In this document: positions 1-64,000 of the stretch, one piece after another
Layout of the letters: each line of letters begins with the position of its first letter
How positions within the stretch are numbered: position 1 is the first letter of the stretch
Origin: Vicinamibacterales bacterium
GTDB lineage: Bacteria; Acidobacteriota; Vicinamibacteria; Vicinamibacterales; UBA8438
Length of the DNA: 64,000 bases
Direction of reading: 5' to 3'
NCBI GenBank assembly: GCA_965216615.1
Contig: CBDCGH010000022.1
Location: 1 to 64,000, forward strand
Made by a program: the position numbers and the translations under genes
Notes under the pieces: generated by a model
The model's input: only the letters and a program-made list of their open reading frames with translations
Database searches by the model: none
What the model was told of the DNA's origin: nothing

Positions 1-2
1 GG

Positions 3-152
3 GTGCGAAGCTTCGAGACGATCGAGGCACTCCGCCTCGCCTTGCTCGAGTTCAAGCGGACGTACAACGAGCAGTGGATGCTGGAGAAGTACCGCTATCG
101 AAGCCCAGCCCAGGTGCGACACGACCTCGTACGGCTGGACGCGGTAGCGTAG
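3..152 (+). mobile_element. C-terminal fragment (last 49 aa) of a DDE/rve-type transposase, cut by the window start
   Basis: Frame-3 translation [49 protein letters not shown] ends at TAG 150-152. The pattern FxxxxEaxxxlxxwxxxYNxxrxHxxLxyxSPAQ resembles the C-terminal tail of the integrase core domain of IS3/IS481-type transposases. It is not in the ORF track because it runs off the window start. Confidence 0.45.
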
Positions 153-2167
153 GAGCGAATACCGTCAAACCACTGTCCAAGAACCCCGGGGCGATACAGT
201 GACTCACACCGCCCACTCACCAACGAGTCCACCACTCCGGGGTCAGCCAGCGTCGAGGTGTCGCCCAGGTCGTGCACATCCCCCTCGGCGATCTTGCGCA
301 AGATGCGGCGCATGATCTTGCCGGAACGGGTCTTTGGCAAGCCATCCGTGAATTGGATCTTCTCCGGCGTGGCGTGCGGACCGATGTCACCGCGGACCGC
401 TTTGACGATCTCGCTCTTCATCTCGTCGGTGGGCGTCTGGCCGGTCTTGAGCGTGACATAGGCGTAGATCGCGTTGCCCTTGATCTCGTGCGGGTACCCG
501 ACCACCGCCGCCTCCGCGACCGCCGGATACCGACCGATGGCGCCCTCGATCTCAGCCGTGCCCAGGTTGTGCCCAGACACGATAATGACGTCGTCGACCC
601 GTCCGGTGATCCAGTAGTAGCCGTCCTTGTCGCGCAGACAGCCGTCGCCAGGAAAATACCTACCGGGGAACCGCGCGAAATAGGTATCGAAAAACCGTTG
701 TTTGTCGCCGTAGACGCCCCGCATCTGACCGGGCCACGACTCCAGAATGCAGAGGTTGCCGCGTACGCCGTTGCCCTCGAGGAGGTTCCCCGCGTCATCG
801 ACCAAGGCTGGCTTGATGCCGAAGAGCGGGAACGTCGCCGAGCCCGGCTTAGTGGGCGTCGCGCCCGGCAGTGGCGAAATGAGGATCCCGCCGGTTTCCG
901 TCTGCCACCAGGTGTCGACGATCGGGCATCGCTCGTTGCCGATCACCGTGTGGTACCACGTCCACTCCGGCGACTTGATCGGCTCGCCCACGGTGCCGAG
1001 CAGACGCAAGCTGCTCAGGTCGTATTTCGCCGGATAGCCGTCGCCTTCCTTCATCAGGGCGCGGAGGGCGGTCGGGGCTGTATAGATCGTGTTGACCTTA
1101 TGCTTCTCGCAGATCTCCCAGAACCGGCCCCAGTCGGGGTAGTTCGGCACGCCCTCGTACATCATCGTCACCGCGCCGTTGGCCAGGGGACCGTAGGTGA
1201 TGTAACTGTGGCCAGTAACCCACCCGATGTCGGCGGTGCACCAATAGATGTCGCCCGGCTGGTAGTCGAAGACGTAGTTGAACGTGGTCGCGACGTAGGT
1301 CAGATACCCCCCGGTCGTGTGCAGCACCCCCTTGGGCTTGCCGGTCGATCCGGACGTGTAGAGGATGAACAGCGGGTCTTCGGCATCCATCGGCTCAGGG
1401 GCGCACGTCGGGTCAGCCGCCGCAAGCGCGTCGTGCCACCAGACGTCGCGGCCATCGGCCATGTCGACCGGCGCGTCGGTGCGTTGCACGACGAGGATCT
1501 TCTCGATGCTGAGCGTGTCTTCGACAGCCTTGTCCGCGTTCGCCTTCATCGGGATGTCCTGCTTGAGGCCACGCACGCCCGTGTTCTGCGTGACGATCGC
1601 CTTGCACTGCGAATCGTTGATCCGGGTCACGAGGCTGTCCGCCGTGAACGCCCCGAACACGATGGAATGCACCGCGCCGATCCGCGCGCAGGCCAGCATC
1701 GCGATCACCAGCTCCGGGATCATCTGCATGTAAATGCAGACCCGGTCGCCCTTGACGATGCCCAGGTTCTTAAGCGCGCTCCCAGCCTTTTGCACCTCGG
1801 TCTGAAGCTCGGCGTAGGTGAAGGTCTTGCTTTCGGTCGGGTCGTTGCCTTCCCAAACCAGCGCGGTATCGTTGCTGCGGCCGGCTTCAAGGTGCCGGTC
1901 GACGCAGTTGTAGCAGGCGTTGAGCTTGCCCCCGAGATACCATGCGATCTCGGCCTTGTGGTAGTCACACTGTCGGACGGTGTGCCACTTCTCGATCCAG
2001 GTAATCCGCTGCTCAGCTTGCTCGGCCCAGAAGCCCTCGGGGTCGGCAACCGAGCGCTCGTACATCGTGCGGTACTCGTCGAGTGACTTGACCTGGGCCT
2101 TGGCGGCAAACCCTGCTGGGGGGTTGTAGACGGGTGCTTTATCGAAGGTTTCAGGCTTGTTTGCCAC
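95..2167 (-). CDS. acs: Acetyl-CoA synthetase (AMP-forming)
   Basis: Full-length colinear match to Acs, including [21 protein letters not shown] and [16 protein letters not shown] start at 2167 is preceded by GGAGAAGAG. The long ATG/TTG-extended ORF to 2521 is rejected as N-terminal overextension. The C-terminal tail is about 25 aa longer than E. coli Acs and overlaps the transposase fragment. Confidence 0.93.
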
Positions 2168-2363
2168 AGTCTCTTCTCCTATCAGATGCTCCCATCGCCC
2201 AAACACACTCGAGTGTTCTCGGCGGCGGTCCAACAGCATACCCCGGAAGCCGCGGCGGCTGAACACCCGCCTCGACGACACCAGGGAGTCAAGAGCCGAA
2301 TCATGCCGCGGGCCGAGAATCAGCCGGCTGTCATCGAAGAACGCACCGCACGCATTGTGGACA

Positions 2364-2978
2364 CTACTCGGCGGCAGGACTGCGCCTTTGCCGGGATCCC
2401 AAAGGCAAGAATCTACTTGTGCGTGCCATGTATCGACGGTATTCGTCGCCGAAGTGCGACATGAGCACTTTTTCTTCGTGCGGCACACGGACAATGGCGA
2501 TGAAGACGATGAAGCCAGCAAAAGCCGAGCCTATGACCCAATTGTCCGTGAAAAGGAGCCAAGTGATGCTCCAGCAGAAGAAGCCCGAGTACATGGGATG
2601 GCGCGCCATGGCGTAGGGGCCGTTCGTCGCCAGCTTCATGGCGTCGAACGTGACAATAGTCTTCGCTCCGGCGGTCCCGATGGTCTTGAAAACCCAGACG
2701 AGGAACGCACCGGATGCGAACGAGGTGATTAAGCCCACCCACCGGACGAAATAGGGCAAACCCAGATACATCCACGGGAGGTCGGTGGCGGAAAGATAGA
2801 CGACGGTCGCCCAGACCCAGCCGACCATGAAGGGGATGCCGCCGATCATGTAGGCGGGTGACTCCTGCCACTTGCGCCCCCTCTCTTCGCCGAGTTGCAG
2901 ACCGCCTGCGAAGAGAGGACGAATTCCGAGAACGACAAAGAGCTCGATGACGAAAGCCGCTCGCATCAACTGATCCAT
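2364..2978 (-). CDS. Isoprenylcysteine carboxyl methyltransferase (ICMT/PEMT) family membrane methyltransferase
   Basis: 204-aa multi-TM protein with [14 protein letters not shown] and a C-terminal [17 protein letters not shown] motif typical of the ICMT/PEMT family. ATG at 2978. The upstream 135 aa of the 339-aa track ORF is low-complexity and rejected. Confidence 0.78.
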
Positions 2979-3022
2979 GTCGATCGACACCGCCTCATCA
3001 CCCCGGATTTGGAAGGCAAGAC

Positions 3023-4114
3023 TCAACCGGCAGAGTCTTGGCCGCCAGTGTTGCCGTTGGACGGACGGTCGAAGGCGGTGAGACCGCCCAACGCCCCCAG
3101 GCCCATGGTCTCCACGGCGGAGGAAGGCACGATGATCATCGAGCCTTTTTGACGCAACCCCTCGTAGACCATGTTCATCGCTCGGAGGTGCAGGGCCACT
3201 GGGTTGTCCCGATAATGCTCCGAAGCGCGAGCGAACTTCTCGGCGATCTCGGTTTCGGCGGTGCCCAGAATGATGCGGCTCTGCCGTTCGCGTTCGGCTT
3301 GGGCCTGCCGCGACATGGCGTCCTCCAGTCCCTTGGGGATAATGATGTCGCGGATTTCTACCGACTGCGTAGTGACGCCCCACGCGCTGGTCTTCTCATC
3401 CAGAACCCTCTGAATTTCCTTTCCCAGTTCGTCACGTTCAGAGAGGAGCTCAGCGAGGTTGTGCTTGCCGATGGCGTTCCGAAGTGCGGTCTGGGCTGAC
3501 AGGATGACCGCGTTCGCGAACGCATCGACCTCAAGCACCGCTTTCTGTGCGTCCCAGACCATCCAGAAGGCGATGGCGTCTACGTTCACTGGCACTGTGT
3601 CGGCGGTCAGAGTGGTCTCGGCACTGAAGTCACTGACCCGGATCCGTTGGTCCACGAACTGCGCCACCTTGTCCATGACGGGCGTGACGAGAAAGAGACC
3701 AGACGCCTTGAGCGACCGAAACCTGCCAAAGCGCAGCAGCACCGCCCTTTCCCACTGGTAGGCAATCTGCAGTGAGCAAGACATGAGAAGGCCTACCAAC
3801 ACGGCGGCCAGCAGGATCCCGCTTTGCGGCCGTAGCTGGAGGTAGATGAGCAGGCAGTCGGCGGTTCCGAGGAGCACCACTGCCTCCCAGACCTGAGCCA
3901 AGTGCAAAAGAATCGCAAGTACCAAGGCCGACCCCAGCGCTAGCGCCACCGCGTCCACACTGAACGAGTAAACCGACAGGTGGACCGCCAACCCGAGAAC
4001 CATGATCCCCACCAGAACCAAGGCGTTCAGGGGAGCGAATCGGAAGTCGGCCCGCGCCGTGGTAGCGAATCTCTCCAAGGCTCCGAGTCCGGAGGAAGCG
4101 AGCTTGTCTGTCAT
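3023..4114 (-). CDS. SPFH/band-7 (stomatin/prohibitin-like) membrane protein with an N-terminal multi-TM extension
   Basis: The C-terminal 240 aa are an SPFH domain followed by a coiled-coil (RQAQAERERQSRIILGTAETEIAEKF). The N-terminal ~110 aa are hydrophobic. Its ATG overlaps the GntR stop (ATGA). Confidence 0.85.
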   Translation of the reverse strand: MTDKLASSGLGALERFATTARADFRFAPLNALVLVGIMVLGLAVHLSVYSFSVDAVALALGSALVLAILLHLAQVWEAVVLLGTADCLLIYLQLRPQSGILLAAVLVGLLMSCSLQIAYQWERAVLLRFGRFRSLKASGLFLVTPVMDKVAQFVDQRIRVSDFSAETTLTADTVPVNVDAIAFWMVWDAQKAVLEVDAFANAVILSAQTALRNAIGKHNLAELLSERDELGKEIQRVLDEKTSAWGVTTQSVEIRDIIIPKGLEDAMSRQAQAERERQSRIILGTAETEIAEKFARASEHYRDNPVALHLRAMNMVYEGLRQKGSMIIVPSSAVETMGLGALGGLTAFDRPSNGNTGGQDSAG

Positions 4115-4503
4115 GGGGAAGCCTCCTTGCGCTGGGACAGGCCCTGGAGGATGTCGTCTAGCGAGAATCCGTAAGACGAGCCCCGAGCCATTAGGTCGGT
4201 GATGATCTGGTCCAACATGCGCTGTCGCTCAGCCAGATCGATAGGCGGACGTTTACCGCTGACGAAGGTGCCAGAACCCTGCTGAGTCCTCAGCAGCTGT
4301 TCGGTCTCGAGCTGTCGATAGGCGCGTACTACCGTATTCGGATTGATGGCGAGGTCCACTGCGAGCTGACGCACCGTCGGTAATTGATCTCCAGGGGCGA
4401 GTTGGCCTCGGGCGATCCCGAACTTCACCTGTTCGACCACTTGCCGGTAGTACGGAACGCCGCTCTGCGTGTCGAGATGGAAACTGAAGGTCTGGCCCGC
4501 CAT
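4111..4503 (-). CDS. GntR-family (YtrA-like, short) transcriptional regulator
   Basis: N-terminal winged-HTH with PYYRQVVEQVKFGIARGQLAPGDQLPTVRQLAVDLAINPNTVVRAYRQLE. 130 aa, typical of the YtrA subfamily. It is the first gene of a GntR-SPFH-ICMT operon. Confidence 0.85.
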   Translation of the reverse strand: MAGQTFSFHLDTQSGVPYYRQVVEQVKFGIARGQLAPGDQLPTVRQLAVDLAINPNTVVRAYRQLETEQLLRTQQGSGTFVSGKRPPIDLAERQRMLDQIITDLMARGSSYGFSLDDILQGLSQRKEASP

Positions 4504-4519
4504 GTGTTCTAATAAACTA

Positions 4520-4530
4520 TTATACTATAA
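4520..4530. promoter_or_regulatory. Candidate operator/-10 element: palindrome TTATA-C-TATAA immediately upstream of the GntR start
   Basis: Perfect 5+1+5 inverted repeat at 4520-4530, inside a 330-bp low-GC intergenic island (4504-4833) between divergent genes. It overlaps a TATACT -10-like hexamer. CATCGTG recurs three times nearby (4567, 4606, 4669). Confidence 0.35.
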
Positions 4531-4836
4531 CAAGGGTACATTGGCGGACCTGATGCGCGTTTCTCTCATCGTGATCACCGTGTGTCCCATAAGCATCAAT
4601 GAACGCATCGTGAATTATGATTGAACACGTCCTAGACCACCCGCCCTCTTCCTAGCATGAAATGTATGCATCGTGTACTTGGAATGTACTTTTGATCCCG
4701 ACCGTCACGAAGCAGTCGATTCGGGAACAGAACGTAATCGACCTAGCCACAATTACTTGCAGTCATTGACGTTGACTGGTACAGATCGCGCAGAGTCTAA
4801 CGATGGACCGATTCGAAGAGACAGGAAGCCGTAGTG

Positions 4837-6474
4837 ATGACTTTTTCAGCAAGACCCTGCTTGATTGGACTGCTCCTGGCGCTGTGCGCGACGTACACGG
4901 GTGACGCCCAGGAGGGCGAGCCGCCCGCTCCGCAGTTCACTTTCGAGCAATACGATGTCGTCACCGGCTCCGCGGAACGCCAGACGCTCTTAACGGGCTT
5001 CTTTCTCGGTGGCGCCATGTCGGAGCTGGCCGTGGTGTACATCGATGGGAACGAGGACCGGCGCCTGCGCCTGTTTTCGTTCGACGACGGTACCTGGGTG
5101 CCGAATCTTGATGCCACGCTTGGCCCAGAGGTGTCCTTCGTAGACGTGGCCACCATCGGTGGACGAGACCGGTTGGTCACCTACGAACCCGGTCACCTGA
5201 ACTGGTTCGATCCCGGGTCCGCAACCGAGCGTGTCTTAGTGCCGGTTACCTCCAGCTTCGACCCGCCTCGCAGCGCGGAGATTCCCCACGTCGACGTTAC
5301 TCGGGACATCAACGACGACGATCGCGACGACTTGCTGGTGCCGGACGTCGATGGCTTCTGGGTATTCATCCAGACGATCGATGGTGAGTTCGCCAATCCG
5401 GTGAAGATCGGCCCGCCCACCGACTTGACTCGGATCTACGGAGCTGACGGATATCGATACGAGCCCTGGGCAGAGAGCCGCGTGCATGCGGTCGATTACA
5501 ACCAGGATGGCCGTCGCGACCTCGCGTTCTGGAGCGAGGACCACTTTGAGGTGCATACCCAGAACGAGGATGGGCTGTTTGGCTCCGTGGGCACGACCTT
5601 CACTACGGACGTGGTATTCGATGCTGACCAGCTCTCATCGCTTGCCACCGGACGCATGCAGGGCAGAGTGCTCCAATCGTTGACCGACTTCAACGGCGAC
5701 GGCGTCGCCGACCTCGTGGCTGTCTCGTTGGAAGGCGAGCGCCCGTCGAGTAAGCAATCTACCTACGAGGTGCATTTCGGCACACCCACACCCGATGGCC
5801 GCACGGTATACGCACCAGGCGTGGACGCCGCGATCACGTCGGACGACCGCGTCCAGCTCGGAATGGACCGACACGACTTCGATCGCGACGGCCTCGTCGA
5901 CCTGATGATCACCGCCATCGAAGGCAAGTTCCTCGAAAACAGCCTCTGGAAGAGAATCAAAGGCTTCATGGGTGATGACGTCTGGCTAGAGCTGGAGTTC
6001 TACCGCAACGAAGGCGGCGTGTACCCTGATGCACCCAACGCCGTCCGAAGAATCGCACTGGACGGCGCGCCCAGCCATCGTGAGCCAGGGTGGGTACCGC
6101 TGGACATCGTGCTTCGCGGCGGGAAGCACGAACGCCGCAAGACGCAAGAACATTACCCGCGCGCGTTCAACCGGACGTTGCTCATGGGGGACGTGACCGG
6201 CGACGGCCGCTCAGACCTGCTTATCGAGTCGTCGCCTTGGGACCTGGACGTCTATGCCGGCGTGTCCGGGCCTGACCTGTTCGCCAGGGATCCCCAGAGG
6301 ATAGCGATCACCGTCCCCAACGACGAGGAATACACGTGGCTGGTGGATCTCAACAAGGACGGCAAGCAGGACATTCTCATGCATCACCCGTTCACGCTAC
6401 GTGACGCTCACGGGTCTCCGACACACCAACCGGGAACCGAGCCACATCGAGTGACGATGCTGGTCGCCCGATGA
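4837..6474 (+). CDS. Secreted FG-GAP/VCBS-like repeat protein (integrin-alpha-type beta-propeller)
   Basis: Signal peptide MTFSARPCLIGLLLALCATYTGDAQ. At least five Ca-binding FG-GAP-type motifs (DYNQDGRRDL, DFNGDGVADL, DFDRDGLVDL, DVTGDGRSDL, DLNKDGKQDI). AGGAAG RBS upstream of GTGATG. Confidence 0.75.
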   Translation: MTFSARPCLIGLLLALCATYTGDAQEGEPPAPQFTFEQYDVVTGSAERQTLLTGFFLGGAMSELAVVYIDGNEDRRLRLFSFDDGTWVPNLDATLGPEVSFVDVATIGGRDRLVTYEPGHLNWFDPGSATERVLVPVTSSFDPPRSAEIPHVDVTRDINDDDRDDLLVPDVDGFWVFIQTIDGEFANPVKIGPPTDLTRIYGADGYRYEPWAESRVHAVDYNQDGRRDLAFWSEDHFEVHTQNEDGLFGSVGTTFTTDVVFDADQLSSLATGRMQGRVLQSLTDFNGDGVADLVAVSLEGERPSSKQSTYEVHFGTPTPDGRTVYAPGVDAAITSDDRVQLGMDRHDFDRDGLVDLMITAIEGKFLENSLWKRIKGFMGDDVWLELEFYRNEGGVYPDAPNAVRRIALDGAPSHREPGWVPLDIVLRGGKHERRKTQEHYPRAFNRTLLMGDVTGDGRSDLLIESSPWDLDVYAGVSGPDLFARDPQRIAITVPNDEEYTWLVDLNKDGKQDILMHHPFTLRDAHGSPTHQPGTEPHRVTMLVAR

Positions 6475-7747
6475 GCGAATCCATCCCCGACGTCGACGCT
6501 GATGATTCCCGTACGAGGACCCCGAGTAGGACGGCGCCTCAGCCCAGCATGCCGGGGGAGGCCCAACCGCCCTGCGCACGGCGACGACGAACAGCGCCAA
6601 CACGCACAGATAGCCCACCTGCACGCCGGTGCCGACGGCGAGGCTGGTAGCCAGGATCGGCGCCGCCCAGGCGATGATGAGCACTTCGCGCTCTCCCACC
6701 AGCCAGCCGCGGCGGACGCCGTCCCAGGCGATGATGGCGATGGGAATGGCTAGGATCACGAGGTCGTAGTCGAACACATAGGGCGGCGCGAGCGGGGCGC
6801 CAGCGACCAGCACGGCTGCCTTGAGTACAGTCGGTGCTTCGCGCATCCATACCCATGCGACAGCCGCGGCGGCGACAAGGGCGCTGGCGAACTGCATTGC
6901 GTAGGCGAACTCGACTCCCGCCCCCAACATGCGGAGCCCGCTAAACAGCGAGGTCATCCGATTCCACGGTAGCCTGCCGTCTTCCAGCATGGAGCTCAGC
7001 AGGGGGACTGTCTTCCAGAAGGCTGGCCAGGTTTCGACACCGACAACGGCAATGCTCAGGGCGGCGAAGGCGAGCGTCGTCACCGTGGCGCTGGCAAAGA
7101 TGGTCCATCGCCGCCCGAACAGGAGGGCGACCGGAATCAGGAGCCCGATCTGCGGCTTGAACGTCATAAGGCCGATCAGCACGCCGGCGAGAATCGGCCG
7201 GCGGTCCAGCAGCAACACGGCGCCGCCGAGCAGCGCGGCGAGCACGAACCCGTTCTGGCCCTGCGCCGCGGTCCAGAGCACCGCCGGAAACGCGGCGGCG
7301 AGCAGGCGCGTAATTGGCGAGGGCGCGAAGCGGTGCACGACCAGCAGGTAGAGCCAGAGACTGGCGCCCGTCCCAGGCGAAAAACGCGGCGGAATAGGGC
7401 AACAGAGCCAGCGGCAGCACAACGACGAGGAACTGCGGCGGGTAATTCCAGGTGTAGATGCTCCTGTTACCCGGGATCACTTCCTGCTGGACGGCGAGCA
7501 GCTGCATCTGATCGAACACCGCCACGAAGTCGCCGCCGAGCGCTATCTTCGAGGCGCTGAAGAAGGCGATGAAGTCGTAGCCGAGCGGCTTGTCCGTAGG
7601 GTCGACGAGGCCCTCGCTCGTCGCGATCCAGGCCACGGAGCTGAGGACGTAGACGACGATGATGACGACCGAATAGCCCCGAAGCCGCCCGGCATGGAGC
7701 CAATAGCCGCTTTGGTTCCGCGCCGCACGAAAGAACGACTCGATCAC
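6397..7747 (-). pseudogene. GT87/DUF2029-family membrane glycosyltransferase (GT-C), apparently frameshifted
   Basis: The N-terminal ~125 aa (frame of ORF 6941..7747: GYDFIAFFSASKIALGGDFVAVFDQ...) and the C-terminal ~330 aa (frame of ORF 6397..7422: multi-TM, FKPQIGLLIPVALLFGRR...) are both DUF2029-like but in different frames. The frames cross at a T5/A5 homopolymer (ccaggcgaaaaacgcgg, ~7383-7399). This is either a sequencing indel or a true pseudogene. Confidence 0.6.
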
Positions 7748-7846
7748 GCGTGGGATTCCATATGGTTTTCTTCGGAGCGAGGATGCCCGTCTGCAGTGAG
7801 GACGTCAAGGCCGGCGGTGAGCCGAAGACGCACGTCTGGCCTTTTC

Positions 7847-9340
7847 TTATCGCATCACAAACGGGTTCGGCACGTCGGTGGCGGTGGAGATCCACACGCT
7901 CTTGGTCTGCATGTAGTCACGGATCGCGTCCTGTCCGTTTTCGCGACCGAGGCCGCTGCGCTTGTAGCCGCCGAAGGGCGACATGTAGCTGACCGCGCGG
8001 TAGGTGTTTACCCATACGGTGCCGGCCTGCAGCCGCTCTGAAATGAGCAAGGCGCGGCGGATGTTCTGGGTCCAGACGCCTGCGGCGAGACCGAAGACCA
8101 CGTCGTTGCCGATTTCGATGGCCTCTTCATCATCCTTGAACGGGATCACGGAAAGGACAGGCCCGAACACCTCCTCCTGAGCGATGCGCATCTTGTTGTT
8201 GACCCCGGTGAATATGGTGGGCTCTACGAACCAGCCGTTGCCGCATTCCGGCCGGCTGGCCTTACCCCCGCCGAGCACGGTTTCCACGCCCTCGCCCTTG
8301 GCCACATCAATGTAGCCGAGCACCTTGTCGTACTGGGGAATGTTGGTGACCGGGCCCACCTGGGTCTGTGTTTCCATGGGATTCCCCATCTTCGCCGTCT
8401 TGGCGAAGGCCACCAGCTTGTCGACAAACTCGTCGTGAATCTCTTCCTGAACAAGCAGCCTGGAACCCGCGATGCAGGTCTGGCCGGTGGCAGCAAAGAT
8501 TCCGGACACCGCGCCTTTGACCGCGTCGTCCATCTCACAGTCGTCGAAGACGATGTTGGGGGACTTTCCGCCCAGCTCGAGGCTTACGCTCTTGAGGCCC
8601 TTCGCGGCGGTGGAATAGATGTGTTCGCCGGTTCGATCCGAGCCGGTAAAGGCCACCTTGCGCACCAGCGGGTGCTCCACCAGGGGTCCGCCGCATTCCG
8701 GACCGAATCCGGTGACCACATTGATCACGCCCGGCGGAAACCCCGCCTGCTCGACCAGGCGGGCAAATTCCAACGCCGAGGCACTGGTGTATTCGGAGGG
8801 CTTGAGCACGATCGTGTTGCCCGCGGCCAGCGCCGGCGCCAGCTTCCAGGTCGCCAGCATCAAGGGTGAGTTCCAGGCCGAGATCGCCGCGCAGACGCCC
8901 AGCGGCTCGTGGCGTGTGAAGTTGAACGCGGGCTTGTCTATGGGAATGACGGCGCCTTCAATTTTGTCGGCCAGCCCGCCATAGTAGTAGTACCACTGGG
9001 GCAGGTAGTTGACCTGGCCAGCCATTTCGCTGATGAGCTTGCCGTTGTCTCTAACCTCGGTGCGGGCCAGCGCGTCGGCGTTCTCGGCAACGAGGTCGCC
9101 AAGCCGTCGCATCAGCATGCCCCGCTGGGTAGGATGGAGTTTCGGCCAGTCACCCGCGGTGAAGGCCGCATGCGCGGCCTGCACGGCGCGGTCCACGTCC
9201 TCCGCGTTGGCCTTCGGAATCAGGCACCACGGTTCGGCGGTGTACGGGTCGTAGCTTTCGAAGTATTCGCCGGAGGCCGCTTCGATCCACTCACCGCCTA
9301 TGAACATCTTGTACTTTTGCAAGTTCCCAGCCTCGGGCAT
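7847..9340 (-). CDS. NAD(P)-dependent aldehyde dehydrogenase
   Basis: ALDH family hallmarks ELGGKSP and FxxxGQTCIAGSR (catalytic Cys), plus EEVFGPV. ATG at 9340 with a GAGGAGG RBS 7 nt upstream; the upstream-extended start is rejected. Confidence 0.9.
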   Translation of the reverse strand: MPEAGNLQKYKMFIGGEWIEAASGEYFESYDPYTAEPWCLIPKANAEDVDRAVQAAHAAFTAGDWPKLHPTQRGMLMRRLGDLVAENADALARTEVRDNGKLISEMAGQVNYLPQWYYYYGGLADKIEGAVIPIDKPAFNFTRHEPLGVCAAISAWNSPLMLATWKLAPALAAGNTIVLKPSEYTSASALEFARLVEQAGFPPGVINVVTGFGPECGGPLVEHPLVRKVAFTGSDRTGEHIYSTAAKGLKSVSLELGGKSPNIVFDDCEMDDAVKGAVSGIFAATGQTCIAGSRLLVQEEIHDEFVDKLVAFAKTAKMGNPMETQTQVGPVTNIPQYDKVLGYIDVAKGEGVETVLGGGKASRPECGNGWFVEPTIFTGVNNKMRIAQEEVFGPVLSVIPFKDDEEAIEIGNDVVFGLAAGVWTQNIRRALLISERLQAGTVWVNTYRAVSYMSPFGGYKRSGLGRENGQDAIRDYMQTKSVWISTATDVPNPFVMR

Positions 9341-9434
9341 TACGGGTTGCCTCCTCGTTGAATTGGTTGCGATCGTGATCGTGTTGGCCATCGGCTACAC
9401 GGTCGCCATCTGGCCAGCGTCGTTTCGCTCGACG

Positions 9435-10796
9435 TCACGCACCGTCGGACTGGAACAGCTCGGTGAGCCTTCGCACATCGCTCACCTCGTCCAAGTGCAT
9501 AAGCGCCGTCCAGGCGGGCTCGATCGCCGCCTGCGGCATCGATCGCCGCGCGCATCCGTCGAACTTCACGGCGAGTTCTTCGTCGGTCAGGCGGCCGGGG
9601 TAACCGCGCGCGCCGTCGGACGACTGGCTGACCGTGCGCCCGTCTCGCAGCCGCACGGTGACGCGAGCTTGCGACAGCGGGGCTGCCGCATCGTAGGCGG
9701 GGTTCGCGCGCAGCGTGACCCGCGGCAACAGCGCCTGGACGGCCGGCTCCTGGATGCGCTCAACATCGAAGGTCGCGACGTCTAGTCGTCCGTGGACGAT
9801 GGCCGCCGCCGCGCAGAACGGCATACTGAACTTGGCTTCGAGGCCGGTCGCGGGCCGATCGTAGATGAGCAGTCTGGGCGTCATCGAGTCGACTTCCACG
9901 TCGATCGTGTCGACCTGCTCGGGCGTAATGGCCTCGCGGCGCGCGAGGTCGATCAGCGCATCGAGCGGCGGATGCGTGGCGGCGCAGCAGGGGTACAGCT
10001 TGACGGTGATGCCCGTCTCCAGGATCTCCCATCTGGTGCCCAGATCGGCCACCGCGTCGTCGAGCCCCGCGTTCTGGCTGTCCATGACGGCCAGATAGCC
10101 CTGGGGTCCGTCAAGGGCCTGCGCGCTCGCGGTGAATCCCTCTCGCGCGAGCCGGGCGGCCATGACGCCGTTGCGGGCCGCCAGTCCCGCGTGCAGCGGC
10201 TTCACCATGGTGCCGAGGTTTTCCTTGAGGCCACAGGCGGACGACGCCGCGATGCCGAGCGCGTGCCCGGTCTGATCGATGTCGAGCCGAAGGATGCGCG
10301 CCGCCGCCGCCGCGGCCCCCAGCGTCCCGATCGATGACGTGCAGTGCCAGCCGCGCTCGTGGTAGTGCCGCGGGTTCATGACGTTGCCGAGGCGGCACTC
10401 CAGCTCGAAGCCCACGGTGTAGGCGTCGACGATCGCGGAGCCGGACGCCTGCACGAGCTCGGCCGTGGCGAACGCCGCTGGGACGAGGGCGCAGCTCGGG
10501 TGGGCGAGCGAGACGAAGCACATATCGTCGAAGTCGAGGGCGTGAGCGGCCACGCCGTTGGCCAGGGCCGCCTCCTCAGGACCGACGAGCTGGGGCGTAC
10601 CCAGGATGCGGCACTCGCCGCGCCCGCCGGCCAGACCCCGGACGACCCGCGCAGCCGGCTCAACGGCGCCGGCGAGGATGACGCCGGCGGTGTCACGAAA
10701 GGCCGCGGCGGCACGCATCCGCGCCGCGTCGGGCGGTACGGCGGCCGCGAGAAACTCGGCCACGCGGATGGTTCCTGTTTCGGTTTCGACGGTCAT
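9435..10796 (-). CDS. MmgE/PrpD family protein (2-methylcitrate dehydratase-like)
   Basis: Colinear with the MmgE/PrpD fold (~450 aa). ATG at 10796 is preceded by GAGGAGG. Confidence 0.82.
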   Translation of the reverse strand: MTVETETGTIRVAEFLAAAVPPDAARMRAAAAFRDTAGVILAGAVEPAARVVRGLAGGRGECRILGTPQLVGPEEAALANGVAAHALDFDDMCFVSLAHPSCALVPAAFATAELVQASGSAIVDAYTVGFELECRLGNVMNPRHYHERGWHCTSSIGTLGAAAAAARILRLDIDQTGHALGIAASSACGLKENLGTMVKPLHAGLAARNGVMAARLAREGFTASAQALDGPQGYLAVMDSQNAGLDDAVADLGTRWEILETGITVKLYPCCAATHPPLDALIDLARREAITPEQVDTIDVEVDSMTPRLLIYDRPATGLEAKFSMPFCAAAAIVHGRLDVATFDVERIQEPAVQALLPRVTLRANPAYDAAAPLSQARVTVRLRDGRTVSQSSDGARGYPGRLTDEELAVKFDGCARRSMPQAAIEPAWTALMHLDEVSDVRRLTELFQSDGA

Positions 10797-11025
10797 CAAA
10801 GAGCCTCCTCAACAACGAACAACCAACGACTTGCCAGATCATACTGAGCTGCAGGACCAACGGACCCGAGAACACACCAGGTTGCAACTGGATCGTCCCA
10901 CCGGGCAGCGCTTGAGAGGGTGGCGTTGTCGGAGATGAGTACCCCTACGGGACGGACAAGCGGGCCCACCCTCGGGAATCGAAACGTGACGACAACGTCG
11001 ATCCGAGACGGGTGGACGATAGCAG

Positions 11026-12018
11026 CTATTCTGACTTCGCGGCGCGATGTTCGGCCTGGGCTCCGGCGAGGATGTTCGTTAGACCGTAGTTACCTTCGTG
11101 GCACGCGTACTCGTACAGGACATTGTCGACCCGCGTCATCGTCATCTCGGCGGTCCACGGCTGCGTAAATGCCGTCGGATCGTCGACGGTGAACGCATAC
11201 AGCAGTGTGTCGGCATCGAGGCGGCTGAACCGCTCGACGAGATGGAGCTCCGGACCCAACGCCTCGAGGACCTCCATGTTGGGCGAAGGGTGGGCAGTGC
11301 CCAGATCCCTGAAGTTCCGGGTCTCGACCACCAGCGTATCCCCGTCCCAGTGCCCGCGCGAGTCGCCCCTCCACTGCTGGATGTCCGCAGGCAGCGGCGG
11401 ACGGCCGTCCAGCGGGACGATACGCGCGTCGTTCACCATCTCGTTGAACAGCACCACATGTCCTGGCGCCTGGAACAGCTGGAAGAGGTTGTTGTACGCA
11501 CCGGGCAGCATCGGCGGACCGGAATTGAACCCGAGGATGCACCGCTCGTCGACGTCAGGGTCCTCCGGGCCCGCGTTCCGCAGTCGCGCCTCCACGCGGA
11601 GCGCCATGCGCGCCTGTCCGTCGGCCTGGTAGGCTGGCAGTTGCCCGTCCGGTGGGTCGACGATCAGCGATGTGCGCCTGGTGCCCACGACCTTCGTGCC
11701 GGAGGCAAACCAGAACCGGTTGTAGCCGCCGGGGTCGCCCGGAGGTGGCGGCCGGTCGACCCGCCCCGCGGCCTGTGCTTCCAACGCTGACACATCCTCG
11801 TCGGTCAGGAATTCCTTCCCGGCCATTGCGGCAGGTCGTCGCAGCGGTGTCACGGAGGCAAAGTCCCAGACGCCCTGGAGGTCCGGGCGGCCATCCGGCA
11901 TGCGTGGCACCGATGCCGCGGCGGATGATGATGACGATGATGGCTGCGCGTCGACAGAGACGGGCGCGAGTGATGCAACGGTGGTCAACACGACGAGAAT
12001 CGCCTTGAAGCTGTTCAA
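11026..12018 (-). CDS. Secreted conserved protein of unknown function, paralog A (YACHEGNY C-terminal motif)
   Basis: ~330 aa. Proposed TTG start gives the signal peptide MNSFKAILVVLTTVASLAPVSVDA. It shares PDLQGxW, IVPLDGRP, QWxGDSRGxWDGDTLVxET and YEYACHEGNYxL blocks with the divergent neighbour 12253..13221. The start is uncertain: a strong SD+ATG at 12052 lies in another frame. Confidence 0.55.
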   Translation of the reverse strand: MNSFKAILVVLTTVASLAPVSVDAQPSSSSSSAAASVPRMPDGRPDLQGVWDFASVTPLRRPAAMAGKEFLTDEDVSALEAQAAGRVDRPPPPGDPGGYNRFWFASGTKVVGTRRTSLIVDPPDGQLPAYQADGQARMALRVEARLRNAGPEDPDVDERCILGFNSGPPMLPGAYNNLFQLFQAPGHVVLFNEMVNDARIVPLDGRPPLPADIQQWRGDSRGHWDGDTLVVETRNFRDLGTAHPSPNMEVLEALGPELHLVERFSRLDADTLLYAFTVDDPTAFTQPWTAEMTMTRVDNVLYEYACHEGNYGLTNILAGAQAEHRAAKSE

Positions 12019-12252
12019 GGGCCTGCGAGTCCCGCAGGATCTGGACCTGCATCTGAACCTCCCTATTGACCACCATGGTCGGTAACTCTTTTCCTGCCAT
12101 CTTAACCCAGCCGAGGCCGGCAGCATGCTGTGCTGCGTCTGCGTGCCCCCGCTGCACGGGTTCGCCTGCCCTCGCAACACCGACACTCGACCGGGATGTG
12201 GCGCTCAGTTCAGAGAGCACGCAAGCGTCTTGGTTTGTATCATCTGAGGCGC

Positions 12253-13221
12253 ATGGCAACCGGCCTTTTCCGCGTGGCTGTCGCCGTCCTGATGTCGGTG
12301 GTCCCTGTTGGTGTGTGTGCGCAGCCCTCGATCGGTGGCGATTCTGTGCCCCGGACACCCTGGGGGGACCCCGATCTTCAGGGGATGTGGCCGAGTAGCA
12401 GCGTCGTGATGGTGCCCTTCGAACGACCGGAGGAACTCGGTACCCGGACATTGTTTACCGCGGAGGAGCACGCGGCCCGAAACGGTGAGATCGCGGCAGC
12501 GCTCGACCGACTGTATTCGCGGGCCTGGGTCGAACCAATCTGGGCCAGCGAGGTCGCGAACCCACCCCGACAGGCCTCCCTGGTCGTCGACCCAGAGAAC
12601 GGTCGGTTGCCACCAATGACGGAGGACAGGCTCCGCCGCGCCGCGGCATGGACGACCAAGTCCCTGCCGACATATTCGTACCCGAGCGCTGCTGACCTCC
12701 GACCGTACGACCGATGCATCACGCGCGGTCTCCTCGGGTCGGCGTTCCCAAACTATTACGGGTCGGTCACTGCCATCTTTCAGACGCCGGAGTTCGTCGT
12801 CATCCACCACGAGATGATCCACGAGACTCGTGTGATCCCGCTTGACGGGCGCCCCCACTCGGCGCCGGGTATTCGCCAATGGATGGGTGATTCGCGCGGG
12901 CGGTGGGACGGTGACACGCTGGTCATCGAAACAACGAGTTTCAACGGGCGCACCGGTTCCTACTGGCGGAATGGCAACGGGAACCCGACGAGCACGGCCC
13001 TACGCCTCGAGGAACGGATTCGGTTGCGGACCGCCGAAACGCTCCAGTACGAAGTGACGGTGGAGGATCCCGAAACATGGATTCGGCCCTGGACCGCCGC
13101 GTTCTCCCTGCCACGGGACGATGCCTACGTTATCCACGAGTACGCCTGCCACGAAGGGAACTACGCCCTGGCGAACATGCTTAGGGTGGCGAGGCTGGCC
13201 GAGTATGCGAGCGGGCACTAG
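12253..13221 (+). CDS. Secreted conserved protein of unknown function, paralog B (YACHEGNY C-terminal motif)
   Basis: ATG at 12253 with GAGG upstream. Signal peptide MATGLFRVAVAVLMSVVPVGVCAQ. Colinear with paralog A (VIPLDGRPHSAPGIRQWMGDSRGRWDGDTLVIETTSF...HEYACHEGNYALANM). Confidence 0.6.
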   Translation: MATGLFRVAVAVLMSVVPVGVCAQPSIGGDSVPRTPWGDPDLQGMWPSSSVVMVPFERPEELGTRTLFTAEEHAARNGEIAAALDRLYSRAWVEPIWASEVANPPRQASLVVDPENGRLPPMTEDRLRRAAAWTTKSLPTYSYPSAADLRPYDRCITRGLLGSAFPNYYGSVTAIFQTPEFVVIHHEMIHETRVIPLDGRPHSAPGIRQWMGDSRGRWDGDTLVIETTSFNGRTGSYWRNGNGNPTSTALRLEERIRLRTAETLQYEVTVEDPETWIRPWTAAFSLPRDDAYVIHEYACHEGNYALANMLRVARLAEYASGH

Positions 13222-13314
13222 AAACGACTAGTAGGAATGGCGCCCGCTTGCCCTCATCCTCGCGTGGACGTGGCCTTGCCCGATGGGGGGGAATGCAGAT
13301 GCGGTGGATGAGGC

Positions 13315-13500
13315 GTGCCCGAACACGATGAGGTGACGTTTACCAAACACATCGTCCCCATCCTGCAGCGCTCCTGTCAGGTCTGTCATCGCGCGGGCGA
13401 GATGGCTCCGATGTCGCTGGTTACGTACGAGGAGGTCCACCCGTGGGCTCGGTCGATCCGTCTCCGAGCCGGCGCCGACCACGGACCAGTGACGTTCGGC
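13315..13500 (+). pseudogene. Orphan N-terminal fragment of a PSCyt1-like (Planctomycete cytochrome C domain) CxxCH protein
   Basis: MPEHDEVTFTKHIVPILQRSCQVCHRAGEMAPMSLVTYEEVHPWARSI matches the F-x-x-x-I-x-P-I-L-x-x-x-C-x-x-CH-(G) signature of the N-terminal domain of PSD1/DUF1553-type proteins. The frame degenerates after ~60 aa and overlaps the 3' end of a convergent gene. Confidence 0.35.
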
Positions 13501-13529
13501 CCTGCACGCTCAGGATGCCACGGTGCGAG

Positions 13530-14414
13530 TTACTTTCGGATGACACCTCTCGGATCGACTGCGTCGCACCACGCTTTCACCTCTGCGCGATCCGTCGCGT
13601 TGATGTCGGTCTCGGTATAGCTGTCGAAGGGCGCCGGCATCGGAAGCAACATCAGGTTCATTGAGAACTGGCTGCACTGGGCGCGGTGACAGCTGGTGCA
13701 GGTGTTCTCAGGCGCGCCGTCGTGAATCGGTTGCGTAAAGTCCTCGCCAATGATTGTGTAGGGTGACGTGGCGGTCGCCGTGAGGGGGACGAGGGGCTGA
13801 GTCGGATCATCCGGGTCTTTGACCTGGTCGATCCAGGGAGAGTGAAGCCAGGGGTCGGCCTGATGACAGCCATGGCAGTTGTCCTCCGCGACCACCTCTG
13901 CTGTCTGCCAGTAGATGTCGTAGTCGGGGTCATTGGAGCCCGGGTGCACCTCTTCGTTGTTCGCCGCGTGGCTCATATGAAAGAAGCAGGTTGCGCCGGT
14001 TTCACTGTTGTGTCCGATCACGCCCATGCCGCCGTCTCGACAAAAGTTCATGAACGTCACCTCAGGTCTCGGACTCCCGTCGTGGTAGGTGCCGATCGAG
14101 TGACCCACCTGTGCGGGCTGGCAGCCGCCTGTCAGCGCCGAGGGCCGGTCGCAGCTGTCGGGCCAACCACTCACAGGCTCACCGTCGACCGTGATGGGGA
14201 TGTCGAAGGCCTCCGTGCAGCTCATGGCCGGAATTGGACCGAGGTATCGCGCGCAGGTCTGCGCGTGATGAAGCGGCGTGCCGGGCGCAGCCGTCACAGG
14301 GGGGGCGTCCGGATCCGAGACCAGCTCGGTAGTTTGGCGGTGTGGTTGAGTTCGTGTCGCTTCTACAAGCGCGATGAGAGAGAGCAGACAGAGCAGGATG
14401 GTGGCCTGTCGCAT
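13530..14414 (-). CDS. Secreted Cys-rich protein with two CxxCH motifs (putative dihaem c-type cytochrome-like)
   Basis: ATG at 14414 with an AAAGGGAG RBS. Signal peptide MRQATILLCLLSLIALVEA. 13 Cys, including NCHGCH and CTSCH haem-binding-type motifs. Same strand as the upstream radical SAM/SPASM gene, but ~220 bp apart. Confidence 0.5.
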   Translation of the reverse strand: MRQATILLCLLSLIALVEATRTQPHRQTTELVSDPDAPPVTAAPGTPLHHAQTCARYLGPIPAMSCTEAFDIPITVDGEPVSGWPDSCDRPSALTGGCQPAQVGHSIGTYHDGSPRPEVTFMNFCRDGGMGVIGHNSETGATCFFHMSHAANNEEVHPGSNDPDYDIYWQTAEVVAEDNCHGCHQADPWLHSPWIDQVKDPDDPTQPLVPLTATATSPYTIIGEDFTQPIHDGAPENTCTSCHRAQCSQFSMNLMLLPMPAPFDSYTETDINATDRAEVKAWCDAVDPRGVIRK

Positions 14415-14633
14415 CGTGGGAACTCCCTTTATGCGCTCATCGTACCGGACAGAGAAGCCGTCGTCGACTCTGATCCGTGATCGTCGCGTTGGCACGCCCC
14501 GGAAGCTCTATACTCTCGTTCGCGAGACACGTCGTTGAGCATCCTGAAGATGGCATGGCGGAGTATCGGGCGCAACCGGCGCCGCACCGCGGTCACCGTC
14601 GCGGCGACGACTCGCGCTGTTTGCCTTGGTCGT

Positions 14634-15641
14634 CTACGACGTGGCCGTTTCGGTGGGGACCCGAGCGCTCGGCAAGATCGATCCGGCTCGGTTGACTGCC
14701 TTGCCGACCCGCAGGGATGCATACAACAGCGTATCGACGCGTAACCCGCCCAGCAGTCGGTGGCGTCCAACAGCCGCAAGACCCGCCGACGCTGCACATC
14801 CGCATTCTTCGCACACAGGTGCGCCGCCGAATTGGCAGGGGCCAATCCGAGTATCGAGGTCGGCGGAAACACACGCCGTCGTCTTCGCAAAGACGCACTC
14901 GTCTGGCGAAGCCGGTGGAGCAGCGTAGGCCTCGACCATCGCCTTGGGCATCGCAAGCTTGGGGAATCGCCTTCGGATCGACAGCAAGTCAGCAACGACC
15001 CGCGACCGGTCCTCGGCCGTCAGCCGTTCGTCAGACACCTCGCCTGTTTGCGGGGTGTACAGGCTGATGAGAATCTTCTCTACCGCGTCGTGGGCCGACC
15101 AGGTGTCCACGAACTCCTCCACGTATCCCACTCGTCTGGCCTGCTGTCGTGTGACAGTGCAATACACCGTCACGCGGCGACCCGCGATGTGCTTGAGAAT
15201 GCGGTCGTACGTGGCGGGCTGTCGACGTGCGTCGTGCTCGGGCTGCAAGCCGTCAATCGACACGGACAATTCGAGGTTGGGCAGCGACGCCCACTCGATG
15301 GGAATCGGGCGAACGGCGCTGGTCACCACCTGAGTGTGGATTCCTTGGGCCGCGAGCCTGGGTAGGATTCGAGACAGCTCACGGTAGCGCACGAGCGGCT
15401 CTCCACCCACGATCGACACGTGAAGCGGACGATGCTTATCGACGAGGGTAAAGAAACGGTCTACCAACGCATCCCCGCTGAAATCACTGAGCTGGCGCAG
15501 ATTGACCGAGTTCCCCAGGTGGTTGCTCGAGTACGCGTAACATCCGGGACACGTCAGGGGACACTCACGGGTAACCTCGACCGACAGCACTGGCAGGTTG
15601 CCCTGAAGAATCTTGCCCCACGCACGAAAAACCCCGTCCAC
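14634..15641 (-). CDS. Radical SAM protein with C-terminal SPASM domain (peptide/cofactor maturase type)
   Basis: CPLTCPGCY (CxxxCxxC) radical SAM cluster motif at the N-terminus. C-terminal CQFGGAPVCEECGCAAS is a SPASM auxiliary-cluster motif. GTG start with an AAGGGGG RBS. Confidence 0.85.
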   Translation of the reverse strand: MDGVFRAWGKILQGNLPVLSVEVTRECPLTCPGCYAYSSNHLGNSVNLRQLSDFSGDALVDRFFTLVDKHRPLHVSIVGGEPLVRYRELSRILPRLAAQGIHTQVVTSAVRPIPIEWASLPNLELSVSIDGLQPEHDARRQPATYDRILKHIAGRRVTVYCTVTRQQARRVGYVEEFVDTWSAHDAVEKILISLYTPQTGEVSDERLTAEDRSRVVADLLSIRRRFPKLAMPKAMVEAYAAPPASPDECVFAKTTACVSADLDTRIGPCQFGGAPVCEECGCAASAGLAAVGRHRLLGGLRVDTLLYASLRVGKAVNRAGSILPSARVPTETATS

Positions 15642-15710
15642 GACGATGACCCCCTTTCCCTAACCGTGAGCTAGTCCCCTTGATCTTTGATTTCTTCAAA
15701 AAGTCGTTGG

Positions 15711-16601
15711 TCATCTGGGGCCACCGTGGACTTGAACGGTGCGCTGTCCGAACCGCTTCACCTTCGCGAGGATCTCGTCGGCTGTTTTCGTCCACTTGAA
15801 AGGCTTGCCCTCGTCATTGTGGGCGTCCACGTAGGCGGAGATGGCGTGGCGCAGCGCGTGCGTGCTGGAATGTGAGCCGCGCTTGAGGGCGTGTTCGGTG
15901 AGGAGGCCAAAGAACCGCTCGACGAGGTTGAGCCAGGCGGAGTAGGTTGGCGTAAAGTGGAACTGGAAGCGCGGGTGGCGGGCCACCCATCGTTTGACCA
16001 GCGGGGACTTATGCGCCGAGAGATTGTCGAGGATCACGTGGACGGTGAGGGTGGGGTCCACCCGCTCGTCGATCTCGCGCAGAAAGCTCACGAAATCCCT
16101 CGACCGATGCTGCTTCTTGGTTTGCGCCACGACCTGGCCGGTCGCGACGTTGAGCGCCGCGAAGAGGTCCACCGTGCCATGGCGGATGTAGTTGTGCGTC
16201 TGGCGTTCGGGCCGACCCATGTCCATCGGCAGGATCGGCTGCGCTCGCTCGAGGGCTTGAATCTGAGGCTTTTCGTCGAATGACAAGACAACGGCGTGGT
16301 CGGGTGGATTCAGGTAGAGGCCGACAATGTCCCGCACCTTCTCGATGAACAGCGGGTCGTCGGAGATCTTGAAGGATTCCACGACATGCGGCTGCAACCC
16401 GAAGGTGCGCCAGATGCGGCCCACGGTGGAGGCACTGACGCCAGCGCGCTCCGCCATCTTGCGGGTGCTCCAGTGGGTCCGCCCCTTCGGCTTACTTTCC
16501 AACGTGGCGACGAGGATCGACTCGACATCCGCATCGGACGCCGTTGTCTTGTCATTCGACAGTCCGGGGGGCTCCGGGCTTGGGCTCGTCATACAGCGCA
16601 T
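15711..16601 (-). CDS. IS630 transposase OrfB (second HTH plus DDE catalytic domain)
   Basis: THWSTRKMAERAGVSASTVGRIWR HTH, then DDE_3-type core (VLSFDEKPQIQALER ... HVILDNLSAHKS ... YSAWLNLVERFF) characteristic of the IS630/Tc1 family. Confidence 0.85.
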   Translation of the reverse strand: MRCMTSPSPEPPGLSNDKTTASDADVESILVATLESKPKGRTHWSTRKMAERAGVSASTVGRIWRTFGLQPHVVESFKISDDPLFIEKVRDIVGLYLNPPDHAVVLSFDEKPQIQALERAQPILPMDMGRPERQTHNYIRHGTVDLFAALNVATGQVVAQTKKQHRSRDFVSFLREIDERVDPTLTVHVILDNLSAHKSPLVKRWVARHPRFQFHFTPTYSAWLNLVERFFGLLTEHALKRGSHSSTHALRHAISAYVDAHNDEGKPFKWTKTADEILAKVKRFGQRTVQVHGGPR

Positions 16602-16839
16602 CCACGCGACCTGTCGTAAACCGCTGCCGCCACTTGCCGACCGTCACATTCGAACAGCGCAGTTTCGCCGCGACCGCCACGTTCGATTCGCCATGCGCGC
16701 ACCTCAGGACGATCTTCGCCCGCAAGGCTACATGCCGATTCGTTCTGGCGCGCCTGGCGAGCCGCTCAAGTTCTCCTCGCTCCACGGCGGTGACTTCCAA
16801 TCTCGCTTTGGGCCGACCTGTTCTTGCCATGCCGCCCAA
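16552..16839 (-). CDS. IS630 transposase OrfA (N-terminal HTH part)
   Basis: HTH region LRAKIVLRCAHGESNVAVAAKLRCSNVTVGKWRQRF. It ends in a C6 run (gccccccgg) where a -1 slip would fuse to OrfB, giving ...KPGAP/PGLSNDKTT..., the canonical IS630 junction. Confidence 0.8.
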   Translation of the reverse strand: MGGMARTGRPKARLEVTAVERGELERLARRARTNRHVALRAKIVLRCAHGESNVAVAAKLRCSNVTVGKWRQRFTTGRVDALYDEPKPGAPRTVE

Positions 16840-16965
16840 TACATCACACCCGGCACACTTCTTAAAGCTTTTTCAGACACAAGGGACTAGCGACTGTACT
16901 AGATATTCGCGTGATGGGTACCAGCTTGGGGCCGGTTAGGCGAGCGTCCGAACGGCTGGTAGGTG

Positions 16966-17280
16966 CTATTCAGCGGCCTTTACGAGGACCGGATCGATCA
17001 CGGTGGCGCTGGGTGTCGCCGCGCGAGCCTGAGCGTGAGCGATAACAAGAGCCGTTTCGGTTTGTGCCATCTCGCACCAGTACTCCAGCATTGATGAACC
17101 CGTCAGAAACGTCCGTGCACTCAGTCGATGCTCGGCGGTCGTGCCCGGACTTTCGAGATCCCGAAATGCCTGAAAAATGACTCGCGCGGCCAGGCGTCGG
17201 TGTCCGACGCTCGCCGATGAGAGTGGGTCCGGTAGAGGACTCCACGGCGCACCGAACACTGAGCGACGAAACCCTGTCAC
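16966..17280 (-). CDS. Hypothetical small protein (104 aa)
   Basis: ORF with no recognisable domain. Same strand as, and between, the IS630 and the B12-radical SAM gene. Coding status uncertain. Confidence 0.2.
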   Translation of the reverse strand: MTGFRRSVFGAPWSPLPDPLSSASVGHRRLAARVIFQAFRDLESPGTTAEHRLSARTFLTGSSMLEYWCEMAQTETALVIAHAQARAATPSATVIDPVLVKAAE

Positions 17281-17328
17281 CGAGTCGCCTCCCCGCGACC
17301 GCAGATAGTCGTACCCATCAGCTCTCGC

Positions 17329-17637
17329 TCATGCCACCGGCTCACCTAGCTCGGCCCGAAGCTTCTTCATCGTCGTCCGAAGTAGAGGTGTAATCGCACT
17401 TGAGCCCACAGTCTTGATGTTGGCCTGGACGTCCACCATCGCACTCGATGCCTCCTGTCCGCCCGAGATGGCCAGGGCGAGCTCCTCCACGCTAGCCCGT
17501 AGACGCGCGCATCGTGAGTCTTTCCCCAACCACCCGGCATACCGTTGGAGGTCCTCGAGCAGTTGCTGAACGCGTGCGTTGGTAGCCTGGTCGGAGTCCT
17601 GTGTGATGTGTGACATCTCGTATCGAGCACCAGCCAT
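17329..17637 (-). CDS. Hypothetical small helical protein (102 aa)
   Basis: ORF directly downstream of the B12-radical SAM gene on the same strand. No recognisable domain. Coding status uncertain. Confidence 0.25.
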   Translation of the reverse strand: MAGARYEMSHITQDSDQATNARVQQLLEDLQRYAGWLGKDSRCARLRASVEELALAISGGQEASSAMVDVQANIKTVGSSAITPLLRTTMKKLRAELGEPVA

Positions 17638-17799
17638 CCGTGGCCGGTCGCGCGCACTGACACGCTCTGTAAATGAAAGGGCTTTGGTGAGGACTGTGGG
17701 CTTCCGGCCCGGCAGAACACCGAGGGGCAGTCGGCAGGTCTCAGAAAAGCAGTACCAGGCAACTGTACACCGATCATGCGGCCCATAGGGCGCGTTTCT

Positions 17800-19109
17800 T
17801 TAGAGCCGCTGTTTGATGATCTCCATGTACCGGCGCTTTCGCTTCAGGAACTCGCGCTCGTTGTAAATCTCCCCAAATAGCCCGCGCAGGCCGTCTTCGA
17901 GCTGCTCTACGGTCATGTTCCGGGGCTGGAAGTTCACGTCGAACAGGGTGCAGCGGTCCCAGAAACGTTCCTGGAGGAGCCGGCCCTCGCGCCGCAGCCG
18001 GTCGTAGAGCGGGGTTCCCGGGAAGGGCGTCTGGACCGTGACCTGTACTTCCAGGAGGCCCGAGCGATCGACGAACTCTTTCACTCGCTCGAAGATCTCC
18101 GGTCCGTGATTGTCGAGGCCCACGATGAAGCAGCCGTTGACCGTAATGCCCCGCGACTGAATGTCATCGATCGCCTCGACGTAGCGATCAGCGCGCTTGC
18201 GCTTCCAGTTCGCGGGATCGATACCGTCGAGATCCTTCTCCCCAGGACTCTCGAGCCCGATCAGGATCTGCCGACAGCCGCTCTCTGCGAGCAGGTCGAG
18301 CAACTCGTCGTCGTCCGCGACCGAGATATCTGTCTCCGTGAACCACTCAATCCCGAGCGGAGTGATCGCCTTGAGGAACTCCTTGCCCCACTTCTTGTTA
18401 ATGAACGTATTGTCGTCGGCTAGCTCGAAGAACGGGCGGTCGGCGACCTCGAGACCTGCCCGGATCTCGGCGGCGGCTTCGTCGACCGGCTTCTGTTGGA
18501 ATGAGGACGTGATGCGCAGGCTGGCTGCGCAGAACTCGCAGTTCAGCGGGCAGCCCCGGGAGGTCTGGACGGTGAGGCGGTTGTACGGGCGTCCGGCGAG
18601 CAAGTCGAAGCGGGGACGGGCGTAGTGCGGTGCTTCGAACACGCCCGAGCGCAGCCCTTCGTAGCGCCCCTGCATGCGCCCCCGCTTGAAGTCGTCGACG
18701 AGCTGCCTTTCCGCCACGCGCCCTCGGCGCCGTAGAGCACCACGCTGTCCGCGTGCTCCGCGGCTTCGTCCGGCAACAAGCTGACATGGAGTCCGCCGAG
18801 CACCACCGGAATGCCTGCCGCACGATAGCGATCGGCGAGAGCATAGGCCTCGTCGATCTGCGCCGTGAACGACGAGATGCCGACGAGATCGAACGACTCC
18901 AGTTCCGCCTCGGGATCGAAGTCCTGAACCTCACGGTAGGCGACCTCGCAGTCGTCGGGGGTGAGCGCCGCCACCGTGAGCAGGCCGAGGCTGGGTAGCG
19001 ACGCCACGACCTTTCCGCGGCTGACGAACTGTGGAAGGGTGACGCCCAGCTTGACCAGGTCGGGATTCTTGATTCGGACGCCGCTCATCGCGATGAGTCC
19101 GACCTTCAT
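17800..19109 (-). pseudogene. B12-binding radical SAM enzyme (class B, methyltransferase-like), frameshifted between the B12 and radical SAM domains
   Basis: ORF 18543..19109 encodes a cobalamin-binding domain (MKVGLIAMSG...GIPVVLGGLHVSLLPDEAAEHADSVVLYGAEGAW). ORF 17800..18717 encodes the radical SAM core (RGCPLNCEFC) plus a C-terminal domain. The frames meet in ggcggaaaggcag (~18700-18718), where a 1-nt indel would fuse them into a ~436-aa protein. Confidence 0.72.
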
Positions 19110-19345
19110 CGCTTTGTCTCCACGTCCCTCAAGAGATCGAGCACCTGCCGCAGCGTGCGGAGCCCTGCGAGATGTTCGTCGGGAAAGCGCACCCCGAAAC
19201 GCTTCTCGGTTGCCGCGAGCACACGGAGAGCGGCAAGACTGTCGAAGCCCAACTCTCGAACCAGGTCGTCGTCGAGCCCGACGCTGTCCACGTCGAGACG
19301 GGACTGACGAGCGAGGATCTCCCGCAGCTCAGTTTCCTGCGACAT
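19106..19345 (-). CDS. Acyl carrier protein
   Basis: 79 aa. Phosphopantetheine-attachment motif LGFDSLAALRV. ATG at 19345 with an AGGAGAG RBS. Its stop overlaps the start of the B12-radical SAM gene (ATGA). Confidence 0.8.
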   Translation of the reverse strand: MSQETELREILARQSRLDVDSVGLDDDLVRELGFDSLAALRVLAATEKRFGVRFPDEHLAGLRTLRQVLDLLRDVETKR

Positions 19346-20909
19346 GGGCGCTCTCCTGCGCGACAAGCCGTCGCCGGATCTTGCCCGACATCGTTCGTGG
19401 CAAGGGGTGCTCGAGTCGAACCATGCGAGACACTCTCAAACGTGCGGGCGCCGCCGCGCGCAGATGGTCGAAGGCGTCCCGGATCCGATCGTCCAGGAAG
19501 TCTTGTGCTTTGGGAACGACGAAGAGGACGGGGATGTCGTTGCCGTCCGGCGCGCTCACGGGAGCCACGCACAGCTCGTCGAACAACGGATGCGCATAGT
19601 GGGACTCCACCTCGTCCGGGTAGATTGTCTCGCCAGAGGCGGTGACCATCGCCTCCTTGATCCGGCCGGTCACGAACAGGAAGCCGTCTTCGTCCAGGCG
19701 ACCCCGGTCTCCCGTTCGCAGCCAGCCGTCCTGGAGCACAGTAGCGCTCGCCGCGGGATCCTTGAAGTAGCCACGCATGACGTTCGGCCCGCGCACCAGA
19801 ATCTCGTCGTCACGACCGACACGCACCTCGACGCCGGGCAGCGCGCGCCCGGAGGAGCCGGCTGGGCACTCGCCAGCAAACCCCACCGTCACGATGGGAC
19901 TGGTCTCGGTCAGGCCGTAGCCCACGTCCAGACGGATCCCGAGCTGGCTCAGGACCCCTGCCCACGCGGGATCGAGCGCGGCGCCCCCGACGATGAGCGT
20001 GTGCAGTGTCCCGCCGATCTTTTCGCGAACCCTGCGACGAAGACACTCGTCCGACCGTAGAGCCCCCGCAATCCGTCTGGGGTCACCACCGTGAAGATCC
20101 GCCTCGATCGCATCCGGCTCGCGAAGCTCCTCCAAGGCCTGGGTAATGAGCTCGTGGACGAGGGAGGGCACCGTCAGCGCGAGCGTGATGTCGTCCTCGC
20201 GAAGGCAAGCCAGCAGCCGGTTGGGCAAGGGCGGACCGGGAAAGACCACCCGCGCGCCACAGGCCAGGGGACCAAGGAGTCCCGCCGTCAGACCGAACAG
20301 ATGAGCGGGTGTTACCGCTGCGAGCATTCCGTCTTCCGGTCCTGCGTCCCGGGTCTCGGAGAGGGCTCGCAGATTGCTGAGCAGGTTCGCATGGCTGATT
20401 TGAACGATGCGCGGTCTCCCGGTGCTGCCGGACGTGAACGCCAGCAGGGCGACGTCATCCGGCGCGCTCTCGGCCGCGACGCACGGCTCTCCCCCAAACA
20501 GGCGATCCGGCGTGAGCATCTCGAGGCGTCGGAACCCGCGTCTCAGCTTCCCAGTGCCAGGATCGACGATGGCGACCTTTGCGCCGGTGTACATGGCGAC
20601 CTTCGACGCCAGCGACCGCTCCACCTCAACGGGAAGCGGGACGGCGACCGCGCCGGCTGCCTGAATGGCGAAAAACGCCGCCGCCCAATCGGGTCCCGGC
20701 GTGGCCATCAGAATCACGCGTTGGCCCGGTCGTACGCGGTGGGCCTGTAGGGCGCCCGCTCCTCGAGAGGCGTCGTTCCACAATCCTGCGTACGATCGAC
20801 CGCCATTCCCTGTCGACCGCGGTCGTGTGACGGCCGGGAAGTTGCCGAACCGCGCCGCGCTTCGTTGAAGAAGCTCGGGCAGAGATCTCGACGGGCCGAC
20901 GTTATCCAT
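19329..20909 (-). CDS. Acyl-AMP/acyl-CoA ligase (AMP-dependent synthetase; FAAL-like, upstream of an ACP)
   Basis: ANL superfamily motifs FTSGSTGRPR, GYGLTETS and TGDRGRLDEDGFLFVTGR, with a C-terminal SGKIRRR. It overlaps the downstream ACP gene by 17 nt. Confidence 0.85.
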   Translation of the reverse strand: MDNVGPSRSLPELLQRSAARFGNFPAVTRPRSTGNGGRSYAGLWNDASRGAGALQAHRVRPGQRVILMATPGPDWAAAFFAIQAAGAVAVPLPVEVERSLASKVAMYTGAKVAIVDPGTGKLRRGFRRLEMLTPDRLFGGEPCVAAESAPDDVALLAFTSGSTGRPRIVQISHANLLSNLRALSETRDAGPEDGMLAAVTPAHLFGLTAGLLGPLACGARVVFPGPPLPNRLLACLREDDITLALTVPSLVHELITQALEELREPDAIEADLHGGDPRRIAGALRSDECLRRRVREKIGGTLHTLIVGGAALDPAWAGVLSQLGIRLDVGYGLTETSPIVTVGFAGECPAGSSGRALPGVEVRVGRDDEILVRGPNVMRGYFKDPAASATVLQDGWLRTGDRGRLDEDGFLFVTGRIKEAMVTASGETIYPDEVESHYAHPLFDELCVAPVSAPDGNDIPVLFVVPKAQDFLDDRIRDAFDHLRAAAPARLRVSRMVRLEHPLPRTMSGKIRRRLVAQESAHVAGN

Positions 20910-21206
20910 CGCTATCCATGACGGGACACGAGTCTGACCATCGCACGAGGGATGCCAACGGGCTGGCTTTCATCCAAGTCCTTCTTGCTCAGTTGATTAG
21001 GTCACTCATGGCATGGACGGAACTGTCGAACGCACCGGCGAGGTCGGACATTTTGTGTCAGGCGATGTACGTTAGATGCGCATCCAGGGCCAGCCCAACC
21101 TGGCGGGACACCGTGGCCTACCGGCCGCTGTTCGAGTGGGACTGGGCCCAGTGTTATGCTCGCAACCGTCTTCGGCGCAGGAGCGTCAGAGTTTGGAATG
21201 GGCACA

Positions 21207-22655
21207 ATGACAGAGCCTTCATTGTTTGTTGTTTTCGGCGCCACCGGCGACTTGTCGCGCCGCAAGCTGCTGCCAGCGCTGGCCCGGAACGAGGCCGATG
21301 GGCACCTTCACGAACGCTTTCGCGTCGTTGCGGTCGGCCGATCGCGTAAGGAAGACGAGGCGTTCCGAGAAACAGCTCGTGAGTCGCTGGCGGACGCGGG
21401 GTTCGACAACGCCGAGATTCAGAGATCGGCGAGCCGTATCCACTATCAGGGCCTAGGCGAGGGAACGACGGAGGACTACCGGGCGCTCGGCAGGCGGCTC
21501 GAGCATCTGGGTCGCGAGCACGACATCCCGCCGAACCACTCGTTCTACATGTCGCTGCCTCCGCGCGCGTTCGACCCCACCGTGGGCGGACTAGCTCGTG
21601 CCGGACTCAACGGAGGGCCAGGCTGGACGCGGCTGGTCGTCGAGAAGCCGTTCGGCAAGGACTTGGAGTCCGCCCGTGAGCTCAACTCGCGGGTTCACGA
21701 GCACTTCGACGAGTCGCAGGTCTACCGGATCGACCACTATTTGGGTAAAGACACCGTTCAGAACCTCTTGGTCTTCCGTTTTGCCAACGCGTTCATCGAG
21801 TCGAACTGGAACCGCGAGCGGATCGAAGCTGTGCAGATCACCGTCGCCGAGGATCTCGGCGTCGGGACCCGCGCCGGCTACTACGATCATTCCGGCGCTC
21901 TGCGTGACATGGTGCAGAACCACCTCACACAGCTGCTGACGCTTGTGGCCATGGAAGTGCCGACATCGTTCTCGGCCGAGGCCATCCGCAACGAGAAGAT
22001 CAAAGTCCTGAAGTCCATCCAACCGCTGGACATCGACAATGTCGTCCGGGGCCGGTACACGCGGGGCGAAGTTCGAGGCGAGACTATTCCTGGCTACCTC
22101 GAGTCCGAGGGCGTGGCCGATGATTCGACGACAGAGACGTTTGTCGCGCTCAAGATGTTTGTCGACTCATGGCGTTGGCAGGGCGTGCCGTTCTTCCTAC
22201 GAACGGGGAAGTGCTTGCCCCGGAAGACGACGCAGATCACGGTACGATTCCGCCGGGCTCCGGTCAGCTTCTTCAATCGGATGGGGTGCGATGCCGACAC
22301 AAGCGACGTGTTGACCATCACGCTGCAGCCCAACGAGGGTTTTACGTTCTATCTGGACATCAAGAAACCGAGCTCGTCGCTCGAGATCGAGCGTATTCCG
22401 CTGCGATTCCGCTACGATACCCACTTCGAGCAGACGATGCCGGACGCCTACCGGACGCTGTTGCTTGACGTGCTCAAAGGTGACCAGACGCTCTTCGTGC
22501 ACGCCGACGAAGTCGAGGAGAGCTGGCGCGTGTACAAGCCTCTCATCGAGACCCCCCCCAAGCCATGCGACTACGTCGCTGGCACGTGGGGACCGCCGGA
22601 AGCCGACGGGTTGGCGGTCCCCGAAGCGCTTCTTCTGCCGCGAGAACCCGCTTAG
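21207..22655 (+). CDS. zwf: Glucose-6-phosphate 1-dehydrogenase
   Basis: FVVFGATGDLSRRKLLPAL NADP-binding motif, RIDHYLGKD active-site motif, and full-length colinearity. The start may be 21198 or 21207. Confidence 0.93.
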   Translation: MTEPSLFVVFGATGDLSRRKLLPALARNEADGHLHERFRVVAVGRSRKEDEAFRETARESLADAGFDNAEIQRSASRIHYQGLGEGTTEDYRALGRRLEHLGREHDIPPNHSFYMSLPPRAFDPTVGGLARAGLNGGPGWTRLVVEKPFGKDLESARELNSRVHEHFDESQVYRIDHYLGKDTVQNLLVFRFANAFIESNWNRERIEAVQITVAEDLGVGTRAGYYDHSGALRDMVQNHLTQLLTLVAMEVPTSFSAEAIRNEKIKVLKSIQPLDIDNVVRGRYTRGEVRGETIPGYLESEGVADDSTTETFVALKMFVDSWRWQGVPFFLRTGKCLPRKTTQITVRFRRAPVSFFNRMGCDADTSDVLTITLQPNEGFTFYLDIKKPSSSLEIERIPLRFRYDTHFEQTMPDAYRTLLLDVLKGDQTLFVHADEVEESWRVYKPLIETPPKPCDYVAGTWGPPEADGLAVPEALLLPREPA

Positions 22656-22657
22656 GC

Positions 22658-23368
22658 ATGGTGTCGCCGGACATTCGGACGTTTGCGCCGGGCATGCTGG
22701 CGAGCGCGGCGGCGAACCAGTTCGCGGTGCACATCACCGACGTGATCGCCGAGCGCGGTCGCTGCCGCTTCGGCCTCTCAGGCGGCCGGACCCCGAGGGC
22801 GGTTTACGAGCACATGGCGATGCTGCCGATCGCATGGAGCGACGTTCAGCTGTTCTGGAGCGACGACCGCTGTGTCCCGCAGCAGCATGACCAGAGCAAC
22901 TACGAAATGGCGCTCGCGGCGCTGATCAGCCGCGTCGACATCCCAGACGCGAACGTGCATCGTATCGAGGGCGAGCGCTCCCCCGGAGTCGCAGCGTCAC
23001 GCTATGCCGAGTTGCTCGAGTACGAGCCTATCGACGTCTTGCTGCTGGGAATGGGTAGTGACGGCCACACCGCGTCGCTGTTTCCCGGCGCCGACCTGGG
23101 CTCGACCGCGCGAGTCGTCGCCACCAAGAGCCCCGTTCCGCCCTACGACCGCGTGTCGCTGACGATCCGCGCCATTAACGAATGCGGTGCCGTGTACCTG
23201 ATCGTTGCCGGAAGCGAGAAAGCCCACCGCCTGGCCGAGGTCGCGTCCCAGATCGAGGGCGGCAACCCGACCAGCCCAACTGCGTTCGTGCAACCCGCCT
23301 CTCGGCGGCTCATCTGGATCGTCGACCGCCCGGCCGGCAGCAGACTGAAGGGGCATGTCCATGGCTGA
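22658..23368 (+). CDS. pgl: 6-phosphogluconolactonase
   Basis: FGLSGGRTP, FWSDDRCVP and LLGMGSDGHTASLFPG motifs. It starts 3 nt after the zwf stop. Confidence 0.9.
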   Translation: MVSPDIRTFAPGMLASAAANQFAVHITDVIAERGRCRFGLSGGRTPRAVYEHMAMLPIAWSDVQLFWSDDRCVPQQHDQSNYEMALAALISRVDIPDANVHRIEGERSPGVAASRYAELLEYEPIDVLLLGMGSDGHTASLFPGADLGSTARVVATKSPVPPYDRVSLTIRAINECGAVYLIVAGSEKAHRLAEVASQIEGGNPTSPTAFVQPASRRLIWIVDRPAGSRLKGHVHG

Positions 23369-24776
23369 CAAACTGCAGTTCGGGATGATCGGGATGGCTG
23401 TCATGGGTCGCAACCTGGCCCTCAACATCTTGGACCACGGGTACTCGGTCGCCGTGTACAACCTCGAGCCGGCCCTGACGCGGGCGGCCGTCGAGGAGAG
23501 CGGTGCCCGGCTAGTTGGCACCGAGAGCCTTGCCGATCTGGTTGACCGGCTCCAGACGCCGCGCAAGATCATGATGATGATCAAGGCCGGCAAGCCGGTC
23601 GACAGTGTGATGGAGCAGCTCAAGCCGATGCTTGACGAGGGTGACATCGTCATCGACGGCGGTAACTCTTGGTATGAAGACACCCGGCGTCGTGAACACG
23701 GCTACGCTGAAGCCGGCCTCAAGTTCTTTGGCGTCGGCGTGTCGGGCGGAGAGGATGGTGCGCGCAATGGCCCCTCGCTGATGCCGGGTGGCGACGCCGA
23801 GGCGTATCGGGCGATCCGGCCGATCTTCGAGGCCATCGCCGCGAAGACGGATTCTGGTGCCTGTGTTACCCATGTCGGCCCCGACGGTGCGGGCCACTTC
23901 GTCAAGATGGTGCACAACGGCATCGAGTACGCCGACATGCAGTTCATTGCCGAGGCGTACCACGTGTTGAGGGATCTCGGCGGCCTGGATCCGCAAGCAC
24001 TGGGCAGCGTGTTCACCGAGTGGAACCGCGGTCCGCTCGAGTCGTTTTTGATTGAGATCACGTCACAGATCTTTGCCGTCAAGGACCCGAAGCGTAGCGG
24101 CCATCTCATTGATCAGGTGCTGGACAAAGCCGGACAGAAGGGCACAGGCCGATGGACCGCGCAGGTCGCCCTCGAGCATGGCGTGCCGATTCCCAGCATC
24201 GCGGCCGCGATCGACGCACGGGTGATGTCGAGCCTCAAGAACGAGCGTGAGGCCGCCGAGCGCGTGCTCACGGGCCCCGCTGCTCGGACGTATGACGGCG
24301 ACATCAAGGTTCTGATCGACCGAACCCATGATGCGCTATACGCGGCCAAGATTGTCGCGTACGCTCAGGGCATGGACTTGATCGTGGAGCTCGATCGCCA
24401 GAACACATGGGCCATCGACCTCAAAGAGATAGCGCGCATCTGGAAGGGGGGCTGCATCATTCGCGCGCGCTTCCTCGATGCGATCATGACGGCCTACGAG
24501 AGGGAGCCGAAGCTGCCGAACCTCCTTCTGGACGACAGTCTGCGCGAGGCGGTCGAGTCCCGTCAGAGGGCGTGGCGCGAGGTTGTCGGGCTGGCCCAGC
24601 AGTCGGGCATTCCCGTATCGGGCATGGCGACGGGTCTGGCCTACTTCGACAGTTACCGGACGGCGAACCTGCCACAGAACCTCACGCAGGCGCAGCGGGA
24701 CGCGTTCGGCGCTCACACCTACCAACGCAAGGACGACCCGTCAGGTTCGTTCGTGCACACCGACTGGCTCGACTGA
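23361..24776 (+). CDS. gnd: 6-phosphogluconate dehydrogenase (decarboxylating)
   Basis: FGMIGMAVMGRNLALN Rossmann motif, GVSGGEDGARNGPSLMPGG, HFVKMVHNGIEYADMQ. Full length, ~470 aa. Confidence 0.95.
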   Translation: MADKLQFGMIGMAVMGRNLALNILDHGYSVAVYNLEPALTRAAVEESGARLVGTESLADLVDRLQTPRKIMMMIKAGKPVDSVMEQLKPMLDEGDIVIDGGNSWYEDTRRREHGYAEAGLKFFGVGVSGGEDGARNGPSLMPGGDAEAYRAIRPIFEAIAAKTDSGACVTHVGPDGAGHFVKMVHNGIEYADMQFIAEAYHVLRDLGGLDPQALGSVFTEWNRGPLESFLIEITSQIFAVKDPKRSGHLIDQVLDKAGQKGTGRWTAQVALEHGVPIPSIAAAIDARVMSSLKNEREAAERVLTGPAARTYDGDIKVLIDRTHDALYAAKIVAYAQGMDLIVELDRQNTWAIDLKEIARIWKGGCIIRARFLDAIMTAYEREPKLPNLLLDDSLREAVESRQRAWREVVGLAQQSGIPVSGMATGLAYFDSYRTANLPQNLTQAQRDAFGAHTYQRKDDPSGSFVHTDWLD

Positions 24777-24779
24777 CGA

Positions 24780-25514
24780 ATGCCAGTCACCGCACGGCGC
24801 AAACGGCGGAAACCCCGTACGCTGACGATCGATATCGGTGGTACGGGCATCAAGCTTCTGCCGATTGATCACGAAGGTGCGCCGCTAGCCGAGCGCCACC
24901 GCGAGCTGACGCCGAAGCCGTCCACGCCCAAGGCGATTCTGGCTGTCATCACGGCGATGGTCGCCGCTCAGAAACCGTTCGATCGCGTGTCGGTCGGGTT
25001 CCCCGGGGTCGTCAAGAACGGCGTGGTCAGGACGGCTCCCAACCTGGGCACCAAGGCCTGGAGTGGATTCGACCTCAAGGCCGCCATTGCCGCGGCTACC
25101 AACAAACCGGTGCGTGTCCTCAATGACGCCGAGCTGCAGGGTTACGGTGTCATCGATGGCACCGGCGTCGAGATGGTGCTGACCCTCGGTACGGGGCTTG
25201 GGACGGCCCTCTATGTCAATGGACACCTCGTGCCCAACCTCGAGCTAGGCCATCATCCGTTGCGCGCAGGCAAGACCTATGAGCAGTTGGTGAGCAACGC
25301 GCAACTCAAGAAGGTCGGCAGGAAGAGGTGGCGTCGGCGCGTCGAGCTGGTCGTCCAGACCCTCGAGCGGATCTTCAACTACGACACGCTGCACATCGGC
25401 GGTGGCAACGCCAAGAAGCTGAACGGCGAGTTCGCTGACAACGTGCGCCTGTTTGTCAACGTCGAAGGGCTCGCGGGCGGGACACGCCTGTGGGAAGACG
25501 ACGACACCGCCTGA
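24780..25514 (+). CDS. ROK-family (polyphosphate/ATP) glucokinase
   Basis: [12 protein letters not shown]-terminal ATPase motif, [11 protein letters not shown] and LNDAELQG blocks. ~245 aa, typical of PPGK/ROK glucokinases. Last gene of the zwf-pgl-gnd operon. Confidence 0.78.
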
Positions 25515-25551
25515 CCGGCTCCGCCGAGAACCACACCGCCGAGGACGGACA

Positions 25552-28203
25552 GTGAACGCCGAGAAGCGCCGCCTACTCGAGAGCCGCGAGCAGTCAATTC
25601 CCTGGAAACGATGGGGGCCCTACCTGAGCGAGCGGCAGTGGGGAACCGTACGGGAAGACTACAGTCCGGATGGCAACGCCTGGGACTACATCTCGCATGA
25701 TGCGGCCCGAAGCCGCGCGTATCGCTGGGGCGAAGACGGGATCGCCGGGTTCTCCGACGATTCCCAGTCGCTCTGCTTCAGCCTGGCGCTGTGGAACGGC
25801 CGCGATCCCATACTCAAAGAGCGTCTCTTCGGGCTGACCGGTCCCGAGGGCAACCATGGCGAAGACGTCAAGGAGCTCTACTACTTTCTCGACTCAACCC
25901 CCACGCACTCCTTCATGAAGATGCTCTACAAGTATCCGCAGGCGGAGTACCCGTACGCGGAGCTGGTCGCCGAGAACGACCGGCGGGGCAAGTCAGAGGG
26001 CGAGTTTGAACTTCTCGACACGGGCATCTTCGACGACGATCGCTACTTCGACGTGTTTGCCGAGTATGCCAAGGCCGAATCGCAAGACGTGCTCATTCGA
26101 CTTACTGCGCACAATCGCGGGCCCGATGCTGCTGAGATCCATCTGCTCCCTCAGATCTGGTTTCGTAACACGTGGGCGTGGGGCCGAGACGACCGCCGAC
26201 CGCTTCTGCGCGCCACTCGGGGAAATGCGATCGTAGCGACGCACCACGAACTCGGAACCCTTCGCTTGTACAGCGACGGTTCCCCCCAGTATCTGTTTTG
26301 CAACAACGAGACCAACGAGCATCGGATCCATCGGCGAGAGACGCCAGGTTTTTTCAAGGACGGTATCAACGATCATGTGGTCAGCGGCGACGCCAAGGCC
26401 GTCGACCCTGGGCGAAAAGGGACCAAAGCCGCAGTGTGGCACCGCTTCGAGCTGGCTCCCGGAGAGAGCGTGAGCGTGCGACTCCGGCTGACACCAAAGG
26501 AGCTGACGCGGCCGTTCGAGTCGTTCGATCGGGTTTTCAGCGAGCGCGAGCAGGAGGCCGACGAGTTTTATGCTGAGCTGCAGATCCCGCTGGAGAGTGA
26601 AGACGCGCGACTCGTCCAGCGCCAGGCGCTGGCCGGGATGTTGTGGTCGAAGCAGTTCTATTACTTTGATGTCGACCAGTGGCTAGAGGGGGATCCGACT
26701 CAGCTCCCCCCGCCACGAGAACGGCTCCGCGGTCGGAACTCCGAGTGGCAGCACCTCCGCAATGCCGACATCATTTCGATGCCAGACACGTGGGAGTACC
26801 CCTGGTACGCGGCCTGGGACTCTGCCTTTCACTGTGTCCCGCTCGCGATTGTCGATTCGGACTATGCCAAGCAACAACTCACGCTCCTCACGCGCGCGTG
26901 TTACATGCATCCGAACGGCCAGCTTCCCGCTTACGAATGGGCCTTCGGCGACGTCAATCCGCCCGTCCACGCCTGGGCAGCCTGGCGCGTCTACCAGATC
27001 GATCGCAGGCAGCACGGTGAAGGGGATCGCGTCTTCCTCGAGCGGGTCTTCCAGAAGCTGCTCCTGAACTTCACGTGGTGGGTCAACCGCAAGGACCCAC
27101 ATGGCGACAACCTCTTTCAGGGAGGATTCCTGGGGCTCGACAACATCGGCGTCTTCGACCGCAGCAAGCCACTACCTACGGGTGGTCACATCGAGCAGGC
27201 CGACGGTACGGCTTGGATGGCGATGTACAGCCTGAACATGCTGCGGATCGCCCTAGAGCTGGCGAAGGTCAACCTCGTGTACCAGGATCTGGCAACCAAG
27301 TTCTTCGAGCATTTTCTCTTTATCGCTTCCGCCATGACCCACATCGGTCAGGCAGAGTTCGATCTCTGGGACGATCACGACAAGTTTTTCTACGACGTTC
27401 TCCACGTCGGAGACAACTGTCCAGAGGATTGCCAGGTTACGCCTCTGCGAGTGCGATCCATGGTCGGTCTGATTCCGCTCTTCGCGGTTGAAACCCTAGA
27501 GCCGGACCTTCTGGAGCAGACGCCTGAGTTCGCGCGGAGGATGGCGGCGTTTCTCGAATCACGGCCGGATCTGGCGTCGCACGTGTCAAGCGTGCAACGG
27601 CCGGGCCTCGGGAAGCGCAGATTGCTGTCGCTTCTGAGCGACGGCCGGCTCGAGAGTATCCTCCGGCGACTGCTCGATCCGGCCGAGTTCCTATCCGACT
27701 ACGGGGTCAGAGCCCTGTCCCGACATCACGCAGACCATCCCTACATCTTTCGCGCGAACGGACAGGCACACACCGTGACGTATCAGCCGGCGGAATCTGA
27801 CAGCGGGCTCTTTGGCGGAAACTCCAATTGGCGTGGCCCAGTCTGGTTTCCTGTCAACTTCCTGCTCATCGAATCGTTGCAGAAGCTCCATCACTACTAC
27901 GGTGACGCCTTCACCGTCGAGTGTCCGACCGGGTCGGGCGTGGACATGACTCTCGAGCAGGTCGCGGACGAGCTTGCCCGTCGTCTTTGTGGGATATTCC
28001 TGCGCGACGACACGGGGAGGCGGCCGGTCTTCTCTTTGCACAGGAAGCTGCAAGACGATCCTCACTTCCGCGACTATGTCCTGTACTACGAGTACTTCCA
28101 CGGCGACAATGGCCGCGGGGTCGGGGCGTCGCACCAGACCGGATGGACCGCCACCGTCGCCAAGTTGCTGCAGCCCCGACGCAAAGAGCGTACGAAGCCT
28201 TGA
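25552..28203 (+). CDS. GH63-family (processing alpha-glucosidase / mannosyl- or glucosylglycerate hydrolase-like) glycoside hydrolase
   Basis: ~880 aa with the [25 protein letters not shown]-terminal signature and an (alpha/alpha)6 catalytic domain ([14 protein letters not shown]). GTG at 25552 with a GAGGACGGA RBS, after the upstream stop. Confidence 0.8.
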
Positions 28204-28318
28204 TCGTCCTAGGCCGCCTCGCAACAGGTATGATCACTGGCTGTACAGGGTTCGCGCTCGGAGCCTCCGTGGCGCGTTCGTAGCGGCACAAGCGTGCGAA
28301 GAGTAGGGGTATAGGCAC

Positions 28319-30487
28319 ATGGCGGACCGGATCCAGGCGGGAGAGCTCCAAGTCGACCCGGAGCTGTACGACTTCATCAACAAGGAGGCGCTGCCGGGCA
28401 CCGGCGTAACCGAGGAGGCATTCTGGTCCGGTCTCGATCGGGCGATTCACGACCTTGCTCCGCGGAACCGCGAACTGCTGGCCAAACGCGAGAGCCTCCA
28501 GACAAAAATCGATTCGTGGTATCAGGAGAACCGCGATCAGCCGATCGACCTCGACGAGTACAAAGCTGTCCTTCGAGAAATCGGCTATCTGGTCCCCGAG
28601 GGCGACGACTTCACGGTGCGCACGGCGAATGTCGACCCCGAGATCTCCACCATCGCTGGACCACAGCTCGTCGTGCCGGTCACCAATGCCCGCTATGCGC
28701 TCAACGCGGCCAACGCACGCTGGGGCAGCCTCTATGACGCGCTCTACGGCACCGATGCCATTCCCGAAGACGACGGGGCGGAGCGGCGCGACGCCTATAA
28801 CCCGGTTCGCGGCGCGCGGGTCATCGCCTTCGCCAGAGACGTCCTCGACACGGCTGCGCCGCTCGACAACGGCCACCATGGTGACGCGACAGCATATGCG
28901 GTGGTGGACGGCGCGCTGTCGGTGACCCTGCGAGACGGTAGCGTCACGGGTCTGGGTGATCCGTCGAAGTTCGTCGGGTATCGTGGCGACCCTGCCGCGC
29001 CGTCCGCCGTGCTGCTGCGCAACCATGGCCTCCATCTGGAGATCGACATCGACCGGACCCACCCGGTCGGGCGAGACGACGCCGCCGGGGTGAAGGACAT
29101 CGTGCTCGAAGCGGCGACGACCACCATCGTGGACCTCGAAGACTCGGTGTCGACGGTCGACGCGGAAGACAAGGTCGTGGCCTACCGCAACTGGCTGGGT
29201 CTGAACCGAGGCAATCTCACCGCCAGCTTCGACAAGGGCGGGCGCACGGTCGACCGCGCCATGAACGTTCCGCATGTCTACACCGCACCCGATGGTTCGG
29301 AGGTCACCCTGCCTGGCATCAGCCTGATGTTGATCCGCAACGTGGGTCACCTGATGACGAACCCGGCGGTCTTGGACAAGGACGGCAACGAAACGCCCGA
29401 AGGCATTCTCGACGCCATGATTTCGTCGATGATTGCCATACATGATCTGCAGAGTCGCAAGAACAGCCGCGCCGGCTCGGTCTACATCGTCAAGCCGAAA
29501 ATGCACGGGCCAGAGGAGGTGGCGTTCACCGACCAGCTGCTGGGACAGGTCGAGGATTGCCTCGGCCTCGACCGCTACACGCTCAAGATCGGGATCATGG
29601 ATGAGGAGCGGCGGACCACGGTGAACTTGAAGGAGTGCGTGCGTGCCGCCCAGGACCGTGTCTTCTTCATCAACACCGGTTTCCTCGATCGCACGGGCGA
29701 CGAGATGCACACCGCCATGGAAGCGGGTCCGATGATCCGGAAGGCGGACATGAAGAAGTCCGATTGGATGGTGACCTACGAGGACTGGAACGTCGACGTT
29801 GGACTCGAGTGTGGGCTGCCTGGTCACGCGCAGATCGGCAAAGGGATGTGGGCGATGCCCGACCTGATGGCCGACATGCTCGCCGCGAAGGTCGGACATC
29901 CGCAAGCCGGCGCCAACACCGCGTGGGTGCCGTCGCCCACGGCCGCGACCCTCCACGCGACGCACTATCACCAGGTCAACGTCGCGACGCGGCAGGCCGA
30001 GCTGCGGTCGCGACCCAAGGCTGACCTCGACAAGATTCTGACGATTCCGCGGGCCGAGCACCCGAGCTGGTCACCAGAGGAGGTTCAGCAGGAGCTGGAC
30101 AACAACGCGCAGGGCATCCTGGGCTACGTGGTGCGCTGGATCGACCAGGGGGTGGGATGCTCCAAGGTGCCGGACATTCATGACGTGGGTCTGATGGAGG
30201 ACCGCGCGACGCTGCGCATCTCGAGCCAGCACATCGCGAACTGGCTCCACCACGGTGTGTGCACCGAAGCGCAGGTGCGCGAGACGCTGCGGCGGATGGC
30301 GGCGGTCGTCGACCGCCAGAACGCCGGCGATCCGAAATACCGCCCAATGGCGCCCAACTTCGACGACAGCGTCGCCTTCCAGGCTGCCTGTGACCTCGTG
30401 TTCAAGGGCCGACAGCAGCCAAGTGGCTACACCGAGCCGATTCTGCACGCACGGCGCCGGGAGGCCAAGGCGAAGTTCGGAAATTAA
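28319..30487 (+). CDS. glcB: Malate synthase G
   Basis: 722 aa, colinear with GlcB (e.g. [25 protein letters not shown]-like region and [12 protein letters not shown]). Confidence 0.95.
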
Positions 30488-32817
30488 TCAAGCACGTCGA
30501 AGAGATAGCTGAACTTCAGAATCACGCTCCGTCCGGCGCCGGACGGCACGAAGCTGCCGATGCCCTCGGTCTCGTTGTAGACAAAGAACAGGCCTGTGTT
30601 GGCATCCCGCAGCCAGCCGACGCGAAAGTTGACGGACCACAGGTCGGCGCTGTCGTTGTGTTGCAGCAACGACTGTGCGAATAGCCGCGGCGAGAAGTTG
30701 TAAGCGGCGCGCACGCTCGTCAAGTTCGTGATGACGCTTCCATGCGGCAGGTCGATGTCGTTCCGGCTATAGCTCAGCGACAGGTTGAACGTCTCGCCCT
30801 TGCGCGCGCTAACAGACGGGCGCAGCGTGACGATGTCACCGCCGAAGAATCCGCCGACCGCGGCTCGAACGCCGAAGCTAATCGGAGCCGACCGGTTGTA
30901 GGTGAACGAATAGGTGCTTTCGTTGAAGTCGTAGCGGCCCGGCGGTACGGGGACGCCCGACACGTCGAATCCGGTGAAGACCGTCTCGCTCCGAACGTTG
31001 TAGGCCACACCGGCCGACGAGCTGTCCTCGAATTCGCCGTCGTAATGCATGTGGAGATACGAGGTCTCCATGATGCCGTCGAAGTTCCAGAAGCGCGTGA
31101 AGCTCACGTGCGGCGTTAGCTCCTGATACTTGAGGAACCCGTTTGGCCGCGATGTGTTGCTGATCCCCACGTCGTACTTCCGGAATCCGGTCCGCCGGAC
31201 GAAGCCGACTTCCGGGTTGAAGTCCTCGCCGTTTTCCTGATACCCGCTGATGAGACGCCAGCGTTCCGTGCTGTAGGTGCCCGAGACGCTCAGGGCGTGA
31301 TCGCGACCGTCGAGGTCGGGGGTCTCCGTTCGACCGACGAAGCCCTGTACGATGCCGTTCTGGCCGATGCTCCATCGGCCGTCCACGGCGTATGTGCGGT
31401 TGTAGTCGTCACCCTGTGCGTGGCGGCCGGACGCCTGGCGGTTGACGAAGAGGCCGCCGACGCTCGACCGGTTGGGTAGGTCGCGGCGTAGGCGGGCGAC
31501 GGTATAGTTGTTGGCCGGTGCTATCCCACCGACCTCCTCCGTTTGCATATTGATGAAGCCGACCGTCACTGTATCGGACACCTTGCCTGACAGACGCGCA
31601 CCCGCCAGGATCGGAATCTGTTCTTCCGTGTCGCTGATCCCGATCCGCCGACTGAAAAAGAGCGCCGTTTGCCCGAGGTTTCTGCCGCTGGCTGGGCCCG
31701 AGTTGTTCACCGTGAACGCCCCGGCATTTTCGAGGAAGAATGGTCGCTTTTCCGGAAAGAACAAGTTGAACCGGTCGAGGTTGATCTGCTCGTCGTCGAC
31801 TTCGACCTGCGCGAAGTCGGTGTTGTAGGTGGCATCGAGGGTGAGGCCCGACGTCACGCTGTACTTGAGGTCGGCCCCAACCTCGCCAAGCGCCAGCTGA
31901 CCTCGGTCGGTTGTCGCGTCGCGTGTGACCATCTCACCGATTGCGTACGGCGTCAGCTGCAGATTGCGAGTCGCGCCGATCGGCGCAATCACGCCCGCCA
32001 GCTGTCCGGCCATCGATACGCGGTAGAGGTTGTACTGACGCGGCAAGGGTGCCCAGTACGCCCTTTCGTTTCGACGCCGGATGTTCCGCTGGAAATTCAC
32101 GCCCCACGACTGGTCCTCTCGCGGGGGGTAGCGGATGGTCCGGAACGGAATGGCGAACTCGGCACTCCAGCCAAGCTCTGAGATCTCCGTTCGAACCCGC
32201 CACGCTCCATCCCAGTTGAGATTGAAGCCGCCGCCGCTTCCCCGGGTGAACCCGCCGCCACCGCCACCGCTGAAAGTGCCGCCACGACCGGCGCCTTCGT
32301 TGATCACCTGGCCGTCGTACTCCTGGCCGGCGGGCGTCGTGCCGAAGACGAAGGCGTTCTGGCGGTCGCTGAAGGTATCGAGGACCATCTGAAAGCTGTC
32401 GCCGTTGTTCATCGAGGAGTCCCGACGACTATCACTCACGATGATCGACGACGGATCTCGATCGTAGCAGACGACACCAACGTAGACGGTATCTGCCGTG
32501 ACCAGGACGCGGACCTCCGTTCGCTCGGTGGCCGGTTGACCCTCCTCGGGGGCGCTCTGGCGGAACCCGCTGACCGGCACCGCCGCAGCCCAGACCGGAT
32601 CACCCAGCACGTTGCCGTCGATCGTCGGCGCGTCCTCAGACGAGACGGCGTTCGCGATCTTGGTGAACGCCGGTACGACGGACTCGACCGCAGACTGGCT
32701 CTGCGACTGGGCGAGGGCGGGAGCCGAGCCCACGAGGAGCACGGAGATCGACGACAGGGCGACGGTCGTGCAGAAAAAAAATCGCGGACGCCACAGCTGC
32801 AGCGCCCGCGATCTCAA
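30484..32817 (-). CDS. CBM9-like plus DUF5916 outer-membrane/secreted protein
   Basis: N-terminal CBM9-like module ([31 protein letters not shown]...VYVGVVCYD) followed by a large beta-rich domain. Proposed TTG start at 32817 gives the signal peptide [36 protein letters not shown]. The start could instead be the TTG at 32889. Confidence 0.68.
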
Positions 32818-32837
32818 TGCGACTCGCGCGGCCGAGG

Positions 32838-34358
32838 TCAGGACCAGGTCCCGACCTTCGCGCCCTTGAGGTCCGACTCGTTGAACCAATGGCTCGTCAC
32901 GGACTTGGTTTCGGTGAAGAAGGCGATGCCATCCTCGCCCATGCAGTGGAGGTCGCCGTAGAAGCTGTTCTTGTGCCCGCTGAACGGGAAGGTCGACATG
33001 GGAACTGGAATTCCCACATTGATGCCTACCATTCCAGCGTCACTCCGACGGCTGAACTCGCGCGCATACTTCCCGTTCATCGTGAAGATCGCCGAGCCGT
33101 TTGCGAACTCACTGGCGTTCATCTCCTGAAGGCCCTCTTCGAAGTTCTTCACGCGTTTGATGGAGAGGACCGGGCCAAAGATCTCGTCGATTCCAATCCG
33201 CATGCTGGGCGTCACGTTGTCGAACACGGTTGGCCCCATGAAATAGCCGCCTTCGTAACCTGGCACGTTGGCATCGCGACCATCGAGGACCAGCTCGCCG
33301 CCCTCCTTGGCGCCTGTCTCTACCCAGCCGTGCACCGACTTCCGGTGGTCAGCGGTCACCAGCGGGCCGAGGTCCGTCTCCTCTTTCCATGCGGGGCCCA
33401 TCTTCAACTGCTTCGCCAGATCGACGACGGCACCAACCAGTTCGTCGGCAATCTCTTCTTCAACGCAGATGGCGGGAAGCGCCATGCAGCGCTCACCTGC
33501 ACAGCCAAACGCGGAGTTGATGATGCGCTGGGCCGTCGCCAGTATCGGAGCATCCTTGAGCACCAGCGCGTGGTTCTTGGCCTCGGTGAGAGATTGGACG
33601 CGCTTACCTTCTGCACACGCGGTCTTGTAGACGTGGAGACCCACCTTCTTCGAGCCCACCAGCGTTACGCCTTTGACCATCGGGTGCCGAAGCAGGGGCT
33701 CCGACTCGTCGCGCGAAGCGGTCACCAGGTTCATGACGCCGTCGGGAAGGCCAGCTTCGCTCAACAACTCGACCATGCGCATGGCCGTCTGCGGAACGAG
33801 GCTCGCCGCTTTCAACACGTAGGTGTTGCCGGTGGTGATCGCCAGCGGAGCCATCCATCCCATGGGAATCATCGCCGGGAAGTTGAAGGGCGCGATACCG
33901 ACGAATACCCCCAACGGTTCCCGGTAGCTGACGGTGTCAAAACCCGTCGACGTGTTCATGGTGCTGCGTCCCTGCATGGTCACCGGAACCGCGCAGGCCA
34001 GCTCCACGACCTCGATGGCCTTAGAGACATCGCCGAGAGCCTCCGCCAGGGTCTTTCCCATTTCGGTGGCAAGCAGCGTGGCGAGCTCGTCCTTGTGCTG
34101 ATCGAGCAGACCCTTGTAGCGAAACATCACCTGAACACGCTTGCTCACGGGCGTGTCCCGCCAAGCGGGGAACGCGGCCGCAGCAGCCTCCACGCAGGCG
34201 TTGACCTCTTCGAGGCTGCAACGTGGCGCCTCCGCCATGAGTTCACCCGTGCTGGAATTCGTCACGGGCATGTAGATACCGTTCTTTGAATCGTGCCAGG
34301 CACCGTCCATGAAGTACTTGAGTCTCTGAGGTGTCCAGCTACTGATTGCAACGCTCAT
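32838..34358 (-). CDS. mmsA: Methylmalonate-semialdehyde dehydrogenase (CoA-acylating)
   Basis: ALDH superfamily with MMSDH-specific blocks (catalytic CMAL, no catalytic Glu, C-terminal FTETKSVTSHW). ATG with a GGAGGTGA RBS. Confidence 0.9.
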   Translation of the reverse strand: MSVAISSWTPQRLKYFMDGAWHDSKNGIYMPVTNSSTGELMAEAPRCSLEEVNACVEAAAAAFPAWRDTPVSKRVQVMFRYKGLLDQHKDELATLLATEMGKTLAEALGDVSKAIEVVELACAVPVTMQGRSTMNTSTGFDTVSYREPLGVFVGIAPFNFPAMIPMGWMAPLAITTGNTYVLKAASLVPQTAMRMVELLSEAGLPDGVMNLVTASRDESEPLLRHPMVKGVTLVGSKKVGLHVYKTACAEGKRVQSLTEAKNHALVLKDAPILATAQRIINSAFGCAGERCMALPAICVEEEIADELVGAVVDLAKQLKMGPAWKEETDLGPLVTADHRKSVHGWVETGAKEGGELVLDGRDANVPGYEGGYFMGPTVFDNVTPSMRIGIDEIFGPVLSIKRVKNFEEGLQEMNASEFANGSAIFTMNGKYAREFSRRSDAGMVGINVGIPVPMSTFPFSGHKNSFYGDLHCMGEDGIAFFTETKSVTSHWFNESDLKGAKVGTWS

Positions 34359-34454
34359 CGCGTCACCTCCATCATCGTGACCGCTGCCGCAGCAAGGACC
34401 GCTGCTGTCGGCGTCCCAAACAACAACTTTACCAAACCGGTAGGCGGGTGGCTA

Positions 34455-35960
34455 CTAGCGCGCCGGGCTGAGCGTTCGCCACGCGCTGAGCGCCTTGGCG
34501 ATCTCGACACGCGCCGCGTGCGGCCGCTCCGGGTGGTGGTTGACGAAGTAGCAGAAGATCACCGGCTGGTCCGGTTCCACGTCCAGGATGCCGGCCAGCC
34601 CGACCGTGTGGCGGAGTGTTCCGGTCTTGGCGGCGACGGGCGGCAGGCGCGGCCACGCCGCCAGGGTGCCGGTCCCGCGGTCAGCGAGCGCGTCGATCAG
34701 GGTCCGTCCCCAGGGCTGCTGGAATACATGGGCAAGCACGCGGACCACCGTCGTGGGGGTCACCAGGTTGGATGACGAGAGGCCGGACCCGTCGCGAATC
34801 CAGAGACGCGCCTGCGCGTTGTCACCGACAAAGCCGATTCCGCCGCCGGGGTCAAGACTCGACGCGAAGTCGGACACGACGTCTACGCCATCCTTGAAGC
34901 GGCCGCTGCCCGCAACCTCACGGGACAGCGTCAGGGTCAGCATGTCGGCGTACCAGTTGTGGCTCTCGGTCAGGATGGTTTCGAGGAGATCCGCGAGTGG
35001 CCGCGACCGGAGCTCGGCCAGAGCGGCTCCTGCGCTCGAGTCCGTGTGGGCGCGCGATCCCAATCGCACGCCCCCCTCGACGGTGACGCCGGCATCGACG
35101 AGCGCCGTCCGAAGTCGGTGAGCCACCCGAAGCTCGGGGGCCGGGTCGCTGGCGGAGACCGCAAACGGACTTTCGCTGATTGGGTACTCACCGCGAAGCA
35201 GCAGGGTGGGGGTGCCCCACACCGGCACGAAGTCGAGCGTGCCCTTGCCGTGACGGTCTCGGCCGACGGTGACTGTGTGGTTGATCACGTCGATGCCATC
35301 GGGCGCTGTCGCGCGTGCCGGCTCTCCGACCGAATCGCCCGGTGCCACGCGAACGGTGATGGTCGCTTCATCCAGCGCGAGTGCCGCGGGTGGGGTGCCG
35401 TACCCAAAGGGCAAGTCGCCGAAGGACCGGTCGATTGGATGTCGGCGCCCTGGGAAGCGACTCGCGTCGACGACCACATCGCCGCTGATTCGAGTGACGC
35501 CCCCAGCACGAACCTGCCGTGCCAGGGTTGCCAGGGGTTCAAGCGCGCCGCCCTCAACGAGGTCCGCGCCCCATGTCGGGTCGGCGCCCGGCTCGATGAC
35601 CAGATCGCCGTCGAGGACTCCGCCGGTCGTCGCCCCCTGTGACGTCAGTCGGGTGAGCCACTGATACTCCGCACCGAGATGCTCGAGCGAGGCCGCGATG
35701 GTGATCACTTTGAGGACCGACGCTGGTACGAAGAACCCTCCAGCGTTCAGCTCGTCGATCACCTCGTGCCGGCCACCGTCGAGCAATCGAATGGCGAGGT
35801 AGCCACGGTGGGCGCCGTCGATGCCCCCCGGGCCCTGCGGGGCCTGGGCCTCCACGAGCGGGGCAGCCCCGATCAGGGTTGCCGTGAGGATGGCCGGAAG
35901 CAGCAGACGGGGCACGATCACTCTGAGTATCGGCCGCCAGGCACGCTTGGATAGAGGCAA
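34455..35960 (-). CDS. dacB: D-alanyl-D-alanine carboxypeptidase/endopeptidase (PBP4, S13 family)
   Basis: Signal peptide, then the SxxK motif (PASVLKV), SxN (ESHNWYADML-like) and KTG (AKTGTL) of peptidase S13. Confidence 0.82.
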   Translation of the reverse strand: MPLSKRAWRPILRVIVPRLLLPAILTATLIGAAPLVEAQAPQGPGGIDGAHRGYLAIRLLDGGRHEVIDELNAGGFFVPASVLKVITIAASLEHLGAEYQWLTRLTSQGATTGGVLDGDLVIEPGADPTWGADLVEGGALEPLATLARQVRAGGVTRISGDVVVDASRFPGRRHPIDRSFGDLPFGYGTPPAALALDEATITVRVAPGDSVGEPARATAPDGIDVINHTVTVGRDRHGKGTLDFVPVWGTPTLLLRGEYPISESPFAVSASDPAPELRVAHRLRTALVDAGVTVEGGVRLGSRAHTDSSAGAALAELRSRPLADLLETILTESHNWYADMLTLTLSREVAGSGRFKDGVDVVSDFASSLDPGGGIGFVGDNAQARLWIRDGSGLSSSNLVTPTTVVRVLAHVFQQPWGRTLIDALADRGTGTLAAWPRLPPVAAKTGTLRHTVGLAGILDVEPDQPVIFCYFVNHHPERPHAARVEIAKALSAWRTLSPAR

Positions 35961-35979
35961 GGACGCTACGAGTGCTGCC

Positions 35980-38052
35980 TCACGGCTCTACCGTAATCTC
36001 ACCGATCGCCCATCGATGATCCGTGCAGTGGTAGATGAACGTCCCGGGCTGATCGAACGTGACGTGGGCCCACGTCGCGCGCTCGAGGGTGCCGGTGGTC
36101 CAGCTGTCGTCGCGCGCCGTCACCGTGTGAGACATCTCGCCGTTGTTGAGGAAGCGTACGCGCGCGCCGACCTTGACCTTGGCTCGAACCGGGTTGAACG
36201 CGTGTTCGTCGAGCGCGTTCCGCCGGCCGCCCGTGGACCATGAAGGATTCTCGACGAGTGTCGCCGTTTCGATCTCACTGGCTTCGCGTGGGGGGGGGGC
36301 GGCCCAGCGCACCAGGTCGTCAAGAGCATCTAGATCTTCCACTTCTGGCGCAGGTATCGTGCCGTCGAGGGTGAACGTCCACAGCGCACGGCCAACTGGA
36401 ATGGCGATGTACTGTTTTCCACCGATCTCGTAGGTAGCGGCCGGGCCGGGTCGCAGCCGTACGCCTGCAGGACTGGCCTGAAACGCCCACACTCGATCAC
36501 CGGTCCGCGCATCATACGCCTCGAACCGACCGTCGGCTGACGCCCAGAACATCAAGCCGCCCGCAGTCGTGAGTGGACCGCTCATGGCGAGCTGCGCGCC
36601 ACGGAACTCTCGCTTCCAGGCCACGGCGCCGGTCCTCGTATCAACGGCGGCAAGAATGCCGGTCGATTCGGGGAGCCCGACTCGGAGGTATCCGCTCGCG
36701 CGGTTGTCCGAGATCCACGGATCCTCGAAGCGTCGAACGCGGCTGACATGCGCTCGGCCCTGTGCGTAGATGTATCCGGTCTGCGGACTGAAGGACATCG
36801 GCGTGACGCGCACCATCGGAATGGGCACGCTGGGTGCTACCACGATGTGCTGGTTCAACGACGGTGGCGTGTACACGCTGCAGTTGAGCTCGAACGGCGG
36901 CGGTACTTTGTCGCGCCAGTAGGAGCACCCCGGTAGAATGCTCTGGACGTTCACCGGGAAGGGTTGGGTCGGCGCCGTGTGCAGAAATGCATCTTGCGGC
37001 ACCGGCCGCTCTTCGATCGGCAGGAGCGGCTCGCCCGTCTCCCGATCGAGCAGAAAGAGATAGCCATCCGCCCGCATGGCGGCCACGGCCTTGCGGAGCT
37101 GCCCATCAACCTCCACCTCATACAACAACAGCGGCGTGGCGATGTCGGCGTCCCATACATCATGATGGACCACCTGATAGTGCCACCGCCGTTCGCCGGT
37201 CTCCATGTCGAGTGCAACAACCGAGGCGGTAAACAGGTTGTCCCCCTTCCGAATATCGCCGCCATACATCGGGACAGGATTGCCGGTTGGGAAGTAGACC
37301 ATACCCAGGTCGGGATCGACGGTCCCGCTGAGCCAGACGCCGCCGCCACCAAGCTTCCAAATCTCGCTGTCTTGCGGCCACGTGTCGTGGCCGAACTCAC
37401 CTGGAGGCGGGATCACGAAGAATGTCCACAGCTTTTCGCCGGTTGCCGCATCGAGGCCGATGATGCGCCCCTGCCCGCCGGAATCGCCGCTCGCCAGGCC
37501 CACGAACACTTTGCCTCGCGCGAATAGCGGCGCCGTGGTGACCATCTCGCCTATTCCCTGCGGAACGCTGCCAACCGGCTGAACCCAGACGAGCTCGCCG
37601 GTGTCTTGGCGAAGCGCCGCCACCTCCGCGCTCCGCAGCCCCACGAAGACGAGACGGCTACCAAGACCGACCCCCGGCCAGGACGGGGTCCTCCCCGCTT
37701 CGATATCGTCCGACTGCCACTGCCACTGCGTCTCGCCGCTCCTACCGTCGATCGCGAACACGCTGGCCCCGCCCGTGAGGTAGAGAACGCCGTCCTTGAC
37801 GACCGGGGTCGACCGCGACGACGCGCCGCCATCGAGCCGCGTCATCCAGGCCCCGCTGAGCCGGTCGACCGTTTCGATCGAGATGTCGGCAAGGGTCGAA
37901 TAGCGCGCGCTCGACCAGTTCCCACCCACGGAAGGCCAGTCCTGCGCGGGATAGCCTCCGCCACTATCAGCCTCTTGCCCGTACAGGCCTCCCGTCAGGG
38001 CAACGATTCCGGCTACGACCGCGGCAACGAATCCAGGCTGAAGTTTGCACAT
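35980..38052 (-). CDS. PQQ-dependent dehydrogenase (8-bladed quinoprotein propeller) with a fused C-terminal cupredoxin-like domain
   Basis: Signal peptide MCKLQPGFVAAVVAGIVALTGGLYG. Repeated W-motif propeller blades. The C-terminal ~90 aa (GARVRFLNNGEMSHTVT ... FIYHCTDHRWAIGEITVEP) has a plastocyanin/amicyanin-like His...Cys..His pattern. Confidence 0.82.
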   Translation of the reverse strand: MCKLQPGFVAAVVAGIVALTGGLYGQEADSGGGYPAQDWPSVGGNWSSARYSTLADISIETVDRLSGAWMTRLDGGASSRSTPVVKDGVLYLTGGASVFAIDGRSGETQWQWQSDDIEAGRTPSWPGVGLGSRLVFVGLRSAEVAALRQDTGELVWVQPVGSVPQGIGEMVTTAPLFARGKVFVGLASGDSGGQGRIIGLDAATGEKLWTFFVIPPPGEFGHDTWPQDSEIWKLGGGGVWLSGTVDPDLGMVYFPTGNPVPMYGGDIRKGDNLFTASVVALDMETGERRWHYQVVHHDVWDADIATPLLLYEVEVDGQLRKAVAAMRADGYLFLLDRETGEPLLPIEERPVPQDAFLHTAPTQPFPVNVQSILPGCSYWRDKVPPPFELNCSVYTPPSLNQHIVVAPSVPIPMVRVTPMSFSPQTGYIYAQGRAHVSRVRRFEDPWISDNRASGYLRVGLPESTGILAAVDTRTGAVAWKREFRGAQLAMSGPLTTAGGLMFWASADGRFEAYDARTGDRVWAFQASPAGVRLRPGPAATYEIGGKQYIAIPVGRALWTFTLDGTIPAPEVEDLDALDDLVRWAAPPPREASEIETATLVENPSWSTGGRRNALDEHAFNPVRAKVKVGARVRFLNNGEMSHTVTARDDSWTTGTLERATWAHVTFDQPGTFIYHCTDHRWAIGEITVEP

Positions 38053-38125
38053 ATCGATCCGACTCTCGGGGAGATCCCGAGCATTGTCAAGTCGCGCCAC
38101 ACACCGTGCTAATATGCGCGGCACT

Positions 38126-39499
38126 ATGGCATCACGGCTGAAAAGCAGCGTCATCCTTCTCATCATCGCCACCTTTGCCGCCTGCGGAGAGAGCCCGGCC
38201 CCGCCCATCGAGCCCGGGGGGCTGGCGATTGTCGGAGCCCAGTTGATCGACGGCACCGGTTCGGATCCGGTCGCCGACTCGGTCATCGTGATCCGCGATG
38301 GCCGCGTGCAGGCTGCTGGTCCCAGGGACACCACACCGGTGCCGGCCGGCGCGGAGGTCATCGATGCCGCCGGCAAGACGATCATTCCGGGTCTGATGAA
38401 CCTCCACACCCACTATCGCGGTGCAACGACAGAAGAGATCGAGCCCCAAATGAAGGCACAGCTCTACTACGGCGTGACGACCGCGCGAAGCATCGGCAGT
38501 GATGATCCGGAGGTCGTGCCCTTCTTGCTAGAAGCCAATGCCGGCATTCCCGGCTTGCCACGTCCGTACACGGCCGGGACCGGGTTTCAGGCTCCCAACG
38601 GCTTTCCACCGGGTCTCATGCGCAACCAGCCCGAGACGACTGAAGAGGCCCGCGAGCTGGTCCGCGGGTTGGCCGCGCAGGGCGTCCACTTCACCAAGAT
38701 GTGGATCACCGAGATGGCCGAGCCGGGTCGCATCATGACACCCGAGATGCGGACGGCCATCGTCGAGGAGTCAATCGCAAACGGTCTCGTTCCGGTGGCC
38801 CACATCGACGACGAGGCACACGGCCGACAGCTGATCGGGGCCGGTACGCGAGACTTCCTGCACACGACCGTGCTGACCTTCGGCCCAGGGGCGGGTGCGC
38901 CGGTGGACAATCCTAGGCCGTCGGACGAGTTCATCCAGATGTGTCTCGACAACGGCGTGTCCTTCACGCCAACACTGTCGATCATCCAGAACAACTGGCA
39001 CTTCGCGGAGCAGCCGGAGCTGCTGGACGATCCGGATCTGCGCGCCGTGCTCAACCCGACCGCGCTGGCCCGGTGGGATGACCCCGAGTCCCGGGCGCAG
39101 GTCGTCGAAGCCGAGGGCTTCGCCGACCGAAAAGCTGCGTTCCGCCAGGTGCTGGATTTCGTGAAGACGATGCATGAAGCGGGCGTGCAGATTGCGCTCG
39201 GCACCGACGCCGGAACCGCCAACGTGCCGATGGGGTGGGGGGTGCACCACGAGCTGGAGCTCTACGTCGAGGCGGGGTTGACCCCGATGGAGGCGATCGT
39301 CGCCGCGACGGCCACGAGTGCCGGGCGGATGCCCCCGGTTGGCGAGGCCGACTTCGGTACGCTCGAGGCCGGCAAGGTCGCCGACCTGGTCGTGCTCAAC
39401 GCCGATCCCTTGCTCGACATCCGGAACACGCTCGAGATCGATCAGGTCATGCGGCTTGGCGAATGGGTGGAGCGCGACGGCCTGCTATCGGCCCCATAG
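38126..39499 (+). CDS. Amidohydrolase-family metal-dependent hydrolase, lipoprotein
   Basis: Lipobox-type signal MASRLKSSVILLIIATFAAC. HxH motif NLHTHY, and the downstream His/Asp ligands of the amidohydrolase fold. The start could be 38114. Confidence 0.78.
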   Translation: MASRLKSSVILLIIATFAACGESPAPPIEPGGLAIVGAQLIDGTGSDPVADSVIVIRDGRVQAAGPRDTTPVPAGAEVIDAAGKTIIPGLMNLHTHYRGATTEEIEPQMKAQLYYGVTTARSIGSDDPEVVPFLLEANAGIPGLPRPYTAGTGFQAPNGFPPGLMRNQPETTEEARELVRGLAAQGVHFTKMWITEMAEPGRIMTPEMRTAIVEESIANGLVPVAHIDDEAHGRQLIGAGTRDFLHTTVLTFGPGAGAPVDNPRPSDEFIQMCLDNGVSFTPTLSIIQNNWHFAEQPELLDDPDLRAVLNPTALARWDDPESRAQVVEAEGFADRKAAFRQVLDFVKTMHEAGVQIALGTDAGTANVPMGWGVHHELELYVEAGLTPMEAIVAATATSAGRMPPVGEADFGTLEAGKVADLVVLNADPLLDIRNTLEIDQVMRLGEWVERDGLLSAP

Positions 39500-39530
39500 C
39501 GGGTGACCTGCGAGCGGACGCGATCTGGCG

Positions 39531-41966
39531 TCAGATGTAGGACTCGATGCTCTCGAACGTCTGCGGGTCGAAGGCGTCGACCTTGATGACCTCAGCGCGA
39601 ATCTCGTCTGCGGCCAGCACGGCCTGACGATCCGTGGCTGTGATGATCCCGGCAGCGAGGGCGTTCTCGAGGAGCTGATCGCCTGGGGCGCGGTCCAGGA
39701 GTCCGCTTCGCACCGCATCGCGAATCTTGGACTCGACCGCTAGAGCTTCAACGGCGCGCCCCAGCGCTGCCTCGAGTCGACCGAGCCCAGGTTCATCCGG
39801 CGGCGGAATGTAGATGTCGCGCGTGAGCGCCAGCCGCGCGTCTCGGTTCTCGAGAAGACCGCGAGCGACCTCGGCGCCCAGCCGATCGTCGGGTTCCCGC
39901 CGGCGCGCGCCCAAGGGAAAAATGACGGGTCGCAGCAGCGTGGCGACAAGCCGGTTCGGCAGGTTGTCCAGGACGCCGGCCAGGGCGGTTTGCACGCGAA
40001 ACAGCGCCAGTTCACACGCGTAGCGTACGAACGGCTCGTCGGAAGAAGGACGCTCATCGTCGGCGAATCGCTTGACGGCCGCCGCGCCTAGGTACATCCA
40101 GGCCAGGGCGTCGGCTAGACGACCGCTGATCTTCTCGCGTCGTTTCAGCGTACCGCCAAGGGTTCCCATGGCCACGTCGGAAATCACCGCAAAGGCCGCG
40201 CTCGCGCGACTCAGGTGCTGCAGGTAGCGCGCCACCAGCCCGCCGCCCGGCGCCGAGACAAGCCGGGCACCTGTCAGACCCAGCAGCACTGTTCGTACGA
40301 CATTGGTCGCGATGTGGCCGACGTGGCCAAAGAACGCCACGTCGAAGGACTTGACGTCGCCGTCTGCGACGGCCTTCAGCTCGCCCTGCACGTACGGATG
40401 GCAGCGAATCGCGCCCTGCCCATAGATGATCATCGAGCGCGTCAGGATGTTGGCACCCTCGACGGTGATGCCGACGGGCACGGCCTGGTAGCTATGCGCC
40501 AGAATGTTCCGGGGGCCTCGGCAGATTGCCGCACCGGCCCGGATGTCCATGGCGTCGTTGATGATCTGGCGCATTCCCTCGGTGAGATACGCCTTGGCGA
40601 TGGCGGAGAGAACGGCCGGCTTCTCGCCGGCGTCGACGGCACCCGCGGTCAGCCGGCGTGCCGCGTCCATCACGTATGTGAGGCCTCCGATGCGGGCCAG
40701 GGGCTCCTCGATGCCCTCGAAGCGTCCGATCGGCGTGTCGAATTGCTCGCGTACGGTCGCGTAGGCCCCGGTGACACGCGTGGCGAGCTGGGCCGACGAG
40801 GTGGCCAGGGCGGGCAGCGAAATCGATCGGCCGGCGGCAAGGCTGTCCATGAGCATCCGCCAGCCCTGCCCGGCCATCGCCTGACCGCCGATGATGAAGT
40901 CGATCGGGATGAAGACGTCGGTGCCCCAGTTCGGTCCGTTCTGGAACGGTACGCCCATCGGGTCATGCCGCGCGCCGATGTTGATGCCCGGCAGGTCGGC
41001 CGGCACCAGCGCACAGGTGATGCCACGATCCTCCTGATCGCCGATCAGGTGGTCGGGGTCGCGCAGTCGAAACGCCAATCCGATGACGGTGGCGATCGGC
41101 CCAAGCGTGATGTAGCGCTTGCGCCAGCTGAGGCGCATGCCAAGCACGTCTTTGCCTTGGTACGCTCCGCGGCACACGATGCCCACGCTCTGGGTCGCCG
41201 CCGCGTCGCTGCCGGCCTCGGGTCCGGTGAGGGCGAAGCACGGAATCTCCTCGCCGCGCGCCAATCGCGGGAGATAGTGCGCGCGCTGCTTCTCGGTACC
41301 GTAGTGCAGGAGGAGTTCCGCAGGGCCCAGCGAGTTGGGCACCATCACGGTGACAGCCGCCGTGATGCTGCGGCTCGCGACCTTCATGATCACCGCAGAA
41401 TGTCCGGCGGCCGAGAAGCCGAGGCCGCCGTGCGCCTCGGGAATGATCATGCCGAAATATCCGTGGCGCTTGAGGTGCGCCCAGACGTCGGGCGGTAGAT
41501 CGCGTATCTGGGTGATCGTCCACTCGTCGAGCATCGCGCACAGCTCGTCGACCGGGCCGGCGAGGAACGCGTGTTCCTTCTCCGAAAGTGTCTGGATGTC
41601 GAAGTCGAGCAGCTTGCGCCAGTCCGGCGCTCCGGAAAACAGGTCGCCGTCCAGCCAAACGGTGCCCGCCTCGAGCGCGATGCGCTCGGTCTCCCCGATG
41701 CGCGGCAGCACGGAGCGCATGACTCTCATGACGAGTCGGCTCACGATCGGAGCCCGAACCGCCGGTAGGCCGAAGACGAAGGAGAGGATGATGAACGTCC
41801 CGGCCACGACACTGTAGGCGGTGCCCACCGGCAGTCCAGTTCCGACCGCGCTCCCCCACAAGGCCAGTCCGACAGCCCCAGGCGCGACCCAGGCCCAGTA
41901 GGGCCGGCCTCGGTACAGCAGTACGATGGCGAGCGTTGCGAGAGCCGCGAGAATGATTAGCGTCAT
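39531..41966 (-). CDS. fadE: Acyl-CoA dehydrogenase, FadE type (long form)
   Basis: 811 aa. N-terminal TM segment, central ACAD domain and the C-terminal extension characteristic of E. coli FadE. Confidence 0.88.
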   Translation of the reverse strand: MTLIILAALATLAIVLLYRGRPYWAWVAPGAVGLALWGSAVGTGLPVGTAYSVVAGTFIILSFVFGLPAVRAPIVSRLVMRVMRSVLPRIGETERIALEAGTVWLDGDLFSGAPDWRKLLDFDIQTLSEKEHAFLAGPVDELCAMLDEWTITQIRDLPPDVWAHLKRHGYFGMIIPEAHGGLGFSAAGHSAVIMKVASRSITAAVTVMVPNSLGPAELLLHYGTEKQRAHYLPRLARGEEIPCFALTGPEAGSDAAATQSVGIVCRGAYQGKDVLGMRLSWRKRYITLGPIATVIGLAFRLRDPDHLIGDQEDRGITCALVPADLPGINIGARHDPMGVPFQNGPNWGTDVFIPIDFIIGGQAMAGQGWRMLMDSLAAGRSISLPALATSSAQLATRVTGAYATVREQFDTPIGRFEGIEEPLARIGGLTYVMDAARRLTAGAVDAGEKPAVLSAIAKAYLTEGMRQIINDAMDIRAGAAICRGPRNILAHSYQAVPVGITVEGANILTRSMIIYGQGAIRCHPYVQGELKAVADGDVKSFDVAFFGHVGHIATNVVRTVLLGLTGARLVSAPGGGLVARYLQHLSRASAAFAVISDVAMGTLGGTLKRREKISGRLADALAWMYLGAAAVKRFADDERPSSDEPFVRYACELALFRVQTALAGVLDNLPNRLVATLLRPVIFPLGARRREPDDRLGAEVARGLLENRDARLALTRDIYIPPPDEPGLGRLEAALGRAVEALAVESKIRDAVRSGLLDRAPGDQLLENALAAGIITATDRQAVLAADEIRAEVIKVDAFDPQTFESIESYI

Positions 41967-42039
41967 GATGTTCTGGCTATCCGTGGCGCGCTCCGTCTTA
42001 GGAGCGGCCGTTTTTTTCTAGAGTAACATTCGTCTCACT

Positions 42040-44154
42040 GTGGGAGGTCAGACACTCAGATCGAAGGGGTCTTGGCTCCCGTTGTTCAGCGTCCGCGCGC
42101 TACTGGCAGCTGCCTTGCTGCTCCGTTTGGGCGGCGTCGGACTCGAGTGGCTACCATCGATCGGCGCACTCGCGGCCAGCCTAATCTTGGTGCACGGCCT
42201 TGCGTTCCTCGTCTCTCCGCCTGGCGTACCGCTATCTCGACGGGTCGGCCACTGGTGGGATGTCGTATCGACGCATCGGTTCGGTGTTGGTCTTGCCTGC
42301 TTGGCCGCCGTCGGCGTTCTGTATCGAGTGTTCGACATCGGTTACGACCTTGGCCAGTCGCCAGTCCCCTTCGACGAACGCCGCCTTGCGAACAGCGTAC
42401 GCCTGTTTCTGAGGTCGGGTGAGATCAACCATGAGACCGTTGAACACTACCCGGGCGTCCACTTTTGGCTCCTCGTCGGCGTTTATCTGCTGACCTATCT
42501 CCGGGCGCTGACGAATGGCGTCGTCGAGACATTCGCGAGCGTGCCGCTCGAGACGTTCGTCGTGGCCGGACGGTTCACGAGCAGCATACTGGCTGTTGGC
42601 ACAATCATTCTCACCGGCCTTCTGGGACGCTTGGTGTCCGATGAACGAACCGGACTGCTGGCCGCCGGCGTTGTGACGTTCTCACCGCTGGCGGAGCGAG
42701 TCTCAACGTCTCTCCGAAACGACGAAACGATGGTCCTGCTCACGCTGGCGGCGGCCACGGCTTCTATCGGGTACTACCGTTCCGCGTGGCCAGGTTGGTC
42801 CCTGGCTGCCGGGGGCTTGGCTGGCGCGGCGGCGGCGGTCAAGTACTCCGCGGTGTTTTCGCTGACTCCGGCCTTCGTGGCGATAGCGCTGCGACCGGCA
42901 GGCGGCTCGCGCTTCCGAGACGTCGTGCTGACCATCGGAGGGTTTGCCGCCGTACTCGCCACCACCAACCACTACCTGTGGGCCGACGTGCCCAACCTCA
43001 TCGAGCAGTTGTCTGACGAGATCAGACATTTGGGCCCTCGGCACTGGGGCGCCACGGACAATCCAGCGTGGTTCTACACGTCGACTATCGCTGCATTCGG
43101 AACCGGGTGGCCGCTTCTAGTCTTGGCGATGATCGGCGGTGTCTTCGCGCTTGCCGGTGGTCGATCGGCCGTGTGGGTCTTGCTCGCCTTCCCCCTGTCA
43201 TATTGGTGGTTCATGGCACGGACGCCGTCACAGCTACCGCGCTGGGTCTATCCGCTAACTCCGTTCGTGGCCGTACTCGGCAGCATGACGATGTGGACGT
43301 TGCGGGACTGGGTAGCGCGACGGTGGCAAGGTTGGTCACCGGCGAGCGTACGCTGGCTCCACGCGCTACTGACCGTCACGATCCTTGTGGTGACGACGAC
43401 TCCGATTCTTCGAGTCGCCACCATCCTGGTGAGCCGGCGACTCACGGCTTCTACATTCGAGCGGACGACTCGCTGGCTTCAAGAGCGGGCTACGCCGGAT
43501 GACGTGGTACTTGTCGAGGACGGGTGGTTGGATCTTGAAGACGTGGCGGTGCAAGTTCGTCGGGTTCCCCGACTTGGCGAGGTGCTAGCCGGCGGACAGT
43601 ATCAGCTCTTCGCCAACGACTGGATTGTCGTGCCGGAGACCCGTTTCGGCAGGCTCGATGTGCGTCGGCTCACGTTGGTGCAAGAGGTCTACCAGGACCC
43701 CGGTTTCAACGGCAATCAGGGTTATGACTTTCGCATCTATGCGGCGCCCAAACCGGTGACGGTGCAGGTGCCCATGGAGTTCCAGTTGGGCACTGATGCT
43801 GCCTTGCCTTTCTTGGGACTGGGTTGGAGCCGTGAGGCTCAGGACGACGGGCTTCCTTTTCCCCAAATGGGGGCAAGCCTGTTCTTGCCTCCTGTCGGTC
43901 AAGATCCGTTTCGGATCTGGCTCGAGGTCGTGCCGCCCGATGCGGATGTCGAAGATGTGCCGGACGTTCCTGTCCTGGCGACGGTGGACGATGTTCCCAC
44001 GCCGATGGAACGCGCTGGCGATACTGGCTCGGGCATCTGGTTGGTGTCTGGACCCGTCTTTGCGGCCGATGTGAGCTCTGGCATCACCGAAGTCTTCGTG
44101 ACCCGGGCAGAAGGCGCAGGCGCTCTACGGCTCCGGACTCTGGCGATCCGTTGA
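42040..44154 (+). CDS. GT-C membrane glycosyltransferase (ArnT/PMT, GT39/GT83-like) with a C-terminal periplasmic domain
   Basis: ~12 predicted TM helices in the N-terminal 470 aa. Periplasmic-loop motif region (ETVEHYPGVHFWLL). ~230-aa soluble C-terminal domain. The start is uncertain. Confidence 0.72.
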   Translation: MGGQTLRSKGSWLPLFSVRALLAAALLLRLGGVGLEWLPSIGALAASLILVHGLAFLVSPPGVPLSRRVGHWWDVVSTHRFGVGLACLAAVGVLYRVFDIGYDLGQSPVPFDERRLANSVRLFLRSGEINHETVEHYPGVHFWLLVGVYLLTYLRALTNGVVETFASVPLETFVVAGRFTSSILAVGTIILTGLLGRLVSDERTGLLAAGVVTFSPLAERVSTSLRNDETMVLLTLAAATASIGYYRSAWPGWSLAAGGLAGAAAAVKYSAVFSLTPAFVAIALRPAGGSRFRDVVLTIGGFAAVLATTNHYLWADVPNLIEQLSDEIRHLGPRHWGATDNPAWFYTSTIAAFGTGWPLLVLAMIGGVFALAGGRSAVWVLLAFPLSYWWFMARTPSQLPRWVYPLTPFVAVLGSMTMWTLRDWVARRWQGWSPASVRWLHALLTVTILVVTTTPILRVATILVSRRLTASTFERTTRWLQERATPDDVVLVEDGWLDLEDVAVQVRRVPRLGEVLAGGQYQLFANDWIVVPETRFGRLDVRRLTLVQEVYQDPGFNGNQGYDFRIYAAPKPVTVQVPMEFQLGTDAALPFLGLGWSREAQDDGLPFPQMGASLFLPPVGQDPFRIWLEVVPPDADVEDVPDVPVLATVDDVPTPMERAGDTGSGIWLVSGPVFAADVSSGITEVFVTRAEGAGALRLRTLAIR

Positions 44155-44167
44155 ACCGGTAAGCACG

Positions 44168-44752
44168 ATGACGACGAGCGATCGACCCAACCTTCCCCAA
44201 GTCTGGGATCACCACTGGCGAGATCTGTCGGGTCGTGGTGCCGTCTTTGGCTGGCTCGCCTCGATGTTCCGCAAGGTCTTTTTGGTATCGGCCGTTCGGC
44301 ACTACACCGATCGCTTCTTCACGTCGGAGGGCGTCTTCGTCGAGACCGGCTGCGGCACGTCCGAGTCTTCGGTCGGCATACGCCGGCAGGGTCGGCGCCT
44401 CCTCGGCGTGGACTTTTCTTTCGAGGCGCTGGTTCTCGTGCGACAGCAGCGGACCTTTGATTACCTGGTCTGCGCCGACATTCGCCATCTTCCCTTTCGG
44501 GAGGATTCCATCGCCGGGATCTGGAATCTCGGTGTCATGGAGCATTTCGAGGCGTCCGAAGGTCTCGAGATCCTTCGGGAGTTTGAGCGGACTCTCCGAA
44601 GGCTGATCCTTCGGAAGGGCAATTCTCTGACAGAAGGGCAATTCTCTTCTGGCCACCGACGTTCGGCCTGTCGCGATGGGTACTCGCCCCCTTCGAATGG
44701 CTGCGCAGCCGAATTACCCGTCGCGAGTTTCGCTTCTTTCCCGACGAAGTGA
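44168..44752 (+). CDS. Class I SAM-dependent methyltransferase (C-terminus apparently disrupted)
   Basis: Motif I VFVETGCGTSESS, post-I LVCADIRHLPF, motif II IAGIWNLGVMEHF. A 15-bp perfect direct repeat (19-bp period) at 44614-44647 coincides with loss of protein-like sequence in this frame. Another frame continues protein-like to ~44896. Confidence 0.6.
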   Translation: MTTSDRPNLPQVWDHHWRDLSGRGAVFGWLASMFRKVFLVSAVRHYTDRFFTSEGVFVETGCGTSESSVGIRRQGRRLLGVDFSFEALVLVRQQRTFDYLVCADIRHLPFREDSIAGIWNLGVMEHFEASEGLEILREFERTLRRLILRKGNSLTEGQFSSGHRRSACRDGYSPPSNGCAAELPVASFASFPTK

Positions 44753-44996
44753 ACCGACTCCGCTCGAGTCGGCAGGCGCGACGCCTGGTGCGGACTGCTG
44801 CTCTCGAGCCCCTTGGCGTTGAGTTCCCGACCCGCGCCGCATTGTGCCATCTCGTCGTTGCGGCCCGCCGAACGCGACCGTCGCCACGATCGCCGTTGCC
44901 ATCGTGATCCAGTCTTGTTTTCGCTGGGCGAGCCCGATAAGGTAGGCGCCGATCTCGGCCCTGGAGGGCCCTGGCCATCGCGGGGAGCAGATACCC

Positions 44997-45752
44997 TTGA
45001 AAGTGTCAGTCGTCATTGCGGCGTACGATGAGCTCGAGAACATCACTGCGTTGACGCGCCGGCTCAATGCAGCGCTGATGTCGGTTCCCGACTGCGACCG
45101 GGAGCTGATCTTCGTCGTCGAGGGTCGGGACGGAACGCGGGAAGCGCTGGCGGATCTGGCGACCGAGATCACCGAGATTCGCATTCTCTATCGTGAGGTG
45201 CCAAGTGGCCTGGGCGACGCGTTCCGGCGCGGCTTCGGCGCGGTGGCGGAGGACGCCGATGTGGTTGTCACTCTCGATGCCGACCTCAACCACCAGCCGG
45301 AGGAGATTCCTAGGTTGCTGGCCGCTCTTTGCGATGCTGAAGCGGATGTGGTCGTCGGCTCTCGCTTCATCACCGGCGGCAAAGTCGACGGAAGCCCGCA
45401 CTGGAAGCGCGAGCTCAGCAGTGTGGCCAACCTGATGATGCGCTGGTTGTACGGGCTGCGGGTCCTCGATTCGACCTCCGGGTTTCGGCTCTATCGCGCG
45501 GCTGTGCTCCGGGAGGTCCACCATTCGAGCAACACGTTCTCTTTTCTGCCCGAAATGCTCATTCGGATCAGCGCGGCCGGTTATCGGATCATCGAGGAGC
45601 CCATTCATTTCATCTTTCGCCAGCAGGGCTCATCGAAGCTTCCGTTCTGGATGACGTCGTGGAGCTATCTGGGGCTCTTTGCCGCGCGCCTCTCGGGACG
45701 GCGACTCCGTCGCACGCGAGAATCGAGCCGCTCAGGCTTGCGCACCGTGTAG
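44997..45752 (+). CDS. GT2 polyprenyl-phosphate sugar synthase (DPM1/ArnC/Ppm1-like)
   Basis: VVIAAYDE...TLDADLNHQPEEIPRLL...VVVGSRF (DAD and DxD-type motifs of dolichyl/undecaprenyl-phosphate mannose/glucose/Ara4N-formyl transferases). ~250 aa soluble GT-A. Confidence 0.85.
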   Translation: MKVSVVIAAYDELENITALTRRLNAALMSVPDCDRELIFVVEGRDGTREALADLATEITEIRILYREVPSGLGDAFRRGFGAVAEDADVVVTLDADLNHQPEEIPRLLAALCDAEADVVVGSRFITGGKVDGSPHWKRELSSVANLMMRWLYGLRVLDSTSGFRLYRAAVLREVHHSSNTFSFLPEMLIRISAAGYRIIEEPIHFIFRQQGSSKLPFWMTSWSYLGLFAARLSGRRLRRTRESSRSGLRTV

Positions 45753-45918
45753 CGACCACTTCAAGTTGAACTCGAGCGCCTCTCGCGCACTGCTGTAAAG
45801 ATTCTCGTCCCGTTCAGACTCTCTCCCCGCCGCCGGAGCGTGGCCTACGCTAACCGAACGCGGTACAAGATGTTACCGGCGCTCGTCTTCTGGTACGCGA
45901 TGTGGATCTCAGTGGGTT

Positions 45919-46335
45919 ATGACTTGCGCACACTGTCACGCGGGCGAGATGGAGCCCACCCAGGTGTCACGCACGCACGGGGGACTCGGGAGAACGGCGT
46001 ATACGGCGGCTCTGACGTGTGTGCTGATCGTGGGAGGGGGCGCCGGTTGGGTGCTCGCTCTGGTGGGTGATGGCGACCTCGACCTTCGTGCCGTCTCACT
46101 CGTGACGCTCGGGGTCCTGCTCGTCGGCACGCCGATCCTGATCATCGGCGCATTGACCTTGTTTTCCGAGAAGAAGGTGTGGCGCTGCTCGCAGTGTAAC
46201 TGCGTCTTGAGATCGAGACTAGACCCGCCACTTCGGCTCTTCGTGTACCCTGCACATCGTGCGAGCTCGAGCGCTGGCGGGCGTGTGCCTGGTCCTCGGC
46301 GCGGGTGTCGGAGGGTGGGTTGGGCAACATGTTAA
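45919..46335 (+). CDS. Hypothetical small membrane protein with flanking CxxC pairs (zinc-ribbon-like)
   Basis: MTCAHCH...(2 TM: LTCVLIVGGGAGWVLALV / LVTLGVLLVGTPILIIGALTLF)...WRCSQCNC. The 3' end overlaps the next gene in another frame, so the real stop is probably earlier. Confidence 0.3.
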   Translation: MTCAHCHAGEMEPTQVSRTHGGLGRTAYTAALTCVLIVGGGAGWVLALVGDGDLDLRAVSLVTLGVLLVGTPILIIGALTLFSEKKVWRCSQCNCVLRSRLDPPLRLFVYPAHRASSSAGGRVPGPRRGCRRVGWATC

Positions 46336-46810
46336 TGCCGCCCGCACGGTTCATCGGGAGCTCGCCACCGCGCTGCAGGGCGTCCGCCGAGCCGTGGACG
46401 AGCTACATGGGACAGTCGACACTCTGGCGGCCGCAGATGTCGTCACAGTGATCCTCGAAGGGGAATCTGCAGCCCGTCACGCCGAGGGTCGGCTGTTCCT
46501 CAGTCCGACACGCGGTAGTGTCATGGTCGCATCGAACATGCCCCCTTTGCCGACCGGTCAGACGTATCGCGTGTGGCTGCTCTTGGCCTCTGGGATCTTC
46601 AGCGGGGGCGGGGTCGGGGTCGACGAGGGCGGACGAATCTTCGCGACGATCAAGGCCCCCTCGGATACGAGCCAGCTGATCGCGGTCATCGTGACCCTAG
46701 AGCCGGAAGCGGGTGGCGAGATGACCTCGACGAACATGGTCTCTGGGATCTTTCGGGGTCGACGAGGGCGGACGTCCCGACGATCAAGTACGAGCCAAGG
46801 TCAGCCCTGA
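46259..46810 (+). CDS. Membrane protein with a periplasmic anti-sigma-K (RskA-like) C-terminal domain
   Basis: TM helix (ALAGVCLVLGAGVGGWVG), then the RskA C-domain signature (GRLFLSPTRGSVMVASNMPPLPTGQTYRVWLLLASG ... IAVIVTLEPEAGG). GTG start. No N-terminal anti-sigma domain and no ECF sigma gene adjacent. The 3' end lies within decayed tandem duplications. Confidence 0.6.
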   Translation: MRARALAGVCLVLGAGVGGWVGQHVNAARTVHRELATALQGVRRAVDELHGTVDTLAAADVVTVILEGESAARHAEGRLFLSPTRGSVMVASNMPPLPTGQTYRVWLLLASGIFSGGGVGVDEGGRIFATIKAPSDTSQLIAVIVTLEPEAGGEMTSTNMVSGIFRGRRGRTSRRSSTSQGQP

Positions 46811-46890
46811 GAGGGTGGCGAGATGACCTCGACGAACATGGTCCTCTTTGGTCGTCCCGACGAGTAAGGCAGCCCTGAGAGCGGACGAAA
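46600..46890 (+). repeat. Degenerate tandem duplications of the RskA-like gene 3' end (one ~145-bp unit plus two progressively decayed copies)
   Basis: GGGGTCGACGAGGGCGGACG recurs at ~46607 and ~46756. GGGTGGCGAGATGACCTCGACGAACATGGTC recurs at ~46713 and ~46812. TCCCGACGA and CAGCCCTGAGAG recur again near 46850-46875. Confidence 0.7.
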
Positions 46891-46994
46891 GCCTCCTCAT
46901 ACCCCGGGAAGGCCGCATCCAGGTTCAAACGCCGGAACTCCAAGTAAAACCGGCTTTGCCAAATGGTGCAGGAATTGCAATTACGTGATCTGTA

Positions 46995-47231
46995 GTGTCG
47001 GAGATTCTGGTTTTCGGGGCAGGCTTCGCAGTGCTTGCTGTGTGTTTGCTCGCACTGGCCGTGCTCGACCGTCGCAGGTTCTGGAACATCGCCCCGCCCG
47101 CCGCGCACAAGGGTCCCAAACTCACGGACAAGTCCGACGATGGACCCTCAGTGGATCGCCACAGCCGCGGTGGTCGCTACGATCGCGGCCGATACAAGCC
47201 GGCGAAGGACTGGGACCCGAGCCACCCCTAA
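46995..47231 (+). CDS. Hypothetical small membrane protein with a basic Gly/Arg/Asp-rich tail (78 aa)
   Basis: GTG start. One TM (ILVFGAGFAVLAVCLLALAVL), then HSRGGRYDRGRYKPAKDWDPSHP. No SD. It sits in a lower-GC patch. Weak evidence. Confidence 0.2.
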   Translation: MSEILVFGAGFAVLAVCLLALAVLDRRRFWNIAPPAAHKGPKLTDKSDDGPSVDRHSRGGRYDRGRYKPAKDWDPSHP

Positions 47232-47239
47232 GGGTGGCA

Positions 47240-49720
47240 CTAGAGTTCCCCGACGCCGTACCAGCCGTTCAACTGTTCGACCAGGGCCCGGATCTTGGCG
47301 CGAGATCTGCGCCGGGTAGCTTCGTCCAACCGCAGCGATTCCGTGTTGCTGTCCATGGTCAGGTCGTAGAGGTAGTCTCGGTAGTTCACAGAATCGAGAA
47401 TGTAGAAGGACCGACCGCCCTCTGAGATGATGCCGTATACGGGACCGTAGCTCGACGCCATCAAGTGATCGGACATGACATAGTCGCGTCGCTCATCGGC
47501 GCGATGAGTGAAGAGAGAGCGTCCAAACATCGGGCCGATCTCATCCGGTTTGAATCCAAGCAGTGTCTGCAGCGTTGGCGAGAGATCGGTCGTGAACGCC
47601 AGGCCGCCGGTGTCCACGCCAAGCCCGTCGACGAGGCCATCGGGAACCCGCATGATCAGCGGCACCCTGACGATCTCCGGGAAGATGGTGTACGCGTGAC
47701 CAAAGCGCCCCTCCTCACCCAGCGAGTCGCCGTGATCCGAGGTGAGAATGATGACACTGTCTCCGTAGAGGTCCTCTTTCTTGAGGTGTTCCACAAAGCG
47801 CCCGAAGCAGGTATCGATCTGGCGTAGTCGGGATGCATAGGGGGCGTAGAACGCTTCGTAGTCTGTGTCGTCGACAGCTTCGACACCGCCGCGGTTAATT
47901 GTGGCGATATGGATATTCTGCGGCTGGGTGTAGGCGAAGAAGGGGCCGTCTTGGTCGGTGCGCGCAGACAGCCTCTCTTGCAGCTCATCCAGCGATCGAC
48001 AGAGCTCGATCTCCCCGGCCTTTCGTCCCTTGTCGAGCTCGGTGACCCAGCCTTCCGTTTCGAGGATCTTGTCCAGAATCGGGTCAACGCTGATGAAGGC
48101 CTCATACCCCTGTGACCTGAGAAGGGTCTGGAGTGAGTTCATCGGTGCGAACGGTGACACGTACTGCTTGTGCGGGAGCAGCCCGCCGACCCAAATCGAT
48201 GGTTCCGACAGGCCGGTGGCGCCGTAGCGCGAGAACGCCTGTTCGAAGACCAGGCCGTCACTCGCGAAGGCGTCAATGCTCGGCGTGAACGTCACATCCG
48301 GGTTGTAGCTGCCCAGGTAGTCGCGGCGGAGGCTGTCGACCACGACGATGAAGATGTGTGGTCTGGCGGTGGCCGTGGCTGATGCGTCAGCCACGAAACG
48401 GACGTCACGAGGCGTCAGGTTGACACTCTGTGGAATGCCGGTGTAGGCCTGCAGGTACTTGAAGAGCTCCACATCCGACTCTGTGTTTGCCGCACGAGGC
48501 TGGAGCCACGATCGCAAGAGGCCGGCCGACACATCGTATCCGGTGTACCGCTCGACGACCCCCTCGACAGCCGGCGGTGCCGAGGCTCCGCGAAAGATGC
48601 CGAGGGCGCCGAGCGGGATGATGGCCGAAACGACCAGTCCCTGCAGTGTGTGCGCGTGGCCTCGAATCATCGCGTGGAACGCCGCAAAGGCGGCGACCCA
48701 GACGGCAACCATGCAGAGCCGCTGGAGCAGGAAGTTCCAGTCGATCGGTGCCAAGCTCGTCATGAGGAGCCAAGCAGACACCCCAACGAGACTGAGCCAG
48801 ACCCACGCAAACGACGTTGAGCGTTCCCCCACCGGTGTCACCGCCCCGAACACCAAGGCGAACCCATCGGAAAGGGGTTCATCTTCGTCAAGACGGTGGC
48901 GGGCGTTCAGCCCAACGAGAGACACGACAAGTGCACCGGCCAGCGTTGCCGCGGCGACGTCGGCGAAGCCGCCAGTGAACGCGAGCCCCGCGAAGACGGT
49001 GCCGTGAATCACGCCGGCCAGAAACACTATCGACAGGAAGGCAAGCAGCAGCGCTTCTACTCGAGCCGGCTGCCGACTCAGCGCGACGATCCCACGTAGC
49101 AGGAGGAGACATGTACAGACGCCCAGAAACAGGATGAGGTGCGCGGAGAAGCTCCACGCGGCGGCGACACCCAGCTCAGCGGCGGTCAGGCTCGTAGCGA
49201 TCCCGGGCCGGGCGATAGCGACCGCGGTCGAAATGACCCAGCTGAACATCGCCGCCATGCCTGCCGAGATGAGCAGGCGGCTCTCGCCCGCGGGAGTCTT
49301 TGACCATCGACCACGTCCACGCGTGGCGACGAGATCGATCCCCGCGACCCAAAGAAGCGGCACCAATGCGACTTGACTCCAGATGAAGGCGCTCAGGTTG
49401 TTCTCCAGGTGCGGAAGAACGGGACGGATCAGCAGCAGCGCGCCACCGGCGACCATGGCCACCCTGAAGCCACGCTGCAGGAGCCGGGTAGTCGATCGGG
49501 CGTTCGCGTGCCGAACGCTGACATCCATGAGCCACGCGACTGGCAAGAAGAGCCAGGCGTGTGCGTGTTCGAAAAACACCAGCGCTGGCACGAGCTCGCT
49601 CTCGAGCAGCTGTACGTAGGTGAACGGCATGAAGTACAGGAGGCAATACACGCAGGTCAGACCGAAGTACCCAACAGCGATGATCCGCGCAAGCAACGTT
49701 TGCCAGGTCTTGATGGTCAT
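47240..49720 (-). CDS. Membrane-anchored sulfatase/alkaline-phosphatase-superfamily transferase (LTA-synthase / phosphoethanolamine- or phosphoglycerol-transferase-like)
   Basis: N-terminal ~430 aa with ~10-12 TM helices. C-terminal periplasmic domain with IFIVVVDSLRRDY (metal-binding/nucleophile region) and LTSDHGDSLGEEG motifs. Its ATG overlaps the upstream TPR gene stop (ATGA). Confidence 0.8.
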   Translation of the reverse strand: MTIKTWQTLLARIIAVGYFGLTCVYCLLYFMPFTYVQLLESELVPALVFFEHAHAWLFLPVAWLMDVSVRHANARSTTRLLQRGFRVAMVAGGALLLIRPVLPHLENNLSAFIWSQVALVPLLWVAGIDLVATRGRGRWSKTPAGESRLLISAGMAAMFSWVISTAVAIARPGIATSLTAAELGVAAAWSFSAHLILFLGVCTCLLLLRGIVALSRQPARVEALLLAFLSIVFLAGVIHGTVFAGLAFTGGFADVAAATLAGALVVSLVGLNARHRLDEDEPLSDGFALVFGAVTPVGERSTSFAWVWLSLVGVSAWLLMTSLAPIDWNFLLQRLCMVAVWVAAFAAFHAMIRGHAHTLQGLVVSAIIPLGALGIFRGASAPPAVEGVVERYTGYDVSAGLLRSWLQPRAANTESDVELFKYLQAYTGIPQSVNLTPRDVRFVADASATATARPHIFIVVVDSLRRDYLGSYNPDVTFTPSIDAFASDGLVFEQAFSRYGATGLSEPSIWVGGLLPHKQYVSPFAPMNSLQTLLRSQGYEAFISVDPILDKILETEGWVTELDKGRKAGEIELCRSLDELQERLSARTDQDGPFFAYTQPQNIHIATINRGGVEAVDDTDYEAFYAPYASRLRQIDTCFGRFVEHLKKEDLYGDSVIILTSDHGDSLGEEGRFGHAYTIFPEIVRVPLIMRVPDGLVDGLGVDTGGLAFTTDLSPTLQTLLGFKPDEIGPMFGRSLFTHRADERRDYVMSDHLMASSYGPVYGIISEGGRSFYILDSVNYRDYLYDLTMDSNTESLRLDEATRRRSRAKIRALVEQLNGWYGVGEL

Positions 49721-50814
49721 CAGGTCGCCTGACGGGCACGGTCGCGCGCCCTCTTCGCGTCCGCACGTTTTGGCTCGAGCTCCAGGACCCGGTCGTATTG
49801 GCCGACGGCATCGGCAAAACGTCCTTGCGCCTCAGCGATCTGACCGAGCAACAAGTAGGCGTCTCCGTACTGCGGGCTCTGAATCAGGACTTGCTCGGCA
49901 CGCTCCCGTGCCTCGTCGAAACGCTCGAGTCGTGACAGGGCCATGGCGAGGACCAGCAGGGCGTCGACGTGATCGGGGTTCCTCCTCACTTCCTCGTGTG
50001 CGAGCGCGCGGGCGGTCTCGAAGTCACCCGCCCAGAGTGTGAGGCGCGCGAGGCCGATGGCCATCCCTGAGTAATCGGGCGAGGTGGCCAGTCCGTCCGC
50101 GTAAACGTCCCGAGCCTCCGCATGTCGGCCTTGGCGTTCCAGGGAGAGACCTAATGCGAACTGCGCGTCGGGGAGCTCTGGTGTTTCGCTCAACAGACGC
50201 CGGAGTGTGGTTTCGGCCTCCACCGACCGACCGCTACGGAGGAGGAGCCGGGCGCTTCCAATGTGGAAGTCGAGATACTCGGGTGCCATATCTGCGCCCC
50301 GGGCGAGTACGGCACTGGCCTCCTCTAGGTCTCCGATCCGTTCGAGCATCAGTCCCGCTGCTAGCACGTGGTCGGGGTTCGAGGGCTCGACCTCCATACA
50401 GCGACGATAGCTGTCCAGCGCCTTCCTTGGCTCCCCCGCAGCGACGTAGGTGTCGCCGATCGTCGGACAGGCTCCCGACCCAACCGGTGCCCGATCCATG
50501 TAGAGCTCCATCATCGAGGCAGCGGCCGCGTGGTTTCCGTTGGCGAGATGTGCCTCGGCCAAGCTCCACATATAGATGTGGTTGTTGGGGTACACCTCGA
50601 GAAGCGCCGTAAGTTTGTCAACCGCTTCCCCGCCCCGGTCCTCTTCGATGAGTGCGTCGGCTTCGGCCGCGAGCCGTCTGGATTCAGCAAGTGACAAGCC
50701 ACCGGGGCCACTGTCCGGCGCGCCCTCGGTGACAGGGAGACCGCCCGCGACGGTCCACACGTAGGCCAGCAGCACGACACCCGGGGATGCAATGCGAATC
50801 AGCGCTGACGCCAT
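49720..50814 (-). CDS. TPR-repeat protein with N-terminal signal anchor
   Basis: MASALIRIASPGVVLLAYVWTVAGG signal/TM, then ~8 TPR units (e.g. AEAHLANGNHAAAASMMELYMDRAP, AQFALGLSLERQGRHAEARDVYADGL). It starts 2 nt after the upstream stop. Confidence 0.78.
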   Translation of the reverse strand: MASALIRIASPGVVLLAYVWTVAGGLPVTEGAPDSGPGGLSLAESRRLAAEADALIEEDRGGEAVDKLTALLEVYPNNHIYMWSLAEAHLANGNHAAAASMMELYMDRAPVGSGACPTIGDTYVAAGEPRKALDSYRRCMEVEPSNPDHVLAAGLMLERIGDLEEASAVLARGADMAPEYLDFHIGSARLLLRSGRSVEAETTLRRLLSETPELPDAQFALGLSLERQGRHAEARDVYADGLATSPDYSGMAIGLARLTLWAGDFETARALAHEEVRRNPDHVDALLVLAMALSRLERFDEARERAEQVLIQSPQYGDAYLLLGQIAEAQGRFADAVGQYDRVLELEPKRADAKRARDRARQAT

Positions 50815-50816
50815 GT

Positions 50817-52079
50817 CTAGAATCGAACTCCGAGGCCACTGGAGACGGAGAATTGCCAGAGGTCGGATAATCCCGCTCGCCCTTCGCGACTGGCGCTCCC
50901 AGAGACCCACAGATCGAGGGTGCCGACCGGAACCGACCATTCAGCTGCAAACGTGTCCGAGCTCAGGTCTGCAATGTCGGTCAGATTTCGTACCTCATCG
51001 CGATAGGCTCCGCGCCCGTAACGCAAGCCGTAGTAACCGACGCCATCCGACCGGTACCGCCGAGCGATCGCGTGCACCGACGTCGATGGCCCGAGGGTGT
51101 TGGGCGTGACGAAGACGCGACTCGTATACATCCAGTTCCCTCGGTACTTGGTGAGCGACCCGACATAGATCGTCACGGCACTCGTGAATTGCATCCGGCG
51201 GAAGCCTCCCGATGCCTCGTAGCCGCCTCCCAAACTCTGATAGAGATCGAACCCGACGCGGTACGAGGGAAAGAGGATGGATTCCGGTGCGAACGCGCCG
51301 CTGACGTACGCGTAGGTTCCCGGTCGGAAGCGAGGGTACATGTCGACTTCGACCTGGTGGTCGGTGTACCCGAACCGCTCGGCCCGGTAGACGCGGCCGA
51401 TCACCGATCCCACCTTCGTCTGACGGGTGAGACCGTAGCGCGTTTCCCGCCAGGCCCCTCGTCCGTCACTGAACGAATCGAAGGAATACGCGACATCGCC
51501 GCGCCAGAACCGTCGCGTGTCTCGAAGCGATCGGCGAAGTCCACGTGCCGTCTCATTTTCGGGATCGATGCGGACGGCCGCATTGACGGCATCCAGGGCC
51601 TCGTCTTCGCGCGACAGATTCCAAAGAGCCCGCGCGCGTGTAATCAGCAGGGCCGCGTTGTCCGGGTGCTTCGTGAGGCCGACAACCGAGAGGGACTCGG
51701 CCTTCGCGTGCTGTCCCGACCACAATTCGAGGTTCGCCATCGCCGGCAAAGCGTCCCCATGCGTGGGATTGCCGTCCAGCACGAACTGAAGGTGCCCGCG
51801 CGCCTCATCATAGGACCCGTCCCACGACAGTACCGTGCCCAATAATGTACGCGCGTCCGTATCGCTCGGGTGGCGCTCGATGTGTGCCCTCAGAAGGCGA
51901 ATCGCCTCCTTTCGATCACCCGACCTGGCGCTGAGTCGGGCCGAGGCCACGGGGTCGTCTGGAGTTGTTTGAGCCCAGACGGGCCCGGCGGTGAGCAACA
52001 GCAAACCCGCCAGAATAGCGCCGCAGCGTGCAATGGTCATCCCCTTCAGGGAATCGGCCATGAGTGGCACCATCTTCAT
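50817..52079 (-). CDS. Outer-membrane protein: N-terminal TPR repeats plus C-terminal YaiO-like beta-barrel (PgaA/BcsC-type exporter architecture)
   Basis: Signal peptide, ~170 aa of TPR, then ~230 aa of alternating-hydrophobic beta-strand sequence ending in ...GLGVRF (terminal aromatic, OMP signature). Its ATG overlaps the stop of the upstream GT2 synthase (ATGA). Confidence 0.7.
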   Translation of the reverse strand: MKMVPLMADSLKGMTIARCGAILAGLLLLTAGPVWAQTTPDDPVASARLSARSGDRKEAIRLLRAHIERHPSDTDARTLLGTVLSWDGSYDEARGHLQFVLDGNPTHGDALPAMANLELWSGQHAKAESLSVVGLTKHPDNAALLITRARALWNLSREDEALDAVNAAVRIDPENETARGLRRSLRDTRRFWRGDVAYSFDSFSDGRGAWRETRYGLTRQTKVGSVIGRVYRAERFGYTDHQVEVDMYPRFRPGTYAYVSGAFAPESILFPSYRVGFDLYQSLGGGYEASGGFRRMQFTSAVTIYVGSLTKYRGNWMYTSRVFVTPNTLGPSTSVHAIARRYRSDGVGYYGLRYGRGAYRDEVRNLTDIADLSSDTFAAEWSVPVGTLDLWVSGSASREGRAGLSDLWQFSVSSGLGVRF

Positions 52080-53515
52080 GCCCCTGTTGGCCGCGAAACC
52101 GTCGTCGACCCAAATCCGCGTCGCGTCATGACGCCCCAACCAGTCTTCCCGCGTAGCGCGTCGACCAGGCCTTTGGTCCGCCAGATCGCGGTGAGCTGCC
52201 GGTAGCCAAAACCCTCCAGCACCGATGCCGCCAGCAGCTTCGCCACGTCCTTCGGAGCTGGGTACCGCCGTATGGTCATGTCTTCGAGCAGGACCGATCC
52301 AACCGAAAGTAGGATGCCGAAAATGACAGAGACCAAGAAGAACAGGAGGGCCACCTCGACCGACACGATTCCGAGGCCCAACCCAATCAGCGTCAGTAGG
52401 TATCCGAGGAGCTCGACGACCGGGCCGAGCATCTCGAACATGACGAAGTACGGCATCGCGAACATTCCGACGACGCCATAGGCTGGGTTCAGCAACATCG
52501 ACTTGTGCGCAGACAGGCTCTCAACGGTTCCCCGCTGCCAGCGATTCCGCTGACGGTGCAGGATTTTGAGCGTGTCAGGCACCTCGGTCCAGCAGACCGG
52601 ATCCGGAACGAACACGATGCGATATGGTCTGCGCTCGCGACGTGCGCGATGGTGCAGGCGGAGGACGAGCTCCATATCTTCACCGACCGTCGATCGCGAG
52701 AAGCCGCCGACCTCGACGACCGCCTCGCGCTTGAACAGCCCGAACGCGCCGGAGATGAGCAGCAGTGCGTTCATGAAGCTAAACGCCACTCGTCCACCCA
52801 GGAACGCCCGGAGGTATTCAACGGTCTGGAAGAGGGTGAGCGCCCGCCTCGGGGTCGACACTTCCACCACGCGACCGTGGCGCACACGGCACCCGTTGAC
52901 GACTCGGACAATCCCGCCGGTCGCCAGTGTGCTCTCGTCTTCCAGAAACGGACGCACCACCGCGAAAAGCGATCCCGGCTCGAGGAGCGAGTCGGCGTCG
53001 ACCGCCGCGATCAATGTTGATCGCGCGACCCGCAGGCCGGCGTTCAGCGCGTCGGACTTTCCGCCGTTCTCCTTGTCAACGACGATCAGCGGGATCGGAT
53101 CGCGAGACTCGTACACGGCCCGTATCGGTTCACTGGCGAGTGTCTCAGAGGGTGTCCGACTTGATCGATACAGCCGGAACTCCTCAATGAGCGTTGCCAG
53201 TGTCTCGTCCGTCGAGCCATCATTCACAACGATTACCGTCAGCGCCGGGTACTCGAGACTGAGGAACGACCGTACGCTCTCTCGAATCGAGGTCGCTTCG
53301 TTGTAGGCGGGCGCGATCACCGAGACACTCGGGAGTAGCGAGGACTGCATCAACGCGTCTCGTTCCGTTCGACCGAGGCGTCCCCGATCGCGTCGCAGCG
53401 CAAAGTACCCGAGCGCCATCAGCACGAAGTAGATGAGGTTGATGCTTGCGACGTACAGCACAATTCCGAGTTCGACTCGGATGAACACCCACTGGAAGAC
53501 GGTCTGCCACTCCAT
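52076..53515 (-). CDS. Processive GT2 polysaccharide synthase (PgaC/IcaA/NodC/cellulose-synthase-like, membrane-embedded)
   Basis: N-terminal TM pair, then GT-A core with DAD (VVNDGSTDET), DxD (AVDADS), TED-like (GEDMEL) and QRNRWQRG (QxxRW) motifs, then C-terminal TM helices. Its ATG at 53515 overlaps the TAA of the upstream gene by 1 nt. Confidence 0.85.
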   Translation of the reverse strand: MEWQTVFQWVFIRVELGIVLYVASINLIYFVLMALGYFALRRDRGRLGRTERDALMQSSLLPSVSVIAPAYNEATSIRESVRSFLSLEYPALTVIVVNDGSTDETLATLIEEFRLYRSSRTPSETLASEPIRAVYESRDPIPLIVVDKENGGKSDALNAGLRVARSTLIAAVDADSLLEPGSLFAVVRPFLEDESTLATGGIVRVVNGCRVRHGRVVEVSTPRRALTLFQTVEYLRAFLGGRVAFSFMNALLLISGAFGLFKREAVVEVGGFSRSTVGEDMELVLRLHHRARRERRPYRIVFVPDPVCWTEVPDTLKILHRQRNRWQRGTVESLSAHKSMLLNPAYGVVGMFAMPYFVMFEMLGPVVELLGYLLTLIGLGLGIVSVEVALLFFLVSVIFGILLSVGSVLLEDMTIRRYPAPKDVAKLLAASVLEGFGYRQLTAIWRTKGLVDALRGKTGWGVMTRRGFGSTTVSRPTGA

Positions 53516-54705
53516 TAGATCGTCGCTAGCTGTAGCCGTCCGATACGCGCCTTCTCCGCAACTTCGGCGGCAATTTGGTTCCGGTCGGCGTCGTCCTGGT
53601 TGGCGGCCCGCTCGAGCGCGACAACGCCGTCGGTCCCGAGCTGCGCGAGTGCCACGGCGGCGGACAGCTGAAGGCGGGGATCTGGTGCCGCGAGGCATTC
53701 TTCGAGCCTTGCCGCCAATGCCCGGACCTTCATTCGGCCCACGACGGACGCGGCGGCGGCGCGCACGTCGTCGGCCTCATCGGACAGCCCTCGCTCGAGG
53801 GACGACACCAGCTCTCCGAGACCATCGACTTGTGGCAGGGTGGCCACGGCGAGCGCTCGCACACGCGGGTCAGGATGCTCATGAAGGGGGGTGACAGCGT
53901 CGGGTGTCAATCTGACCTGCCAGAGCTTCACGAACTGGAGCACGGCCACCAACGCATCCGGTTCGTGCGACGTCAGCGCGATCGGGATGGCTCGCCTCTC
54001 GAGAACCGCCGCCGACCCTTCCATCGCCTGGCCGAGAATGGCTCGGCTCCAAGGCGATAGCTGAGCCGCGTACTCCAACACGTGCTCCAGGTCGTGCGGG
54101 TGCCCGTGGCGGACCAGCGCGTGAGCGGCGGCGAGCTGAACGTCCACGTCATCGTCGTCGAGCGCTCGTCGCAGCGCTCGGCGGGTCCGCAACGTCGGGA
54201 TGAAGCCGATCGCTCGTACGGCGGCCAGGCGTCGACGAACGACGCCCGAACGCACCCCCTGCAACCAGCGATTCGCAATGCCAAGCTGCTCGGCCACGTG
54301 GGCCAGGCGCTCGCGCGGCTTGCCATCGACGAGCGTGAGCACCTCGAAGATGGTCTCCCGGAAGATTCGCGGATAGCGTCGGTACTGCCCGACAACCGTG
54401 CTCATCCCGGCTTGGCCGAGCGCGTACTCGGTCAGTGCCGCGCGAATGGACTGTGTTTCCCGGTCGGCCCGCTGACGAGCGAGATGTGCCCGCCACTTGC
54501 TTCCCATGAGGTGCAGTGAGATCGCCCCAGCTGCCAGCAGATGGGTCAAGCCGAAGGCGACGCCTAGCCGGAGGGGATACGACGAGGAGATCTCGGAGAG
54601 GACGCCGGACTCGAGCCACAGCGTGACGCCCACGACGGAGGCGGCCGCGGCGGTGGCCTGGAGCCAGATCGTGATCCGAGCGCGCCGTGAAAGATGGACA
54701 CTCAC
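53515..54705 (-). CDS. Membrane-anchored HEAT/PBS-lyase-repeat protein
   Basis: Two or three N-terminal TM helices, then repeated alpha-helical HEAT-like units (e.g. VRRRLAAVRAIGFIPT, VQLAAAHALVRHGHP, PRVRALAVATL, VRAAAASVVGRM, LQLSAAVALAQLG). Confidence 0.65.
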   Translation of the reverse strand: MSVHLSRRARITIWLQATAAAASVVGVTLWLESGVLSEISSSYPLRLGVAFGLTHLLAAGAISLHLMGSKWRAHLARQRADRETQSIRAALTEYALGQAGMSTVVGQYRRYPRIFRETIFEVLTLVDGKPRERLAHVAEQLGIANRWLQGVRSGVVRRRLAAVRAIGFIPTLRTRRALRRALDDDDVDVQLAAAHALVRHGHPHDLEHVLEYAAQLSPWSRAILGQAMEGSAAVLERRAIPIALTSHEPDALVAVLQFVKLWQVRLTPDAVTPLHEHPDPRVRALAVATLPQVDGLGELVSSLERGLSDEADDVRAAAASVVGRMKVRALAARLEECLAAPDPRLQLSAAVALAQLGTDGVVALERAANQDDADRNQIAAEVAEKARIGRLQLATI

Positions 54706-54714
54706 GGACTCGGC

Positions 54715-56241
54715 TCAGGCCGCAACAGGTCGGTGATCGTCGTCGAGGATGCGCCGCACCCTCATCGCGACCTCAATTGGGTTGAAGGGCTTCGACACAT
54801 AGTCTGCGGCGCCTAGGGCAAAGCCATGCAGCACGTCGGATTCCTGGCTGCGGGCCGTGACCATGACTACCGGAATCGACCGGGTGGTGCTGCTGCTCTT
54901 CATATGCGACAGCACCTCGAACCCGGTCATCCCGGGCATGTTGACGTCGAGGATGACAACGGCCGGCTGACGCCGTTGAATCTGGGCCAGGGCCTCGCCT
55001 CCGGACATGACGACGTGACATTCGAACTCGTAGCTCGTGAGCGTGTGCTCGAGGAGCGCCGTCACGGTCGGGTCGTCATCGGCGATGATGACCAGGCGAT
55101 TGTCGGAGGTGAGTCCGGTCGGGTTACGCCGGTCGGCAGACAACAGCCGGTATGCTCTCAGCAGCAGCTCATCAGGCGTTACTGGACAGACCACGACGTC
55201 ATCCCCATGGGCAAGCCCCGTGCTCAGCGACACGGTGTCGGGGGGACCAACGTACAGCGTGGGTTTGCCGTGGTCACGTGGCGCCTGGTCATGCTCGTCG
55301 GACCGGTCCGTGTGGACCCTCTGGAGCACGAGATCAAAATGGCTCAACCGCTCGACATCCATCTCCGTCGGGTCGGCTGATTCCACGACTCGGGCGAACG
55401 CCCCGGCCGCTTCGAATGTGTGTGCCAGCCGGCTCGCGTCGTTGTGATCGAAGCCCACGGTGGCAATCCGCGAACAGGCCAGCGCGCCCTTCACTTGTTC
55501 GACCACATCGGGAGTGGGAGGCCGGGCATCAGCCTCGAACGACCCGTGATCGTGGCGCGTTGGAGGCTCCGCCTCGAACAGGCCCCTGATGGCCCGCAGA
55601 TTGGACGTGAGTCGCTGCGGCTCGTCCGGAAAGGCCGCGATGTCTGTTTCTATCTGGCGGGCGAGCTCGGTGACGTTCGGGTACCCGAACGTCCCCCCGC
55701 GGCCGACCCAGCGATGGGCGATATGTTCGGCCTCGGTCCGATTGAACGAAGCTGGGTCGTCGAGCATCGACAAGAGCGCATCAGTTTCCCGCAACCCATC
55801 CGACACGAATTCGTCCGCAAGCTGGTCAGCCAGGGACGACGGCTCGGCCTCGGCGGTCGCGGGATCCAGCCTGCCGCTGTCCTGGAGAATCCGGATGACA
55901 CGCGCGGAGAGCTCGTCCGGATCGAACGGCTTTCCAATGACGTCGGCCACATCGAGCGCTTGGAGCTCCGCGACATCAGCGACGCTGGTCTTGGCTGTAA
56001 AGAAGGCGATCAGAGACTGCCGGGCGGTGGGATTCTTGCGAAGCTCTTCGAGTACGGCTCGGCCTGGCATGTCGGGCATGAGCTGGTCGAGCAGGATCAG
56101 GTCGAAGGTGTTGGCCCGTGCCAGCGCGACACCCTCGCGTCCGTCGCGAGCGGTTGTCACCTCGAAACCGTCGTTGTGTTCCAAGGACGTCGCCGCGAGA
56201 AGGCGGATCGCCGGATCGTCGTCGATGATCAGGATCCTCAT
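54715..56241 (-). CDS. Multi-domain response regulator: REC - Hpt-like - unknown - REC
   Basis: N-terminal receiver (MRILIIDDDPA...LILLDQLMPDMPG...K), internal Hpt-like motif (AEHIAHRWVGRGGTFGYPNVTELARQIE), C-terminal receiver (LVIIADDDPT...VVILDVNMPGMTG...K). Confidence 0.8.
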   Translation of the reverse strand: MRILIIDDDPAIRLLAATSLEHNDGFEVTTARDGREGVALARANTFDLILLDQLMPDMPGRAVLEELRKNPTARQSLIAFFTAKTSVADVAELQALDVADVIGKPFDPDELSARVIRILQDSGRLDPATAEAEPSSLADQLADEFVSDGLRETDALLSMLDDPASFNRTEAEHIAHRWVGRGGTFGYPNVTELARQIETDIAAFPDEPQRLTSNLRAIRGLFEAEPPTRHDHGSFEADARPPTPDVVEQVKGALACSRIATVGFDHNDASRLAHTFEAAGAFARVVESADPTEMDVERLSHFDLVLQRVHTDRSDEHDQAPRDHGKPTLYVGPPDTVSLSTGLAHGDDVVVCPVTPDELLLRAYRLLSADRRNPTGLTSDNRLVIIADDDPTVTALLEHTLTSYEFECHVVMSGGEALAQIQRRQPAVVILDVNMPGMTGFEVLSHMKSSSTTRSIPVVMVTARSQESDVLHGFALGAADYVSKPFNPIEVAMRVRRILDDDHRPVAA

Positions 56242-57743
56242 GATGCGATCTCCGTTGGCACGCGCCGAGTCGGAAGGGTGTGCGGGGACGGGGCCTGCCG
56301 GACTTCCTCCATTACCCCACTCATGAGGCCGATGGCGAAGGTCGACCCCACCCCTTCCTCACTGGTTGCGGAGAGCCGGAAGCCCATGGCATTGCAGAGC
56401 AGACGAGAGATGGCCAGCCCGAGCCCGGTACCGCCGAATCGCCGGGTTGTCGTGTCTTCTGCCTGCTCAAACGGGTTAAAGATCGCCTCGAGCCGCTCGT
56501 GTGCGATACCGATGCCGGTGTCGCTGACCTCGATCTGAGTGGGTACGTTTCCGTCCGTCGTCACGCTGACAGCGACCAAGCCCCGTTCCGTGAACTTGAC
56601 GGCGTTTCCGACGAGGTTGACGAGCACCTGCTTCAACTTGTCCCGGTCGGCGCTGAGCAGTGCTGTGTCGGGGGGAACCATGGCCCGGAGCGTGAGACCG
56701 TCAGCATGCGCGTTGCCCTCGATTTCCGACAGCACCTCTTCCACCAGCGGTCCCAGGCTTACGTCCTCCACTTGCACGTCGAGTTTGCCTGCTTCGATCT
56801 TGGACAGATCCAGGATGTCGTTGATCAGCGTCAACAGTTGGACGCCGTTGGAGCGGATGCGCTGGAGGAAGTCGAGTTCCTTCGCGGGCAGGCGCTGGCT
56901 TCGGTTCTTCAGCAGAACGCTGGTGAACCCGATCACCGAGTTGAGCGGTGTTCGCAGCTCGTGGCTCATGGTGGCCAGAAAACGGCTCTTGGCTCGGTTG
57001 GCTGCCTCGGCTTCGTCCTTCGCCCGCTTGAGTTGTTGCTCGGCCTTTTTGATGTCCGTGACGTCACGCGCCACCGCGTAGACCTCGTTGTCGCCCGGCG
57101 TGGCCGTCCAGGAGAGCGTTCGATACGCCCCGTCTCGACAGCGATACCTGTTCTCGAAGAACAGCGCCGGTCGTCCCTCACCGACCGCGGCCAGCTCCTT
57201 CATCGTGGCCTCGCAGTCATCCGGATGGACGAAGTCCAGGAACGACTGCGACATCAGCTCTTCGCGGGTATAGCCCAGGCTTCGCTCGAACGCCGGGTTG
57301 ATCAGCTTGAAGTGACCATCGAGCGATGCCGTGCAGAACATGTCCATCGACAGGTCGAAGAACTTCTTGAGTTGACGATCGGACTGGCGCGAGTGCCCAA
57401 CCTCATGCATCACCCCTTGAATCGACCTCGGCGCGTCGCCGCTGAACACGCAGGTCAGCGTGCCGGTCACGTCGATCCCGGAGCCATTCTTGGGCGTCAA
57501 GGTCAGGTCGGTAACGATGGACCGTCCCGCCAATAGCCGATAGAAGAGAATCGAGAACTGAGGCCGGCTCACCGGGTGGATCGTGTCGTTGAGTGTGAGT
57601 CGCGACGCTTCTGACGTGGTGTACCCGAGTGTCGAACACCATGTCTCGTTGACGAGCGACAGCCGTCCACCGATCTCCGCCTCGAACATCAAGACGCGGG
57701 ATTCCTCAAAGAACGAGCTCAGCTGGGTTGGTCGCTCAGTCAC
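56238..57743 (-). CDS. Cytoplasmic PAS-PAS sensor histidine kinase
   Basis: Two PAS-like domains. HisKA H-box MSHELRTPLNSVIGF. HATPase_c N/G boxes (LVNLVGNAVKF, DTGIGI, GGTGLGL). No TM segments. Confidence 0.88.
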   Translation of the reverse strand: MTERPTQLSSFFEESRVLMFEAEIGGRLSLVNETWCSTLGYTTSEASRLTLNDTIHPVSRPQFSILFYRLLAGRSIVTDLTLTPKNGSGIDVTGTLTCVFSGDAPRSIQGVMHEVGHSRQSDRQLKKFFDLSMDMFCTASLDGHFKLINPAFERSLGYTREELMSQSFLDFVHPDDCEATMKELAAVGEGRPALFFENRYRCRDGAYRTLSWTATPGDNEVYAVARDVTDIKKAEQQLKRAKDEAEAANRAKSRFLATMSHELRTPLNSVIGFTSVLLKNRSQRLPAKELDFLQRIRSNGVQLLTLINDILDLSKIEAGKLDVQVEDVSLGPLVEEVLSEIEGNAHADGLTLRAMVPPDTALLSADRDKLKQVLVNLVGNAVKFTERGLVAVSVTTDGNVPTQIEVSDTGIGIAHERLEAIFNPFEQAEDTTTRRFGGTGLGLAISRLLCNAMGFRLSATSEEGVGSTFAIGLMSGVMEEVRQAPSPHTLPTRRVPTEIAS

Positions 57744-58116
57744 AGGCCTCGGTCACACCCAACAGACGGTCAATCGCCTGAAGCAAGATCGCCTCGTCTG
57801 TGACAGGCTTGGTGACGTAATCGTCGAAGCCGCCGGCGAGAAACCGCTCGCGGTCCCCTCGCATCGCATGGGCCGTGAGCGCGATGACCGGCAACCTGCG
57901 CAGGCCCGGATCCTCGCGCAGCTGGTTCAGCACCTCCTGACCGTCCATTCCCGGCAGCGAGATGTCCATCAAGATGAGGTCGGGCGCTGAGGCCATGATG
58001 CCCTCGAGCGCCGACGTTCCATCCTCGTACTCGCACACGTCGAACTGCTCGTCGAGGATGGCCTGGAGCAGTAGTCGGTTATCGGCGTTGTCTTCGACGA
58101 TGGCAATTCGTTTCAT
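57736..58116 (-). CDS. Single-domain CheY-like response regulator
   Basis: IAIVEDNADNRLLL...DLILMDISLPGMDG...VIALTAHA...TKP. 126 aa. Confidence 0.88.
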   Translation of the reverse strand: MKRIAIVEDNADNRLLLQAILDEQFDVCEYEDGTSALEGIMASAPDLILMDISLPGMDGQEVLNQLREDPGLRRLPVIALTAHAMRGDRERFLAGGFDDYVTKPVTDEAILLQAIDRLLGVTEACD

Positions 58117-58496
58117 CGGTGCTCCTGCAGACTGATACGGACCCGAGCGAGCGCGTCCGATGCCCGGGCAAATTCGTCGAGCAGCTGAGGGCGCAGCGCC
58201 AAGAAGGCGTCCAGCCTTCCGCGCGCTGCCGAAGCTTCCAGGGCCATCGCGAGCTGGTAGAGCCGTGTCGCCCCGAGATTGCCGGCACTCGTCTTCAGCG
58301 AGTGGGCGGCCGCCTCGGCTTCGCGCAGTTCGTCGGCGTGGTCGCTGGCGCGAATGGTTTCGACCCGTTCGGCCGTGTGACTATTGAACAGGTCGATCAT
58401 CTTGCGAACCAGCTGGCGGCCGCCGAGTTGCTGGAGACGATCGAGCCTGGATCGCTCGACGACTTCTGTGGAATCCTCGGAGAATGTTGTAATCAT
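58113..58496 (-). CDS. Hpt (histidine phosphotransfer) domain protein
   Basis: AHSLKTSAGNLGATRL conserved His motif. ~127 aa. Its stop overlaps the CheY start (ATGA). The start may be the TTG at 58526. Confidence 0.75.
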   Translation of the reverse strand: MITTFSEDSTEVVERSRLDRLQQLGGRQLVRKMIDLFNSHTAERVETIRASDHADELREAEAAAHSLKTSAGNLGATRLYQLAMALEASAARGRLDAFLALRPQLLDEFARASDALARVRISLQEHR

Positions 58497-58618
58497 CGCG
58501 CCCAGAACTGTGCCTAATGGCGCCAAGAGTCATACCAGGGGCATACGGCACCAAGTCCGCATTCTGGGCCCGGATAATGGGAGTGTCCGGGCTCATCGGC
58601 GCATAGCCCACGACGGGA

Positions 58619-59030
58619 TCGCGGCGCGCAGCGACGGAAAATGTAAGAGTTGGGACAGAATCGTAAGGCGTGCGATCGTGTTCGGACGGCGCGGTCGGCC
58701 ACGCTCTTACAGCCAGGCATTCGGGCGAGTCGACGTGGCCACCTCCTCGTCAAAGCTATCGGTTTTCGGTGCCGAATATACTCAATGCATCGTGCCGGCA
58801 GAGGTTGTTGAATGAGACAGGGGCTGCACCATCCGCATCATCGGGCGCGCATGGTCGCGGCGCGCAGCGACGGAAAATGTAAGAGTTGGGACAGAATCGT
58901 AAGGCGTGCTGCGCTCCCACGCTCTTACAGCCAGGCATTCGGGCGAGTCGACGTGGTCCTCGTCAAAGCTATCGGTTTTCGGTGCCGAATATACTCAATG
59001 ATCGTGCCGGCAGAGGTTGTTGAATGAGAC
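58619..59030 (+). promoter_or_regulatory. Tandemly duplicated promoter/5'UTR (unit 1 at 58619-58818, unit 2 at 58855-59030), each carrying a hairpin and a TATACT -10-like box and ending in the ATGAGAC start
   Basis: Two ~90% identical direct repeats (200 and 176 bp) separated by 36 bp. Each contains cGTAAGGCGTG...CACGCTCTTACag inverted repeats, GGTGCCGAATATACTCAATG and GAGGTTGTTGAATGAGAC. Only the second ATG (59024) opens the long FAD-oxidoreductase ORF. Confidence 0.7.
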
Positions 59031-60826
59031 GCTGCATCATCATCGGCGGTGGTCCGGCTGGGCTGACTGCGGCGTATGAGCTGCAGAAGCTCGACGTCCC
59101 GGCCGTCGTCTTGGAGAAGGACAGCGTGGTTGGCGGGCTCTCGCGAACAGCTCGATACAAGGACTATCGCTTCGACATTGGCGGGCACCGATTCTTCACC
59201 AAGGTGAAGGAGGTCGAGGACACGTGGCAGGAGATTCTCGGAGACGGGTTCATCGAGCGCCCGAGGTTGTCGAGGATCTACTACGGCGACCGTTTCTTCG
59301 ACTACCCCCTGAAACCGGCGAATGCGCTCATGGGTCTCGGACCGGTAGAGGCCGTCCGGATTGGAATCAGCTATCTAAAGGCCCAGCTCTTCCAGATCAC
59401 TGAAGAGCGCAGTTTCGAAGACTGGGTCTCGAATCGGTTTGGCAGGCGGCTGTACCAGATCTTCTTCAAGACCTACACCGAAAAGGTCTGGGGCATTCCG
59501 TGCACCGAGATGAGTGCCGAGTGGGCGGCCCAGCGCATCAAGAATCTCGATCTTTTCACCGTCGCCAAGAATGCCTTGCTGGGTGCGAGGTCCAAGGATG
59601 GGGAGGTCGTCACCACATTGATCGACCGCTTCCACTACCCGCGGTTCGGTCCCGGCATGATGTGGGAGCGGTGCGTCGACCTACTCGAGAAGAAGGGCTA
59701 TGAGACGCGAATGGAATGCGAGGTCACGCGCATCCATCACGAGGATGGCCAGGTGCGCAGCGTCACGGTGCGCGACCGGCTCGGTGCCGAGTCCACGTTA
59801 GAGGGCAGCCATTTCATTTCCTCCATGCCCGTCCGAGAGCTCGTGCACGCGCTCGACCCGCCACCACCTCAGGAGATCCTCGATGCCGCCGAGTATCTCC
59901 GCTATCGCGATTTCATCACGGTGCTCTTGGTCGTGGATCGCCCCGACCTCTTCCCAGACAACTGGATCTACATTCACTCGCCGGACGTCAAAGTGGGGCG
60001 GATCCAGAACTTCAAGAATTGGAGTCCGGAGATGGTCCCGGACCCTCAGAAGACGTCCCTCGGCCTCGAGTACTTCGTGCAGGAGAACGACGACCTGTGG
60101 AGCGCCTCCGACGCGGACCTCGTCGAGTTGGGCAAGCGTGAATGCGAGCGTCTTGGATTCTTTGAGGCCTCCGAGGTTTCGGAGGGTGCCGTCGAGCGGA
60201 TGCAGAAGGCCTATCCCGTCTACACAGGCGAGTGGAAGGAGGGCCTGGCGACAATCCGCGCCCATCTCGAGACTCTGCCGAATCTGCAGCTCGTGGGACG
60301 AAACGGCCAGCACCGCTACAACAATCAGGACCACTCGATGGTGACGGCCATGTACGCGGCCCGAAACATCGCTGGCGCAAACTACGATGTGTGGGACGTC
60401 AACGTCGATTCGGCGTATCACGAGGAAGTCACCGAGGCCGACAAGACACAGGGGGACAGGCTCTCGCCGACGCGGGTAAGCCGGGAGGTGGGTGCGGAGC
60501 TCATCCGAGACATCTTCGCCCTTTACGATCCGGTGGCCCTGGGCGGAGCGGTGTCGACGATCGCCGGACTGAGTCTCTTTCTTGTCACCGCCTTATTGAT
60601 CGTCGAGGGCGGCGAACCGCTTGGCCCCAATCTCTCGCTTCTGGGGAACTACTTCCTTGGATTCACCGTGAGCTGGCAGGGCGCCTTCCTGGGTTTGTTC
60701 GAGGGGGGGCTCGGTGGGTTCGGGTTCGGCTATGTGCTGGCCCGACTCATCAACCTCGTGATCGGCTGGCAAAAGACCAGCCTGATCCATAGGATCGAAG
60801 CCCAATCGATCGATCCGCTGACATGA
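59024..60826 (+). CDS. FAD/NAD(P)-binding oxidoreductase (amine-oxidase/UDP-galactopyranose-mutase-like fold) with a C-terminal membrane segment
   Basis: N-terminal dinucleotide-binding motif IIIGGGPAGLTAAYEL...VLEKDSVVGG. ~440-aa flavoenzyme core. C-terminal ~120 aa with 2-3 hydrophobic helices (AVSTIAGLSLFLVTALLIV...). Confidence 0.75.
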   Translation: MRRCIIIGGGPAGLTAAYELQKLDVPAVVLEKDSVVGGLSRTARYKDYRFDIGGHRFFTKVKEVEDTWQEILGDGFIERPRLSRIYYGDRFFDYPLKPANALMGLGPVEAVRIGISYLKAQLFQITEERSFEDWVSNRFGRRLYQIFFKTYTEKVWGIPCTEMSAEWAAQRIKNLDLFTVAKNALLGARSKDGEVVTTLIDRFHYPRFGPGMMWERCVDLLEKKGYETRMECEVTRIHHEDGQVRSVTVRDRLGAESTLEGSHFISSMPVRELVHALDPPPPQEILDAAEYLRYRDFITVLLVVDRPDLFPDNWIYIHSPDVKVGRIQNFKNWSPEMVPDPQKTSLGLEYFVQENDDLWSASDADLVELGKRECERLGFFEASEVSEGAVERMQKAYPVYTGEWKEGLATIRAHLETLPNLQLVGRNGQHRYNNQDHSMVTAMYAARNIAGANYDVWDVNVDSAYHEEVTEADKTQGDRLSPTRVSREVGAELIRDIFALYDPVALGGAVSTIAGLSLFLVTALLIVEGGEPLGPNLSLLGNYFLGFTVSWQGAFLGLFEGGLGGFGFGYVLARLINLVIGWQKTSLIHRIEAQSIDPLT

Positions 60827-61164
60827 GAGGCACGATGGACGCTCAATCGACAAGCGACCCGAACTGGGAGCTACTCCACGACACGGTCGCGCGGCTACGC
60901 GCGTCCGTCATGGCTATCGTCTTTGGTGCGTCTGCTAGAAAAGGGGGCGTCGGGCTGTTTGTGGCTACCGCGTGGCTGCTCATCCGCGGTGGTCCTGAGG
61001 TCGGACTGCACCTCGGCCTGCTAGGCCAGTATCTCCCGGGCTACCGTGTGACGTGGGTCGGGTGCGTGGTCGGCTTCTTTTATGGATCCCTGGTCGGTGG
61101 CGCGCTTGGCTGGTCGCTTGCCTGGATCTATAACGCCCTCGCCGATCGTCGGCAGGGCCGCTAG
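60823..61164 (+). CDS. Small membrane protein (113 aa), translationally coupled to the oxidoreductase
   Basis: Its ATG overlaps the upstream stop (ATGA). Two or three TM helices (VMAIVFGAS..., GLFVATAWLLI, VGCVVGFFYGSLVGGALGWSLAWI). Confidence 0.5.
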   Translation: MRGTMDAQSTSDPNWELLHDTVARLRASVMAIVFGASARKGGVGLFVATAWLLIRGGPEVGLHLGLLGQYLPGYRVTWVGCVVGFFYGSLVGGALGWSLAWIYNALADRRQGR

Positions 61165-61185
61165 CCAACCCGCCGGGCCTCGACG

Positions 61186-61704
61186 CTACGTCCGCAGGTC
61201 GGGCATCGGCTCGCCCTCCGGCACGAAGGTCAACGCTGCACCGTTGTTGCACCACCGCTGACCGGTCGGCGGTGGGCCGTCATCGAACAGATGCCCTTGG
61301 TGTCCCTCGCAACGCACGCAGTGGTACTCGGTGCGCGGAATGATCAGCTTCCAGTCGCGCTTCGTCGCAAGCCGTCCCTCAATCGGGGTGTAGAAGCTGG
61401 GCCAGCCGGTACCGCTCTCGTACTTCGCGGCGGCGTCGAACAGCGGGAGGTAACAAGCCGCACAGATGAACGTTCCGGAACGCTTCTCGTCATTCAAGGT
61501 ACTGCTCCACGGTCGCTCGGTATCCTCCTCGAATAGCACCTCGTAGGCCGCTTCGGGGAGTAGGCGTCGCCACTCTGCGAGGGGCTTTTTCAGCTTTTCA
61601 ATAGCTTGAGCCGCCACACGCGTGGGCACCGCCAGTGGTGCGACGACGATGCCGAGTAGCAGCCTGAGGAAGGTCTTTCGGGTCATTGCCGACATGGCTG
61701 ACAT
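61186..61704 (-). CDS. msrB: Peptide-methionine (R)-S-oxide reductase MsrB, secreted form
   Basis: SelR domain: two CxxC pairs (CAACYLPLF, CVRCEGHQGHLFDDGP), GTGWPSF, RWCNNGAAL. Signal peptide MSAMSAMTRKTFLRLLLGIVVAPLAVPTRVAAQA. ATG at 61704 with an AGGAGG RBS. Confidence 0.85.
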   Translation of the reverse strand: MSAMSAMTRKTFLRLLLGIVVAPLAVPTRVAAQAIEKLKKPLAEWRRLLPEAAYEVLFEEDTERPWSSTLNDEKRSGTFICAACYLPLFDAAAKYESGTGWPSFYTPIEGRLATKRDWKLIIPRTEYHCVRCEGHQGHLFDDGPPPTGQRWCNNGAALTFVPEGEPMPDLRT

Positions 61705-61844
61705 CGGTTGCCTCCTGTTGTGCGCGCGTACGAAGCACTCACTACTATCTGACGTGTGAAGGACACTTTCGGTTCGGTCCGGCGTGGGGGGCGCCCGTAT
61801 TGGGACTAGCGGCGTAGTAGAATCCGTCAAGTCCACCGCTCGTC

Positions 61845-64000
61845 ATGCCTCGGCTGCATTCGCCAGATGTGCTCTTTCAGGACGCCGAGCAACTGGCGTC
61901 CGACTTTTCGCTGTTCCCGCGCTCGAGCAATCCGTCGGTCCCGCACAACCTTCAAGGGTTGGTGTCCGAGCGCCGGGTTCGCGAGCGTCTCCAGGAGCTG
62001 CGTCGCCTGGCCGTGGACGAGTACGTGCGCGAATCGGTCGCGCCCGCAGAAGACCTCGATCGGCCCGGAATACGTACCGCGCTCAAGCATCTGGGGTGGC
62101 GAGTCCATCGTGAGGCGACGTTCGGACCGCTGTACACCGCAGAAGTCGTCCTCGAGATCGGCAGCGAGAGGCGTCGGGTCGGCCTCCTGGCGCAAGACCG
62201 CAGCCGCCACAACGGTGCCTGGATGCCGGAGCATCATCTCCAGGCGGTGCAGGTGGTACGAAGACTTGCGCTCCAGCTCACGCCGATCGTCACCTTCATC
62301 GATACACCGGGTGCCGTCGCCGACGCAGAGGCAAACAGCGCCAATCAGGCTCATGCCATCTCGCGTTTGATTGCGGAGATGGCCCAGCTTCACGTGCCGA
62401 CCGTCGGGATCATCTACGGCAATGGGTATTCGGGCGGCGCTATCCCGCTGGCGACGACCAACATCCTTCTTTCAGTGGTCGACGGAGTGTTCAACACGAT
62501 CCAGCCGCGCGGCCTGGCGAACATCGCGCGGAAGTACAACCTGTCGTGGCAAGAGTGCGCCAAAGCGGTTGGCGTGTCAGCCTACGAGCTCTACGAGCAG
62601 GGCTACCTTGACGGCATCGTCGACTATTCACCGCTCTGGGGGGATCGCGCAATCGAGAACCTCGAACGGGCCATCTGCTCCAGCATCGTAGCGATCGAAG
62701 ATCTGGCCCGCCACTTCGCGGGAACCAACGACGCGGTGTTCGAGCACTACCAGCGGACCGTTCGTCGTTACCTGGACGCGCCGGACGGGGGCCGCGTGCC
62801 GAGCCTAGACCGGACGCTGTCGACGATCGACAACCCGACGCAGCAGCCGAACATCTACGGCGTTTCCTACCGCTACCTCCGCTACCTCGGACTGCGAAGG
62901 CGGGTGAGCTCGACGACCGCCGAGGCGTACGGCCGCCTGGCGACAGACGAGATCCCGTCGGGAGACCTCGGTGAGCGCATCGCCACCGAGAATCGTCAGG
63001 CCTTCCAGCGTTGGGTCGACAGCCCGCTGAAAATCAGATACGACGCTTCGCTCAGTCAAGCGTGGCGGAGGTTCCGCGATCGTCGGGCGGCGCTCGGCCT
63101 CGATCGCGGCACCGTCGCCGCCTTCCTGTTCGGATCGCGTGAGTCCAACTTCGAGGACGCACGCTCGCGTCTGCTGCTCGAGGTGGGTTTCCACCTCTAC
63201 AACCTCTGGAAAGGCGGGGCCGCCAACAATCTGGCGCTACTGGTGGATTACCTGATTCAACAGCCAGATTCGCTGGCGCCTGAAGACGACGAGGGCGACC
63301 TCGACGTAATGGGCATCCTGCTCGATCCCGATCTACGTCAGGACCTCGAGAACGAATGCCGGCAGCTCATCGTCTTCGATGTGGTGTACGACCGACTCAT
63401 CGCCGAGCTCAAGTCGGTGGCGTTCGAAGCGATGGAGACCAACCGCATCTCGCGCGAGTCGATCGGCGCTCTCTTGGACGCCGCGCTCGCCAGGGCTCTA
63501 CCGGCCGCACCGCGTGGCCTGGTCGGCACAGAGGGCGCTCCCGACGAGACACCGGCCGTCAGTTTCGATCATTGGATCCGGCGCCTGGTCGCCCTTCGAC
63601 GCCGCGGCGAGCTGATGCAGTTAGTAGCCCAGTGGAAGAAGGCCGCGTTCCCAACCGTCTCCGAGCCGCTCTTCGGGCTGATCACCTTCTTCTTCGACCA
63701 TCTCCTGCCGAGCTACTACGACGCAGAGCATGGGGGGCGTTTCGACGGGCGCATCCGCCCACGGAACATCGGCATCAAGGACTTCTGGAACCGGCTCGAC
63801 CGAGCCTACAAGGACCTCTTGATTCAAGAGGTCCTCATCGAGACTAAGCGCCGCGAGACGATCACCCCCGCGCGCATCCTCGACGCGTTCTTCACGGAGC
63901 CGGAAGAACTCGACCGAACCATGATGACGGCGGATCCGGTGGCGTTCCCCGGGTTCCGGATCTCCATCGAGCAGGCGCTTGAACGCGAGGTGATGCCGTG
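61845..64000 (+). CDS. Large protein (>718 aa, 3' partial) with an N-terminal AccA-like carboxyltransferase (crotonase-fold) domain and a long C-terminal extension
   Basis: Not in the supplied ORF track because it has no in-window stop. Continuous ORF from ATG 61845. Residues ~110-260 match the acetyl-CoA carboxylase carboxyltransferase alpha fold (PIVTFIDTPGAVADAEANSANQAHAISRLIAEMAQLHVPTVGIIYGNGYSGGAIPLA ... YELYEQGYLDGIV). The remaining >450 aa have no recognisable domain. Confidence 0.65.
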   Translation, partial: MPRLHSPDVLFQDAEQLASDFSLFPRSSNPSVPHNLQGLVSERRVRERLQELRRLAVDEYVRESVAPAEDLDRPGIRTALKHLGWRVHREATFGPLYTAEVVLEIGSERRRVGLLAQDRSRHNGAWMPEHHLQAVQVVRRLALQLTPIVTFIDTPGAVADAEANSANQAHAISRLIAEMAQLHVPTVGIIYGNGYSGGAIPLATTNILLSVVDGVFNTIQPRGLANIARKYNLSWQECAKAVGVSAYELYEQGYLDGIVDYSPLWGDRAIENLERAICSSIVAIEDLARHFAGTNDAVFEHYQRTVRRYLDAPDGGRVPSLDRTLSTIDNPTQQPNIYGVSYRYLRYLGLRRRVSSTTAEAYGRLATDEIPSGDLGERIATENRQAFQRWVDSPLKIRYDASLSQAWRRFRDRRAALGLDRGTVAAFLFGSRESNFEDARSRLLLEVGFHLYNLWKGGAANNLALLVDYLIQQPDSLAPEDDEGDLDVMGILLDPDLRQDLENECRQLIVFDVVYDRLIAELKSVAFEAMETNRISRESIGALLDAALARALPAAPRGLVGTEGAPDETPAVSFDHWIRRLVALRRRGELMQLVAQWKKAAFPTVSEPLFGLITFFFDHLLPSYYDAEHGGRFDGRIRPRNIGIKDFWNRLDRAYKDLLIQEVLIETKRRETITPARILDAFFTEPEELDRTMMTADPVAFPGFRISIEQALEREVMP

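Follow-up and report, generated by a model that had tools for sequence, protein, structure and literature searches.

Radical SAM enzymes of class B (AprD4, the MgmA/Mmp10-type methylases, TsrM, CysS and HpnJ/HpnR/BchE) carry an N-terminal Rossmann-like B12-binding domain (PF02310), a barrel with the CxxxCxxC motif and DUF4070, and the same order is seen in the first of the two radical SAM enzymes described here. AprD4 acts as a diol dehydratase while having a B12-type domain and, to our knowledge, makes no use of cobalamin. We know of none of these enzymes that has been described together with a conserved 4-TM protein, a ligase and an acyl carrier protein (ACP). The second enzyme resembles the SPASM/twitch maturases (PqqE, AnSME, PapB, NirJ/AhbD, QhpD) in having a MoaA/PqqE-like N-terminal core and additional C-terminal cysteines. 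Among the lipid-modifying radical SAM systems (Tes, Mss, Gms, GrsA/B, Gmm, Cds, HpnH/J/P/R, Jaw5 and the ladderane cluster; PMC13459092), none is listed with a membrane protein-ligase-ACP-radical SAM architecture.

The region studied (13530–20909) lies in a window of 64 kb, the whole stretch of DNA that was analysed, and all of the ORFs listed for it in the first-pass annotation were confirmed in position and on the minus strand. That annotation had read the region as one biosynthetic cassette. We consider it probable (roughly 75%) that it is instead a mosaic of units independent of one another, in a rearranged, variable and IS-active part of the chromosome of a Vicinamibacterales-like soil acidobacterium. 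Only the genes for the ligase, the ACP and the B12-type radical SAM enzyme form a true operon, a truncated version of one that is widespread and has no assigned function. This first unit (17800–20909) would be the remnant of four genes, for a small 4-TM membrane protein, an ANL ligase, an ACP and a B12-domain radical SAM enzyme. The others would be a pair of small ORFs of low GC3 (sORF1 and sORF2), probably acquired DNA; a copy of IS630, inserted at CTAG within a spacer of about 108 nt; a radical SAM gene that stands alone and is common in Vicinamibacterales, at or near its native position; and an independent gene for a secreted protein with two putative haem motifs. Against the mosaic, all of the units are co-directional and closely spaced, so read-through transcription is possible in this strain, and missing synteny elsewhere is still compatible with a lineage-specific new functional link.

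The ligase-ACP-radical SAM operon

The first gene of the operon remnant in the window (19329–20909, minus strand) encodes an ANL-superfamily adenylate-forming ligase of 526 aa (PF00501, E 6e-60, plus AMP-binding_C), which is 79% identical to the orthologue in L081, the closest relative. Its earlier designation as a FAAL could not be retained, as the FAAL model NF006624 scored 121 bits against a cut-off of 600 and acyl-, aryl- and feruloyl-CoA ligases ranked best in both HMM and PDB comparisons. The best NCBIfam models were long-chain or FadD3-type CoA ligases, all under cut-off (217 bits for the long-chain CoA-ligase model NF004837), and among PDB relatives the feruloyl-, fatty-acyl-, 4-coumarate- (4CL) and oxalate-CoA ligases were placed ahead of the FAAL structure 3pbk, which ranked about 20th. 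The next gene (19106–19345, minus strand; longest ORF to 19366) encodes a dedicated ACP of 79 aa (PF00550, E 4e-15) with a DSL phosphopantetheine-attachment motif, and its position is conserved in L081, L083, L085, L087 and L107–L112. The overlaps reported previously were confirmed: the ligase and 79-aa ACP genes share 17 nt, and the ACP stop and radical SAM start form ATGA (19106–19109). The three genes are translationally coupled in the window, and conservation of the 17-nt overlap across phyla suggests that the acyl group would be handed to the ACP, not to CoA.

The third gene (17800–19109, minus strand) encodes a radical SAM enzyme with a B12-binding domain and DUF4070 (PF02310, PF04055, PF13282), the intact form of which has 434 aa. 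It has the domain features of class B, with PF02310 (47 bits, cut-off 32.1) at residues 33–128, followed by Radical_SAM (PF04055, 64 bits) and then DUF4070. The motif SRGCPLNCEFC includes the three cysteines of CxxxCxxC, which were invariant in an alignment of 28 sequences. Homologues that are 75–91% identical were found across Acidobacteriota, Planctomycetota, Verrucomicrobiota and Latescibacteria-type genomes. No named NCBIfam equivalog fits, the best being HpnJ with 81 bits, far under the cut-off of 578. The nearest solved folds were AprD4 (TM 0.63), MgmA, TsrM and CysS, the first three of which were matched full-length. As AprD4, the nearest, is one that we take not to use cobalamin, the label "B12-dependent" is only putative for the operon enzyme.

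The order membrane protein-ligase-ACP-radical SAM was found in 9 of 9 loci in which the ligase is present and the upstream sequence is long enough (L081–L083, L085, L087 and L107–L110). In L088 and L092, the membrane-protein gene is directly upstream of the radical SAM gene with no ligase or ACP match in between, and in L111 and L112 the ligase alone is missing. The membrane protein, a small and highly conserved 4-TM protein encoded by the first gene of the operon, is the most constant partner, and its gene adjoins the operon in every other operon locus having upstream sequence. Within the 64-kb window, tblastn searches with four orthologues of the membrane protein found no match to it. The place that it has in relatives is occupied by the truncated 5' border of the operon, a spacer of 246 nt (20910–21155; blastn and tblastn) extending up to the divergent zwf gene. 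Nucleotide similarity to L081 (84%, blastn) covered exactly 17797–20911 and nothing else nearby, with its 5' limit at 20911 and its 3' limit at the stop codon of the radical SAM gene. No FabF, FabZ or PKS genes accompany the operon, and the second radical SAM, the sORFs and the Cys-rich secreted protein were absent from every operon locus with flanking sequence. What survives of the pathway first proposed is the ligase-ACP-B12-type radical SAM trio, a real conserved operon that matches none of the pathways named in that annotation; the wider partnership does not. Joint action of the trio with the sORFs, the second radical SAM and the Cys-rich protein failed the test of synteny in other genomes that the annotation itself had set.

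The remaining units

sORF1 (17329–17637, minus strand; 102 aa, or 95 aa from the second Met) is an orphan for which no homologue and no Pfam, NCBIfam, PHROG or plasmid match was found; apart from the window, only the sister contigs L084 and L113 carry it. sORF2 (16966–17280, minus strand; 104 aa) belongs to an unnamed family of small proteins sharing the motif YRRLAxRVIxQAFRDL...SARxFLAGSxMLxxWC, represented by 204 clusters at E<=1e-3, and was found in none of the other loci examined. In this family the helical core is conserved and the tails vary; L30, A31, V34, A38, D41, F58, W68 and C69 are invariant. The Cys/Gly-rich core that might mark a precursor was found in neither small ORF, and the sORF2 family alignment has no Cys/Gly-rich tail. 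Their GC3 (0.67–0.69 for sORF1 and 0.59 for sORF2) is below that of the neighbouring genes (0.72–0.84). No RiPP-type pairing of precursor and maturase was seen, as neither sORF accompanies either radical SAM gene at any other locus.

The IS630-family element (15672–16889 including the TA duplications, IS proper 15674–16887; minus strand) was correctly assigned, with NF033545 at 210 bits (cut-off 100), a DDE_3 transposase and N-terminal HTH domains. It is inserted at the TA of CTAG within GCTAGC, with TA at both ends, in the spacer of about 108 nt, and both neighbouring genes are intact. As previously noted, it is close to the start of the second radical SAM gene, its end being approximately 30 nt upstream of the GTG at 15641. 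However, it does not split an operon as had been thought; it lies between two unrelated units and interrupts no gene. In the window, the transposase frame is broken near 16541–16560 by a 19-nt insertion whose reverse complement occurs about 240 nt away. The IS is inverted in L084 and has the same orientation in L113, with a single intact transposase ORF in both. The DDE_3 transposase and the CTAG/TA insertion with TA duplication are as in the IS630/Tc1-mariner family, and nothing is unusual beyond the change of orientation among sister assemblies and the 19-nt insertion in the transposase gene.

The second radical SAM enzyme (14634–15641, minus strand; 335 aa) matched only PF04055 and Fer4_12 and has a C-terminal six-Cys domain. 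It had been described as a SPASM protein, a name that we do not follow because there was no PF13186 or TIGR04085-type match at E<=0.01. The six invariant C-terminal cysteines are spaced C-x7-C-x11-C-x7-C-x2-C-x-C, which differs from the SPASM seven-Cys motif CX9-15GX4C...CX2CX5CX3C...C. Fold comparisons recovered only generic radical SAM cores (query-normalised TM-scores <=0.49 among the radical SAM matches). All NCBIfam matches, including those to PapB, HpnH and others, were weak (<=35 bits, with cut-offs between 170 and 650) and confined to the N-terminal core, residues ~16–230. Identity as NirJ, AhbD, AhbC, PqqE, the QHNDH maturase or HpnH was rejected (19–34 bits against cut-offs of 225–650), and no AnSME or MftC model was among the best 25 of 30 NCBIfam matches.

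Relatives of this enzyme are encoded at no fewer than 518 genome loci (>=518), with hundreds of orthologues in Vicinamibacterales genomes. At 80 loci inspected, covering 10 kb on either side where the contig extends that far, there was no ligase, ACP, B12 enzyme, sORF or Cys-rich protein. The commonest neighbour was a SET-domain gene (64/80 loci). Next to the radical SAM gene, neither a precursor peptide nor the usual partner genes are conserved. In L114, an 81% identical orthologue is located between ApbA and a paralogue of the window gene at 11026–12186. The second radical SAM gene is unrelated to the upstream operon.

The last gene (13530–14414, minus strand) is independent and encodes a secreted protein of 294 aa, a candidate dihaem c-type protein. 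The 13 cysteines and two CxxCH motifs reported for it were verified, as was the likely start at 14414, 219 nt past the stop of the second radical SAM gene. The N-terminus, MRQATILLCLLSLIALVEA, has the appearance of a signal peptide, and the CxxCH motifs (CHGCH, residue 180; CTSCH, residue 239) were both invariant in 25 homologues. No cytochrome Pfam domain was matched; with a Sec signal peptide and CxxCH motifs, the features by which c-type cytochromes are recognised, the protein is predicted to bind haem. The family is rare, with 84 homologues found, none containing a Pfam domain, and they are found in unrelated neighbourhoods without any radical SAM gene.

Integrity of the operon copy and competing explanations

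The radical SAM gene of the operon is split in the window by a 5-nt insertion at 18708–18712. The frameshift noted in the first pass is indeed present in the sequence (GCGTGGCGGAAAGGCAGCTC in the window, GCGTGGCC-----GCAGCTC in a sister contig) but it is private to this assembly, the insertion being missing from the near-identical sister contigs L084 and L113 and from L081 and L085. The two sister assemblies are in frame at this point, yet each has lesions of its own. Private frame-breaking lesions are found in the operon in all three assemblies, every one limited to a single assembly. As to the description of the locus as inactivated, the frameshift belongs to this assembly alone, and the operon is without its normally obligatory first gene. 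If the membrane-protein gene is missing from this genome, the copy is probably non-functional or decaying; against a remnant, the gene could be elsewhere in the genome, beyond the window.

It is possible, though rather unlikely, that the operon is intact and functional, with the membrane-protein gene elsewhere and the lesions due to errors in low-coverage long-read assemblies. The restriction of each lesion to one assembly is in keeping with this, as are the names of the sister contigs, which are tagged 6.47x and 3.06x (presumably read depth), the break in a housekeeping gene, gnd, in L113, and the full-length ligase and ACP genes in the window. However, between the window and L084 there were no differences in 4.4 kb comprising zwf, pgl, gnd and ROK, as against three SNPs and three indels in the 3.1-kb operon segment. 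This concentration of differences fits relaxed selection as well as error, and the constant presence of the adjoining membrane-protein gene in relatives also counts against an intact operon.

A lineage-specific rewiring, in which after rearrangement the second radical SAM gene is transcribed with the operon remnant in an unconserved link, for example by read-through starting in the operon or in the transposase gene, appears improbable. In the window and L113, the transposase gene reads towards the second radical SAM gene on the same strand and the IS ends close to its start codon, and terminator-like sites between the genes are not above chance expectation. Nonetheless, the inverted IS in L084 indicates that the arrangement varies even within the population, and the operon is without its membrane partner and, in each of the three assemblies, has frame-breaking lesions private to that assembly.

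A single pathway recently broken by IS630 and the frameshift, in which the ligase/ACP, both radical SAM enzymes and the sORFs as precursors or accessory proteins make a modified lipid or a peptide that is lipidated or crosslinked, is highly improbable: the genes lie close together on one strand and run in the same direction, and the six invariant cysteines of the second enzyme could bind auxiliary clusters, but it is already disfavoured by the synteny result, as the combination is conserved nowhere else (0/80 second radical SAM loci and 0/~13 operon loci), and further by the sORFs (one an orphan, the other from a family with no Cys/Gly-rich core), the lack of a SPASM match, the occurrence of the Cys-rich family without any radical SAM and the end of operon DNA homology at the radical SAM stop codon.

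Comparison with lipid-tailoring systems

Under the mosaic reading, the ligase of the complete operon would adenylate a carboxylic acid and load it onto the dedicated ACP, and the radical SAM enzyme would, via a 5'-deoxyadenosyl radical and possibly with cobalamin, modify the tethered acyl group at an unactivated carbon. The membrane protein would couple the acyl modification to the membrane, and its presence as a partner suggests a lipid substrate. This putative chemistry draws on the translational coupling, the DSL and CxxxCxxC motifs and the fold similarity to AprD4, MgmA, TsrM and CysS. That the four genes constitute an undescribed ACP-dependent radical lipid-tailoring system, of which the window has a degenerate copy, is a tentative proposal to which we give low odds. 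If true, the operon becomes a candidate for the as yet unassigned pathway by which acidobacteria make iso-diabolic acid or brGDGT-type alkyl chains and which has no Mss homologue (PMC13159169). The widespread stand-alone six-Cys radical SAM enzyme of Vicinamibacterales could be another such candidate, independent of the operon. The operon enzyme differs from that of the ladderane cluster, scoring 37 bits with the model TIGR04072 against a cut-off of 360, but the ladderane cluster was nominated by the same genomic logic, an ACP gene beside an uncharacterised B12-type radical SAM gene (PMC13459092).

Gene content and gene order of the block

The gene content that the first-pass annotation had given for the block was largely accurate, and the listed genes are all present on the minus strand. 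An adenylate-forming ligase (19329–20909, PF00501) is followed by an ACP (19106–19345/19366, PF00550), a radical SAM enzyme (rSAM) with a B12-binding domain that is read in two frames (18543–19109 and 17800–18717; PF02310, PF04055 and DUF4070), two small ORFs of approximately 100 aa (sORF1 at 17329–17637, with no family match, and sORF2 at 16966–17280, with no match to a named family), an IS630 element (15674–16887, or 15672–16889 with the TA; HTH and DDE_3 domains, NF033545 210 bits), a second rSAM (14634–15641, PF04055 and Fer4_12 only) and a secreted protein with 13 Cys and two CxxCH motifs (13530–14414 from the likely start). The claimed gene overlaps are also real, as the window sequence has 17 nt shared by the ligase and ACP genes and an ATGA at the junction of the ACP and B12-rSAM genes. 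The labels FAAL and SPASM were not supported. FAAL models and structures score below those of acyl-/aryl-CoA ligases for the ligase, and the second rSAM has no SPASM match, its six invariant C-terminal Cys being arranged as C-x7-C-x11-C-x7-C-x2-C-x-C. An Rfam scan of positions 12000–22000 matched neither a cobalamin riboswitch nor any other RNA, and a scan for promoters and terminators revealed nothing exceeding chance.

The proposal that both rSAMs, the ligase and ACP, the small ORFs and the Cys-rich protein belong to a single cassette did not survive comparison with orthologous loci, where synteny was lacking for the second rSAM, the operon and the Cys-rich protein alike. The ligase, ACP, B12-rSAM, both sORFs and the Cys-rich protein were found in none of 80 second-rSAM loci (tblastn, 10 kb on either side where the contig reaches). 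Conversely, the second rSAM, the sORFs and the Cys-rich protein were in no flank of the operon loci from other lineages, and these flanks differ lineage by lineage. For the closest relative of the operon (L081) the flank was covered up to the L-PSP gene, where the locus slice stops. In the loci examined, the genes beside homologues of the Cys-rich protein are for VTT or epoxide-hydrolase proteins in some cases and for MacB/FtsX transporters in others, and in no case for an rSAM. The composite cassette is apparently a chance juxtaposition, not a real system, and the claim of an unprecedented pathway, in which two rSAM chemistries would have been united with an acyl carrier and with a Cys-rich secreted protein, should therefore be dropped. 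The block is best explained as a mosaic of independent units, which would be a truncated copy of an operon that is widespread and uncharacterized, a patch of small genes that was probably acquired, the IS630, a presumably native stand-alone rSAM and an independent candidate dihaem protein.

The ligase–ACP–B12-rSAM operon and its copy in the window

When the reading frame was repaired, thousands of homologues of the B12-rSAM were found. The top 120 (P0001–P0120) share 75–91% identity with it and nearly all have a length of 433–450 aa, which in most is exactly 434 aa; the named sources were Vicinamibacterales, Gemmataceae, Verrucomicrobia, Latescibacteria and Polarisedimenticolia. This conservation is unusual when set against that of the ligase partner, which is only 46–51% identical in the same comparisons. 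DNA similarity between the window and L081 (84%) begins exactly at the ligase start and ends exactly at the rSAM stop (20911–17797), and is seen nowhere else nearby. Few long loci were returned by a metagenome scan with the B12-rSAM as query. Across lineages the common order is small membrane protein, ligase, ACP, B12-rSAM. The membrane protein (119–169 aa) is 61–68% identical across phyla and has no Pfam match; its gene is found, for example, at 7789–8208 in L081, 7808–8167 in L083, 5754–6164 in L107, 5713–6162 in L108 and 7211–7720 in L111, all operon loci from other genomes. In two loci (L088 and L092) it immediately precedes the rSAM gene and no ligase or ACP match falls between them, and in two others (L111 and L112) the ligase alone is missing, so the constant core consists of the membrane protein and the B12-rSAM. 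The ligase, ACP and B12-rSAM, already recognized as a linked unit, are thus a real and conserved one with sharp borders, on the evidence of the similarity to L081 and of the loci from several lineages.

None of the NCBIfam equivalogs fits the B12-rSAM, the best being HpnJ (81/578 bits), and membership of HpnJ or HpnR was rejected as the models among the matches score far under their cut-offs. The closest solved folds are AprD4, MgmA, TsrM and CysS. No description of the ligase, ACP and B12-rSAM combination was found in the searchable literature, and no such system is among those covered by a 2026 review of lipid-modifying rSAM enzymes (PMC13459092). The operon is an uncharacterized class-B-like rSAM system that has an unusual constant membrane partner and is in no curated family. 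From the observed domain content, gene coupling and conservation we infer that the ligase would load a carboxylic acid, its presumed substrate, onto the ACP, that the B12-domain rSAM may make a radical change to the tethered acyl group, possibly using cobalamin, and that the membrane protein may couple this modification to the membrane. In L107 (9351–14672) the operon is followed by genes for a sulfatase, a type III polyketide synthase, an ICMT-family methyltransferase and an MMPL transporter, a downstream set that was seen once only. Its resemblance to alkylresorcinol-type genes is a hint that the operon may have to do with an acyl starter unit.

Wherever else a locus includes upstream sequence, the membrane-protein gene adjoins the operon. 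The 64-kb window does not contain it anywhere, and at the position it would occupy a 246-nt spacer lies between the ligase and the divergent zwf. The window copy of the operon is truncated and is possibly decaying. The frameshift reported in the B12-rSAM is present in the window sequence, as a 5-nt insertion (18708–18712), and is private to this assembly. The near-identical sister contigs L084 (99.7–99.8% identity to the window) and L113 (98.6%), with contig-name tags of 6.47x and 3.06x, respectively, taken as read depth, are in frame at this site (AWPQLVDDF), and the outgroups L081 and L085 agree. Each sister contig has private lesions of its own: in L084 the ligase has +1 and +2 indels and the rSAM has TAG in place of CAG, and L113 has six indels. 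The operon lesions may be either assembly errors or real decay under relaxed selection. L113 is clearly error-prone, because its gnd is also broken. The differences between the window and L084, however, comprise three SNPs and three indels in the 3.1-kb cassette and none in the 4.4 kb of zwf, pgl, gnd and ROK, a concentration that would fit relaxed selection as well as error.

The second rSAM and the other units

Scanning a single genome from each species gave at least 518 loci with relatives of the second rSAM. In the best 80 the identity was 60–67%, and nearly all were labelled as Vicinamibacterales or Acidobacteriota MAGs. A SET-domain gene was the commonest neighbour (64 of the 80 loci) and other neighbours varied. 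The closest independent orthologue (81% identity) is in L114, a contig labelled 39x, where it has an ApbA-family gene on one side and, on the other, a paralogue of the window gene at 11026–12186. This arrangement suggests that the window rSAM may be near its native site and that the DNA upstream of it was probably exchanged. The gene at 11026–12186 (minus strand) and that at 12130–13221 (plus strand) are themselves paralogous, encode proteins of approximately 330–390 aa with no Pfam domain, and have relatives beside the rSAM orthologue in L114, at a distance of a few kb from the L081 operon and in 4 of the 80 second-rSAM loci. A 22-nt indel at 12002–12038 separates the window from L084.

Against named rSAM families, the second rSAM scored at most 35 bits, with cut-offs of 170 to 650, among the best 25 of 30 NCBIfam matches. 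AhbD, NirJ, PqqE and HpnH were rejected as the modelled families score far under cut-off, and AnSME as no AnSME model was among those best 25 of 30 matches. The AlphaFold model (pLDDT 78) matched generic rSAM cores only, with a query-normalized TM of 0.49 or less among rSAM matches. A PDB sequence search gave no match and a PHROGs search just weak generic radical SAM matches.

The two sORFs were present, among the loci examined, in the sister contigs only, and their GC3 is 0.59–0.69 versus 0.72–0.84 for the surrounding genes. No homologue of sORF1 was found in Pfam, NCBIfam, PHROGs or plasmids (tblastn). sORF2 had nothing significant in PHROGs and no plasmid match by tblastn, and it belongs to an unnamed family of 204 representative clusters, mostly 70–130 aa, with a core predicted to be helical (YRRLAxRVIxQAFRDL...FLAGSxMLxxWC; invariant L, A, V, A, D, F, W and C). 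The look-up of sORF2 homologue context covered a contig of only 911 nt. The conserved Cys/Gly-rich core for which the small ORFs were to be checked did not materialize, there being no such tail in the sORF2 family alignment and no homologues of sORF1 to align. The RiPP reading was rejected on the lack of a precursor-like core and of conserved adjacency.

The IS630 does lie approximately 30 nt upstream of the second rSAM start codon, as first described, and disrupts no gene. It is flanked by a TA duplication within a palindromic GCTAGC, in what was a spacer of approximately 108 nt between sORF2 and the second rSAM. Both sister contigs have the element at this GCTAGC, inverted in L084 (8770–9972) and in the window orientation in L113. 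It may have been excised and re-inserted, a CTAG hot spot may have been hit independently, or the strand may have been assembled wrongly. A 19-nt insertion near 16541–16560 breaks the window transposase gene in two. Its sequence exactly matches the reverse complement of a stretch approximately 240 nt away, and the pair (16541–16560 and 16275–16297) makes up a perfect 23-nt inverted repeat. L084 and L113 lack the insertion and have one intact transposase ORF each, of 351 or 366 aa.

For the Cys-rich protein 84 homologues were detected, none with a Pfam domain, and nothing significant was found in PHROGs. In the family alignment the two CxxCH motifs are invariant, as are several further Cys, which points to a rare, undescribed candidate family of dihaem c-type proteins.

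Relation to lipid-modifying rSAM systems

What stays is a very strongly conserved membrane-protein and B12-type rSAM operon found across soil-bacterial phyla. It is worth a note and is better studied through the intact operons of other genomes (L081, L083, L107 and L108), which are better starting points than the truncated window copy. rSAMs that act on carrier-bound or membrane lipids are sought to explain the membrane-spanning and branched bacterial lipids used as palaeoclimate proxies, and both the operon and the stand-alone rSAM of the Vicinamibacterales are reasonable candidates for such chemistry. Acidobacteria make iso-diabolic acid yet have no Mss homologues (PMC13159169), and for this reason the operon or the six-Cys rSAM could be considered as candidates for iso-diabolic acid chemistry.
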